A stretch of DNA of 63,239 nt, the filler included, from Reticulomyxa filosa (Eukaryota; Protista; Foraminifera): assembly GCA_000512085.1 (NCBI GenBank). It is 16 parts of 16 records of this genome, joined end to end, with 100 filler letters (N's around TTAATTAATTAA, not from the genome) between each part and the next. Parts side by side here need not be neighbours in the genome. Positions count along the whole stretch, not along the records: positions 14,230 to 20,467 come from ASPP01025812.1; 15 more parts are not named here. One strand, written 5' to 3'. Made by a program: the position numbers and the translations under genes. The notes beneath the pieces were generated by a model that was not told the origin of the DNA, made no database searches, and worked only from the letters and a program-made list of their open reading frames with translations. Of the stretch, positions 1-63,239 are shown piece by piece (the stretch's first letter is position 1; each line of letters opens with the position of its first letter).

Positions 1-2403
1 TATTATTCCACTTTGATTGATGAGTTGGAAATTTCCATTCAATGGCTTGTTCATCACAGTATCTGATTAACTCATTCAAAGCACCGAAATTGGTATTATT
101 ATCATTACAGCTTAATTGAATACGAGGATTGAATATCATCAAACCAAATGCCAATAATTGAATGTCCGTGTCATTGGCTGTTTTACAAATACGATTATTT
201 GAATTCTCTTTGTTCATCAATGTATTTTCTTTCAATTTACAAATTATTGCACGTTTCCACATTTCTTTGGATATTTCTGGCAATGCACTTCGTGCACAGC
301 CCTTTTTCGCTCTTTCCAACAAATGTATCACCAATAAATACAATTGTTTGTCATTCAATTTCGTTGATATTGATTGAAGTAATCTCACCAATGAACTATC
401 TTTAAAGTAGTTGCTTGCGTTGATCGAATGTTTGGAAACAAATATCAAAGCGTTGAAAATCTTCTCCGATTGTTTTTCATTCCATTTCGTTGAAATTTTT
501 TCAAGTGCTTTTTCATATGAATCAAAGTAATTAAATTCCTGCTTATATGGCAAAGCATTGAAAACTCCTTCCAATTTTTTACCAGTCAAATTCATTGAAA
601 TTACTCCAAGTGATTCTGCACATGATATACAAACATAATCATCTTTATCTTTCAATCTATCGATTAAAGTATTAATTGCATTTTCCAGCTGTTTCTCATT
701 TAATTTTTCTGAAATTACTCCAAGTGATTCTGCACATGATTTAAGAATATTTTTATCTTCATCTTTTAATCCACTCATCAAAGCATTGAAAATTTTTTCC
801 AGTTGTTTCTCATTCGCTTTTATTGCAATTATGCCAAGTGATTTTGCACATGATTCACCACCTTCTTTGTTTGTACTTTTTAATCCACGAATGAAAGCAT
901 TGAAAACTCTGTCCAATTGTTTATCATTCAATTTTGTTGAAATTGCTTCAAGTGATTTTCCACATAAGGCACGAATACATTCATTTTCATCTTTTAATCC
1001 ATTCAAACATTTAAAAATATCATCCAAGTGCTTTCTGCTTAATTTCATTGAAACATATCCAATGGATTGTAAATACAATTCTCGGTTCTTTTTATTGTTA
1101 ACTTTGAACCCATTGATTAAACATTTGAAAATAGAATCAATTTGTGTTTCATTTAATTTCATTGCAATTCCTTCAAGTAAATCTCTGGATGTATCATAAT
1201 AATATCCATTTATATTTTGAAATCCATCAATCAAACATTGAAAAGTAATATCCAATTGTCTATCATTCCATTTCTTTGAAAGTGCTACAAGTGCTTTTAC
1301 ACATGAGCATTGAACACTCGAATCACTATCTTTTAATCCATTTGTCAAATATTTAAAAGCATCATCGAAATATTTTCCATTTAGACTCACTGCAATTGCT
1401 CCAAGTAATTCTGCACATTCCTTTCGCACCTTTGTATTATCATTTCCGTCATTAAATATATTTATTAAAGAGTTAAAAGTCTTATTCAATTGTTGTTCAT
1501 TACATTTATTTGAAATTTCTTTAATTAATTGAATGCAGTTGATACGAATATTTGGATGTTCTTTTTTATCATTTAACCTATCCATAAAATAATTCAATGC
1601 AATGTTCGTTTGTTTTTCATCCAATCTCTGTGCAATTCTTTTAAGTAGATCATATTCATCTTTCCCTTCACAATTTAATCTACTAATGAAAAAATTAAAA
1701 GCATTATCGAATTGTTTCCCAGACAATTTTACTGTAATTGTCTCAAGTGCTTTTTTATACATTCCATGATTATTTTTATTGAGCATATCTTTTAAAGAAT
1801 TGAAAGCATCATTCAATTGTTTTTCATTCCATTTCATTGAGAGTTCTCCAAGTAATTCTGCGCATCTTCCACGATTATATTCATTTTCCTTTTTATCCAA
1901 TAATCGATGGATCAAATTTTTAAAAAAATAATTTAATTGTTCTTCTTTCAATTTCATTATAAACCGAGCCACTCCAAAATTATAAAAATATGAAGGAAAT
2001 CTTTGAATGAAATATTGGAATGCATTATCCAACTGTTTTCCTCCCAATTGTGATGAAACTGTTGCAAGTGCGTGTGTACATTTATTACAAATTGTAATTT
2101 TTCCACTTTCAAAGGCATTCATCAAACATTCAAATACTTTATTCAATTGTCTCTCATTCAATTTCAATGCTATTTTTGCAATTGAAAATGCACATTTTTC
2201 ATGAATATATTCATCTTTGTCACTAAATTCATCCATGAACAATTCAATAACAGTATCCAATTGTTGTTCATTTAATTTCACTGATATCACACAAAGTAAG
2301 TCTGCACACGTCCGAATATCGCTCTTAAAAACTTGTTTGTAACATTGGACAATAATATTTGAAGTTTCTGTTGAAATACACAAATACTGTAATAAATTCA
2401 ATC
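1..2403 (-). CDS. HEAT-like repeat protein, partial at both ends (paralog of the gene at 15952-20467)
   Basis: Manual translation gives an open minus-strand frame across the whole contig; it is absent from the ORF track because it has no stop. Repeats of about 40 aa such as KLNEKQLENAINTLIDRLKDKDDYVCISCAESLG. It ends with MWKRA...LLAFGLMIFNPRIQ, matching MWRRV...FLAFGLLLYNPRMQ in the paralog. Confidence 0.85.
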
Positions 2404-2503
2404 NNNNNNNNNNNNNNNNNNNNNNNNNNNNNNNNNNNNNNNNNNNNTTAATTAATTAANNNNNNNNNNNNNNNNNNNNNNNNNNNNNNNNNNNNNNNNN
2501 NNN
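2404..2503. other. Artificial contig linker N44-TTAATTAATTAA-N44 (15 copies, starting at 2404, 6554, 12050, 14130, 20468, 22981, 34180, 39841, 48552, 51441, 54690, 56723, 58239, 60289, 61389)
   Basis: Identical 100-bp spacer with stop codons in all six frames. Confidence 0.98.
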
Positions 2504-2752
2504 AAAAAATTTCTTATTTTCAATACAGGTTCAATTTATGTGAACTCTTTCGAAATTTTTAAAAATCATTTGAAAAAATCATATTTTTCATCAACCTAGA
2601 AAAAACTTATTATAAAACTAATTTAATATTTAAAAACTACAAGATTAGTAGATATTTTTTTTTAAAAAAATTAGTTTTAAATCTTTATTTTTCATCGAGA
2701 AAATCAATTCTCTTCATATATTGCCATTTAGGTATGGCAGTTTTTTGTACTT
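2504..2752 (-). mobile_element. Degenerate copy of a Tc1/mariner-like TIR family
   Basis: Similar to 12150-12348 and 63055-63239 (TAAAAACTAC..GATT.GTA.ATATTTTT; ..CATTTAGGT..). Confidence 0.55.
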
Positions 2753-4565
2753 TTTAAAAAGAATCTAAACGTTTTACATTTTAAAAATTTAAGTTTCAAA
2801 TAATGATTAAGAATACCAAGATTAATTATTGTATGTTTCAACATCACATAAACGAACTGTTTTATCATAGCATAAATATTGACCATCTTTCAATTTGTTT
2901 TTTCATTATCTTCTTTTTCTACTTTCAACTGTTTAGCATGGTACTATATTTATTATATTATTATTATCAATCTCAACTTTGGACTATCAACAAGTAATAA
3001 CACATATGAATATATTGACAAATATTTTTAAATGATTAAATATTCACATCGGGTTTCTTGTAAGTGTCAAATGTACTTTGATATTATTAGACTTGCTTTT
3101 GAATTGACTAATAGTTTGACAATTTTTGTTTCAATTGTTAGATATTTATCAATTAAATTATTTATTTATCTTTTCACTATTCATGTCATAATAATCGATT
3201 TGGCTATCGACTCAAGGAATAATTTAAAAAACTCACAAAAATTTTTTTAAATATATTAAGTTATTGAATTTACTTATCTTTTTCGTTGTTATCTTCTTTT
3301 ATTCAATTATTACAAAAACACAAAATAATTAAAAAACTATACAACATTAGAATAATTTGGTAAATTGAAATTAATTGATATAACTTGTCTAAATGATCTT
3401 TAATTTACTTTATTTTCAATCTATAATTACATTTGCTTTTTTTCATTCAAATTCGATCAGTTCACATATTATCCTTTTTATATTGTGTTTTTTCATTCAT
3501 CAATTGTTTCATATTCAAATCTTATTATCAAATGCAAATCACAAATAAATCTGAAACTTGTTGTCTCAATATTCTTTTTTTCGAAAATTCACAATTATCA
3601 TGTTATTTAATTGTACATTTTCAATCATTTTGCTTTAAGTAAGTTTACAAACAGTATTCTCTGATCAATTACTTGCTATGCATTTTGGTTCTAATTACAT
3701 TTAATTCCACTTAGTTGTTTGCGGTTTGACCGCAAATAAAGCATATTAATGTGTTTAATTGCTGTAGTTTATTGGTTAACAAAGCAAAGTCTTGTTATAA
3801 CAGCCAAAACTGGAAAATGTTTCATTTTCATTTTCTACGTTCAAGGCCAGCATAGCTTTTTTTATAGTAAGAGTTTTTTTAGTGTTTTATAAAGTTGTTG
3901 TTTTTTAACACTATCCAACACTTTGTTATGTTTATAAACGTTCAAATTACAAAATTTCGTGTGAATATCCAACAGTGATTATTATGTAAGAAATCTTTGC
4001 ATGTGTTTTTTTTATACAAAGTGAGTTTTTAAATTCAAAAAAGATGATCTAACAAATTCTCATAAAAACAATTATTGCGAAAATGATGAAACAAATTATA
4101 AACCATTTTTTTGCTAGAAAAGTAACGAAAATAACTAATTTACAAATTACTTTTATCAGTTAGTATATTTGAATATAACACTTGGTCTAGTCATGACTTC
4201 TTTCTTTTAATGAGAAAAGAACATTTGATATGACAAAAGAAATCTCATTTATAAAAAGAATTTGTGCCTACGCTGCCATGCGTTCAAAAAAAAATGTGGT
4301 GACGGTCCGAAGAAAGGACGGGTCCATTTGCAAGCACGAGCGTACTTGCAAGAAGAGAAGGTGCAAAATATTTTTGTCGCACAACTAAATGTCCCCTTCA
4401 TTCAAAACAAAAGAAAGCATAAAAAAAGCAGGGAAAAAAATATATGAATAAAACCTGAGGGTCAAAAGCAATGCACAATGCCAACTGGCACAAAAAAAAA
4501 AAATAAAATAAAAAAATCAAAAAAGTAAAAAAAACAAGAAATAAACAAAGTGTAATTTTTCTTGA

Positions 4566-6553
4566 CTATCGAAGACTGTATGCTTTTTGTTGCAAGAAGG
4601 CCATTTGCTGTCGAAGCTCTTCTTCATGTTCATCCAACTCTTCTTCGTCCCATTTAGCGACACTTTGAATCCTCAATAATCTAGAGCTGCGTCGACGCTC
4701 CCCTGCTTTTCCAATTTCCTCGTCACTTATCTCAGCATTTTCTTCTTCTTCTTGTTCTTCTTCGTCGTTAATCTCGTTTAGTTTTGTTCCTCTACGAGAT
4801 TCTTTTCCATCATAAGTAGCTTTTTCAACCGAAGCCTGGCGGTGTGGTGACTTTTTTTATATTATTATTTTAAAGATATTTGTTTTGTTTTATTTGCATT
4901 GAATATTCTGATCCTTTTTTTTAATTCTTTTTATCCTTCTCCCCTCACGAGAAATAGCACAAATATTTTGATCAGTAGAGAACTTGTAAGATGTTCAATT
5001 ATTATTGTTTTTATTTTTTTTAAAAAAAAAAGAAAGTGTTGTCTCGCATATGTCGTATATAAATTAATGAGCATATTGAAGTGTAATGAAACACTTATGA
5101 ACATACATGAACCCCAAATGAGCTGGTTCGCACAATCTCACCCGTTGGACTAATGACAGCAGCCCCATATGGATAGCCTGGGTTATTTGCTACGGGATAG
5201 CCGGGTACAGTCGCGTAAGGGGAATAGTAGACTGCGTTTGCTTGTTGGGCCATCATGGCTTGCTGTTGCATAAGCAATGCTTGCTGTTGTGCCAAGGCAG
5301 CACTATCCACATTGGTGTTATACGTACCGCTGTTCATTCCCAAATATGCTGCCGTCTGTTCGGGCGACACAGTAAAGTTTAGGCTTTCGTTAGTTGATCC
5401 ATTGGCTACCGTTTGTTCGTTGGAAACGAGAGCGATCGCATTATCACTTGCATTTGCGTTAGTATTATTGTTGTTATTGTTATTGTTATTGTTATTGTTA
5501 TTGTTATTGTTATTGTTAATATTAGCGTCGGTGTTATTGTTAATGTTGTTATTGCCGGTGCTGTTATTGTTGTTATCATTAGGAGTTGCAACAACAATAC
5601 TGGCAGTGGGGTCGATGATGGTACTCGTGTTAGTACTAGTTTCAGCAATGGTGTTGACACTGGGGTTGGTACTGATATTTGTGTCAGCGACACTGGCGTT
5701 GATACTGGCAACATTGGCATTGATACTGGTATTGGTATTTGCACTGGCGTTGGTATTGGTATTTGTATTGATATTGGTATTCGTGCTATTATTGGCACTG
5801 GTGTCCGCATTGGTATTGACACTGGGCTGAGCGTTGATATTGACGCTGGGCTCGGCAATGATACTGGCATTGGCATTTGCAGCGGGATTGACATCGGTGT
5901 TTGCGATGACAATGTCCGGGATTGCGCTAATATTGGCGTTGGTAGTTGCATCGGCAATATTGATGCTGGTGTTGGTATTAGTATTGGCATCGATGTTGGC
6001 GCTGCTATTGGTGCTAGGGCTAACGTTTGGGTTGATACCGACATTGGTGTTGGTATTGACATTAACATTGGTATCGGCATTAGCATTGGTATTGGTATTG
6101 GCATTAGCATTGATATTAGTATTGGGGTCGATATTAGTGCTAACACTGGAATAGGCAATGGTGTTGGGGTTTGTGTCAGCGCTGGCATTAACACTGGCAT
6201 TACCGCTGATAGCGGCGTTGCTGCTGGTAGAAGTACTGCTGCCGATACTAGCGTCGGTGTTGGTATTCGTAGTTGTATTGACGTCGGTATTCGTATTGAT
6301 GTTTGTGTTGGTATTGGCAATGGTATTAGTATTAGTATTGTCATCGATGTTCGTCTTGATGATATTAATATTGTTGTTGCTATTGCCATTGTTACCGTCA
6401 CTGTTATTGCTGTTACTAACATTACTGTTACCAGTATTGCTGTTATTGTTACTATTAGTCGTCGGTTGTGCCACGATTGTTGCAGCAACACTTGACTCAA
6501 CGTTTGGTTTTTCTGCCTTCACGACTGGTTGGATGGCCACTGGTTCTTGGCGA
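4566..6553 (-). CDS. Asn/Thr-rich low-complexity protein, 3' part; exons ~6553-5107 and 4850-4566
   Basis: 481-aa ORF with TNTNAN-type repeats and poly-N. A GTATGT donor splices in frame to an acidic terminal exon (..KWDEEELDEHEEELRQQMAFLQQKAYSLR*). Confidence 0.7.
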
Positions 6554-6734
6554 NNNNNNNNNNNNNNNNNNNNNNNNNNNNNNNNNNNNNNNNNNNNTTA
6601 ATTAATTAANNNNNNNNNNNNNNNNNNNNNNNNNNNNNNNNNNNNNNNNNNNNATATATATATATATATATAATATTATATTGTATGGTGTTTTTCTTTC
6701 ATAACTTGGATATGGACAAATGCAAATGACAATA

Positions 6735-7694
6735 GCAAGAATACGTCGCTGAATATTTGAGCCGTTTGAATGAAAACTTGAAACTACGTATTCCCTGTGG
6801 CGACGATGACCAGGACAATGACTCCAAAGTCTTCACAACACTCCAACACATGGCCGGGACGCTTCAGGCTGTCCCTGACTCGATCCAATCTGTGTTTTTG
6901 CAAGTCGTTGGTCATATTGGTCAATTGTTGCAAGACCACATTGGCGTGGTGGCCCAAACAACCGCGTTTAAGTTTGTTACTGATCGACACAGCATATCTT
7001 CATCTATTCTATCATTCTTCAAAATATACATACGTACACACACACACACGCACACACACATCAACGCATGCAAAAGACATGCAAATACAGAGCAGCTGGA
7101 ATTGTCGAAGCAATACTTGCAAGAGATTGAACAATGGAAACAAAAGGCGAGCGCGTTTGAGCAGCAAACTTGGTTATTGCAAAGCGTTGAGTGAACATAA
7201 AAAAAATAAACAAATAAATAAATAAATATATATATATATATATATTTATTTATTTATTTATTTGTTTGCTTGTATTGTTTACAAAAGGGGAAAAGAAAAA
7301 AAAAAAAAATCTGAATGTGGAAATGTAGGAGTGCAAAAAACAAGAGTCAGTGATGCGTTCGTTGCAACAAATGAAAGACGAAGCGTGCATGGTCGTGGAA
7401 AAGTTCAACGACGCGCTGAAGCAATTGGACAGCGAGTTTCAAATAAAGCAATCCCAATGGACTGAGGACGGGAGCAAAGATGACAAAGCATTGATCGAGG
7501 ACACTGTTCAAAGGGTAATTGCAAAAAGGCAGAATTGGATCAAGCAAGTGGCTCAAATGCATAGCGAAGTAGCGCACTTGAAGTCATTGTTCAACAATAA
7601 GCTCTCCACATTCGAACAAACATTTTTTGTTAATGAAAAATTGGAGAGAGGAAAGAAAGAAAAAAAAAAAAAATTATGTTACATATACATATAC

Positions 7695-7732
<38 letters not shown>

Positions 7733-7954
7733 TGTTTTTTTTTTTTTGTTGGTACAAATTTGACAGAATAGAACAACTTCAATTGAAACGCAATTGAAAA
7801 CGACGCAAGACAGAGTACGTCAAATGAAACAAGCAATGAACAACAAAGTGTCTCGAGGCTCACAGTGCGACACCCCATTTGTGTCATTGGAATTGAGTGA
7901 GTTTGTCCACATCCAAGTGGAAGACAAAGTAATGCTGGAAAAAATTGAGTTTCG

Positions 7955-7992
<38 letters not shown>

Positions 7993-10900
7993 AATGTAGT
8001 GTGGAAGAGTGGGATAAGCAAAACTTGCTGTGGTTTGTGTATACGTATGTTGCATGAAAAGACACATGAAGGAATTACAACAACACACAGCAAATCTCAC
8101 CCAAACGGTTGAACAATTGGAAAAACAACTTTTGCGAGAACAAGTATGCAATGCCGCATTGCAGACAGAAATCACACAATACAGAAATGAAGTGGTATAT
8201 CTTTTTTTTTCTTTTTCTCTTCAATTGTTAAAAAAAAAAAAAAAAAGCAAAACGTTACTTTTGCATTATGTGCTTATTTAGATTTGGATACATATATGCT
8301 TATGTATATATTCTTTTTTTTTAAAGGGCTTGTTCCAACAGCAATCGCAAAACATTAAGAAACACTGCGAACACATCATCATCAAAAACAGTGAATTAAA
8401 AAACGCTTTGTGCCAATTGCAAAATGAAAACGAGAAACTGCAATGGTATCAAAAAAATTTTTTTAAAAACACATACGTTTCGTTTGTTGTTTTGTTTCGC
8501 ATGATTTGTTAAGACAAATTATGTTGGGATGATCTCCTCCTCTGGCAAAGGAAAGACAAGTCAATTACGGATAATATTCAACAATTTGTTCATTGGTTAG
8601 ATTCTCTGCAGTGTCCAATACACAACGGTGTGTTCTTTTGTTCAGTTTGCTTGTGTCAGGTTTTGTTTTTACTCCCAGTTCGCTTTTGAGAAAGGGGTAC
8701 GGAAAAAAAAAACCCTTTCAGTTCAATACTCAAAATATTATCTTCTGATGTAATTCCAAGGGACACACCACAATTTTGAACTACTATTGGTGGGTAATAG
8801 AAGAGTGGACGCGCTTGGAAGATGAAGAGAGCGGAAATAATTTTGCAGCTGGTTCACTGTTCCACACCGCACGATGCAAACTCCAATATTTGTGTCAAAG
8901 CTGTTGCCAAAGTTGGAAAAAAAAAACTGTAGACGAATGGATGAGGAGTGTGGTCAATGGAATAATTCGTAACTGTGAAATGGTGACATTCTTTTTTTTT
9001 TTTACGTGCAAATAGTTTTCTTTTCAAACACTGCAAATCATTGTGGTTACCCTGACAAAAAAAAAAAGGAAGCATTGAAAAAACAAACGATAACGTTGTC
9101 TAATCACAATGAAGAGCTTGCAAACATGTATGCGACCACCTTTGATCGTTTAAAGCAAAGTGTAAACGAAAACAAAAAACTACGGTTGGAAAAGACCCAA
9201 CTCTGGAACGAATGCCAAACACTTAAGCAACAGCTGAGAAGAGCTAAAGAGATATGAGAGGGAAGGAGAAAAAAATATAAATATACGTATACGTTTGTAA
9301 TAATCTTTGAGTTTTATAAAAAAAATTTTTTCTTTTGTTCTCAAATGAACGGTCGCACAGAGAACAACAGACATCCGCGAAACTGCAGGAAGTAACGAAT
9401 CAATTGGGAGAAGTGAGCTCAACACTCTTGGCCACCAAACAACAAAAGGAATATTTCCACGAAAAAAATATCGTCTCTGAGAGACTGCATGCAGACGCTC
9501 AGCAACGCAATGTTTTCATTTTAAAAGTGTGCTACGTATACAAAATAAAAAAATTATCAAAGGAGGTCTGTATATGATACACATCATTTTGACAAAAAAA
9601 AAAAAAAAAAAGAAAGCATGTGGGATGATGTTGGAGTCGCTTCAACCTGTCTGGACACATGTTTGCAAGAAAAAGAATTTTAGTGAAAAACTGAAACAAT
9701 GCAACGAGCGCATTGGGCTAGTGACTGCGCACTTGCGAGCAAAAGCAATGGAAAAAAACACAAAAGCGGTAGGTGATGACTGTGTCCGAAGTCAAGTATA
9801 TCGCTTTCGAGTGCATGCAGATATCCATCGTTTTGAATTTGCAAAGAACCTTCGATTGCTGAAGAAACACTACGTGAAAGAATTGGAACAGTACAAACAA
9901 CTAGTACAAAATCTAGAACTGAAGTTTCAAGAAAATAGACAAACCTTTGTTACTGACTTGAACGAAATGACTCACACAAAGTCTGCACTTACGAGTGAAC
10001 TGACAAAAAAGCAGCAAAGAATTGAACAACTACAGACACAGTTGGGAAATGCCAACGATTTGAACATTACCCAACAAAAGGAATTAACCGAAAAAATAAA
10101 TGAATTAATGCAAACGACACAGGTATGATTAAGTTTTTTTTTTTGGACTTTTGGTTTTCCCCCCTGGAAAAAAAAAAACAATCAGTCTTAAAAAAAAAGA
10201 AATAATTCCATTTTTGTTTTTGTATTGTTGTATCAAGTCTGAAAGATTGTCGAGCGAACAAAAACACGCAGAACAACTGAACATAATAAAAAAATTGGAA
10301 CAAACCAATGACGAAGCAAGAACGACATTGCAAGAGAAGAATAAAAACCTCAAAAAATTTTGCCAAAGAAGTGTTAAGTGGTAGAGTACTCGCATGAATT
10401 GAATCATACTTGTTTATTTATGTTGTCACTTATGTATGCGCACAAACTCAATCAGGCAAATTTGGAAAAAGAGGTCACTTCTCTTAAAACTCAAATGCAA
10501 TCTGCGCTTCAAACCCAACAAAAAGCTATCGAAGAAAGTGAAGTTAGGTGTTTTGTTAATCATTCAAAAAAAAAAAAAAAAAAAAAGTAAATAAAAATTA
10601 AGGCAAAGAATATCACTCTATTTTTTTAATTTTTTTTTTGTAATCGTTTGTGTTTTGCACACGACAGAAACAACGCAATCGAGAAATGGAAGCATTAAAA
10701 GATCAAGGATTTCAATTGCAACAATGTCAAGAAAAGTGCAAGAACTTGGAGGAAATGTGCGGTCATTACAAGACGTTATGGGACAAATTGACGGATCAAA
10801 ACAACAAACTAGAACAGACTCTGAAAGAAAAAGCGACAGCATACGAACAACTGAGGCAACAGTGTGAAGACAAAGCTCGACAAAATTTGGAGTTGGACAA

Positions 10901-11910
10901 GCAGTTGGATACCTTTCAAGTGTCTAATCGCAACTTGAGACACGGTATTGAGCAATTAGAACAGTCGTTAAAACAGACCAAACTTGATCACTTGGCGGAA
11001 CAAAAGCAATTGGCATTACGAGAAGAATCTCTCAAAAGAGAATTGAGTGAGGTCCGGAGTAAACTGGAAGATGCCACACACGAAATAGACACAGTTTTGA
11101 TCAATATATTTTTTGAAACATATACGTATATATATATATATATATTGCTTATATCGACGACAAATTATGCATATAGCTGAGATTAGAAAAACTGACTGGC
11201 TCCAAAGTGACACAAAGGATCGAGCAGCTGGAGAGCGAACTCGAGCGTGTAAACAAGAGCCACAAAGAAGAAATAGAGTCCCTTCAAAAACAATTACAGG
11301 GACAATTGGATTCACTCACATTGGCGCACAAAGAGGAAATGGAAAACAGTGAAATTATTCTCAAAGCAAAAGAACTTCGTATATTTCAATTAGAGGAGCA
11401 AAAGTCTGCACACGAGAGCAAACTCCAAAAGACTGAACAGAAAATGGCGGAAATGTCGGAACTGATGCAACGGATGCAATTGGACAACCACACACTGACA
11501 CAAGCAATCGGACAGCACCAAGAGGAAATTGACGCCTTGGAGAATGCATTAGTTAATGCCGAAGAAGAAATAAAAGATCTTCAGTCACAACTGCAGCAGT
11601 ATTCTCACAACACAAGGTTAATTTGAATCTTAAGGTTTTTAATCAAAGAAGTTTAAAAAAGTGGATTAACTTCAAAAAAAAAAGTTCAAAGTAAGTTCTA
11701 GAGAAAAAATCTTTTTTGTTGATGATGAGTGTTGTTTGGTGAGAAATATTTTTTAATTTTTTTTATAAGTCTGAAAAGGTATTTTCAACACATTTGAAAC
11801 AATTGTTATCGCTAATAATTTCTTGTAGCAAAAACGCCCTGGGAAAACACAAACGAGCGCAAAATCCCTTGAACCCTCAGAATACAACATTTGAGGCCAC
11901 TACATTCTAG
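6735..11910 (+). CDS. Large multi-exon coiled-coil protein, 5' end missing
   Basis: Chain of Q/E/K/L-rich heptad ORF pieces separated by GT-AG introns; last exon 11829-11910 ends in TAG. Confidence 0.75.
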
Positions 11911-12149
11911 CAAAAAAAAAAAAAAAAAAAAGAAAATAAGTGATGAGAGAAAGAGAGCATGAAATGTTCCTTTTCATTTTTGCATTTGTGTCCATTTTAT
12001 AATGCATGGACAGTTGTTTTTTTTTTACCTTTTTTACCTTTTTTACCTTNNNNNNNNNNNNNNNNNNNNNNNNNNNNNNNNNNNNNNNNNNNNTTAATTA
12101 ATTAANNNNNNNNNNNNNNNNNNNNNNNNNNNNNNNNNNNNNNNNNNNN

Positions 12150-12348
12150 TTTTTTAAAGTAAATGAAAGATTAAAATTTTTGAAAAAATTAGAGACTTAA
12201 TAAAAAACCAAAATGATATTTAAAAACTACACGATTTGTACATATTTTTTTTAAAAAAATTTTGATTAAATGTTGTTTTTTCATGGAGAAACACAATCAT
12301 CTATATAAGGTGGCATTTTAGGTGTCAACTTTCTTTTTTATATTACTG
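12150..12348 (-). mobile_element. Tc1/mariner-like transposon end (TIR)
   Basis: Reverse complement reads TA|CAGTAATATAAAAAAGAAAGTTGACACCTAAAATGCCACCTTATATAGATGATTG, matching the copies at 34098 and 62439. Confidence 0.7.
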
Positions 12349-12960
12349 TAATTAACCTACTTGATCATCTTTTAATGTATTTATTATTAACTTTTCGTTA
12401 CTCGTTTTAACTGTAAATTTTTCTTCTTTGAAATAAATATGTACAAAAATAATTTTTGGAAATGCTTTAAAAAGTCAAATTTTATGATTACATAAATGCA
12501 CAATGTCCAAAATACTAGAATTCCGTTCAGCTACTTATAATTTTGAAAAGTTTAATTGCTCCGATATTTGTAACCGAGTTGTTTGTTTTTTGTCAAGTGA
12601 AAATATTTCAAGAAGAACTTGCAATTTGTGATCTGTCATGTCCATCTTCTTTGTGCAGTGAACACGTAAAGATTAGGTTCCAAATAATGTAAATTCTTTG
12701 GTTTCACTTTCACCTCTCCAAGGAAAATGCAATGTTCACGAGGACCACACAAACTAGCAAAAAATCTCTCACAATTAGATGTACAAAAAATAACTTGCAA
12801 GAGCTTTTATGAGCTAGTTCAATCCTCAAAAATTTATTCAAACAAGCAAATAACTCCAAAAAAAAGGTATTTAAAATGTATGCGTAACATAAAAAAAAAA
12901 ATTTGCAATGTAACAAGAAAAAAGAAGAATCAGCATCATAATAATGTCCGTATTTTTTTA

Positions 12961-14006
12961 TCAAATGAATGCGTTTGTTTCTAATGCCCTCTTGAGCTAT
13001 GTACATGTAATAAAGACAAAATAAAAGTGTAATCCTTTTTCTAAAAAAAAATTACATGCAAAGATAAAGACACACCCAAGAAAATCTGAAGTTGGTAATG
13101 ACATTTTCGATTTGATTATTGTCAGTCGCGCAGGTGACATGGACTACAACACAAACAAAATATATGTCCAATTTTTAAAATGCATGTTATTTATTGACTT
13201 GCTTACGAAGCAAATAGACAATTTAAAAAAAAAAAAAAGCTTAACAATATAAAACAGTTGTTTTTTCTTGTTTATGAAATATGTCCTCATGTCGCGTTTG
13301 GACATATTCAATGACAGCTTGTGTATCATTCGCTTTGGAGTCTTCAAAATTAGGATCATATTTTGTGAATGGGATAGACGCGAGTTTTTCCTCAAACAAG
13401 TCGAATTTGTTCAAAAACACGACTATGTGACATCATACAAAGCATCAATTTACACGTTGCAATCCGACGAACGCAGCGCACCACGACCGTCACACAAGCA
13501 TATACATACAAATTATAAGTATACACATAGAAATATTGTATACTAACCGAATTCAGTTTTTTTGAAGTTTTTATCATGGCAGTGATTTTGAAACAGCTCA
13601 AAGGCGTCATCATAGCGATTTTTCACGTTGTCTTCAAACAGCAACTGATCATAGCTGGCCAAAGACATTACCCACATGACAACGTCAGTTCCATCAAACA
13701 ACCCCAGCCATTTTTTACGCTCAGTTCGCTATCCAATTGAGACAGAGAGAGAGGAGGGGGAAGGGGGAAGGGGGAAGAGGGAAGGGGAAAGGGGAGAGGA
13801 AAAAAAAAAAGAAAGTGTTTTTACGCAAGCTATAAAATTGTTGTTGTATAAGTGTAACATATTTGAAACGTTGGTTGCACCTAACCTGTCCTCCGACATC
13901 TGTCAGTTTAATACAAATACGTCTTTTGTCTGACATGGATTCCAGTTTTGAGGTGACTATCCCGTTTGTGATATCGCGAACGCGAACATAGTCTTCAAAC
14001 GTAGCT
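12961..14006 (-). CDS. Heterotrimeric G-protein alpha subunit, 3' part, multi-exon
   Basis: Switch I RDITNGI, G3 DVGGQ|RTERKKW, G4 FLNKFDLF, G5 HVTCATD, probable C-terminal exon LKRALETNAFI*. Confidence 0.9.
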
Positions 14007-14278
14007 GTGACATATGCATTGGATATGTGTATACATACATATACATTAAACATACATATGTATCTATTTATATGCATATAAATATAATTTCTTTTTTATT
14101 GTGTGCCAAGTAATGTTAAAAAAAAAAAANNNNNNNNNNNNNNNNNNNNNNNNNNNNNNNNNNNNNNNNNNNNTTAATTAATTAANNNNNNNNNNNNNNN
14201 NNNNNNNNNNNNNNNNNNNNNNNNNNNNNTTTTTAAAAACCCGGAATTCAAACCCTTTCGGTTCCAACAAAATGAATA

Positions 14279-15509
14279 TTACATGACTGTACCCTTTCGA
14301 TGAACACCTTTTTTTTGATTTGATTTTTGTTCTTTCACATTTCCATCATCGATATAAAGTTTACCATTGACTTCATTTGCACCAATAAATTTATTTGAAA
14401 CAATATTTTGCATTCCAAAAATATTGTTATTATTGTTGTTATTCTTTTGATCATCATCTTGATCTTGGAATTGTTGTATGTTTGGTATGTCAATCATTCG
14501 AAATAGACATCTGTCATCTCTTCGATTGGTTAATACAACATTGGATAAGAGAGAGGAATTATTATGCACTGCCATAAAAGTCCCTGATTGACTTATTGCT
14601 TCAATTTTTATTCGAAAGTGCACTGTAAATTGACATTTTTGCTCAATGCAATCGATACCATCTGCATCAATTGTACTTCCACGATTTGATACTCTCAAAT
14701 ACTTTTTTGTACTCATATTTTGAAATGTTACTTTTTTATTCTTTCCTATTGTTTTCACTTTCCAAATACTGCTTTTATGTATACAATGACCTTGATTATC
14801 AACCATATATGATGTTGTATTCTCTTCATCATTTTCATTTTTGTACAATGTCTCTCCTTCTGTTATCTTTGATTGAATAAATCCATCTGTCAAATTAAAC
14901 CCAAAGTCTTTCTTGTTTTGTTTTTTTTTCATCACTCCATAGTGATCGTAGTCATGTTGAAGTACCACAGTAACTTCTGACTCTAAACCATAACTCTGAA
15001 GAGTGTAGTGAGTCATTAGGCTTTTTTTAAAAATAATTGAAAAAGGGCTATGCTCACTTCAAAATGTGTCCTTGGTTTTGTGTAAGAGTTTACTTATGTG
15101 GATTCAATTTGTCACCACTATCAAGAACATTTACTGACATTTTTGGTTTATGAATATCATCATCCCAAAGTGAAGAAAAATTAAAATTACATCGATTCCA
15201 AGAGAACAAAGAACAAAGTACAATAAGTACAATTTTCCATTTGCAATCACCAAACAAAAAATTTCTTTCAAATGTAGAAAGATTTACTTTTCAAACTTTA
15301 ATTGAAAGAAACATCATTTGGAAGCAGTTAGATTGCTTTCACTTTTGATCTTTAGTTTTTATAATTCTTGTCAACATATAATTTGTTTCGATTCGACAAA
15401 CGAAGGTCAAAATGTCAAAGATACAAACTTCTTTCAACCGTCTGATACATGATTCTTCAACTTCAAATACTTTGGACAACAAGCGCAAGTCTTTGAAATT
15501 TGTGATCAT
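14279..15509 (-). CDS. Putative beta-trefoil (fascin-like) protein, possibly with an N-terminal ubiquitin-like domain
   Basis: 245-aa ORF with FQNMSTKKYLRV / IEAISQSGTFMAV / MQNIVSNKFIG repeats. An upstream segment MITNFKDLRLLSKVFEVEESCIRRLKE and the motif TLQSYGL resemble Ubl ends. Exon structure unresolved. Confidence 0.45.
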
Positions 15510-15770
15510 ACAAAACTGATGAAGAATAAGAAAATAAAAAAAATGGAAGTGGCCCTTTTGGGCAAAACGCCCTACTCAACAAAAAAATAGGGAATTTGAT
15601 ATTTAGATTTTAAGACAGTTGGAAATATTAGTTAAATCCTAAATAAAACTTCTTTTTCATCACTTTGAATAATAATGAGCATTTTATTATTAGCTTCATA
15701 AAAAAACGTATTTTCAACTAACCCACAATGTTAAAAATCTTAAGGAAAGAAAAAAGATGACCACAATAAA

Positions 15771-15930
15771 CAGGAAAAAAAAAGATCCCTAAGATGAAGA
15801 CCTACAAATTCCCACAAGCTGTTTGTGACAAGCAATATTTTTTATATCTATGATTCATAGATATAAAAAATATTGCTTGTCACAAACAGCTTGTGGGTGT
15901 TTGTCTTCGTCTTAGGGGCTTTTTTTGCTG
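15771..15930. repeat. Long inverted repeat / hairpin
   Basis: Perfect 43-bp arms at 15811-15853 and 15855-15897 around 1 central nt, extended by imperfect arms to about 15771 and 15930. Confidence 0.95.
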
Positions 15931-15951
15931 TCGATTACTGGCAGTAGAACA

Positions 15952-18900
15952 TTACTGTGCTCTTTGATTTGTTTGTGCTTTGTTAATACCTACATTATGA
16001 TGGCTTCTTTTAAACGCAAAACTTTTGCATTCTTGATCACGAAACCACTCATAAATGATATCGTTCAGACGAATTCGATATCCAACATTGTGACCCCGCA
16101 TATAACAGTTTTGTGCATCAGTTTGGACTGAGAGATATGGCCAATTCTTTACAATTGATGGCAAATCTCCCTCACGAGGAGTATTACATAATGATTGAAT
16201 ATCACTATACAAATGTTCCATACTCTTATTGCTTTCCTCATTTCTCCATGCAAATGCATATTTGATGTAATTTTTCAACCATTTCTTATTTTTATTGATA
16301 TTCTCACTATTACATGGAAAATATGCAACTACATATGGCTGTATCTCTTTACAACGTTTGTTATTTGTTTGTATAGTTTTTTTTGGATGAGTATTTGATG
16401 GAACAGTTTTCATCCATCGGTTATCAATTCGAACCAAAATATAATTGAATGTTTTACACAAACTCAAATAAATAGTATGACCTTTATGACCAACCACCAA
16501 ACTCATTTCACAACATTCACTTTTTGATGATATTGGTTTTAAATTCACTAAACGATCCACTACATTTGAACTCCAATCATCAAGTAAATCTGGACATTTG
16601 TTGTGAATCCTCACACCTGTGATGTAATCCCAATATGTTGTCAATTGTACTTGCAATTCTTTCAATCCTTTTTCATACACTTTTTCAAATGTTGTATTCT
16701 TTGGTAACTCAATATGATATTTTCCATCTCGTTTCAATCGAACACAGATTTCAAATAATAGAAATATTCTATATCTTAGAAATTTTGTTACATGCCATCC
16801 ACTATCAAATCTTCTTGGATTTAAATTTTCAGGTTCAATGGATTTCACATTTCGACCAATTGCCCAATAAAATAAATTATCATTGATTAACATCTCTTTT
16901 AATTCTTTTTGATTCATTCCCAGTAAAAAAGATGCACCTTCTATTAATAATGTCTGATAACTATCTGCGTCAATGACTTTGCTGACACCGTCTTCATCAA
17001 TTAATTTGTCTTTGACATAATCAGTTGCATATTCAATTTGTTTCATTGGAAATATTGTTCGCTTCTTCAATATTAGCTTGCACAACTTTATCATTTCTGA
17101 ATATTCTTTTTTATTTTCTTTAATATTTTTTTCCTCTTCAATCTCTTCAATAAGTTCGCTGATGTATCCACAAGGAGTTTGTGCAGTATCTGCATCCAGA
17201 TAACCCTCGCTGACGTCAATCCACGCACCTTGCTCAATACAATAACGAGCAGTATCCCAATGTTTGTTATGTATTGCCACATGTAATGGAGTTTGTCCAT
17301 GTTCATTACATATATCATTTATGTCAATATGATGGTATTCCAATGCAGAATTTAGTTGTGATACATTACCTAATTTTGCTGCTTCATGAATGGAGGTATA
17401 ACGATCTTTATGTAAGTAATTATTTGAGTGTTGCAATTGTAATTTAATTTGCAAGGTATCATAATCACTCCATTTTTGTTGAATTAGAAATCCACATTCC
17501 CTAAATTTCTTATCGTAACAACGTTTCAATTCATTAAAAGCCTCAGAATTGATAATGTTATCATTATTATCATTGTGATCGAATTGCATGCGAGGGTTAT
17601 ATAACAATAAACCAAATGCTAGAAATTCCATTTCAATGTTTTTTTCCCCCATTTTAATTTTGGTATTTTCCTTCAATGCAGTGATTGTAACACGTCTCCA
17701 CATATCATCTGATATTTTTGACAATACTGAATTTACTTTATCACGTTGTCTCACAGAGATATTTTTGAACTCTTTCAAAAAACTATTTAGTAGTAAACAC
17801 AATTGCTCATCATCCAATTTCATTACAATTGTTCCAAGTACTTTTATGCATAAATCGCCAATGTTCTTGTAGAAATGATTAAATCCATCAATCAAAAATT
17901 TGCATACAATAGTCAACTGTTGTTCTCTCACTTTCGTTGATATTGTTTGAAGTATATTTTCACAGAAATATCGAACTTGGTCATATTCGTCCTCGAGTCC
18001 ATATTGTAAACATTCAAGTAGATCGTCTAATTGATCATTCGAATTTGGTACTAGTTTTCGAAGTATATCAGCATATAAGAATCGCATCTCAGAATCTTTA
18101 TCCTTGAATTCACTTTTAAGACAATGAAACAAATTATCCAATTGTCCTTTATTCAATCTCAATGCTATCACTTTAAGTCCTTTCGCAGATGAAATACGAA
18201 CATCACGATTTTTAGTGTTGAGATTGTCTATCAAAATTTTGAATGTGTTTTCTATTTGTCGTTTACTTAATTTCGATGATATTGCTTCAATTATGTCTGC
18301 ACAATAAAAACGAATATCTTTCTCTTCATTTTTTGAGTTCATTGAACAAATGATAGATAATATTATCAAATTGTTTTTCTTTGCATTTTATTAAGATAGT
18401 TTCAGATGACCGGACAGACAGTATGTGAGCAAGTTCATTTGCATTTTGTTTATTCAACTTTAATAAAACTCTTTCAAGTGAATATGCACAATATTTCTGC
18501 ACAAATCCATTTTCATTACCATCATTTACTCCATTCATCAAACATTTCAAAGTACCACTCAATTGTTGTTTACTCAATTTCATTGCTACTCTTCCAAGAG
18601 ATTCTGCACATGACATTCGAACTAACATATCTTCGTTCTTATTATTTAATTTGTTTATCAAACATTCCCACGCAGTATTCAATTGTTTATTATTCAGTTT
18701 CACTGATACTCTTCCAATTGATTCTGCACATGAATATTGGACATTTTTACTTGGGTCTTTTTTGAGTCCATTCACCAAATAGTTGAAAACATCAGCACTC
18801 AATTGTTTTTCATTCAATTTCAGTTTTTGAATTGTTTGTGCACATAAATAACGAACATCATTCTTGTATTTGGATCCATTCTTAAGCAAATACATAACAA

Positions 18901-20467
18901 AATTATCTAATTGTGTTTGATTCCATTTCATTAACAGTGCTATCAATAGATCGATACATAATTTATGAATACGCTGTTTCTTACGTTTCAAACCCTTTAT
19001 TAAATATTTGAAAGCAGTATCCAAATGAATTTCATTCAATTGTACTAAAATTTTTGTATATGATGCTTTGTACAACCAATGTCCACCCTTGTCCTTATTG
19101 TTAATTAATTTATTCATTAAATGCTCAAAAACAACATCCGCTTGTACTGGCTTCCATTTCTTCAAAAGTGTTTCAATCAATCGTACACAATAATGACGAA
19201 TAACTTTTCGTTTATCTTGCAATCCATCTATCATAAAATGAAATGTATTATTCGGTTGTTTTTTATTCAATTTCATTGAAATTTTTTCAAGTAAATTTGC
19301 AGATGACTGACGAAAGAATTCATTTCCATCCTCTAATGAATCCAACAAGCATTTACAAATATATTCCAATTGTTTTTTGTTCAATTTCATTACAATGGTT
19401 TTAAGTACTATTGCACACAATTTAAAGACATCTATATCTTTAGTATTAAATCCTAAAACTATATATTTTAAAGCATTGTCCATTTGTTTTTTATTTAATT
19501 TTACTACAATTGTTCGAATTGTATTTGCACATGCATTACAATAAGAAATTTTTTTATTGATAAACATATTAATCAAATCTCGAAAAGCATCATCTAATTG
19601 TTTTTTATTCATGTTCAATGATATTATTTTAATTAACTTGGCACATTCTTCATGTAAATCTATATTTTGACTTTGGAACCCGTCCAATAAAATGTCAGTA
19701 ATATCCACTCGTTTTTTATTCAATTTTTTCACAATGATTTTGAGTGTATTTGTGCACACAGCACAAAGAGGAATATTTTTGTTGAATATATCCATTAAGC
19801 ATTTAAGATTATCCTTCAATTGTTTCTTATTCATCTTCCACGATATTTCTTCAATTAATTTGGCACATTTCTTATGGACATACTCATCTCCATTATGGAG
19901 TCCATCCAATAAAACTTCAATAACACGATTTATTTGTGTTTCACTCACTTTCAATGCTATTGCTTCAAGTATATCCACGAGTATCACTCCACATTTGGGG
20001 TATAGACGGGACCATCGCTTTTTCGTTTCTGATGTTTGTGATACGCCCAGTTGACCTATGATACATAAGTAAATATCTGGATGAACAAGGATATTTGACA
20101 AATTTGGAATATTTCTTACTATCGCTTTATGGAATGATCGATCCACAATTCTGTACTCATTACCATTTTTGAATCTGTCAATATTGATCCAAGCAATCAA
20201 AAATGATTTGAATGAATCAATGAGATTCTTGTGGCAGTTTTGAAGTTGAGATGAAAGAAATGGACTCTCTGTGTCTGCTTTGCAAACATCCAGACAACGC
20301 ATATGAAATATCATTCGATGAATATAAGAGAGCTGAGAAAGTGATGGAGAATGTAACAATTTCCAAAAATATAGTAATCCAGATCCTGATGAATCTTTTT
20401 TACTTTCAATATTATCATATAATATCCCAGCCATAAATGGAATCATCATTGAATATTTGGGATTGAG
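15952..20467 (-). CDS. HEAT-repeat + ankyrin + C-terminal cysteine-protease-like protein (probable NACHT/NLR-like; 5' truncated; one homopolymer frameshift at ~18330)
   Basis: The 707-aa and 805-aa ORFs fuse if one base is removed from the A6 run. Many LNxxQL..CA..L repeats; ankyrin motifs SIHEAAKLG and GQTPLHVA; terminal GHKGHTIYL / IDNR / QTDAQNC. Confidence 0.8.
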
Positions 20468-21818
20468 NNNNNNNNNNNNNNNNNNNNNNNNNNNNNNNNN
20501 NNNNNNNNNNNTTAATTAATTAANNNNNNNNNNNNNNNNNNNNNNNNNNNNNNNNNNNNNNNNNNNNAAAAGTATTGTTTTTTTACATATGTTGAACTTT
20601 GATCAAATTTATTCAATATCTAAAGAATAAAAGTTTTTTCATTATCAAAAAATTTTAAGAATTAGATTTATTACAAATGATTACAATGACGATCGTGTTC
20701 AAAATCAAGTTTTGGACAACTATTCAAAAGTAAAAGGAGATAAACTATACAACAACACAACAGATAAAATATGGAATCGATTTCACATTTGTTTTTTTCT
20801 TTTAACAACAAATTTGTTATCTTTTTATGTATGCATGACACTGGCTGTCAAGTAAGCTTCATTTGCACTATCTGATTCCTATTTCGTTGGAAAAAAAATT
20901 GTTTAAAGATATTCCATTATACCAATATCGATTTAACCAAAGAGAAAGTTATATTTGTTGTTAATACTTGCATTAAATTTTTTCAATGTAACTTGGCATT
21001 ACAATCTGGCAAATGACACACTATACTTGATATCTTTATCTACAAAATCATATGCAATTGGAAAAAGACTAAATGAAGCGTTATGACAACAATACAAAAA
21101 GAACAACGAATACAAAATGTGTATTTTCATCTATTGATACTTCAAACAGTTTTTGCAATCTTTTTGTTATTGACTAGCAAAAAAAGAATATCGAATATTT
21201 TTGTAAAACAAATAGTTTCAAGAAATGATTTCAAATTTTCATTATTTTAACAAAAAATATTTTTTTCAAAAAAAGAATTTTGATTCATGTGAAATCAAAA
21301 TGGTATAAATAGTCGATCATTTTCTTAGACTGTTCATTACAATGATATGAAAAAAAATAAAATATACATAAATGAAATGCCCTTGACTTGGGCGACAATT
21401 GGGTGTATTTTCCATAAACAATCTTAATTTTGAAATCTAATTATACTCCAGGATCTGATCACATGCATTACACTTTTTATAACATTTTATTTTTAAAAAA
21501 TGAAATGTATTGTTTACAGGTAAAAGATTTGACTGAATTTTTGCTTCTACTTTACGAAAGACACTTTTCAAAGGTATATTTGACACAAAAATTTGCATTT
21601 TTAACTAAAACAATTTGTATTTGTACATTTTGTTTCATGTAGCAATTCCACCAAAAAAAGAAAAAAAATTCAATAATCTGCTCATTTTTGTTTGTTTGTT
21701 TACAAACAATCTGAGCAAATGATTGTGTATGAGATTTCATTGAGCTTCCGTTAAGGAAGGAAACGAAAAAGGAATCGAGAGAAAACTGAGCAAAAAAGAG
21801 GTAAATTGTACAAGGTGA

Positions 21819-22933
21819 CTACTCTGTATTGGCAGCAGTCTGTCTGTTACTATAGTCATGCCACAGCACATTGTATACATCACTCCTCTCAAAACGCATA
21901 AAACTATCTCTGAGCAAGCTTGCAACATCTTTGGCAGCAGCGTCAAGACACCGCAATTTCAGCTCAAGAGTGACAACGTGAGTACCACTGAGGATATCAA
22001 AATTAGAATTATCAAGGGAGATGGAAGTAAGGCGAGAGAAGGAGGAGCTCGTTGTTGAGAGGACAGTAGGCACAACTCCGTCGCAAAGTATGGAGCGACA
22101 TTGTTTCGCAATATCCGACGAAATGTTGATTTCAAAATTTGCATGGCCCCTTTCAATGTACTTTTTATACAATAGAAAGATTGCTTCGTCAATTGTTGAT
22201 TCCCCGTTATGGACCCGCCGAACCAAATAGCTTGGAGAAATTTGTTCCGGCAAGTTTACGTGAAAAATATAATACAAAGAAGATATCTGACCTTCGAGCC
22301 TGGCATCTCATTTTTATTTACGAGTTGTTCATAGCATGCAAATAATTGGCGACATTCTTTCAAATAAATGTTGTATCCCAACATAAACATCCAAAATTGC
22401 AATAAACATTTTTTCTTAAAAAAAAAAAACACGTATAGACAATACGTATACGTACCAGTGACAAAAAGCAAATTTTCAGCTGACACCTCTTGTGACAAGA
22501 AATGCATAAAGACTTCAAATCCATCACAAAAAGCGATTACGTCAGTCCAACTCCGGAATCCGTGATTGGGATTATCTTGTTTCAAGGGCTGGCGAGTCGA
22601 GATAGGACCGAGCAAAGAAAGTGTTGCTGGAAGTTTCTTCAACTCGTTTGGTGGCAAGTGCATGCTGAAAAAAGTTTGCAAGCATACTCGAATGAAAATG
22701 CTTACGTTCATTTTGTCCTTGTAGCGAGCTTTCAAGTCGTGGTATCCCAAGCCATTGCAATAGCGAATAGGGATGATCACCGAGCAATATAAACACGCAA
22801 TGCCACAAACTATTTCAAGAAACCAACGAAACCAACCCGCTACGTATAATCCAATTATTGGGAAAAAAAAAATACTGCAGTGATAAGGATAGCTGATATC
22901 ACTGCCACTAATCCCCAAATAATTACATTCCAT
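21819..22933 (-). CDS. Transmembrane + RGS domain protein (7TM-RGS-like), 3' part
   Basis: RGS motifs FMHFLSQEVSAENLLF, YKKYI..FEINIS, LLRDSFMRF, preceded by two hydrophobic helices. Confidence 0.8.
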
Positions 22934-23080
22934 AGTAGCTCATATCTTTTTTTTAAAAAATTTTTTTAAAAAAAAAAAAANNNNNNNNNNNNNNNNNNNN
23001 NNNNNNNNNNNNNNNNNNNNNNNNTTAATTAATTAANNNNNNNNNNNNNNNNNNNNNNNNNNNNNNNNNNNNNNNNNNNN

Positions 23081-25093
23081 ATAATAAATAATAATAACAA
23101 AACTGCATTTTGTATTTGTTTCATTCTGGCTTGAAAATCATCGTATTTGAAATCGTCTTCACTTTCGTTTCCTCCTTGATTGGACGGCGTAAAAGTTTTG
23201 TCTTGTCTTTTGGAGGGGTCGTCGGAAGAGTCAATGAGCAAATGCTTGTCATGAGGACGGAACATTTTAATGCCATCCTCATCAGATTTGAAGGGCATGG
23301 ACAATGGGGTCAATTTATCATCGTGCTCTTGTTCATATTCCGATTCAAGCACTTCTTCTTCAGCTTCGTCGTCATGTGGAATAATCGACAGAAACTCGTC
23401 GCTGACCATGTTCCCCTCCATTCCCAACAGTGGTATCTCCTTCAATGTGTCAAATGTCTGTCGATCTTCACGCACCACCACCGTCCCATTTTCCTCCGTT
23501 TCGGCGTCCGTGTTGCTCCCTGCATTCACGAGCTGCTGCAAGTTGTGATGGCTGTTGCTGTTACCCTGGTTGCTCAGTATCATTGTCGTTGGCTTCGTCG
23601 TCATTGTGCTGTGATCAGTTGGAATACGGTTTTTTAAAGGAACCGATTTCAATAATGACGTCACACTACTATCCCGAGATATCCTCCCAAAAGGCAATAC
23701 TGGTGTTGCCACCGAGGGCAGCATTTCTAAAGTCAATGTCCGCGAAAGTGACTCCGAAAGTGAGCGCTCGCTCGTCATGCTGAGTCGACTTCGATTTTGA
23801 ATTGTGTTTGTTGTTGTTGCTGTTGCTGTCGTTGTTGTCGCAGCTGCAATATCTTTGTCTTTCCCTTGATATCCTTTCTTAAATGAAACGTATCCACCGT
23901 GCAATATTTTGTTATGCTGTTCTGCTAGCATCAGCACTTGATCCAAATCAAATTCTTCCTCTGCCGTGTCGCCCGTCGCTGTTCCGGGAACATTTCCGGA
24001 ACCCGCCGGAGGATGTGCGTGAGGAGGAGGCGTGGGCGTGGTGGTTTCTACAACAGTTCCAGTGGAAACCAGGCTATCCGCAGTGAAATGTCCGTTGACG
24101 TCATGTTCTGAGTCTTTTTGTACACGCGCAAGCGAGTGACGATTGGGAAGAGGAGAGGGATCACGACCAGTCACTGGATACGTGTCCGTTTGAGAAAGTA
24201 GTTTCATTGTCAAATTGGGAATCGCTCTCTTTTTTTATGATACATCATATATATACATACTTATATATATATATATATATACATATACATATGTATATGC
24301 ATACATGTATATGTGCCGTATAATATTTGAATCACATTATAAATATTGAAATGTAAAGTTAAAAAAAAAAAAAGTATGATGGAATGCTATTGGATACATA
24401 TACATGCATATGTGTATATATTGTAATAAACTCGATTTTGTCGGATCAGCGAAACCAAGGAAACATATTGTTGCATAGTCATGAATGGATTGCCATCGGT
24501 CAATTGATAGAAAATAATTTGCAGTTGATTATCATCGTTGAGTATTTCATCAAACATTTTCTTATCTTTTTCGAGCAATGGTTTTTGATTGTGCTGCTCT
24601 TCCAACAGCACTCGCATGGATTGCTTCCAAGAGACAAACGAAATTGGTTCGTTCCAATCGGTGGTATGTCGACTCACAGAGTGGTTTTCATGCAGCAACG
24701 ACCCTTTGATATAGCGCTTTTTGTTCGATCGAGTTGGCGCTATGCTGTCTCCGTCGCCGTCGTCGTCTCCAACGTATTCTTCCTCCTCCGATCGGTACAT
24801 ACTCTCCTCTAATCCACTCGTCTCTGAGGCTGTCTCCATATTCGGCGTTTTCGTCTCGCTCGTCTTTCCATTCTTTTTCTTCTTTTTTTTGCTCCGATAT
24901 TTGGCTTTTTGTCGTGCCGATAGTGGCGTGTTTGTTGGTCTTGTCCCATGACTCGCGTTCGTATTTGTGTTGGTCTTACTACTAGGACTTGCTTTCAAGG
25001 ACTTTGCTTCGTTGATTAAAATTGATGGAATTACTATTGTTTTTGGTTCTTTTTTATAGTTCTTGTTATTGTTATTATTATTATTAATATTAA

Positions 25094-25124
<31 letters not shown>

Positions 25125-26397
25125 GTTATTATTCACATCAAATCTTTTCGTTAACTCTTTGACTGATTTACCATTGCTCCAAATGCTTGTGCTAACAACT
25201 CCGCTTTGTCTTTTTTTTGGCATCGCCGTCCCATTTCTTTTAGTTTTTTCATTATCGCTATCGGCAACGCCGTTATAGTCGCTATCTTTTTGATCCAGAT
25301 CGTCTCTCTTTTCATTCGCTCCTCTGTCCTTTGCTTTGGAGATTGGCCTTACGTCTGTCCTGCTCCGCAGCACGCCCGGTTTTTTGCTTGGCCCTTTGGG
25401 GTCATCCCCGTTCGAGTCATTGCCCGATTGGATCTTCGATGTCGTCTTCGATCGCCAGTTATTCACCTGTCCCTTCGTTGCTGTTTGCGTTGGCTCTGCT
25501 TTCATCGTGCTGGCCAGAGGTGACGTAGCATTGGCTTTCAATATCTGCATTCATTGTTGCCCGTAACAATTTTGAATACATATTCGTATATGTATATGTA
25601 ATGTAGGGGTATATGTAATATAGACTTTGTTTTTTAAGAAAGCATAAGGTAAACAAGTTTACGTATACACTATTATAAAAAAGAAACACCAATGAACGAA
25701 GGTATAAAAGGTGAAGATACAAAGGTTTTATCATATGCATGTATGTGTATATAAACATGTATGTATATGATAGACGTATAGCATATATATTTATATACAT
25801 ATACATATATGTATATGTGAAGAAACCAACCGAAATGGCATTGACCCATTCAATAGCTTCATGCTCGGTTTCCGCTTCAAACTCCATAGTTTTTTTGGCT
25901 GTAATCACTTGGAAACGCTTTGTGAACCCATCTGAAGTAGCATTATTTTCCTCAGGACAGGCCTTAACGGATATACAGTCATAGAGCTTAATAGTAGTGA
26001 TTTCATGAAATGACCTTGGGTGATGGCATTTTAATAGTCCACTCGCCAATAGAAAACAATAATATTTTTTCATTGCCATGTTTCGTTTACTTTGTTTGCT
26101 CAACACTCCTTGATGAATTATATCTTCGTCTATTTTCACCTGCAATCCAAATGAAATTTTGCTTTTTGTTCGCCATTCCGTTGAGGACTTGCCACTGATT
26201 TTATATCGCCTCTCTTTTGATTGATTCTGATTCGACAGCAAGGGCCGAGGTCGGTCTATCGCGTTGCTGCTTTTTCTCGGATTTGTCGGATCATCATTTG
26301 AAGCTTCTTGTTCAAAATAGGGAGAATTACCAGAAGAGCCCTTTGATGCAAGTGATAATCTTTGTGGGCTACCTGGACGAGAATGTGATGTTCCCAT
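23081..26397 (-). CDS. Myristoylated PH-domain protein with long disordered regions, multi-exon, 3' truncated
   Basis: N-terminus MGTSHS (MGxxxS). PH motifs HQGVLSK, FQVIT, FEAETEHEAIEWVNAI. Downstream ORFs 25550-24387 and 24213-23081 are separated by TA-repeat introns. Confidence 0.75.
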
Positions 26398-26931
26398 CCC
26401 AAAAGTTCGTTTTGAGAAAAAGGAAACGTTTTTTTGTTACACTAGTTTGTCTCGTTTTTTGTTTATGATTTTGAAATTTTATTGCAAATTTATTCACTTT
26501 TTCATACTAACAGTTAAAATAAAGTTCGGTCGGTCTTTTTTCATTGGAAACTGTGTTGAAGAAATAAAGTATTGTAAACTAAAAACTTTTTTTTGTGTAT
26601 AATTGAAATGCTTAAATGTGTTGTTAAAAGTTAAGGATTTTTTCATTAACAAAATTTGTCTAATTCTTAATGTGATAGACATGATGTCTGGTTTTAACCT
26701 CTAAAATTGAAATTTTTTTGCTATCAAAATACAGACTAGTTTTCTTTCGTTCTCAGCAAACTTATCGTTGTTTTCTATCCAAAAATTCACTCATGATTAA
26801 AAACAGAATCACAGGAAAATAAGAATAAAATAAAATGCTTTTTTTATTTGCTGAGCACCTCAGTGTGTTTTTAAAACAACTAGCTTGCTTGTTTTTCCTT
26901 TACTGTTGGTGCTGCTCGCCCAACTTCATAT

Positions 26932-28546
26932 ATGGAAATGTCCACTGTAAACCAGTCAAAAAACTTAAACAACAAAATTTGGCTAATGCAACCCCCGTTG
27001 AGTAGTCGTACAACACGAAGTATGCCAGAAAATGAACATCCATTTGCCGACGTAACAACCAAAGAAATTAAGGAAATGAGGGATAAAATCTTGGAACAGA
27101 ATGAACTGAGAAAAGATCGAGAGAAAAAAGTAGAGGCTCGAAAAGTTAACGTGTTCACAAAACATATTAACACTTTCGTCATTGGAATTATTAAAAAACA
27201 AATAGATGGCAGATATGTTAAAAGAATTTTTCATTCAAGCGCAGGAATGTAAAAAATTAGAAGAAACAAGCCGTTTTTTGGCAGAAAAGCAAAAAAAGGC
27301 TGAACTGGAATATAAGCAAAAAGTAAGTCAGAGAGAAAAAGAAAATAAGGCCAAAAAACAAAGGCATATTCATGAACTTGAAGAAAAACAACAACTTTTG
27401 GAAATGAAAAAAAAAGAAAAATTGGAAGAAATGGAACAAAAAAAAAAATTTTGGGAGAGAAGCAAAAGAAAACGTTGGAAAAAGTAGTTTGTAAGAGAAT
27501 TGAAGAAAGGATGGAAAAAACACACAAAGAACAGACAAGACAACTCCGAATACAAGAAGAAGAAAAACAAAAAAAAAGAATTACAAGCTCGTCAAAAAAT
27601 AGAAGTTAGATCTCGAAACTATAATTACGACATTTCATTGTGATAATATACTTTAACACGGCAAGACATGAAAAAAATTGTCTTTGGAATAGAAAAAAAA
27701 AGAAGAAGAGCGTATAGAAAAGCTGAGACAAGAAAGGATTGCAAAATCGCTTTCATTGCAGAAGAAACTGCAAGTTCGAGAGCAAAGAGCTAAAGAAATT
27801 CGGGAGCAACAAGAAGACAGTCTGCTTGACAATGGACAAAAACTAGTGGAACACATGAACAAAAATGAAATACGACGAAAGGATTTTGAGCAAAAATTGA
27901 TTATGCATTTGAGAGAACGTAGGGAGAACGCCTACAAAAAAAGACTGGTTTAACTCCTTTTCTTTTTTTCCCTCCTGTACAAACAAAACGTTATCTTCAT
28001 TATATCCAAAACAGCGTTTCACTTTAACTAAAAATACATTAGATTGTGTTGAGCAGGAAAGAACAAAAACTACTAGAAGAAGAAAGTAAAAGCATGTCAC
28101 TTGTGGAAGAGTCAATAAAATCAATCAACAAAAGAATAGACAATGTCAAAAACAGAAGGCGTAAACTTAAAGAAAAACTGCGTCAAGAAATCGAAAATAA
28201 ACTGCAATCAGCAAAAAAACGAAAAGAGGAAATCGAATTAGAAAAAGAAAATGAAATTGGACAAAAAAAATCAGAATTAGAAAAAAAATTTAAAAAAGCT
28301 GAGGCTGTCTTAAGTTTCAAGTCAAATATGGTTCAACTTTCTCGAGATCATGTCGCAGAACAGCTGCTTCGCAAGCAAGAATTTTCAGAACTTCTGGAAA
28401 AACTGGCTCGCTCTCAGGATGGTTTTGAAAAACTGCTGAAGTTGGGATTAGACTTTGAAAACCCTGATCCTGAAAAATTCAGTCCAGGGTACTTGCTGCA
28501 GAAACTGCAACAAGTAAATAGTCCGGATTTGCTCGAGGAAAAATAG
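26932..28546 (+). CDS. K/E-rich coiled-coil protein, multi-exon
   Basis: Consecutive K/E/Q-rich ORF segments with short introns and a homopolymer frameshift near 27440. Confidence 0.7.
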
Positions 28547-29774
28547 GAATGCATGTTTTAAAAAATAGCAAAAAAGTGTAGAAAAAAAATTTATCTCAAT
28601 ATCACTAGGCTCTGCCTATTAGTTAACATCTTGAAGATTTAAAGTTTGTCAATTTAAAATGCTCGAATTAAATAAAATTTTTAAAAAATACTCCAAAAAA
28701 ATTATATTCTCTTCTAAACAAAAAAGTTCAGCTGTGATAGTTCTTTGTGAAGAAAATGCCCAAGTAACAATCAACAAAACACTAGTTTTTTTTGACATCT
28801 TAGTTTTAAGTTAATGTTTCCTTTTTGTCAACAACTAATGTTTAGAATACTTTCATGGGCAAGATCAAAATAGTCATTAATAAAAAAGAGACAAAAGAAA
28901 AAATTTGGATGTGCAATTAAATTTTTCTTTTTATATGTATGTTATTGATACTTTTTTGTGTAACTCACTAAGTTAAGACTACTGTTTGTTTTTGTCACAA
29001 AAATTATTGTGTTGCATTGTAAATCGAAAATATATTATGTGAAATTTCTGGTCATAACTGTTTATTTAGTATACACTAGTAATACGTTACGTTTTGAGTT
29101 ATATATCTCAAATCTGATGCAATTATTGAAATTTGAGTTTTGAAAAGAAATAAAATGACATGCGTGCTGACTTTGTCCATGATTACTCTCTTGGCTGTTT
29201 TGGAAATGTACAACTTGAACGAATCGCATTCACTGATACTGTTGTCAAGAAGATAAGCATAAAGCAAAGACTATATGTTTGTTTTTAAAAACAGATATAC
29301 TCTGGATTAAATAATTTTTTTTCCCAAAACAAATATAAATTAACATATTATTTTGTTCATATTTTTTTGGTGATATGACGGTCTTCCAAGCTGTAATTTT
29401 TAAGTGTATATAATTTTGATGATGCTTTTTACTGTTGGATTGTCATACCTTTTTAAATATAATTTTAGCTTTGCTAATTAAATAAAATAAAGAACACGAA
29501 ATTATACCAAAGCGGAAAAAGTACAAAAAATAGACATATTTATGACTTTTTTCTACAATCTGTTTGTTTAATTTACTAGTTGCACTAACTTTGTTTCAAA
29601 AAACTAGAATTTTTTGAGTTTACCGAATTACAGCTTTCTTTATGAAATTAACATAAGAAATTAGGATTATTTTGAAAACACCAAAATTCACGAGAAAACA
29701 AAAATGAAAACAAGCGTTACTATTTAAAAAACAAAATAAGAAAAATTTTCGGTTTTCTTTTTTCGTGTATGTAA

Positions 29775-30413
29775 TTAGCGATCCAATATATACCTCATTA
29801 ATCTGTCTTTGTCGTTTGTACCAACATATTTCACATGTTCAAAACCACATTTCCGGTAAAAATGAAACGCTTTAACATTGACTGTGAATACCAACAAATA
29901 TACACATTTGACAAAACCCCGTAAGTGACCCAGCGCTTTCTCTATCATCTTTGTAGCCACTCCTTTTCCACGATACTCAGCAGGACAATAAACCGTCAAT
30001 ATCCAACCGACACACTGGTCCGTTTTGTTGCAGTATTCCATTTGTGGAGATTTTACCACCACGCAGTCAATATGGCCAAAATATAAATCTGTTTTTTCTT
30101 TGCTGTCTTTTGTTACCTCTAACACCCCATAAAAACGATCGCATGATTGCACGACCCCTCTTCGAAAATACATTTCATGGCTTTCATCTTGAATGTCAAA
30201 GCGTTGTGGAAAGTTGGTTTTAGCTGCGCTCTGGAGTTTTGTTAACGAAATGGGTTTTCCATAGTGATGATAGATATTTAAGAACTTTAGAGCTGATTCG
30301 TCGTGTTCGTTTGTTAACCACTCCCAAAAGAGTTTGCTGTCAGTATCCCTAACTAATTTCGCAACACATGAGCTTAAGTCTTTGTCCTTGGTTTTTTCCT
30401 CGACGGCAGTCAT
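29775..30413 (-). CDS. GNAT-family N-acetyltransferase, intronless
   Basis: Acetyl-CoA motif A YCPAEYRGKGVATKMI and motif B NVKAFHFYRKCGF; likely start MTAVEE at 30413. Confidence 0.88.
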   Translation of the reverse strand: MTAVEEKTKDKDLSSCVAKLVRDTDSKLFWEWLTNEHDESALKFLNIYHHYGKPISLTKLQSAAKTNFPQRFDIQDESHEMYFRRGVVQSCDRFYGVLEVTKDSKEKTDLYFGHIDCVVVKSPQMEYCNKTDQCVGWILTVYCPAEYRGKGVATKMIEKALGHLRGFVKCVYLLVFTVNVKAFHFYRKCGFEHVKYVGTNDKDRLMRYILDR

Positions 30414-30649
30414 AGCAAGAATTGAAGAATGGAATAAATTCCTCGAAGAAACTCCCCAAGAAATTTCTTCAGTATATAGCAAAAATTCTTTTATACCTTT
30501 CGTTAAAGTGCAAAAATTACTTTGCATTCTCTCAAAACCATTCATAAATAATTAATATGAAGTAAACATCAGCAATTACGTAAGCATTCTTTTTACTTCA
30601 ACAAAGCGAAAGGAGACTCTTGAATTTCAACAAATTAATCTGTCTTTCG

Positions 30650-33377
30650 ATGAAAAGAAATTTGACAGAGATCATTGAAGACGAACAACTCGATTTCACT
30701 CCAGCCTTGAAACGGGCTCGAAAATGCTTGGTAAAATTGTGCTAATTTTGGAGAGAAAAAGCTGTTCCGACAAGGTTTTTTTCTTCCGGAAGAAAAAAAG
30801 AAAAGCGTGTTTTTAAAAAAATGTGACAGAGTCCATTGCCACATGAGTGTGGTTTGAGCAAGGGACACGAAGCATTTTTGTCAACTCAAAAAACGGCTAT
30901 TCTGAGATGTGACTCGGGTGTTGCCTTGGAAGAAACCACAGCAAAAAACAATCTCACGTGCTGCAATTGCAATGAAACAATTGGATTAGACGACACCTAC
31001 TACAAATGTCCGAAGACAGGCACAAATGGGTGCAGCCATGCATCTTCTTTAGATTCACATCCGAATGGTTACAACATTTGCGAAAGCTGCTTCAATCTAG
31101 AAAAGGTTTTTTTTAAATTTATTATTTAAGTAGTCTTGTGATAAACTTTGAAAATATTAATTTTGACAAATGAAAAAAAAAAATAAAAATGTAAAACGGA
31201 TCAGAACAATTACACTGGAGCGGTCACACTAGGCCAACGAGTGCGTATGAAAATTGACGGCGAGTATGTGTTGGGAAGCATTATTCACCACTGGATCGAT
31301 GATGACATGTATAGTATACAAGTCGATGGAGAAAGTCGTGAGCACGCAAAAGCTTACAATATATATGACCCATTTTGGGATGTGCACTTTGTTCAATCCA
31401 ATGCAGTTTGTTTATCTTATATTTCTGTTCCTGTTGCATATACCACTACTTTTATTGTGGTGATTGTCCTTTGCTTCTTTACTACAGATAAGACCAACCC
31501 CGACTAAGATCACCGTATGCTTTGTTTTGAGCATTTTTTTTTTAAAAAGAAAAAAAGAGGATGTGTAATATTTTCCATAGAATGCAAAAAAAAATAAAAA
31601 ATAAAAAATAAAAAATCAAATGACACCCAATGTTTCCAATAGCCCATGGCAAAGGATCCAATAGCATGCACGCGCACAATACCTCGTTGTGCGAGTGGTT
31701 GTAAAATGGTTAAAATGGACGCAGGTCGGGTCTATGGTGGACACGAGAAGAATAAAGAAAACAATGATCAAGACAACAAAAGCATGGAAATCGAAACCTC
31801 AGAAAAAGAGACATCGGAAGGGGACTTGAAACAAAAGTTAGACTTTGCAAGAGAAAGCATGGTAGTGGAAAAAGACGAAACCAAAGGGGTTTGGTGCGAC
31901 AGCTGTAAACAATTTATTGCCAGTGGTAATGTTATTTATCATTGTGAAAATATCGACAGCCTTTTGCATCCGGTTTGTAGTTTGTGCTTTCGTTTTGCAC
32001 ATTGTTAATATATGGCGTACGCTTTGAGAAAAAAGCAAATAACACAATTGAAAATAAATAGAATGGTTACGATGTATGCTTGGAATGTTCGAAAAAACAA
32101 TTGAAAAAATCAATTGACTTGCAATCCTATGACCTGTCTGGGTTGGCGCAATTTCTGAAATCCGCTCAATGTAAAAATGTGGTTGTGCTGGTCGGTGCGG
32201 GTATATCACGCGCCGCTGGCATACCCGATTTTCGGTTCGATTTCAATTGTTTGTTTGTGTGAATGTGTCATTCATTTGACTGTTGCGTTGCAAATGAACT
32301 CCATTTTTGCACACAATGGGTTGTAACTAAAGGTCGAGCGATGGCATCTATGGTAATTTGCAAGCCGACAAGTATAGCTTGACCAACAATCAGAGAAGAC
32401 GAGTGACTAAAGATGCTCAATACATTTTTAATATTGAATTGTTTCGACACAATCCCAAAGTTAATTGAAATGATGTATTTGCTACATGCAGTATAAAAGC
32501 CAATGCAAATGCGCAAATAATACAATAATATAATGTGGAACAAGGTATTATATGAAGTTCTTGCGGATATTTTGAACAAGCGTTGCAAACCAACACTTAC
32601 GCATTGCTTTCTACGCTTACTTCAAAATAAAGGCAAACTGCGCTGGTTATTTACTCAAAATGTAGATGCCTTGGAACGATGCGTGGGTATTAATCCCTCC
32701 AAATTGATTGAGTGCCATGGCACTTTTTCAACGGCCTCGTGTTTCAAATGTAAACAGGAAGTGTCGATTTCATTGGTAAGAGAATGTGTGTTGAAGAAAC
32801 AAATCCCAATTCATTGCCCGAATTGTGATTCTCCGTTGGTTAAGCCAGATTGTGTTCTTTTTGGCGAAGATTTGCCTGCCAAATATTATCAAGCTGCAAA
32901 AAAACAAATCTATGACATTGATCTTTTGTTGGTTATTGGCACCTCGCTCAGTGTCAAGCCAGTGTCAAATGTACTGTTCATCTTTCAAACATCAAATATA
33001 CTCGCAATACTATCTATTTCTCTGTTAACCCCTCTCAAACAATATTTGTGAGATGAAAAAAAGAAAAAAATAAGTACAAAACAACCATAAACCTACTTCA
33101 GTTACCTGTTGAAATGCCTCTTGGATGTGTTCGAGCTGTGCTAAATATGGAACAATCACCAAATATGGGATGGATCTTCGACTTTGAAAGCAAAAAGAGA
33201 GACATTTTTATCCAAGGAACATGTGATGATAGTATCACTGAATTATGTAAACTGCTGGAATGGGACGAAGAACTCAAAGAATTGCAAAACAAATTTGAAC
33301 GTGTTCACACAAAAATATTGGAGCGAGCTGTTAGTCCAGATTGTCAAGGACAAAATGCAGACTTAATGTCTCAATGA
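30650..33377 (+). CDS. Class I (SIRT2/Hst2-like) sirtuin with an N-terminal NLS and Cys/His zinc-finger-like domains
   Basis: GAGISRAAGIPDFR, TQNVDALE, HGTF, CxxC..CxxC, KPDCVLFGEDLP, GTSLSV. Exon 1 MKRNL..PALKRARKCL splices in frame at 30830. Confidence 0.9.
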
Positions 33378-33716
33378 TTAATCAATGCAACTTTAATTGT
33401 TGTTGGGTTTTTGGGAGTTATTTATTTGGTTTTGTTTGCCATGCTCAATCTCAATATGAATAAATTTGTTGCCCCGCAACTGAATTTTCATCATTTACCT
33501 TCATATCATCCACAAACATCGAATGTATCTCGAGTTTAGTCTGCCACGTTACACAACGTCAATAAAAATACACAAATACGATAAAAGATTGTTTTTATAA
33601 ATGATCTTTTCAAACTAAATTAATCTTTTAATGAGGCATAATATTAAAAAAAAAAAAGTAGTTAAAACCTAAACTCTTGAAGGTCTTTTCATTTTTTTAA
33701 ATTTATTTCATATAAT

Positions 33717-33815
33717 GTAATTCATTATAATTATATCAAAATCGTCGATCCATCCAAATTTTATTTGCAAAATCTTGATCTAATGTTGAATAATATATTT
33801 CATTTCACTTTTTAC
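33717..33815 (-). pseudogene. Remnant of the IIxxWxRI..GWIxDF N-terminal module
   Basis: Translates as IIQH*IKILQIKFGWIDDFDIIIMNY, with the conserved Trp changed to TAG. Confidence 0.6.
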
Positions 33816-34097
33816 CTGTTTCGTGTAATTTATTTATATTTCATAAAAAAAAAAAACAAAAACAAAAACAAATCTTCATATGAGTTTATACTGGTTCATT
33901 TTTATCATTTAATCTTCAGATGATATATATATGATTCTAGTCTTCACTGAATAATGCAGCACAATATGTCAATGGTATATATAAATTATTTTGAATATCA
34001 AAATATTCATTATTTTTAATTACAAATTTATACATTTTTTCCGAAGCAATAGTAATGTCACTACATCCACCAAATAGTAATAGTAATGTCACTACTA

Positions 34098-34179
34098 CAG
34101 TAGAATGCAAAGTAAAGTTGACACCTAAAATGGCACCTTATAGAGATGATTGATTTTCTTCATGAAAAAACAACATTCA
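34098..34179 (+). mobile_element. Tc1/mariner-like TIR, running into the contig end
   Basis: TA|CAGTAGAATGCAAAGTAAAGTTGACACCTAAAATGGCACC. Confidence 0.7.
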
Positions 34180-34279
34180 NNNNNNNNNNNNNNNNNNNNN
34201 NNNNNNNNNNNNNNNNNNNNNNNTTAATTAATTAANNNNNNNNNNNNNNNNNNNNNNNNNNNNNNNNNNNNNNNNNNNN

Positions 34280-34310
<31 letters not shown>

Positions 34311-34328
34311 TAATACTTACAAATTTAG

Positions 34329-36036
34329 AATGGAAAAATGGGACATGGAAAAAAACGCCCAGGAAAGCCTCAAATGGATCTAATGGAACGAGTGACAAGT
34401 GAGGCACAAGTGGAGTGGGCGAATTTGTTTTATGAATCCACCGAAGACAAGATTGTGTACCAAGTCAAGTCGATCATGTTGCAATCCGAAAATAACGAAG
34501 AATCGGACACAAACAATAATTTTTCGAAAACTCAAACTGGTAAACCATCTGATTTTGGCTCTGCCTTATCATTAGTTCAGTCACGATCGTCCACGGAAGA
34601 CCCATCTGTTAGTGCTGTTATGTGCTTTTCCAAAAAAAAAAAAAAAAAAATTTTAATTACCACCCCTTCTTCAGCACCCTGAAATGCAACAAACAATTTG
34701 CTTTTGTCATTTCACACGACCACAATAACAACAACAACAACAACAAATTTGGATAGTTGGAAGAAGTGAAAACAGATAAAAACAAAGAGCGCGATGATCG
34801 AACGAATAGTGTCGCGACGGCACAAAAAGAGAGAGAGAAATTTGCAAAGATACCAACCATTGGAAAGTATCGCGAGTATTTTTTTGCTTCCTTTGAACAC
34901 TGGTGTGAATCCAATGAAATACTTTGGATTATTCGAGAGTACTTGGACGCCACTGTCGCATTTTTATTGTTAGATTTCTTTTTTTCCTCCTTTTGTGACA
35001 CAAGGCATTTACATACATATATTAATGTATAATGACAATAAACACTAAAAAACACACAAGCAAAATGCACGGCAAATATCTGCGCGAATTGATGCTAGAA
35101 GCGGACAAAGATAATATTGACGAAGATGACGACAGCAGAGAAACAGATACTGATCATCCCCGATCGAAAGTGGATCTCCCCAGAATGGTTTGAATAACAC
35201 ACAACAGTGAAAAGAGAGGGCAATTGCATTCTTTTGTTTGTCATCAATTTTTGTTTGTTGCTTATTTGCAAACCAAAAAAAAAAAAGTCCCAAGTGGTAG
35301 ATTTACAAATTCGTCCGTTGGTCGAAAGGGCCGTTGTTGAAGTTGTTTTGGAATCCAAAGCACGAGAGATACTAGTTACAATAAGAAAAACAAACAAAAT
35401 TACAATCGAGTGTAGCTTTATCTCTGTCTCCATTTTCTTTTTTTGCAAATTACATTCAAATGATTCTGCATACGGGGGGGGGGGGGGGATCATATACAAA
35501 AGAAAGTAGTGGAACGAAGAACGCGAAGCAAATATCAATTGTTGGTGCAAAAGTTGTCCAAGTTGATCGGAAAACAACAGAGTGACTTTGGCATTCCTGC
35601 CAAAAACCAAAACAAAGACGATTGGAAGTTCGCTGTTGAACAGTTGCAATTGTTGAAACAAAGTCATCTTCCCATTGACATGGTTCAATGCTTAATCGCA
35701 ACTGCGACTACTATCCATAAACAGAACACGTCCAAAGATCCCATTGATGCGGATGACTTCATCAATGTTTTGTCATATCTATGTCTACTTTTCTTACAGC
35801 TCGCGATCCATAAGCAAACAAATAAATTTGCACTCATACGAAAAATACAGATCGCCATTTATGTGTATGTCAAATCCTCCACTCTAAAAACACCTGCTAT
35901 TACCGAGGCAGAGCTCCTGTTTATTGAAGGTCTTATCGACAAACAGACAGCAATGTCTGAAGGTGGATATTATTTCACTGTCTTTCGATCTGTGGTTAAT
36001 TGGATTTACACTTTTGAGGAAAAGAAAAAAGACTAA
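34329..36036 (+). CDS. VPS9-domain (Rab5-family GEF) protein, 5' truncated
   Basis: W..AVEQLQLL...P..MVQCL, ADDF, and SEGGYYFTVFRSVVNWI. Confidence 0.8.
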
Positions 36037-36461
36037 TCTGGCTATCTTTTTGCTTTTCTTTATTGTCTATTTGTTGTTTGTTTGTTTGTTTTGCCTGTTT
36101 TTCTCTCAATAGTTGATATCACACCGTTTTTTTCACCTTTTTTTTTCCACCCCTTCTGTGTATGTTGTTTTTTTTTTGTGAGTCACACTGAGATAAAGGA
36201 AAGGTTAGATTCGTCTTTAAAAATAAATAATATTTGCTGATAATCCTCAAACTCAACCCCAATAAAATCTTGCTTCTTTTTTGATCCTGATCAGAGTTAT
36301 CTGCAACTCGATTATTCCTATAACATTTTCTTGGCCTTCCATAGCCTTAGATAGATCAACATCCCAAAATGAGATTCAGAGCGAATATAACCAGTTTACT
36401 TTTGGCAAAAAAGTAAACTGCAGGTTGTGTTTCCTTTTTTTTCTTTTATGGGAAAAAAGCT

Positions 36462-37458
36462 ATGACGCAACAAGATCTAAAAGAACCTGGAGATAACAAT
36501 AATAAGCGAATAAAAAGAAATGAAACAGTTTTGAAAGGATGAGGAATAACTTTGCCTGCACAATTTGGCATTGTGCTATTGATGAGTTTTTTCAAAATTT
36601 GTGTGGCAAAAAATTGGCTTGGAAAACAATTCGGTCAAGACAACAATCAATACACACACTCTACGAAAAGGGATGGGTTCCAGATAAACAAGCTCCACAG
36701 TGCATGATATGTCGTAAAAAGTTTAATCGCATCGGCACTCGGAGAGTTGAGTTTGAAAAGGGTTTGAAATGGGTCCAAATCAAAAGGAAAAAAAAAGTCT
36801 ACTTTTTTTTTTTCCCCCTTCCGCGTTTCTTCCATAATTAGTCATTTGCATAACAGTCAATCTTGTAATTTCATCTCCAACCCTCTTCCCTTTGATTGTG
36901 CAAGTAGACAGTGAGATGAATGCAAAAAAAAAAAAAACAAAGCATCATTGCCGAGAGTGTGGACGTGTGGTATGTGACAAGTGCTCTCCGCATCGAAAGA
37001 AATTTGCAGCGGAGCCAGGTAAAAAACGGATATGCAGAGAGTGCTTCAGCAGCATCGGGCCAGTGTACATGTCAAAACAACAAGTGGTATCCGAGCCCGA
37101 CGAAGCGGAAAATGAAGACCGAGGGAGGTCACAATCGGAAAAAGTTGGCATGGAACAAAACAAACCGAAACCTGGGATGCATCAATACTCCATGTCGACG
37201 GCCACCGAAGTGTTGCAACGGTCTACTGCTCTTCCTTTCAATAAAATGAGTGATGACGCAAGTAATCATTCGTATGGGGCTACCGAGTCTCTTAAACAAA
37301 ACGCTCCGGTACCCTCTCCCGCAGCTGTCGATGATTATAGTCATGTCAAGTCGTTCACTCCTCATGTGGACAAACAACCTTTGTTAGATGAGCAACATCT
37401 GAAACATACCTCCAATCAACAATCTCATTGTTGTACTTGTCACTGTACTATTTTGTAA
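36462..37458 (+). CDS. FYVE zinc-finger protein with a C-terminal CaaX box
   Basis: WVPD..CMIC..F....RR|HHCRECGRVVCDKCS..RICREC; ends CCTCHCTIL*. Confidence 0.88.
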
Positions 37459-37962
37459 ACAATTCAGATTTTGATTGTGCTAGTGTTCCGGAATGCAACA
37501 CTCTAACTTCTTTTTCGTTGAGAGATAACGAACAATAAACATATTATTAGATTAGAACACTTTATTTTTTTTTTATGTAGATCATGCGATCCGCATTGTC
37601 GTTTACAAAATTGCAGTACTTAATTCAACAGTTGCATTCGATTTTATTAATTTCATTTGTTTTTTTTTAATCTTGAAAAATTGTGGACCAAAAAAGTTGA
37701 TGTGTATCTTGGTTTTTCATGATCTCCACAATATGTGTAAAATATGCAATGGAATAAAAAAAAGGCCCAAGATTTATCATGTTGTTTTGCAGTAAGCATG
37801 GAACATAGTGGATCTGTGCAGATAAATCAACTAAATCACCAAAAATATCACTTAAAAAGTGAATCGCTTTACCAGTTTTTCAATAAGACGTTAGAGATTT
37901 GCTGCCTTTTTTTTTTGATGTGGTAATCCGCAAAGCTCCATTGTAGGAAAAAGAAAATAAAA

Positions 37963-38976
37963 ATGACCCAAGAAATAGCAAAAAAAGGTTGCGCAGTGAT
38001 TGTTGGTGTCGGCCCTGGCTTGGGCCGTTCGCTTGCGTTGAGGTTTGCTAAAGGAGGCTATCACGTGGCCTTAGTGTCAAGGAGTAAAACATCAACCGAG
38101 CCAGTAGCGAAAGAAATACTGACAACGCATAAAAATATCAAAACCTTGTGTCTCTCAGTGAATACGCAAGAAGAGGACATAAAAAAAGTTTGGAGGACTC
38201 AATCTATAATTACAAAAAAAATACAACTACTCTTATCAAAGAATGACATTTGCAGACAAATTTACAACAATAACTCCAAATTCATTACATAAAAACTTGC
38301 TTTCACAATAGCGACAAAACACATAAACAAATAAATCGCTATGTAAAGGCTCACAAGGAAATCCAAACAGAATTAGGAGATGTCGAAGTATTATGTTACA
38401 ACGCAAGCACAGGTATATTTGACATGCTTATTCTAAACAAAAGCTCACAATGGGATCAAAAAAAAAAAAGGATTTAACAAAAAGTCAATAACTGAAGTAA
38501 CTCAAGAAGAAATGATGAATGCTTTCAATGTCTCTTGTGTCGGAGCTGCAATTTGGTCCAAAGTTGTTGTTCCTGCGATGATTCAAAATCAAAAAGGAAC
38601 AATTTTGTTTACTGGTTAACTTTTTTTCTTATTTTTTTAAAGTATAATTTGAAATTGATGATGAAATAAAAAAAAACACAGGAGCGACTGCTTCAATGCG
38701 GGTGGTGCAATGTTGACAGCATTTGCGTGTGCAAAGTGGGGCTTACGCGCTTTGTCTCAATCTCTAGCAAGAGAGTTGGGCCCAAAGGGAATACACGTTG
38801 CACACGTTGTCGTAGATGGCGTCATTTACGCCAAAAAAACAGAGGGATGGCTCAAAGAGAGAAATCAATTTATGGAGGCCAGTGATATGGCAGAGTCTTA
38901 TTGGACTTTGCACACTCAGGCGCCTAGTGCGTGGTCTCAAGAAATTGATTTGCGACCTTTTTGTGAAAAATTTTGA
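37963..38976 (+). CDS. Short-chain dehydrogenase/reductase, 4 exons
   Basis: GVGPGLG, YNA, FTGATAS, FACAK, ARELGPKGIHVAHVVVDG, EIDLRP; one G-run frameshift at ~38701. Confidence 0.9.
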
Positions 38977-39186
38977 GCTAATCTTTTTGAAAAATTACTT
39001 TTTAATGCTGGTCAAAAAATTTGGTTATGCTATTAATTTTTTTTTTTGTGCTCTCATTATAAAATTGGACCAGAATCAAAGTTACAATAGCAATTTTTTG
39101 ATACTCATTAATAACTTTTTTCACAAAGTAAATAAAATAGTAATTAATAAAACAAGATAAACACAACCGGAAGTACAAGAGCAAAA

Positions 39187-39840
39187 TTAAATAGCAGTAG
39201 CCTTAATAAAGGACTTATTTTTTTCGACAACATGTTGAAGCCATCTCTTCCACAATGTTTCTTGATATAAAGTGTTAAAGTTCCCAACCACAACTAAACC
39301 AGATTTGGCTCTGGTCAACAAAACATTAAGCCGTGATTTGTCTTTCAGGAATCCAATTGTTTGCTTTTGATTGCAGCGAACAGCACTGAATATGACAATA
39401 TCACTTTCGTTTCCTTGAAACCCATCAACAGTATTGACATCAATGAGCCGGCCTAGCTGTTGATTCGTGCGGCCTAATTTTTGTTGAATAACATATTTTT
39501 GGGCACGATAAGGCGTAATAATAGTAATATTATATTGCCGATCAAACTTTTGCACAATTTTAACAATCAGATCTGCTTCTTGTTCATTTTGCAAACTCAT
39601 GTTTTCCATTCGAGTTTCTTGTGAATCCTCCAAATCCACAAAACACAGAGGGTAGCTCTGAACGGGCCACGGAAAGCCTTTCGGGATGGTGCGCTGCACT
39701 GAGGCACTTTTCAATCGTCCATCATAAAACTCGATTGACGAGAATTCACTTAACGATGGATGCATACGATATTGAGTATCTAAAAACGCGACATCTCTGC
39801 CGTTTTTGACTAGGCGTTCAAACAACGAGACTTGTAATCC
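39187..39840 (-). CDS. SF1 (Upf1/DNA2/NAM7-like) helicase, C-terminal domain
   Basis: LDTQYRMHP, ITPYRAQ, TVDGFQGNE, RLNVLLTRAK. Confidence 0.92.
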   Translation of the reverse strand, partial: GLQVSLFERLVKNGRDVAFLDTQYRMHPSLSEFSSIEFYDGRLKSASVQRTIPKGFPWPVQSYPLCFVDLEDSQETRMENMSLQNEQEADLIVKIVQKFDRQYNITIITPYRAQKYVIQQKLGRTNQQLGRLIDVNTVDGFQGNESDIVIFSAVRCNQKQTIGFLKDKSRLNVLLTRAKSGLVVVGNFNTLYQETLWKRWLQHVVEKNKSFIKATAI

Positions 39841-39940
39841 NNNNNNNNNNNNNNNNNNNNNNNNNNNNNNNNNNNNNNNNNNNNTTAATTAATTAANNNN
39901 NNNNNNNNNNNNNNNNNNNNNNNNNNNNNNNNNNNNNNNN

Positions 39941-40404
39941 CATGGGTGTCATTTATTCACGATGAAAAAACACACAAAGAATTATTTTCATGGAATGCAA
40001 AAGTAGAGAGTGAAGATGAATGTACACAAATGCTATTGTTAACATGGGTGAAATATGATGAATTCATCAACCAGACTCTTGAAATCAGTTCAATATGGAA
40101 TTATCGCATTGATTTAAATCTCATTTATGTTGCTCTTTATTATTATTGTAAACGAGATATCGATAAAACATATTCACTGCTGTTTGAATTTGAAGAATGG
40201 AAGTCGAAAGATAACAATGAACAAAAATACAAAGAAAGAAACAACGAGTTTATAGAAAAACGCTGTTACAATGATCATGTGAATTTATTTTGTATTTTTT
40301 GCTCTGAAAAGAACCTTACAGGCCGTAGTGATATTGAAGATTCAGTGATAAATACAGTAAACAATGGATTACCATTTGTTGAAAAAGACAAAAATATGTG
40401 GTAA
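39941..40404 (+). CDS. Hypothetical protein, 3' part
   Basis: 152-aa open frame with protein-like composition; no recognised domain. Confidence 0.6.
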
Positions 40405-41085
40405 ATTGTTCGGTCTATGAAAACAATTTTAATTGGTTTGGCGATCTACATAAACGTAAAATAAATTTTTTTTACAGTGGGAAAATAACGCAAACGGACA
40501 ATTTAAAGTCGACAGCCACAGAAGAAAGATATAAATTCGGTTTATGCAAACCAGCCAGAGTGCTTTAGGTTATTTAATGACGACAACCCCAATGCATTAT
40601 TTATTGTAAAAACAAAGACATCTTTTGTCTCACCAATAAATAAGAAAAAGGGAATTTGATAAAGTAGATATAGAATTGAATGAAAGGATGAAAAGTAAAA
40701 AAATAAGAGAAAAAAAATTTAATAACAAAAGGTTACAAAAAAACATAAATGGACAATTTGCAATAGATAAAGTTTTTGTTTTTATATTGCTCAAGGTCGA
40801 GAGTTAGTGCAGATCGAATATGCACAAAAGCTTTTTTGAGTATATCAGATAAATCAAATGAATTACTTTTGTTTGCGGTAACAGTTGCAATGATAACAAA
40901 TTCAAATGAACTTTGTGAATCTCATAAAAGGATAAAATTGAGGAGATCCACAAAAGCTTAAAATTTAATTTTTGACAAGTGCAGTGGTGGAATGAATATT
41001 GAAACAGAAGTCACGTTATCATCTTTGGTAAAACTTTTCTCACATATTTTTTTATCTTTTTGTTTGTCATTGTAACCAAACAAAC

Positions 41086-42147
41086 AATGGTCAAAGAAAG
41101 TGACAACAATAATTGAAAATTGGTGCCGAATTTTGGATATTGGATCAGGATGGATACACGATTTTAATAAAATTGTTGTCAAATATGTTAAATTACTTGT
41201 TTTGTTGAAATGTTATTAATTGATCATTATAAATATATATATGTATATGTATATCCAAAATAGGCTAAATCTTTTAAATTGTTAAAAGTTTTACGTGGAC
41301 ATGCAAATACAGTAAACAGCGTAAGATTTTCACCAGATGGTCTCAAAGTTATTTCTTCATCAAATGATAAAACAATAAGAATATGGGATGTTTCATCTGG
41401 AGAACAACTTCACATTTTGGAAGGACATTCTAATTCTTCTGTCGCTGCAGAATTTTCCCCCGACGGATGTTCTGTTGTATCGTGTTCAGATGACAAAACA
41501 ATTCGAATATGGGATGTTGCGTCTGGAAAGGAAATATTAATATTTGAAGGACATTTGGACTCAATATGGGATGTAAATTTTTCATCAGATGGTAAATATA
41601 TTGTATCATGTTCAATCGATAAAACAATAAGATTATGGGATATCAATTCTGGAAAAGAGATTCGACAAATGACAGGTCATTATAATTGCATGAGAAATAT
41701 TCATTTTTCACCGAATTGTCAAATGATTGTGTCATCTTCTGATGATAAAACCATTGGATTATGGGATGTAGCAACTGGTAAAAGATTAAACCAATTTATC
41801 GGACACTCCGATTGTGTCGCAAGTGCAAGATTTTCTCCAAATGGTCAGTTTATTGTTTCCAGTTCATGGGACAGATCCATTCGAATATGGGATGTAGAAT
41901 CAGGAAAAGAAATGAAGAAATTTAACGATAATCCAAAATGTATAAATGACGCGAAATATTTTCCAGATGGTCAAATTATAGTGTCTTGCTTAGATGATAA
42001 TATAGTTTATTTATGGGACGTGAGATCAGAAAAGGAAATCAAAAATTGATAGGGCATTCTGGTGCGGTATTGGCAGTAGATGTTTCACACAATGGTGATA
42101 CAATTGCATCATGTTCTTATGACAAAACAATTCGAATTTGGGGATAA
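41086..42147 (+). CDS. WD40-repeat protein (7 repeats) with a conserved N-terminal module; frameshift at ~42045
   Basis: [19 protein letters not shown] repeats; upstream exon [26 protein letters not shown]. Adding one A restores the last repeat, ending IRIWG*. Start uncertain. Confidence 0.88.
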
Positions 42148-42575
42148 TGTCCATTTATACAAAGCAAAAAAAAAAATTGTCTGCATTTGTGCTATCATAA
42201 TCTTCTTTTCACAGATAATACATATTACAACATTAGTTTGACAACCATAGTCAAATAATATTGATCTACTAGACCAAATATTTTGCTTGTTAATGAAAAC
42301 ACTGTTTTGGAATTTTCATACAACCAGTTTAAAACAAACTGAAATATGTGAAACTTGTTTGAATAAAATTATTACCATAGGTTGACCCAAAATAATCCAT
42401 TGTCTTTTCAAACCATTGCTAACAATCATTTGCAAAAAATGATTTAAGATACATTATGTCATTTATTTTCCAAATGCAAATAAGTTTTATCAACACTAGA
42501 CCAGGCAGTCAAAAAGTTGGCGCGGTCTTGAACAGGGAGAAGGAAAAGGCGAATTTTTTTTTTTGAAGTATTAAT

Positions 42576-43548
42576 ATGACAACCATAAGGGATAACGAAA
42601 CAAGAGAAGAATCTTCTGGCGATGACGGCCAAAAGGTAGATGTTGAAGCCGAAAAGGATGCCGGAATAGAGGTAAAAGTGGTGAATGAAAAAATGAGAAA
42701 CTCGGTTGCGCCCGATCCAAAAGAGAAACTAGAACAACAGTACATACGCGAATTGCAAGCGAAAACCTGTTGTTTTTGCTTTGATCTCAAAACTGGTGTG
42801 CTTTTTGTTTTGTTTTATTCTGAGTGTTGTTTTGTATTCTGTCACTTTGGGCACATTGAAAAAGAAAGACAGAGCTTTTGAAATAAAAAAACAACACATG
42901 CACACACAAAAAAAAAAGGCATTATGGTGCTAGCGGGGTTCATCATTTTGTGGAGTCTATTAACTGCAATATTTTTTGTAAACGATCCATTCCTTTGGGT
43001 ATCTTTTATAAGTTTTGTGTAGCAAACAATTTGAATTTTTTTTCTTCTTTAAAAAACAAACCTCAAAAAATGCGACACAAAACTCAATTTTGTCTAACCC
43101 CTTTTTAATACATATGTACATGTATATGTATATATGTATGTATATACTCATATATAAATTTAGTAATAACGGGTTCTGCATTTTGTGGTTTTTACGGCGG
43201 CTATAAATATCATATCGAATTTGTTCGAATATTCTTGCTGTTGTTAGTTTGGAATGTCATTTCTGAAATCGTGTCCGTTGTCTTTGCTGCTGCGCGCGCA
43301 AGTTTCCTCAGCATTATCGGATTTGTTCTGATTTTGCTATTGGACATGTATTTCCTTTGGGTTGTCTGGGAATTCATTCAAACAGTTAATACATTTTTTA
43401 AAAAGACAGTTGTTTTTATTAATATGTACATACGTACACATATACAAAGTTATGTGTATGTATAATTATTTGTATATTTGTTTTTTTAAAGCTGGCACGC
43501 GTTCGAGCGAGCAACAATTTACCGACGGGTTGGTTTAAATCGTGGTAA
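42576..43548 (+). CDS. Small multi-pass membrane protein (LAPTM-like CCFC..LKTG start)
   Basis: Spliced exons give CCFCFDLKTG|IMVLAGFIILW.. and further hydrophobic helices. Confidence 0.65.
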
Positions 43549-43951
43549 ACCAAACAGCTCTTTTTTTAATTTGTAAAGACAAATACTTTTTTTTTGTTTA
43601 TTTTTCCATTTTTTGTCACATTTGCAGAAACTTTTTTAAGCTTTTTTAAATTGCTTTTCTAGCGTTTCGGATTCATGTTCCAGAACAACTCCAAACTGTC
43701 AGGCTCAATTGCTTTGTTGAAAATGTTCTTAAACTAGAGTACTAAAACAATTTCATATCCACTTTAGGGATTTTAATTATGACAAAGCACAAATCTTTTT
43801 AAAAAGAGTGATGTTTTTGCTGACGTCAGTTGCTGTTTTGTTCGCTTTACTCGATTATTGCTGGGGTTTGACCAATATTGATCGATTATTTGTGACACTC
43901 AAAATTTTCAAATAAATTGATCAACTGACAAAAGAAAATAGTTGAAAACGA

Positions 43952-46156
43952 ATGGTGAGGATAAGTGTGGAATTATTGAGAAAGAGAGCAGAGCACAATG
44001 ACGGAATTTTGTCAACATTGGAGGAAATTACATTGCATCAACAGAACATTGAAAAAATTGAATTGATTCACAATTGTTGCAAAAACTTGAAAATTTTGTA
44101 TTTGCAAAACAATCTCATCTCCAAAATTGGTAATTCTTGTTTATGTTTATTTTGTCGGGCTATAACTTATATTTTATTTTTTAGTTTTTACTATTGTTTT
44201 TGTCTGATTGAATCCATGGCCACCGTCTTTCTATCTTCTTTCAACAAGTAAATACACCTCCTAATTCCACGTCCTTGTGCTTAAAAAAAACCCCTTTAAA
44301 TAAAAAATATATATAAACGAACACAGAAAATTTGACGAAACTGATAAGATTAGAATATTTAAACTTGGCACTAAATAACATTCAATGTATTCAAGGTCTT
44401 GGCTCGTGTGAAAACCTGAGAAAACTGGATTTAACAGTCAATTTTATTGACTTGGACGCATTTCAAGAATCGGTCGAGCATCTGAGACTTTGTCCAAATC
44501 TTGTTGAACTGTTGAGAAAATTGTTTATTTGCAATTATTTTGATTAACTATTTGTTATTTGTGTTATTTTATTTTTCTTCTTGAGAAACAAATACACTTA
44601 ATTTATTTTATCTATACTATATGTACGCATGCATGTATGTGTTGTGCAGTTATCTAACAGGCAATCCTTGCACAAATTTTGAAGGCTACAAGTACTTTAT
44701 TGCACATACACTGCCACAGCTACTTGTTACGTCATGCATACATTATTAAAAAATCAAAAAAAAAAAGAGGCACACTTTTTTTTTTTGCATGTCTCACAGC
44801 GGTTGGATGGAAATGAGATCACGAAAACTGATCGCATCATTGGACGACAAAAATACGATGAGATTGTCCAAGTTGATTTTATTTTTTTTATTTTTTGTTT
44901 TATGCATCATTGCTAAGCACATCAAGAGAAAACAAAATAATTGCACATATATGCAAGATCAACTCCAAAAAAAAAAAGAGCAATAGCTTAAAATGTTAAA
45001 ATTTGTTAATGGACATACATTTTGCTCTTGCACTTTTTTTAAAAAATTTGTGCAAGACCTTGGCAATTAAAGCTCAAGAAACTAAGCAACTTAAACAAAG
45101 TCGAAGTGACAGAATCAAAAGTGGAAAAGAAAAAATTGAGTTAAGTTGAAATTATCAACGATGAAGATAGTGTATAAATACACAAAAAAAACGAAATCTG
45201 GAATATAGTGCGTGTTCGCATTGCCCTGAAGCCCGTATACAAAGTTACAATGAAGAAAAAGAACGTCAGCTGCAAGATGAAAAAGAAAAACTGATGGACA
45301 AACGGCCTCCAGACGCTATCAAAGAAGCCAAAAAAAAAGTACATTGGTATTTTCAAAAAAAAAAAGACGTCGTAGTAGCTAATTCCATGAATCTTTTTTT
45401 CCTTTAAAAAATAACTACAGTTAAACCAAAAGGACTCAGAAGGTGTCAACGGAGAAGTACCAAAGCAAAGAAACATAGCCCGATTGCAATTTTTGATTGA
45501 AGAAGTTTATTAAGCATTCATTTATTTTTTGTTGATTGTTTCATTTTATTGTTATATATATTCCAAGAATTTTTTTTATTTTTTAAGAAGGAGATTCATA
45601 AAAATATCGAACTTAACCAAAAGTGAGTAACAAGTAAAACACAAAAAATAAAAATAAAAAAAGAAAGAAAGTGAGGAAAATATCCGGGTTGTGATTGAAG
45701 CTCCGCGTTATCTTGACACAAGTCAAATTGATGTGGATATACATCCGCTGTGGTTTCAAGTTGTTATTAAAGGAGATTTGCTTTTATTGCATTTACCAAA
45801 AGAAGTTAACAAGGATTTAAGATATTTTATAGACAAGTTCTAAAAAAAATAAAAAATTCTTGGGTGCCAGCGTAAGCAAGTGTTTGGTCATATCACAGGT
45901 CAAACTAAGTGAAAGTCGTGTGCGCAGAGTTATGTCAACAGGATGGTTGGAGTTGATTTTACCTAAATTGCATTTCAATCCAACTAACCAAGCAAGATTA
46001 TCTACAAAACGGGAGTGCCCAGAAAATGGAGGAACTGAAAAAAATCTAAAAACAGATCATTTACAAAAAGAATACGCTTCTGAACAAGAAAACGAACGTT
46101 CGAAACTATGTGTTCTTGATAACATTGATGAAACTGATGTACCTCCATTAGAGTGA
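43952..46156 (+). CDS. DNAAF11: Dynein axonemal assembly factor 11 (LRRC6)
   Basis: MVRISVELLRKRAEHNDGILSTLEEITLHQQNIEKIE, LYLQNNLI, LNLALNNI, LDLTVNFI, YLTGNPC; CS-like domain PRYLDTSQIDVDIHP. Confidence 0.92.
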
Positions 46157-47560
46157 TCTAATAACATATACAACCTTTAATAAATCTGTAGGAGAAGCTC
46201 CTACTATATAGACAGAATTGTTAAAAGGGCTGATGAGCTCCCGATGGGTTAAACTTTCACTCACAAGTGTTTTCTTTTCTTGTTTTAATCTGGTGTTTCT
46301 GTGTACTCATTTACATACATTTGTTTTCCTTTTCTTTATTTAATCTTTTTCGTTGATACTTGCTCAAAAGAGCTAATTAACATTTCGTATTGCATTTAGT
46401 GTAATATTTCATCGGCAGCATACTCCCACAAATCTAAAATTTGTTTCACCTTATTTTAATTTTTTCGTTACTCTAAATTTAGTTTATAAATATGTCAAAG
46501 AGTTATTTGAAATTATTCGTTTATTGACTCAAAACACTTAAATATTGTAACAATATGTAGTTAGTATACGGTGTCATAATTAAAAAATCAATGTTTGTCA
46601 AATGTATTGTCATGATTTGAGTTTTTTTTGGCCAAAAGGTTACGCGTGCAGGTAAGATGTTCTAAAATCAATTATGACAGTTTTTTTGCAATCTATGTAC
46701 AATAGTGTGTACACTGATGTTGGAAGCTTTTAAAATTAGCAAATATAAAAAATTCATTGAAAATTATTTTTAAAATTGTTTAATTGTCCAATTGCAATAA
46801 TGCGGTCATAGTATACATTTATTCTACATTATTTAATTATCAAACGCATTATAATCAATATTATTACAAATAATATCAATGCACTTCAGCTATCTGATAT
46901 GAATATGCAATTTCTCCAATTCGAAATATTAAATTATATTTTAAATACATTATCAGCACAATTTGCTGCTAGCTGTTAATACATTATGAAATTTATAATT
47001 TTTTTGTATCAAAATATTTATCATTATCAGTTAAATCAGGCTAGAATAAGTTTTTTCGAAGACACTGAAGTATATTGTTATCACAAACATTTATAATAAA
47101 TTAAGATTTTTTATATCGATATCATTTAATTTTTTTGATAGTGTGACTAATTTACGCAATAAACTATTTTTATTCGGCAGCAAACAAAATACCAAACTAG
47201 CCATCACAATTAAGTAGTTTTTGCTCTTTACCAATACTCAAACAATATCTACTAATTAACATATTAAACGACTATTAATCAGGCTAGATTGAAATCACAA
47301 AATTATATTTTATGTCGTACTAAATACCAAAAGTTTTTTCTACTGTTTCGTTGTTAGCTTTTACGTGTGCTGTGTCATTTTAGGATAAACTTGGACGTAA
47401 TGCCATTTTTCTTGTATTTAAAAAGAAAGCGACTATTGCAAGTCTATGCGTCGTACCGTTTGTTCCCTGTTTCCTTTTTTATTAAAAAAAAAGGCTGTCA
47501 TTTTGATAATAATCTTTCCAAATTATCAAGAAAAAAAGGAAAATAATAAACAAATAAAAA

Positions 47561-48551
47561 ATGAGTTCCGATAACGGATTGCCTCGTTATGGCGTGTGGG
47601 ATAAAAACTTTTCGATAGATGATGACATGGACATGGGCGGCTTGTCAAACCAAGGAGGGAGAAGCGAGTCTCCCCCACCCGTGATGATTCCACGTTCACC
47701 ACGTCCCCCGCCCCCGCAGGCGCCAACATTATTGACCGGCGAAAACCTGATGGACGCCCCCATGCCAAAGGTGGTGGAAGGCGCAGCAGCAGTGCGACAC
47801 TATCAAGTGGGATTCGGTCACCACATTATCCCCAACTCGAAGAATTCACCCACGGCATCGACGTCAGCATCATCAGCGTCGAGGCAGCAAAGGAAGACAC
47901 ACGGCAAAAAATCGAGAAGCATGTCATCCATTATCGACACATTACACGTGCCACCTCGATCTCGAGACCAAGATCGAGATCAAGCTCAATCTCAATCTCA
48001 ATCTCAATCTCAATCTCAAGCTCAAGAGCAGCCTAAAAAAATGCGCATTGGAATAGAAAAAGACGAAGTTTCACAATTTGAAGAAATGAACCAACTGTTT
48101 GCTTTTTTGATGAAGCATACCCCTTCTTCAACCTCTGCTACACATACAGGCGCACGTGCGGGTCCGCATGCACGTGCGCGCACGTATGCATCCGCACATG
48201 CGGACAAAGTGCTTACGACAGACGATAGCGATCAAACCGTTTCCACTTGGAATCCAATGGAACAGCAATCGCCTGAAAAGCTGCTCTCCGAAATTGAAAG
48301 CATCTTGCAGAGTGAGGACATTGCGCCCATTGTTCGAGCCATTGAAAACATTCCCAATGAACAACTACCCTTTTCTATCTCGGCTTTGGATGATACCCAA
48401 ACTCAATTCCCTTCTTCTTCTGCTGCTTCTGCTTCTGCTTCTTCTTCTTCTTCTTCTTCTTCTTCGTCACAAATTGATTGCATTCTAAAAATTGGTAAAA
48501 TCTTCTTTCATTTTAACATACATCTCCCTTTTTTTTTTTTTTTTTTTTTTT
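47561..48551 (+). CDS. Hypothetical low-complexity protein, 5' exon (Pro-rich, SQ repeats, poly-S)
   Basis: About 310 aa of GC-richer open frame up to a probable donor at ~48495. Confidence 0.65.
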
Positions 48552-48651
48552 NNNNNNNNNNNNNNNNNNNNNNNNNNNNNNNNNNNNNNNNNNNNTTAAT
48601 TAATTAANNNNNNNNNNNNNNNNNNNNNNNNNNNNNNNNNNNNNNNNNNNN

Positions 48652-50358
48652 CGGCTGCCATAGTTTATTTCCGCTTTGCTAACACGTTTGGAATCTCGTA
48701 ATATTTGATTTTTGTTTACATATGCTACATAGATTGGACAGTCGTCACCAAGGTCCATGTCAGTCCCCTCAAGCCACTTTGGGATTGTCCAATAATTTTC
48801 TAATGCAGCATTATTTAGAGGGAGGAGAGGTAGAATAAAAAGTTTAAGGTATATATTAGAAACAAAGAAAATGTTTTTATAGAACTGTGTCCCAAAATAA
48901 TATTCCAGTTGCAACGTTTATCTGTTTCGGTAACCCTGACTAGTCAATCCAAACATACATCAATCCATTGACATAAACACAAGGAAACAACTTCAGTCAA
49001 TAAAAAAACAAACAAAAAAAATGCCTTCAAGATCGTCATTATCGTGATCAGAATCAAATTCATTACTCCATTCGCCAATCACTGCGTTAATTTTGCAACA
49101 GGTTACAAAAGAATGGAACACTTGGTTCAGTATTGTGTAAATGGCGACATCACGTCCTTTTAAATTTGCGCGATTGAATTCACCTTCTTCAATCTTGTGT
49201 CCAGTGTAGCAATGAGAGAACACTACGCACACTAATCTGTTTCCAAACGTGTTGTACTTACTATACACATTTTCGGACAGCAGTCTTTTAATTTCTTCAA
49301 TGACTCGATAGTCATTTGCCATTGTAATGATCAAATCTATGACTACTTGAGGGAGATCTAGTTTAAACAGCCCGTTTACGCCTTGTAATAATGTTTCAGC
49401 CACCTTTGTTCAATTCAGTGAGTGTTATCAATTTGTTTTTAACTTTACAAAGTAAAAAAAAAAAAAATCATCAAAACTCGCTTGTCGTTCAAAGACATCA
49501 ATGATGTTTCAATTTTTGGCGCAACATTAAAGTATTTGAGGTCATCTTGGAACTCTGTCGGAATAATCAAATTGAAAGCAATCATAACGCGTCTTCCTTT
49601 GGTGACAGTTTTAATTTCGTAAGAAATGTCGGTGTAAAATGCCAGCCAATCCATTAGAAGTGCTCCATCACTTTTTTCTTCTTGGGATGGATTCCACTCA
49701 ACATTTTTGCCTTCAAATGACAGTATTAAACTCCCACCTTCGAATCCTTCTTCTGTTGGTAATGATAGCAGCAATGTCGCAAAGTGTCCCTTTTGACACT
49801 TTGTTTCCACATGATGCTTAAAAAAACATCCTTCACATCAGACAAAATTTTTTTAAATAACAATTATTAAAAAAAAATGTAAAGCACCCAACCTGATTCA
49901 TATACTAAAAACTTATAAGGCACTGCGGTAATGCATTCAATATGACCAGCTAACTCAAGTCGGATTTTTTCTAAGATCGGGTTATTGCGTGGGTTATGAA
50001 AAAAATTCTTCAGAACAAACTGTTTACTGTTTAGCTCGACTCCCGTGTGCACCTCTTTGTCAATATTAGCTTCTGTTCCATGCCCATAAGGACTATCCGT
50101 GCTTATCTCTATGATCTTGGATAAAGCTTTGCCATTTATGGGGAATGTCAATTGTCTTGCAATGCCTCTCAGAGAGGGAATCTTCACAATTGGGAATTCT
50201 ATATTTTTGTCATTCGTCTATTCTTTTACTCTAACGTTTATTATTTCTCGAGACTTTCTTTAACTCGCTTTGCCTCGGCAATGAAACGTGTCTGGAAAAC
50301 CACACATGAAGCTCTCAAAAGCATTAATAAATTCTGCATCTTCGAGTATATCTCCCAT
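48652..50358 (-). CDS. 2OG-Fe(II) oxygenase-like protein, multi-exon, 3' truncated
   Basis: SPYGHG, YKFLVYESG|CFFKHHVE, FATLLLSLP..FEGGSL, AFYTD.., VTKGRRV..FNL. Confidence 0.8.
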
Positions 50359-51037
50359 GTTCTTGTCTAAGTTCTTTTTTGTGAAAGAAATGTTGCTCTG
50401 AACGAAAGGAAAGTAAGAAAAGAGGCGCCCTAACAAAAAAAAAAAAATAATAATACAACTTCTGGGCATGTGGCCGAGCTATATCACTTTTGCCAAAAGA
50501 TTTTTACTGAAATCTTTTTAAAAAAGTTATAGAATAAAACTATTTGTACATTTAATAAAATGTATTTTTGAAATAATGCTTTTTAAAGTGTAAAAACAGT
50601 GCATACTTAAATTTTTTAATTTCTTTCAAAGAATTATATTTTAAAAAAAATTAAGAAAGCTCTAACTGTTCAATTTAAAACAAATGGATTATCAAAAAAA
50701 AACAAATTTTTATGCAGTCTGACTTTGGAAAACAGTTTGAAGTTCTTATAAATTTTTTTTGATTAGATATTTTTCGTTTTACCATTAAACAATTTCTTTC
50801 TTTCTTAGAACAACATTAATTTGGACTAATCACAAAACTGTGATATTGATTTGAGACCTTTTGTCAATCATCGATCAAGATTATCTGACCTGTACATTTT
50901 GTCTTTTTTCTTTTCCTTTTCTTTCGGACAACAAGGAAAACAGTTTCAATTAAGTGGTCCAGCAACAGCAACAATAAAACTGAAATAGAATAAATCATTT
51001 ACTGAGTAGAAGACCATGATATCATGGTTTAATCAAT

Positions 51038-51440
51038 ATTATGCAATTGAAATTGAAGCACAACAATCCAACTTATCTTCACAAGGACCTACAACATCAA
51101 CAGAAACAGTTTCGACAACGACGCGGATTTGATCTGATCCATTTCGGATCAGTGTCATGAGTCCTATGATCAAACACACATACATGCGCATGGAAACGAA
51201 GACAGACAAACAATATAAATACAAATACAAATACAAATACAAATACAAATACAAATACAAAATATAAAATATAAAATACAAAATACAAAATATAAAACAT
51301 ATAACAAATGATCATCATCCAATGGTAGAAGAAATGGAATGACAATTATCATCACAGAATGAACAACAATCAACAACGTTTTTGTCAATGACAAACTTGG
51401 AATGGAAAGGTGGCTCAACCCATTTGATAGAATGAAGTGA
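51038..51440 (-). CDS. Possible 3' end of an unidentified spliced gene
   Basis: Exon-like GLMTLIRNG..CCASISIA* after an intron with (TGTATT)n repeats. Confidence 0.3.
51218..51290. repeat. (AATACA)n microsatellite
   Basis: Visible tandem repeat. Confidence 0.9.
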
Positions 51441-51540
51441 NNNNNNNNNNNNNNNNNNNNNNNNNNNNNNNNNNNNNNNNNNNNTTAATTAATTAANNNN
51501 NNNNNNNNNNNNNNNNNNNNNNNNNNNNNNNNNNNNNNNN

Positions 51541-51586
51541 TTTTGTTTTGTTTTGTTTTGTTTTGTTTTGTTTTGTTTTGTTTTGC
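51541..51586. repeat. (TTTTG)n microsatellite at contig start
   Basis: Visible tandem repeat. Confidence 0.95.
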
Positions 51587-51599
51587 TTATTTGTGTATG

Positions 51600-51749
51600 T
51601 ATGTTTGTTTGTGATATCCTATCACTCACCACAAGGAGCTTTCCTTTCCGTTTTGTCTTTTGGGGGGAATTCAACACATATATAGCTGCCGCGCCAGCAG
51701 CCAACATTGTCACCAAGGACACATTCTTAATGTTAATTAGACTACCATT
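51600..51749 (-). CDS. Probable first exon of an N-terminally anchored protein
   Basis: MNGSLINIKNVSLVTMLAAGAAAIYVLNSPQKTKRK: hydrophobic stretch followed by a basic patch. Confidence 0.4.
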
Positions 51750-52323
51750 CATTTTATTCCTTTGGCAAGGCAAATCTATCAAGGCCTCTTCCAATTCAGA
51801 GAAAATAACCCCCTTTCGTCTGAAACATCTTACACCGTTGTTTTTTTTTTATTGAGCTAATATTCTTGCGATGACAACACAATTTTAGGCATATCTTTAT
51901 GTGAACCACATATTTAAAACTTATAGTAAGAATAATTTATTGCGACTTTATTTTTCAAATAGAATCGTCCAGCGGCATGCATAAAAGATTATTTCAAGCA
52001 GGCTTATTTCAAAATCCTTTTAAAACAACACTAATAAAAAAGAGATTTCAGCAGCACAGCCGGTAAATTAAGTTAGCTTTGCAGAAATAAATCTTTACAT
52101 TTGAATAGACATAATAACCAATTGTTTTGTTATTTATTTTGTTGTAAAAATCAAAAAGATTTTGCTTTCTTCTTAAATAAGACATTCTTTTTTGATTTTA
52201 AAGTTACGCAGGCATTTAAACAAAATAATCCTGAGAGATCAGTTCAACACCAAAAAAAAAAACGAGGTTTTAAAATTTGCTTTAAAAGCGCCTAAGATTG
52301 TTTTGTAAGTGAACTTTTCAAAT

Positions 52324-53555
52324 ATGAATGAGAGCCAAGATACGAGTGATTCTTCTTTTGATACTGACGAATATGAAGATGATTCAAATAACAAAGATGC
52401 CATGACATCACAGTTGGTTAAGTTTTCCTGTCGTTACGTCTTAAAAGGTAAGTTTGATTACTGCAATATCAAATGTAATGTGTTAACTAAACACAGGTAG
52501 CAAAAGAAGCCCGATTAATTATTCAAAATTGGATTCGAATTTCGAATATTAAAATAGGATGGATTAATGAATTTGACGAAATTGTGTATAGATATGTTAA
52601 GCTTATTTGTTTCATTATTTATTTTTTTATTTTCGCTTGCAATAAGCTAGTAACGAAATTAAAACTGTAGGCTAAACAATTTAAATTGTTGCAGCTTTTA
52701 CAAGGTTATAATGACGCAATAAGACGTTTAAGATTTTCGCCTGATGGCAGCAAGATTGTTTCATCTTCAAAAGATAAAATAGTTCGAATATGGGATATTG
52801 CATCCAGAAAACAAATTCAAAGTTGCGAAGGCCATACCAATTATGTATATGGCGTAGCATTTTCACCAGATGGATATACTATTGTGTCATGTTCATGGGA
52901 TGAAACAATTCGATTATGGGATGTCGAATCAGGAATGGAATTGATGAAATTAGGAGGATGTCTAGGTTTTGTATTAGATGTAAGCTTTTCACCAGATGGT
53001 GCTAGCATTGTGTCAGCTTCATCTAACAATATGATTCAATTATGGGATGCACATTCCGGAAAAGAGATACACAAATTCATAAGTCATTCATATATTGTAA
53101 GCAGTGCACAATTTTCATCAGATGGTACAATGATTGTATCATCATCTCATGACAAAACCATTGATATATGGAATGTGAAATCAGGCGAAAGATTGAAACA
53201 ATTAATTGGACATTCGGATTACATAAATTATGCAGAATTTTCTCCAGATTGCAAATTTGTCGCTTCATGTTCACGTGATAAAACAATTCGAATATGGCAT
53301 GTCCAATCAGAAAAACAGGTGAAACTATTCAGAGAGCATGCAGATGTTGTGAATGATGTAAGATATTTTCCGCATGGTCAAACTATTGTGTCTAGTTCAA
53401 ATGATGGAACAATTCGCCTATGGGATGTAAATTCAGGGTATGAAATACAGAGATTGGAAGGGCATACTTCAAACGCGAACTGTGTTGATATTTCACCTGA
53501 TGGTAACACAGTTGTTACAGGTTTTATTGACAAGACTATAGGCATTTGGGGATAA
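52324..53555 (+). CDS. WD40-repeat protein (7 repeats), paralog of 41086-42147
   Basis: Same module IIQNWIRISNIKIGWINEFDEIVYRY|AKQFKLL with the same intron position; 7 WD repeats ending IGIWG*. Confidence 0.9.
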
Positions 53556-56419
53556 TGAATTTACATAATAAATAATCATTTTTAACAATAGAACATTTGC
53601 GTTCACTGAAATTTTTACAAAAAAAAGTTCAGTGTGCTCCGTACAATGTGATATACAAAATATAAACAGACCTTTAAGCTTTTCTACATTTTTTTTTTTT
53701 TTGTATACTCGAAGTTGTTTTATAAAATATTTTGTTCAAAATTGTTTGCATAAAGGTGAATTATATCTTTAGTTGATATCAAATTGATTTTTCGTTCAAC
53801 GAAATCATTTTATGTAATTCAAATTCAGTACTGTGGGACGTCTGCTTCTAACAGTCCACACTAACTGCAATACGAGAGGTTTGCTACTTAAAGAAAGTGT
53901 AAATTCCGTGAAACGAAATCAAATTAAATAAGTAAAACGTAAATTGAGAATAAATGAAAGGAAAGAGACAAAGGAGAAAGAAGTAAGCTTTGAAGAAAGT
54001 TTAGCATACTGTAGATTCCTCAGTTCCATTTACGTTCAAGTATTTATAGTAGGGACTTGTCCTACAATACAATACAGTTGAACAAGAAGAAAAACAGATA
54101 AAACAGAAACTATTGCGAATTGGTTTTATGAATGACAAAATTATTAATTGTGCTGTCCAAGATGAAGCAAAATCAAGTGTGCAATTAACAAAAAATCATA
54201 AAACAAAATTAACAAATCGTGATAGCAACGAATATGTACACGCAAACGCAAAAGACGAATAAAAAAAATGAAACTAAAATGAAAATTCTAAAGAAAAAAA
54301 GACAAAAATGCAGAATATAAAAATCAAAATAGAACGAACATAGAAAAGGATATATTTCATTCTTTGGAAAAAGAACATTAAAGACAAAACTAAAACCAAA
54401 CGAAGAATCCAAAAAGTCTGCCACCCATTGAAGTGGTTATGTTAAAAGTTATCTTTTTAGTTTTTCCTTTGTTTGATCTGAGGTTTTTTGTATCCATTTT
54501 TACTGTGTTACATTAATACACTGCAGCAATTGATAACACAAATTTCATTTAGCAGTAATAATTCTTTAATATCGTGTCGCATGAGTTCTGTCAAAGTATT
54601 TTGAACAGTTAATTGATAATTATTAAATGTATAGTACAAGAAATCAACCAACACTGATAATTCCAAAGTAATATTATGATATAATAATTNNNNNNNNNNN
54701 NNNNNNNNNNNNNNNNNNNNNNNNNNNNNNNNNTTAATTAATTAANNNNNNNNNNNNNNNNNNNNNNNNNNNNNNNNNNNNNNNNNNNNATGTCAAATAT
54801 ACAATAAATTAGATTCTAAATATTTTAAACAAATCAAATAATCCAATATGATAATGTAAATTTATTTTGTTCAATGCTTCATAATCGATTTATTAAATCG
54901 ATGGATAATTGAATAATTAGAATTCTTCAATTCATACTATTTTGTGTTTTCACTTTTCACTTCAGATATGTCTGCAAGTTTTGTTCTTCAGACGCTGTAA
55001 TTATGTTTTAATTAAAAATTTTGATGAATATGTTGTGCGTAAGTATGCGTGAAAAAAGAATAGTTAATTTTTTTATCTTCAAGTGGGAAGTTTGAATAAC
55101 ACAAAATTTCTCAAATGTTTTTGATTGATAGAATATTAAAGATGCGTTTCATCTTCTCCGCTTTTGTATTTTTTTTTCACAATAGAAAGTTATCCTCTTG
55201 TAGCTCATAAAGAAACTTTTCGACTGCAAAAAGGTTGTTCATTTGAAGGTAAAAGCCTCTTTAGCATTACATTAATGATAATATTAAATTTCATTTGTTT
55301 TTTTTTAGTTGAATGGACCAAGCAATGATTTTTCAAATGTAGACATAAGAGAATAACAGACAATGGTCATAATAATTTTTTATTGAAAAAAAAAAGTCAT
55401 AATAGCATCTTTGGACTCTTTTAACCACTTTCATACATTAAATTTCTTCGTCAATCCGGAAATATAAATTTTATCCTTGTAAACCTTGAAAACAATGAGT
55501 AAAACAAATGATTCAACATAAAAAAATAAAAAATCTGGAACTAGACCCTTTTTAAGGAACTGTTTAACTCATCATTATTTTTCAATTCAACACTAGGTTT
55601 TTATTTATTTATTGTTCAATTTATAATTATTGAGTTATTTTATCAAATCAATTGAAAATGTCTTACAATTGTTCAATGTTTTTTAGTTTCGAATCTTTAT
55701 GTTTGTCTGCTTACACTCGTAAAGGAACATAAGAAAAAAGTAATATTCATTCAATGATATCACAGTTTATTCATATCTAAAATGTAGAATGATGAGCAAT
55801 GTATTCATAAGAAAAGGATTTTTTTGTGATATTTTTACCATTAAAAAATAAAGGGAAAAAGGTTTGTAATTAGTTCGATGAGTAACAATAAGTATTGTCA
55901 TCAAAAACTGTCTAAGGAGATCACCAGTTAATTAAGTCCTTTTGATCGATTTTGTGCTGTCAAAAATTTCTCATGTTTCAGAAAGTTCGTTCCTTCTATT
56001 TTTTAAATCTTCTCTTCGGTCTTGGTCCAGTTGAACCAAAAAAAGTTCACCCGTTAAAAATAACAAATAAAAACATATTCAACAAAATCACACTGAACAC
56101 CAAATAAAATATAATTCATAATAAAATACGAAGACAAACTTAGACAACTGAAAAGGCTGGTTCCACTTTTGTCAACTCTGTTGAAAAAACAAGTGGCAGT
56201 GTTTATGCTTTTAATACTAATGTCTTGTACAATGTATTTGATATTTGTAAAAAAATTCTTGGTAACATCCTACTTTCATCAAATCAGTGAAAATAAAGTT
56301 CTACTTTTTGTAATTTCTAACAATATACTTCTTTTTTTAAATTATTGAATTGATAATAGTTTTTCATTAATTGCTGCACAAATAAGAATATTTTAATGAA
56401 ATTGAAAATTTGATTATGT

Positions 56420-56680
56420 TACTTCTGAATAATTTCCATCCTTTGTTGAAAAAAATTTGTGTCATTACAGTAGAAATGAAGAAGCGGTACAAATGAGACC
56501 AAAAGATATTAAAGGGGTATGTCCATCACCTAAAGAGGTTCACTGCTATCCGGCGAAGATATTACTGTAGTGGACAAGAAGGGGCCATATTTGAAAGAAT
56601 TGCTGGTGTGCTAAATATAGCTTATTTTATTTATTTTGGATGCCATATTCAAACAAAGCATGCTATTACAGCATATAATT
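56420..56680 (+). pseudogene. Possible degenerate mariner transposase fragment
   Basis: Frame-broken HPLLKKI.VIT, PSPK..AKILL, DKKGPYLKELL and LLQH.N resemble mariner motifs FLxRIVTGDE, KVMLxVWWDxxG..ELL and LLHDNA, in the correct order. Confidence 0.35.
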
Positions 56681-58444
56681 GTGGAAAACTTAGAAATTTC
56701 CTTTTCTTCAAAAACGTACTGGNNNNNNNNNNNNNNNNNNNNNNNNNNNNNNNNNNNNNNNNNNNNTTAATTAATTAANNNNNNNNNNNNNNNNNNNNNN
56801 NNNNNNNNNNNNNNNNNNNNNNTTTTTTATTTCAACACCTTTTTTTTTCTTATTTCTTTCTTTTTTTTTTCTTTCCCCCCTTTTATTATTACTTTTTCTT
56901 CACATCTTTTTTATTCATACTTTTTTTTCCAATTATTTTCTTTTTTTTTATCATATTTTTATCCACTTTCCCCTTTTTTTCCCATCTCCCATTCTCCAAT
57001 TTTTTTTTCAAAAAAAAACATTTGGGTCCTGGTGCATCTACATAATCACACCAAAAATGTCTTAAAAATTTTTAAGGTCAAAAAAAAAATACCTGATGTG
57101 TAGTTCACGCTCCCATTTCAAATTGTTTTCCTGTATTAAACACTCAAACTTTTTTTTTTGTTCATGTATAGAGGGAGGGGACATATAAAATACAAATATA
57201 ATTTATTTTTTTTGTGCGTGGGAATTCCTATTTGTTATACACATACACAATCACATTATTTTGATAAAACAAAAACATAAATATATACACACAACATACC
57301 GCTATTTTTTTTTTGAAAACCGGGTGGTCTTCGACCCCATTTTGTGTGTGTGGAGGGAAGGGACAAACAGGTAACGATTTTTTGTGGACGGGAGATTCCT
57401 ACACACAAGCACATATCATATTGATATTTTTATTTAAAAAAAAGATATATCAAACCTTTTTTGCTCCTTTCGGAGACGGAGGTGGATTCTACCCCGTTTT
57501 TGCTCGTCGTTGTGGTGTTGTCCTATGTTATTTTATACATTAAAAAAAAAATCATACATTGTTTTTGTGCATTTATTTCAAAACAAAAAGCATGTACATA
57601 TATACGTATGTTAAAAAAAGTTTAGATAACAATTGGCCGTGTCGTCTTGCTTTTGCCCGATTGGCCTTCTTTTTTTGTTGCGCAATGCGCCGTCGCTGTG
57701 ATAAGGCGGCCCTTTTTGCACTGCCATGAATGGGCCTTTTTTTGTGACGACATAATTCGTCACGCTCAACCATTGAGCAACGCGTCTATAATTGACGCAA
57801 TTTGATATAAGGACATGAGATATTGAACACCCACATCAGCCAATATTATTCACACTACCACCATATGGACCTTCCATTTTCCAATGCATCTAGGCACATT
57901 TGGATGCAAGCTGTCCGTTGCTCTGACTTGTGTAATTCCATTATCTTAATCGGCCATACAATCATTGCACTTGACAATATCAGCTTGCCTTCCATCAACT
58001 TTGCCAATCATCCCATTGTTTGTGCTTGCATTGTCTTGCCACATATGTCACCATCGTGGCCTTGACTTGAGCAAAGCATTCACTCTGAGAGTCTCGGCGT
58101 GTTGTCTATTGTTTTTTTTAAAAAAATTTTAAAATTAAAACATAATGCAATTTTGTGTTGTCAAAGTTTTATGGCTCCATCTTTTTTTTTTTTTAAATTG
58201 AAAGAAAGACATAATGAATTTACTGGATTGCAATGTCANNNNNNNNNNNNNNNNNNNNNNNNNNNNNNNNNNNNNNNNNNNNTTAATTAATTAANNNNNN
58301 NNNNNNNNNNNNNNNNNNNNNNNNNNNNNNNNNNNNNNAAAAAAAAAAAAAAAAAAAAAAATGTGAGTTAATGATCACGTCCTGTCATTCCCACAAACAA
58401 ATAAACAACAAAAAAAAAGTAAAATACGCTTGTTTGAAATGACA

Positions 58445-59271
58445 CACCTCGACACGGCCGTTCCAATGAACGTGAATAAACTGCCCACGGTTTGTTGCGA
58501 TCACAAATGTGTCTGGTGTCAAATGACACACTCTATATTTTTATGAGCAAATGGTGGAAACAAATAAACATTGGAAAAACCAAAACTATCAAAAAAAAAA
58601 AAATAATAATAATAATAATAGTAGTCAATGATAATGACAATAATAAAAGCAAAATCAAAATCAATTGACAAAGTATAAATAAATAAAAAAGAAGGCCGAC
58701 AGGATTCGACAAGATGATTGCACACCTGGCTACTGTTGATAAAGGTGGCAGTTTTGTAATGTGAAAAAATTGTTTGGGTAATATTTTGATTTTTGAGATT
58801 TTAGGAATCAATGATTCTTGTTGAGAGGTTGTGCACTCGTCATTACAATCAATTAATTGTTCATCCATTTCTTCAATTGAATATAAATACACACATAAAC
58901 GAGTTGTCTATTTTATTTTTTTTTTATTTTTTTTTTGAAAATTGAAAGAGTCCATTTTGTCATAGCTTTTTTTTAAGAAACAAATGAATAAATTTAAAAA
59001 AAAACAAAAAACAAAAAAACAGTTAGATTACCACCACAGCTATTTGAGACGACGTCGGGGCCCACAATATAAACCGATTTTCTCCATATTTCAGTAAATC
59101 CATTCGCGTCAGATAACCCAATAATAAACTTTGATGGGAAGAAAAGTTCCATATTGACACACGGTTCTTCGTCAACAGTGCCGTCCAAACTTTTGATGGA
59201 TTGGTTTCAATATCCACAACTTGAGATTGCTTCAAAGGCACTATTTTTGGCCATCCTGCAAAAAAAAGCAT
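58445..59271 (-). CDS. RIC1: RIC1 (Rab6 GEF subunit), 5' part
   Basis: MLFFAGWPK...RVSIW...YGEN..LWAPTSSQIAV matches the RIC1 N-terminus pattern (MYF.xGWPK..SIW..G....W.PDS..IAV). Confidence 0.75.
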
Positions 59272-59640
59272 GCCTTTTCTCTCGGATGGATTAAAAAGTT
59301 TTAAAATTAAATTTAATGTTCTGAAAGGTGCTCCAGAACTGTTGAAACTAGAAAAGCTGAGAGAGCAGTAAAAACTTCTTGAATAGCATCCTAAGCGCGT
59401 TTCATTTTATTTTTTCACGTTTTCAACAGCTAATTGCGCTATTAGATCTTTTAATTTCATTTTTTATCCGATAATGGATAGATGTGAATACTGTCTAAAA
59501 AGTTTGGTCTTCTTTACTGACAACACAATTTCTGCATTAATTACATTTCTCACAAGTGTTCGACAGAAGGACAAGGAAGAAAAAAAGACGTAAACAAGGA
59601 CAAACAATAAACAACAAACAGCTTTGTGATTGGAGGCATC

Positions 59641-60250
59641 ATGGCCACTCAAGATGGATCTCAGAGCACAGATTTGAAAAAACTTCGTCGAACCTCAAAT
59701 CAATTCAAATGTTTGTTGGAGGAAAATGTCGGACGCAAGATGATCGATTCGACAGCAATGCAACTGTTTCGCAATGAAAAAAGTGAAAGTGTGAAAGACA
59801 GTACCGAATATCGATACCAAATGATTGAGCAATATTTTATCCGGGGAGTAGAAGAGATACCACAATGGGACCTAATCGTGGACGAGTTTATCAGTTGTAT
59901 AATCAGCAATGCAAGTTCGGCTCCACAAAAGACAGAAGATGAAACAGCGTCAGCGCCAAAAGAGAGCAATGATATCCAAAAGCAAGTCGATCGAATCAAC
60001 AAAATGGATTTGGAGACAGAGATTATAGAATGGTTTAAAACAAGGCCCAGTGTAAATGATGACAAGTCTACAAATGGAGAAATGTGGGACCTGTTTTGTC
60101 AAGCAATCGGTTATACAGAGGCGGATGGGAAACAAGACCTGGTTTTGTTAATCGACATTATGAAAGAGATTTGTATCCGAATACTGCAAATCAGGTATTT
60201 GACCGATCAACAGCCGATGATTTATATCCCGCGCTTTGTAAACCCTCCAG
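59641..60250 (+). CDS. Hypothetical protein, 5' exon, divergent from RIC1
   Basis: About 200-aa open frame from MATQDG. Confidence 0.6.
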
Positions 60251-60388
60251 TTATTATTATCATATTTTATTTTATTTTATTTTATTTTNNNNNNNNNNNN
60301 NNNNNNNNNNNNNNNNNNNNNNNNNNNNNNNNTTAATTAATTAANNNNNNNNNNNNNNNNNNNNNNNNNNNNNNNNNNNNNNNNNNNN

Positions 60389-61388
60389 AATAATATTTCA
60401 CTCAACTTCTCCATTTTCAAACTTTTCATCTCGTCGAATAATCGTGTTAAAAAATCTTTTACGAATATATCCAGTGGGTGAATCAAAAGAACTAACTTTA
60501 TGATCATCATCAGGATCTCCAGGATTCCACACTTGATCAACACACCATCCCAATGTCAATGGTGCTCTGAGAGATGATAAACTTTTGTAGTTGATGGCCC
60601 ATTTGACTGATCCAAGCACGACACTTTCATGAGGATTGGATGGTTGGTACATTTTTATTGGTTTTTCTCGTTCACTAAGAAGTTTTTGTAATCTTGGAAC
60701 AATATAAGGACAATTTGAAAAACCTCCAGTTATTATCAATGCTCTTGGATTCACTCGTTCATGATCCAAAAGTTTTGAGACAAAATCGCAAATGTTATCT
60801 AATACTCGCTTATGCAGAAATAGCCATGTCTCATAAGACAACTCCAACATACTTCCATCCAGTTTTAGTTGACTAATTAAAAAAAAAAAACAACAACAAA
60901 AAAAGTTGGAGTGTGCACAATGTTTGTTTGTTTTTTTCCTGACTTTGGTTTATCATTAATCTTGGAATATGTTTGAAATTTTTCTTCAACCGCATTAACG
61001 CTTCCAAGCGTCGACTTTAAGTAACTTTTAAATTTCGTCACCACTTTTACATTCCACGACTCCTCGTCATGGAGCGTGTTCTTTGCACGCCAAAATTCAT
61101 TTCTTTGTTGGAGCCATGCTTGTGGATTACTTTGTTTTATTTATTTTATTTATTTAATGATGTTTGAATAAAATAAAATAAAATAAAAAAGTGCAATTTT
61201 TATTTAATTTGAAACTTTTCTTGAAAATCATGAATGACACTATCTCCAAAAATGTCTGAAAGCAAAGCCTCAAATGCTTGATCTACTGCTATGCCTCCAA
61301 TTTTCAATCCATCTCGATGATGAGTTTCAGACATTATTCCATCTTCCAAAAATTTTAAACAAGCAGCATCAATTGTACCTCCACCCAT
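60389..61388 (-). CDS. Atypical Hsp70 (HSPA12-like), internal fragment
   Basis: GGGTID, GGIAVDQAF, IITGGFSNCPY, P.ESVVLG. Confidence 0.8.
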
Positions 61389-61488
61389 NNNNNNNNNNNN
61401 NNNNNNNNNNNNNNNNNNNNNNNNNNNNNNNNTTAATTAATTAANNNNNNNNNNNNNNNNNNNNNNNNNNNNNNNNNNNNNNNNNNNN

Positions 61489-62130
61489 AAACATAAGAAA
61501 AAAGCCAAAGGATCCCCAAGTATGACAGAGAGCAAATATCTTCTCGTTCAATGTCCTTTGTTGAATCAAAGCAACTATCGTTATCTCAAGTAAAAGAATT
61601 ACCTTTACTTAATTCAGTTGCTCGAGATATGACAATATCTCAAGAGACACAAGTAACTCAAGTAATTCAATCACAAGAAGCATTGTGATTAATACCACAA
61701 CTAGAAATGCCTCCTACAAACACAAACATGCCAGTAATTCAAAGTAAGATAACCAATATACCGATCTATGAAAAAATATCATTGCATACTAAAGATTATC
61801 GCTCATTGATAGTTGGCATTGCACAAAATGATATTTATAAAGAACTTTATTTGAAATTAAAAAAAAAAGTTGAACAATTAGAACAAAGGATCCAAGATCA
61901 AGAATAGCGCAATCGAAAAGAATTTCGTGAACAAGAAGAAAGTCACAGAAAAGAAATTGAAACAATCACTGAAAAATATGAAAAGTATATAAATGATTTG
62001 GTTATAAAAATAACTAATGCTAATGCAATTTCATACAGACCAAAAAGAGAAGTATTAGTCAACTTAATGACATTAGCTTAGTTGGATCGAATGAACAAAA
62101 AATTATTGATTTATGTGACGATAGCGAAAA
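61489..62130 (+). pseudogene. Disrupted coiled-coil coding remnant
   Basis: Protein-like frame (KKVEQLEQRIQDQE*RNRKEFREQEE) interrupted by stops. Confidence 0.4.
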
Positions 62131-62438
62131 AAAACAAACACAAGGGGCGAATAACATTGCTTCATGTTTTTTTATTCTAATGAATAGTGTCGGCTCTGCT
62201 TGTACTTTCTTTAAGACTAGGCAAAACACTTTTTGTCATTATTTTTTTACTCTTAATATTGAATATTACTTCAGTTTGTCTGAACCTTACGTTACAATTA
62301 CTTATTTTTTACACTTTTAGCAATTTCTGTTTTCAATGCATTCACCAACATTATCAAATTTTGAAAAAATTGGAAAAAAGGAATAAAAAGTTAAAATCAA
62401 GCCATATTTAAAAACTACATGATTTGCAGCACCAAATA

Positions 62439-62520
62439 CAGTAGAATGCAAAAGAATGTTGACACCTAAAATGGCACCTATAGAGATGATCATGAATCTC
62501 ATGAAAAAGCAAGATTTGTT
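62439..62520 (+). mobile_element. Tc1/mariner-like TIR
   Basis: TA|CAGTAGAATGCAAAAGAATGTTGACACCTAAAATGGCACC. Confidence 0.7.
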
Positions 62521-63054
62521 AAACCTTTTGTTTTTTTATTCAGGTGTTTTTTGTTTGTTATTTTGTTAAAAATAAAAAAATAGCGAAACATTTGTTAACA
62601 TAAAGAGTTTGAAAAATAAAGCCAAAGTGATTATTGTTGAAAAAAAAATAATTATGACGTTGTCTTTGTTGCTTTTTATGTTTGTCATTGTGTTGTCTGT
62701 TTGTCAACGTAGTGACACTTGAATAAAGGCTGATTATACAAACGTAAAATAAAATCTTAGAATTACCACTTTGATAATCAATGCAAATTATAGACAAAAA
62801 AACTAACATAAAATAATTAAATTCAAAACTTTTTCGCGTTACTTCTTTTTCATTTTTAATTTTAGAGCTTATGTTGCAATCGCTGCTTTTCCATTGTTTT
62901 ACACTTATGGTAACTCCTATTTTTAAAAATCTGCAAACAGTCTTTGTTGCTCGATTTAATTACAAAAATTTTAAATTAAAAAAAATTTTAAAAAATTTTT
63001 TAAGCAAATATAAATAAAAATATTTAAAATACATTTTGAAAACGCTTCAAAAAA

Positions 63055-63239
63055 ATTGGCAAATTTCATAATTATGATACAGGCGCACTGTCAGCTCATT
63101 CCAAAATTTTACACGAATCAATAAAAATTCAAATTTTTTAAAAAAAGGAAAGATAAAATAAAAACCAAAAATATATTTAAAACTATGTAATTTGTAGATA
63201 TTTTTCTTAAAATAATTTCTATATCTTTTCCATTTGACA
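63055..63239 (-). mobile_element. Subterminal part of the same repeat family, in opposite orientation to 62439
   Basis: Similar to 2504-2690 (AAATTTC.TA....ATACAGG ... TAAAACTA...ATT.GTAGATATTTTT). Confidence 0.5.

Follow-up and report, generated by a model that had tools for sequence, protein, structure and literature searches.

Does the truncated gene on a 6238-bp contig of the foraminiferan Reticulomyxa filosa encode an immune-type receptor with a protease at its C-terminus, and where would such a gene have come from? The window, i.e., the whole stretch of DNA that was analysed (63,239 nucleotides, filler included), holds this contig (ASPP01025812.1) in its entirety at positions 14,230-20,467. 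The contig ends inside the gene, which lies on the minus strand; what is present is the 3' ~4.5 kb, the 5' end being cut by the contig edge.

Reading frames and layout of the gene

The preliminary description had taken this region to be a single intronless open reading frame (ORF) of about 1500 codons. Instead, it contains two ORFs in different frames, at 18326-20449/20467 and 15952-18369, which overlap by 44 nt; both were kept unjoined and searched separately. The features are listed below from the 5' end of the gene to its stop codon, with the basis for each in brackets. CPLD denotes the C-terminal cysteine-protease-like domain, AnkH and AnkD are Legionella effectors introduced below, and residue numbers such as H242 are positions in the 416-aa C-terminal module.

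20018-20467, minus strand: helical region following NACHT, ~150 residues at the start of a frame open to the contig edge (paralog alignment)
18329-20017, minus strand: HEAT array, part 1, ~14 repeats spaced ~38 aa apart, frame A (Pfam)
18326-18334, minus strand: frame break, made up of an A6 run (18329-18334) and then a TGA in frame (18326-18328) (ORF list, sequence)
17650-18325, minus strand: HEAT array, part 2, ~6 repeats, frame B (weak Pfam matches, paralog alignments)
17212-17445, minus strand: two to three ankyrin repeats directly before the C-terminal module (Pfam, ORF1 residues 309-386)
16822-17202, minus strand: helical, cap-like N-terminal part of the module, with a low-complexity Glu/Lys stretch (model 1, AnkH alignment)
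15997-16821, minus strand: predicted AnkH/AnkD-type CPLD core, 275 aa (AF2 model, VIA, Foldseek)
16477-16479, minus strand: putative general-base His, H242, the second His of GHKGH (invariant in 45 homologs)
16420-16425, minus strand: Asp260-Asn261 of the RIDNR motif (both at least 90% conserved)
16105-16125, minus strand: Q-x4-N-C motif, with Gln360 at 16123-16125, Asn365, and Cys366, the putative nucleophile, at 16105-16107 (conservation)
15952-15954, minus strand: stop codon of the gene (ORF list)

The HEAT register runs on past the A6 run in another frame, and this continuity points to a one-base frame break, which, judged from the sequence, could be a genuine mutation or an error of sequencing. 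An intron was rejected as the cause on two grounds, an overlap of just 44 nt between the frames and an unbroken HEAT register. Because the frame is broken, this copy may be a dead pseudogene, the A6 break being real and no full-length protein being made. We regard this as a serious possibility, though with somewhat less than an even chance of being correct. It would fit with the presence of two ORFs in different frames, with the paralog loci L001, L126 and L129, which are likewise divided among several ORFs or gene models, and with the state of the 17 aligned R. filosa paralogs, of which 7 have lost a catalytic residue and just 10 retain all four positions. Weighing against it are the single break in 4.5 kb, lying in a homopolymer as is typical of sequencing errors, and the condition of the two ORFs, which are otherwise free of stops and have the catalytic and other family-conserved residues all intact. 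At the 3' end, we considered whether the extra C-terminal tail known from some paralogs continues past the stop codon, but found no trace of it downstream using tblastn.

A large NACHT-HEAT-ankyrin family in R. filosa

The 5' end had been likened to the helix that follows NACHT domains, and alignment with paralogs upheld this: the first 150 residues of the window protein were 45-70% identical to residues ~477-650, i.e., the post-NACHT region, of the R. filosa NACHT proteins P0024, P0027, P0029 and P0030, with P0029 also giving a weak Pfam match to NLRC4_HD2 at 458-512. Judged from R. filosa paralogs, ~480-500 residues are missing upstream of the contig edge, including a NACHT domain with an intact Walker A motif. 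The window itself has no NACHT domain, since the contig ends first. The expectation that fuller copies would carry one upstream proved correct. R. filosa paralogs matched Pfam NACHT with E values of 1e-18 to 3e-20 and had the Walker A sequence GxxxxGKS; on contig L001, a HEAT-Ank-CPLD gene has NACHT immediately upstream of it; and NACHT, HEAT and the C-terminal domain occur within one protein both in the R. filosa model P0034 and in P0062, a marine metagenome ORF that also has Ank repeats according to Pfam.

The long HEAT array was confirmed by Pfam matches, which in part 1 were to ARM_TBCD_2nd (7e-16), HEAT (5e-10) and HEAT_2 (1.3e-07), with a KKQL motif recurring every 38 residues. Part 2 gave matches to ARM_TBCD_2nd and TPR_DNAAF5 in ORF1 residues 35-212, all of them under the curated cut-offs. 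Together these make up a repeat array of ~20 HEAT repeats, C-terminal of the NTPase region. The two to three ankyrin repeats expected near ~17215-17395 were found at 17212-17445, with Ank_2 (E = 5.2e-07), Ank (6.8e-07) and Ank_3 (1.6e-06) all above curated cut-offs. They lie immediately N-terminal of the module, which starts at about ORF1 residue 390, and the same arrangement is present in bacterial homologs.

A word search gave 20 matches for the C-terminal module and 16 for the N-terminal region, every one of them an R. filosa protein, with 45-73% identity. Paralog models in this genome number in the dozens; they have diverged (45-77% identity), and many are fragmentary. The gene in the window is a member of a large R. 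filosa family of STAND NTPases, and its architecture is well supported. Proteins of the family begin with a short N-terminus that leads into a NACHT domain and a helical domain, after which come ~20 HEAT repeats, two to three ankyrin repeats and the CPLD. A PADLOC search matched no known defence family. R. filosa members are annotated variously as "hypothetical", "NTPase", "viral A-type inclusion protein" and "phosphorylase".

Predicted fold and conserved residues of the C-terminal domain

The domain said to follow the ankyrins is present as a module of ~400 aa, for which Pfam, a PDB sequence search and a profile-versus-PDB search all failed to give a match. Peptidase families in Pfam, among them C48, C55, C57 and C5, were not matched at E values up to 0.1 in the 45 members, nor at E values up to 1 in the window protein. 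The AF2 model of the core (model 2) had a pLDDT of 91.2 and a pTM of 0.89. When compared with known structures using VIA, its best matches were AnkD, with a Z of 13.7 and an rmsd of 3.5 over 200 residues, and AnkH, with a Z of 13.3 and an rmsd of 3.8 over 205. An unrelated helical protein came next, with a Z of 8.1. Foldseek also placed LegA15/AnkD and AnkH on top, with probabilities of 0.90-0.96. The CE proteases XopD, NopD and NEDP1 gave Z values of 6.2, 5.4 and 5.1, with ~148 residues aligned in each case; these values exceed most of the background, but chance arrangements also occur at this level. A weaker model derived from 17 close paralogs (model 1, pLDDT 73) had already put AnkH and AnkD first; it has helices at 10-116, a region covered by the AnkH alignment (model residues 1-390, chain 67-364, Z = 8.2). 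Foldseek results with model 1 were dismissed as noise, i.e., DH-PH and BAR-PH lookalikes. A shape search of the ESM Atlas returned nothing above a TM of 0.3; a ShET2/Toxin_15 cluster among the Atlas feature neighbours was rejected, its score being just 0.80 with no Pfam support, and the other neighbours were unnamed clusters. The modelling is in agreement with the CE-clan-like fold proposed at the outset, for which AlphaFold and Foldseek had been named as the check, and indicates that the CPLD has a divergent version of that fold, the match to AnkD and AnkH being well supported.

AnkH (also LegA3; PDB 6MCA) and AnkD (also LegA15; PDB 7EW8, 7KJ6 and 7XQL) are effectors of Legionella pneumophila. 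AnkH is among the few effectors conserved over the whole genus Legionella. On the evidence of the predicted structure, the ankyrin-CPLD unit and these two proteins belong to one type of module. Homology between the CPLD and AnkH at the sequence level appears weak. Using hhalign against 47 AnkH orthologs, the GH motif was placed on H243 of AnkH, so that H242 is paired with it, with a probability of 71.7% and an E value of 3.5e-05 over 38 columns; with trimmed profiles the probability was 25%. Relaxed hhalign runs placed Q..NC on Q..GNC324 of AnkH and RIDN on D258, and hmmsearch with the family profile against PDB sequences found neither AnkH nor AnkD.

The coordinates given previously for the His, Asp-Asn, Gln and Cys were each exactly right, and their order along the chain, which had been compared with that of the CE clan, holds throughout the family (H242, D260/N261, Q360, C366). 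Invariance had also been anticipated; among 45 homologs this stood for H242 and Q360, and not for D260, N261, N365 and C366, which are nevertheless at least 90% conserved. The set of H, D/N, Q and C is retained in 42 of the 45 sequences, although those outside R. filosa are just 17-37% identical, and such conservation in the alignment is far beyond chance. In model 2, H242 is at the start of a β-strand, D260-N261 at the end of an antiparallel strand, and C366 at the N-terminus of a long helix (239-266), with Q360 six residues ahead of it and five residues between; these secondary-structure positions fit a CE-type triad. The counterparts of D260-N261 are D258 in AnkH (PMC6712400) and N290 in LegA15 (PMC9757750). 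Further residues conserved in the family (E182, R258, H272 and R378) may point to an active site of greater complexity.

What this fold does is disputed even for the Legionella proteins, being either protease-like without activity in vitro or a GTPase. A CE-clan-like fold and an H-D-C triad have been ascribed to the AnkH domain, but AnkH had no protease activity in vitro and acts by binding LARP7 (PMC6712400). For AnkD/LegA15, GTPase activity has been reported, with water being activated by the Cys (PMC9757750). By analogy with the latter, the CPLD might not be a protease at all, but a nucleotide-binding or -hydrolysing switch that uses the Cys to activate water and basic residues to hold GTP. 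Both VIA and Foldseek rank AnkD/LegA15 as the best structural match; LegA15 is reported to bind and hydrolyse GTP, with hydrolysis abolished by a C361S mutation and little affected by H268A (PMC9757750); and two arginines close in sequence to the triad residues, R258 and R378, show at least 90% conservation. However, the invariant His242, and an equally invariant Gln six residues before the Cys, fit a Cys-His hydrolase with an oxyanion hole; the GTP-binding residues of LegA15 have no clear counterparts, the post-Asn residue being Arg/Leu and Cys+6 being Asn rather than Lys/Arg; and it would be unusual for a NACHT protein to carry a second NTPase. We think a GTP switch unlikely.

A non-immune role is less likely still, i.e., that of a regulatory scaffold (e.g., in the cytoskeleton or trafficking of this giant, highly motile cell) with the CPLD as a binding module or pseudo-enzyme. 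HEAT and ankyrin repeats are indeed generic interaction modules, AnkH works through LARP7 as described above, and the Cys or His is absent in some paralogs. Nevertheless, H, D/N, Q and C are strictly conserved over ~80% sequence divergence, which argues for catalysis, and the family is large, fast-diverging and partly decaying, its NACHT-repeat proteins having a terminal domain that can be swapped and, in one relative, a TIR domain, which is the usual signature of immunity or conflict.

Bacterial relatives, proposed function and known systems

Outside R. filosa, all of the relatives that could be placed are bacterial (Chlamydiae-like, Jidaibacter, Midichloriaceae and Protochlamydia). Because an untrimmed profile was swamped by ankyrin repeats, the family profile was trimmed of its N-terminal extension; with this, CPLD homologs were found in Candidatus Jidaibacter acanthamoeba (WP_039458693.1), a Midichloriaceae MAG and a Chlamydiae-like TARA scaffold, with E values of 1e-9 to 1e-50 and identities of 20-37%. 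The tie to effectors of intracellular bacteria that had been suggested was thus recovered in two ways, the nearest folds being Legionella effectors and the sequence relatives Chlamydiae-like and Rickettsiales. Many of the relatives are fusions with NACHT, and the position of the CPLD relative to NACHT is not fixed. An ankyrin-CPLD unit is C-terminal of NACHT in P0062, P0108, P0109, P0118, P0137, P0147 and P0148, as is the CPLD in P0122, which has no Pfam ankyrin match; in some bacterial relatives it is N-terminal, as ankyrin-CPLD in P0107 and P0157, and as CPLD in P0149. A TIR domain has been added in one relative.

In a tree of the family, the clade nearest to R. filosa includes a Chlamydiae-like scaffold. 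A direction of transfer was not read from it, because the tree has no root and a single branch separates the R. filosa clade from everything else in it. Gene transfer between intracellular bacteria and the foraminiferan, in either direction, is likely; the family would have reached the foraminiferan by transfer to or from such bacteria and then expanded, with many copies decaying later. We also considered whether the contig is not nuclear DNA of the foraminiferan, but that of a bacterial symbiont or contaminant in the culture. The gene has no introns, and the exclusively bacterial nature of the placed non-foraminiferan relatives, as well as the Chlamydiae-like scaffold in the nearest clade, would suit such a source. 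It is, however, very improbable: dozens of diverged, often fragmentary paralog models are far beyond the capacity of a small symbiont genome, there are long non-coding stretches with low gene density (15017-15951 here, as well as L130 and L126), and the five R. filosa contigs examined carry no bacterial housekeeping gene.

Taken as a whole, the results are probably best explained by an NLR-like protein of the R. filosa STAND family, with an ankyrin-CPLD output whose C-terminal fold is of the AnkH/AnkD type. Its protease activity and immune role are what we infer. In such a protein, ligand binding would fall to the HEAT array and nucleotide-dependent oligomerisation to the NACHT domain, with the ankyrin-CPLD unit as the output, most likely a Cys-His hydrolase acting on a peptide or isopeptide bond (Ub/Ubl-type) in a target held by the ankyrin repeats. 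More speculatively, and with the odds rather against it, the ankyrin-CPLD unit may be a true output of NACHT STAND proteins, common to Chlamydiae, Rickettsiales and other intracellular bacteria. AnkH and AnkD would then be detached versions of this unit, and the foraminiferan would have captured the whole NACHT-HEAT-Ank-CPLD gene from bacteria and expanded it into an immune or cell-death receptor repertoire.

These results define a domain family that had neither a Pfam model nor an annotation, with a structural tie to AnkH. Repeated fusion of the CPLD to NACHT at either end, once with TIR, suggests that it is a signalling output, and this offers a new angle on how AnkH and AnkD act in host cells. 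The results also document the expansion of an NLR-like family within the supergroup Rhizaria, whose innate immunity is almost unexplored, and the probable transfer between symbiont and host of a whole 6-kb multidomain gene, the nearest relatives being in obligate intracellular bacteria of protists. Literature searches found nothing relevant on NACHT proteins in Reticulomyxa or Jidaibacter, or on a link between NACHT and AnkH.

Among known systems, AnkH and AnkD are like the foraminiferan protein in having ankyrins directly before the CPLD, and His, Asp/Asn and Cys in the same order and at the same secondary-structure positions. GH and D-N-R motifs are present in both, and Q-x-x-G-N-C in AnkH can be set beside Q-x(2-4)-[GN]-N-C in the family (PMC6712400). 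They differ in that sequence identity is just 7-10%, that they are secreted effectors of ~450 aa without NACHT or HEAT, and that the His-Asp hairpin has 15 residues rather than the 18 of the foraminiferan CPLD; AnkH alone has an extra C-terminal helical domain. The C48 Ulp1/SENP proteases (XopD, NopD, NEDP1/SENP8) share with the CPLD the order His, Asp/Asn, Gln, Cys, with the Gln a few residues before the Cys, and would share a core fold with it (Z of just 5-6), but the CPLD has a large insertion of ~100 residues between the Asp and the Gln-Cys, plus extra helices.

Like NACHT-class NLR/STAND proteins of animals, fungi and bacteria, the foraminiferan family has NACHT, then a helical domain, then a long array of repeats, and together with its relatives it has further NLR-like traits, being large, fast-diverging and partly pseudogenised, with a terminal domain that changes position and a TIR in one relative. 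Unlike NLRs, it has HEAT repeats in place of LRR, WD40 or TPR repeats, and its putative effector is C-terminal, after the repeats. Closest in layout are the bacterial NACHT-(HEAT)-Ank-CPLD proteins, many of which have the whole domain order of the foraminiferan family with the catalytic residues conserved, but which occur in single or few copies per genome and have no annotation beyond "hypothetical" or "NACHT-domain" protein.

Two overlapping frames at a contig end

The gene lies on the minus strand of one whole contig (14230-20467; 6238 bp; GC about 30%), the end of which cuts off its 5' part. The preliminary description had taken it for a single ORF of about 1500 codons. That was not borne out, and the chief correction is that the coding sequence is carried by two long ORFs in different frames, with a 44-nt overlap and a one-base break.

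Coding features of the gene
18326-20449, minus strand: upstream long ORF, its frame open to the contig edge at 20467 (ORF list)
15952-18369, minus strand: downstream long ORF, ORF1 (ORF list)
18326-18334, minus strand: frame break, A6 run at 18329-18334, then TGA at 18326-18328 (sequence, ORF list)
17212-17445, minus strand: two to three ankyrin repeats, ORF1 residues 309-386 (Pfam, over curated cut-offs)

The upstream frame terminates ...FNELKK-TGA, and over the same bases the downstream frame reads ...NSKNEEKDIRFYCADII. Because the HEAT register of about 38 residues is uninterrupted, the two frames must join within the A6 run, i.e., this is a one-base frame break, which may stem from a mistake in the assembly or be a genuine lesion. 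An intron as the cause of the frame switch was rejected, since the register is unbroken across the overlap. The two ORFs were searched one by one and never merged. The HEAT array (ARM_TBCD_2nd, 7e-16; HEAT, 5e-10; HEAT_2, 1.3e-07) and the ankyrin repeats were found by Pfam, as had been proposed from the sequence. The last ~400 residues gave nothing in Pfam and nothing in a PDB sequence search.

Downstream of the gene, the ~930 bp at 15017-15951 are AT-rich and lie between minus-strand ORFs, with just four short ORFs (44-56 aa) in any frame; the spacing fits eukaryotic rather than bacterial genes. Beyond lies a 245-aa ORF with a poly-Asn run (14279-15016, minus strand), which had no match besides itself among 5.8 billion proteins and sub-threshold Pfam matches to RicinB_lectin_2 (E 0.006) and Peptidase_C78 (E 0.002). 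This ORF could be an orphan gene, or might not be a gene.

The Reticulomyxa family and its NACHT domains

With the C-terminal module as query, a word-indexed search gave 20 proteins (20/20 Reticulomyxa filosa, 50-73% identity), in most of which HEAT and ankyrin repeats are found as well. A query with the first 150 residues brought up 16 further proteins, again all from R. filosa, so that the gene is a member of a large paralogous family in this organism.

The preliminary description had guessed that the truncated 5' end was the helix following a NACHT domain, and had proposed looking for NACHT domains with Walker A/B motifs in paralogs. The guess was borne out. The 5' end (LNPKYSMMIPFMAGILY...) is 45-70% identical to the post-NACHT region (residues ~477-650) of a group of R. 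filosa proteins (P0024, P0027, P0029, P0030, P0026), in which Pfam places NACHT at residues ~100-370 (E 1e-18 to 3e-20) and the Walker A motifs are intact. From the residues matched, ~480-500 residues of our protein would lie beyond the contig end. NACHT and HEAT occur in one ORF in P0027, and the single gene model P0034 (ETO14922.1, labelled "NTPase") unites HEAT repeats and the C-terminal domain with a partial NACHT. On another contig, ASPP01033337.1 (L001), 120 nt separate a HEAT-ankyrin-C-terminal-domain gene from a NACHT gene upstream of it on the same strand.

At 292-7895 of that contig, two family members stand tail to tail, the plus strand carrying the NACHT gene with its HEAT-ankyrin-C-terminal-domain partner and the minus strand another gene with the C-terminal domain. 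The HEAT gene of this contig is likewise split between overlapping frames (2654-4327 and 4258-6012), joined in the annotation by an intron. Some paralogs (P0004, P0005, P0007, P0012) have an extra conserved tail of ~140 residues past the C-terminal domain (…LMKLLSKQLKV…GIAVEQ…FYFDT…), with no Pfam match when scanned in P0005. This tail is absent from the copy at 15952-20467, and there is no trace of it downstream of the stop codon.

The C-terminal cysteine-protease-like domain

Pfam and the word search did not settle what the C-terminal domain (termed here CPLD, for cysteine-protease-like domain) is, so a full HMM search was run with it. This gave 139 matches, some of them remote relatives of 20-37% identity. 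When 45 diverse members are aligned, no variation is seen at E182, H242 and Q360, and conservation reaches at least 90% at G135, L142, Y245, R258, D260, N261, H272, Y312, Y332, N365, C366, G374 and R378 (numbering of the 416-aa C-terminal module). The His, Asp/Asn, Gln and Cys singled out in the preliminary description all fall within this set.

Candidate catalytic residues
16477-16479, minus strand: His (H242), invariant in 45 members
16420-16425, minus strand: Asp/Asn (D260, N261), at least 90% conserved in 45 members
16123-16125, minus strand: Gln (Q360), invariant in 45 members
16105-16107, minus strand: Cys (C366), at least 90% conserved in 45 members

The four are complete in 42 of the 45 members and are all retained in the copy at 15952-20467. 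Among the R. filosa paralogs the full set is limited to 10 of 17, which points to decayed copies or pseudo-enzymes in the expanded foraminiferan family.

The first AlphaFold model, for which 17 close paralogs were used, was of middling quality (pLDDT 72.8). It drew no match in Foldseek, yet the top ranks of an exhaustive structural scan were the Legionella effectors AnkH (6MCA, Z 8.2) and AnkD (7EW8, Z 7.1). The second model, of the 275-aa core with a diverse alignment, reached pLDDT 91.2 and pTM 0.89.

Exhaustive structural scan with the second model
AnkD: Z 13.7, rmsd 3.5, 200 residues aligned
AnkH: Z 13.3, rmsd 3.8, 205 residues aligned
Unrelated helical protein: Z 8.1, rmsd 2.9, 81 residues aligned
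XopD (CE clan): Z 6.2, rmsd 4.5, 148 residues aligned
NopD (CE clan): Z 5.4, rmsd 4.7, 148 residues aligned
NEDP1 (CE clan): Z 5.1, rmsd 5.2, 147 residues aligned

With Foldseek, ranks 1-6 were LegA15/AnkD entries and rank 9 was AnkH (probability 0.90-0.96). In this model the His opens a strand, the Asp/Asn closes the next antiparallel strand, and the Cys forms the N-terminus of a long helix, the same placement as described for AnkH and CE-clan enzymes (PMC6712400). Of the CE-clan-like fold originally proposed, the secondary-structure placement stands, and the direct CE-clan matches reach just Z 5.1-6.2, against 13.3-13.7 for AnkD and AnkH. The model supports an AnkH/AnkD-type module, one of the main additions to what had been said of this domain.

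For a comparison by sequence, 47 AnkH orthologs were gathered from Legionellales genomes, with the published GNCSWANV motif as DNA pattern; their invariant residues agree with H243, D258 and C324 of the literature. In a profile-profile comparison the family GH fell on AnkH GH243 (probability 72%, E 3.5e-05), and relaxed alignments brought EGW/EGF, Q..NC/Q..GNC and RIDN/KCDR (family/AnkH) into register. The relation is weakly supported by sequence and strongly supported by structure.

The AnkH triad is required in vivo, while protease activity was not seen in vitro (PMC6712400). For LegA15/AnkD, binding and hydrolysis of GTP have been reported, with water activated by the Cys and no need for the His (PMC9757750), and our domain might be a GTPase of that type. 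We consider this unlikely, because His and Gln are invariant in the family, which favours a putative Cys-His hydrolase. Conservation of R258, H272, E182 and R378 would leave room for a different substrate.

Bacterial relatives and probable gene transfer

Outside R. filosa, the sole eukaryote found, relatives were bacterial in every case that could be placed. Named ones come from Candidatus Jidaibacter acanthamoeba, a Midichloriaceae MAG, a Pseudomonadota MAG and Protochlamydia amoebophila. P0149 is encoded on a circular 2.28-Mb genome, P0048 stands on a bacterial contig with a NACHT gene beside it, and the genes neighbouring P0100, P0116 and P0137 are bacterial. On a 53-kb TARA scaffold, P0056 is accompanied by EF-P, HU, RNase E/G, an ATP/ADP translocase (TLC) and histone-like Hc1, a gene set that we take to be Chlamydiae-like. 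There (scaffold_487, L124, 1-14893, from a Chlamydiae-like marine bacterium), three giant family-type genes stand in tandem, encoding a HEAT protein, a 2220-aa NACHT-HEAT-ankyrin protein and the 1630-aa P0056, which has Ala in place of the catalytic Cys. At two other loci (L127, 15894-20801; L125, 3667-6264), bacterial CPLD genes adjoin effector- or toxin-like genes, among them those for a 1635-aa protein with Pertussis_S1/Scabin-like ADP-ribosyltransferase matches and for an OTU-domain protein of 865 aa, with PemK toxins and transposases close by.

An unrooted maximum-likelihood tree of the core unites the R. filosa sequences in a single clade (support 100), which is nested with P0056, P0062, P0048 and P0052 in a clade of support 99 beside a Rickettsiales group. 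With R. filosa the only eukaryote found, the whole NACHT-HEAT-ankyrin-CPLD gene was likely transferred between an intracellular bacterium and the foraminiferan, in either direction. Bacterial contamination could account for the contig, but is unlikely given dozens of diverged and fragmentary R. filosa paralogs, long non-coding stretches here and on further contigs of R. filosa, and no bacterial housekeeping neighbours seen on those contigs.

The ankyrin-CPLD unit lies C-terminal of NACHT in P0062, P0108, P0109, P0118, P0137 (which has a TIR domain in addition), P0147 and P0148, as does the CPLD of P0122, which has no Pfam ankyrin match. P0107 and P0157 have the unit N-terminal of NACHT, where effector domains classically stand, and P0149 has its CPLD there. 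Such shuffling around NACHT is as would be expected for a STAND output module.

Apart from the single ORF, the preliminary observation and interpretation largely hold. New are the AnkH/AnkD-type identity, the probable gene transfer and the wide spread of the CPLD among NACHT proteins from intracellular bacteria. The likeness to AnkH and AnkD extends to architecture, in that the shorter bacterial relatives consist of ankyrin-CPLD alone.
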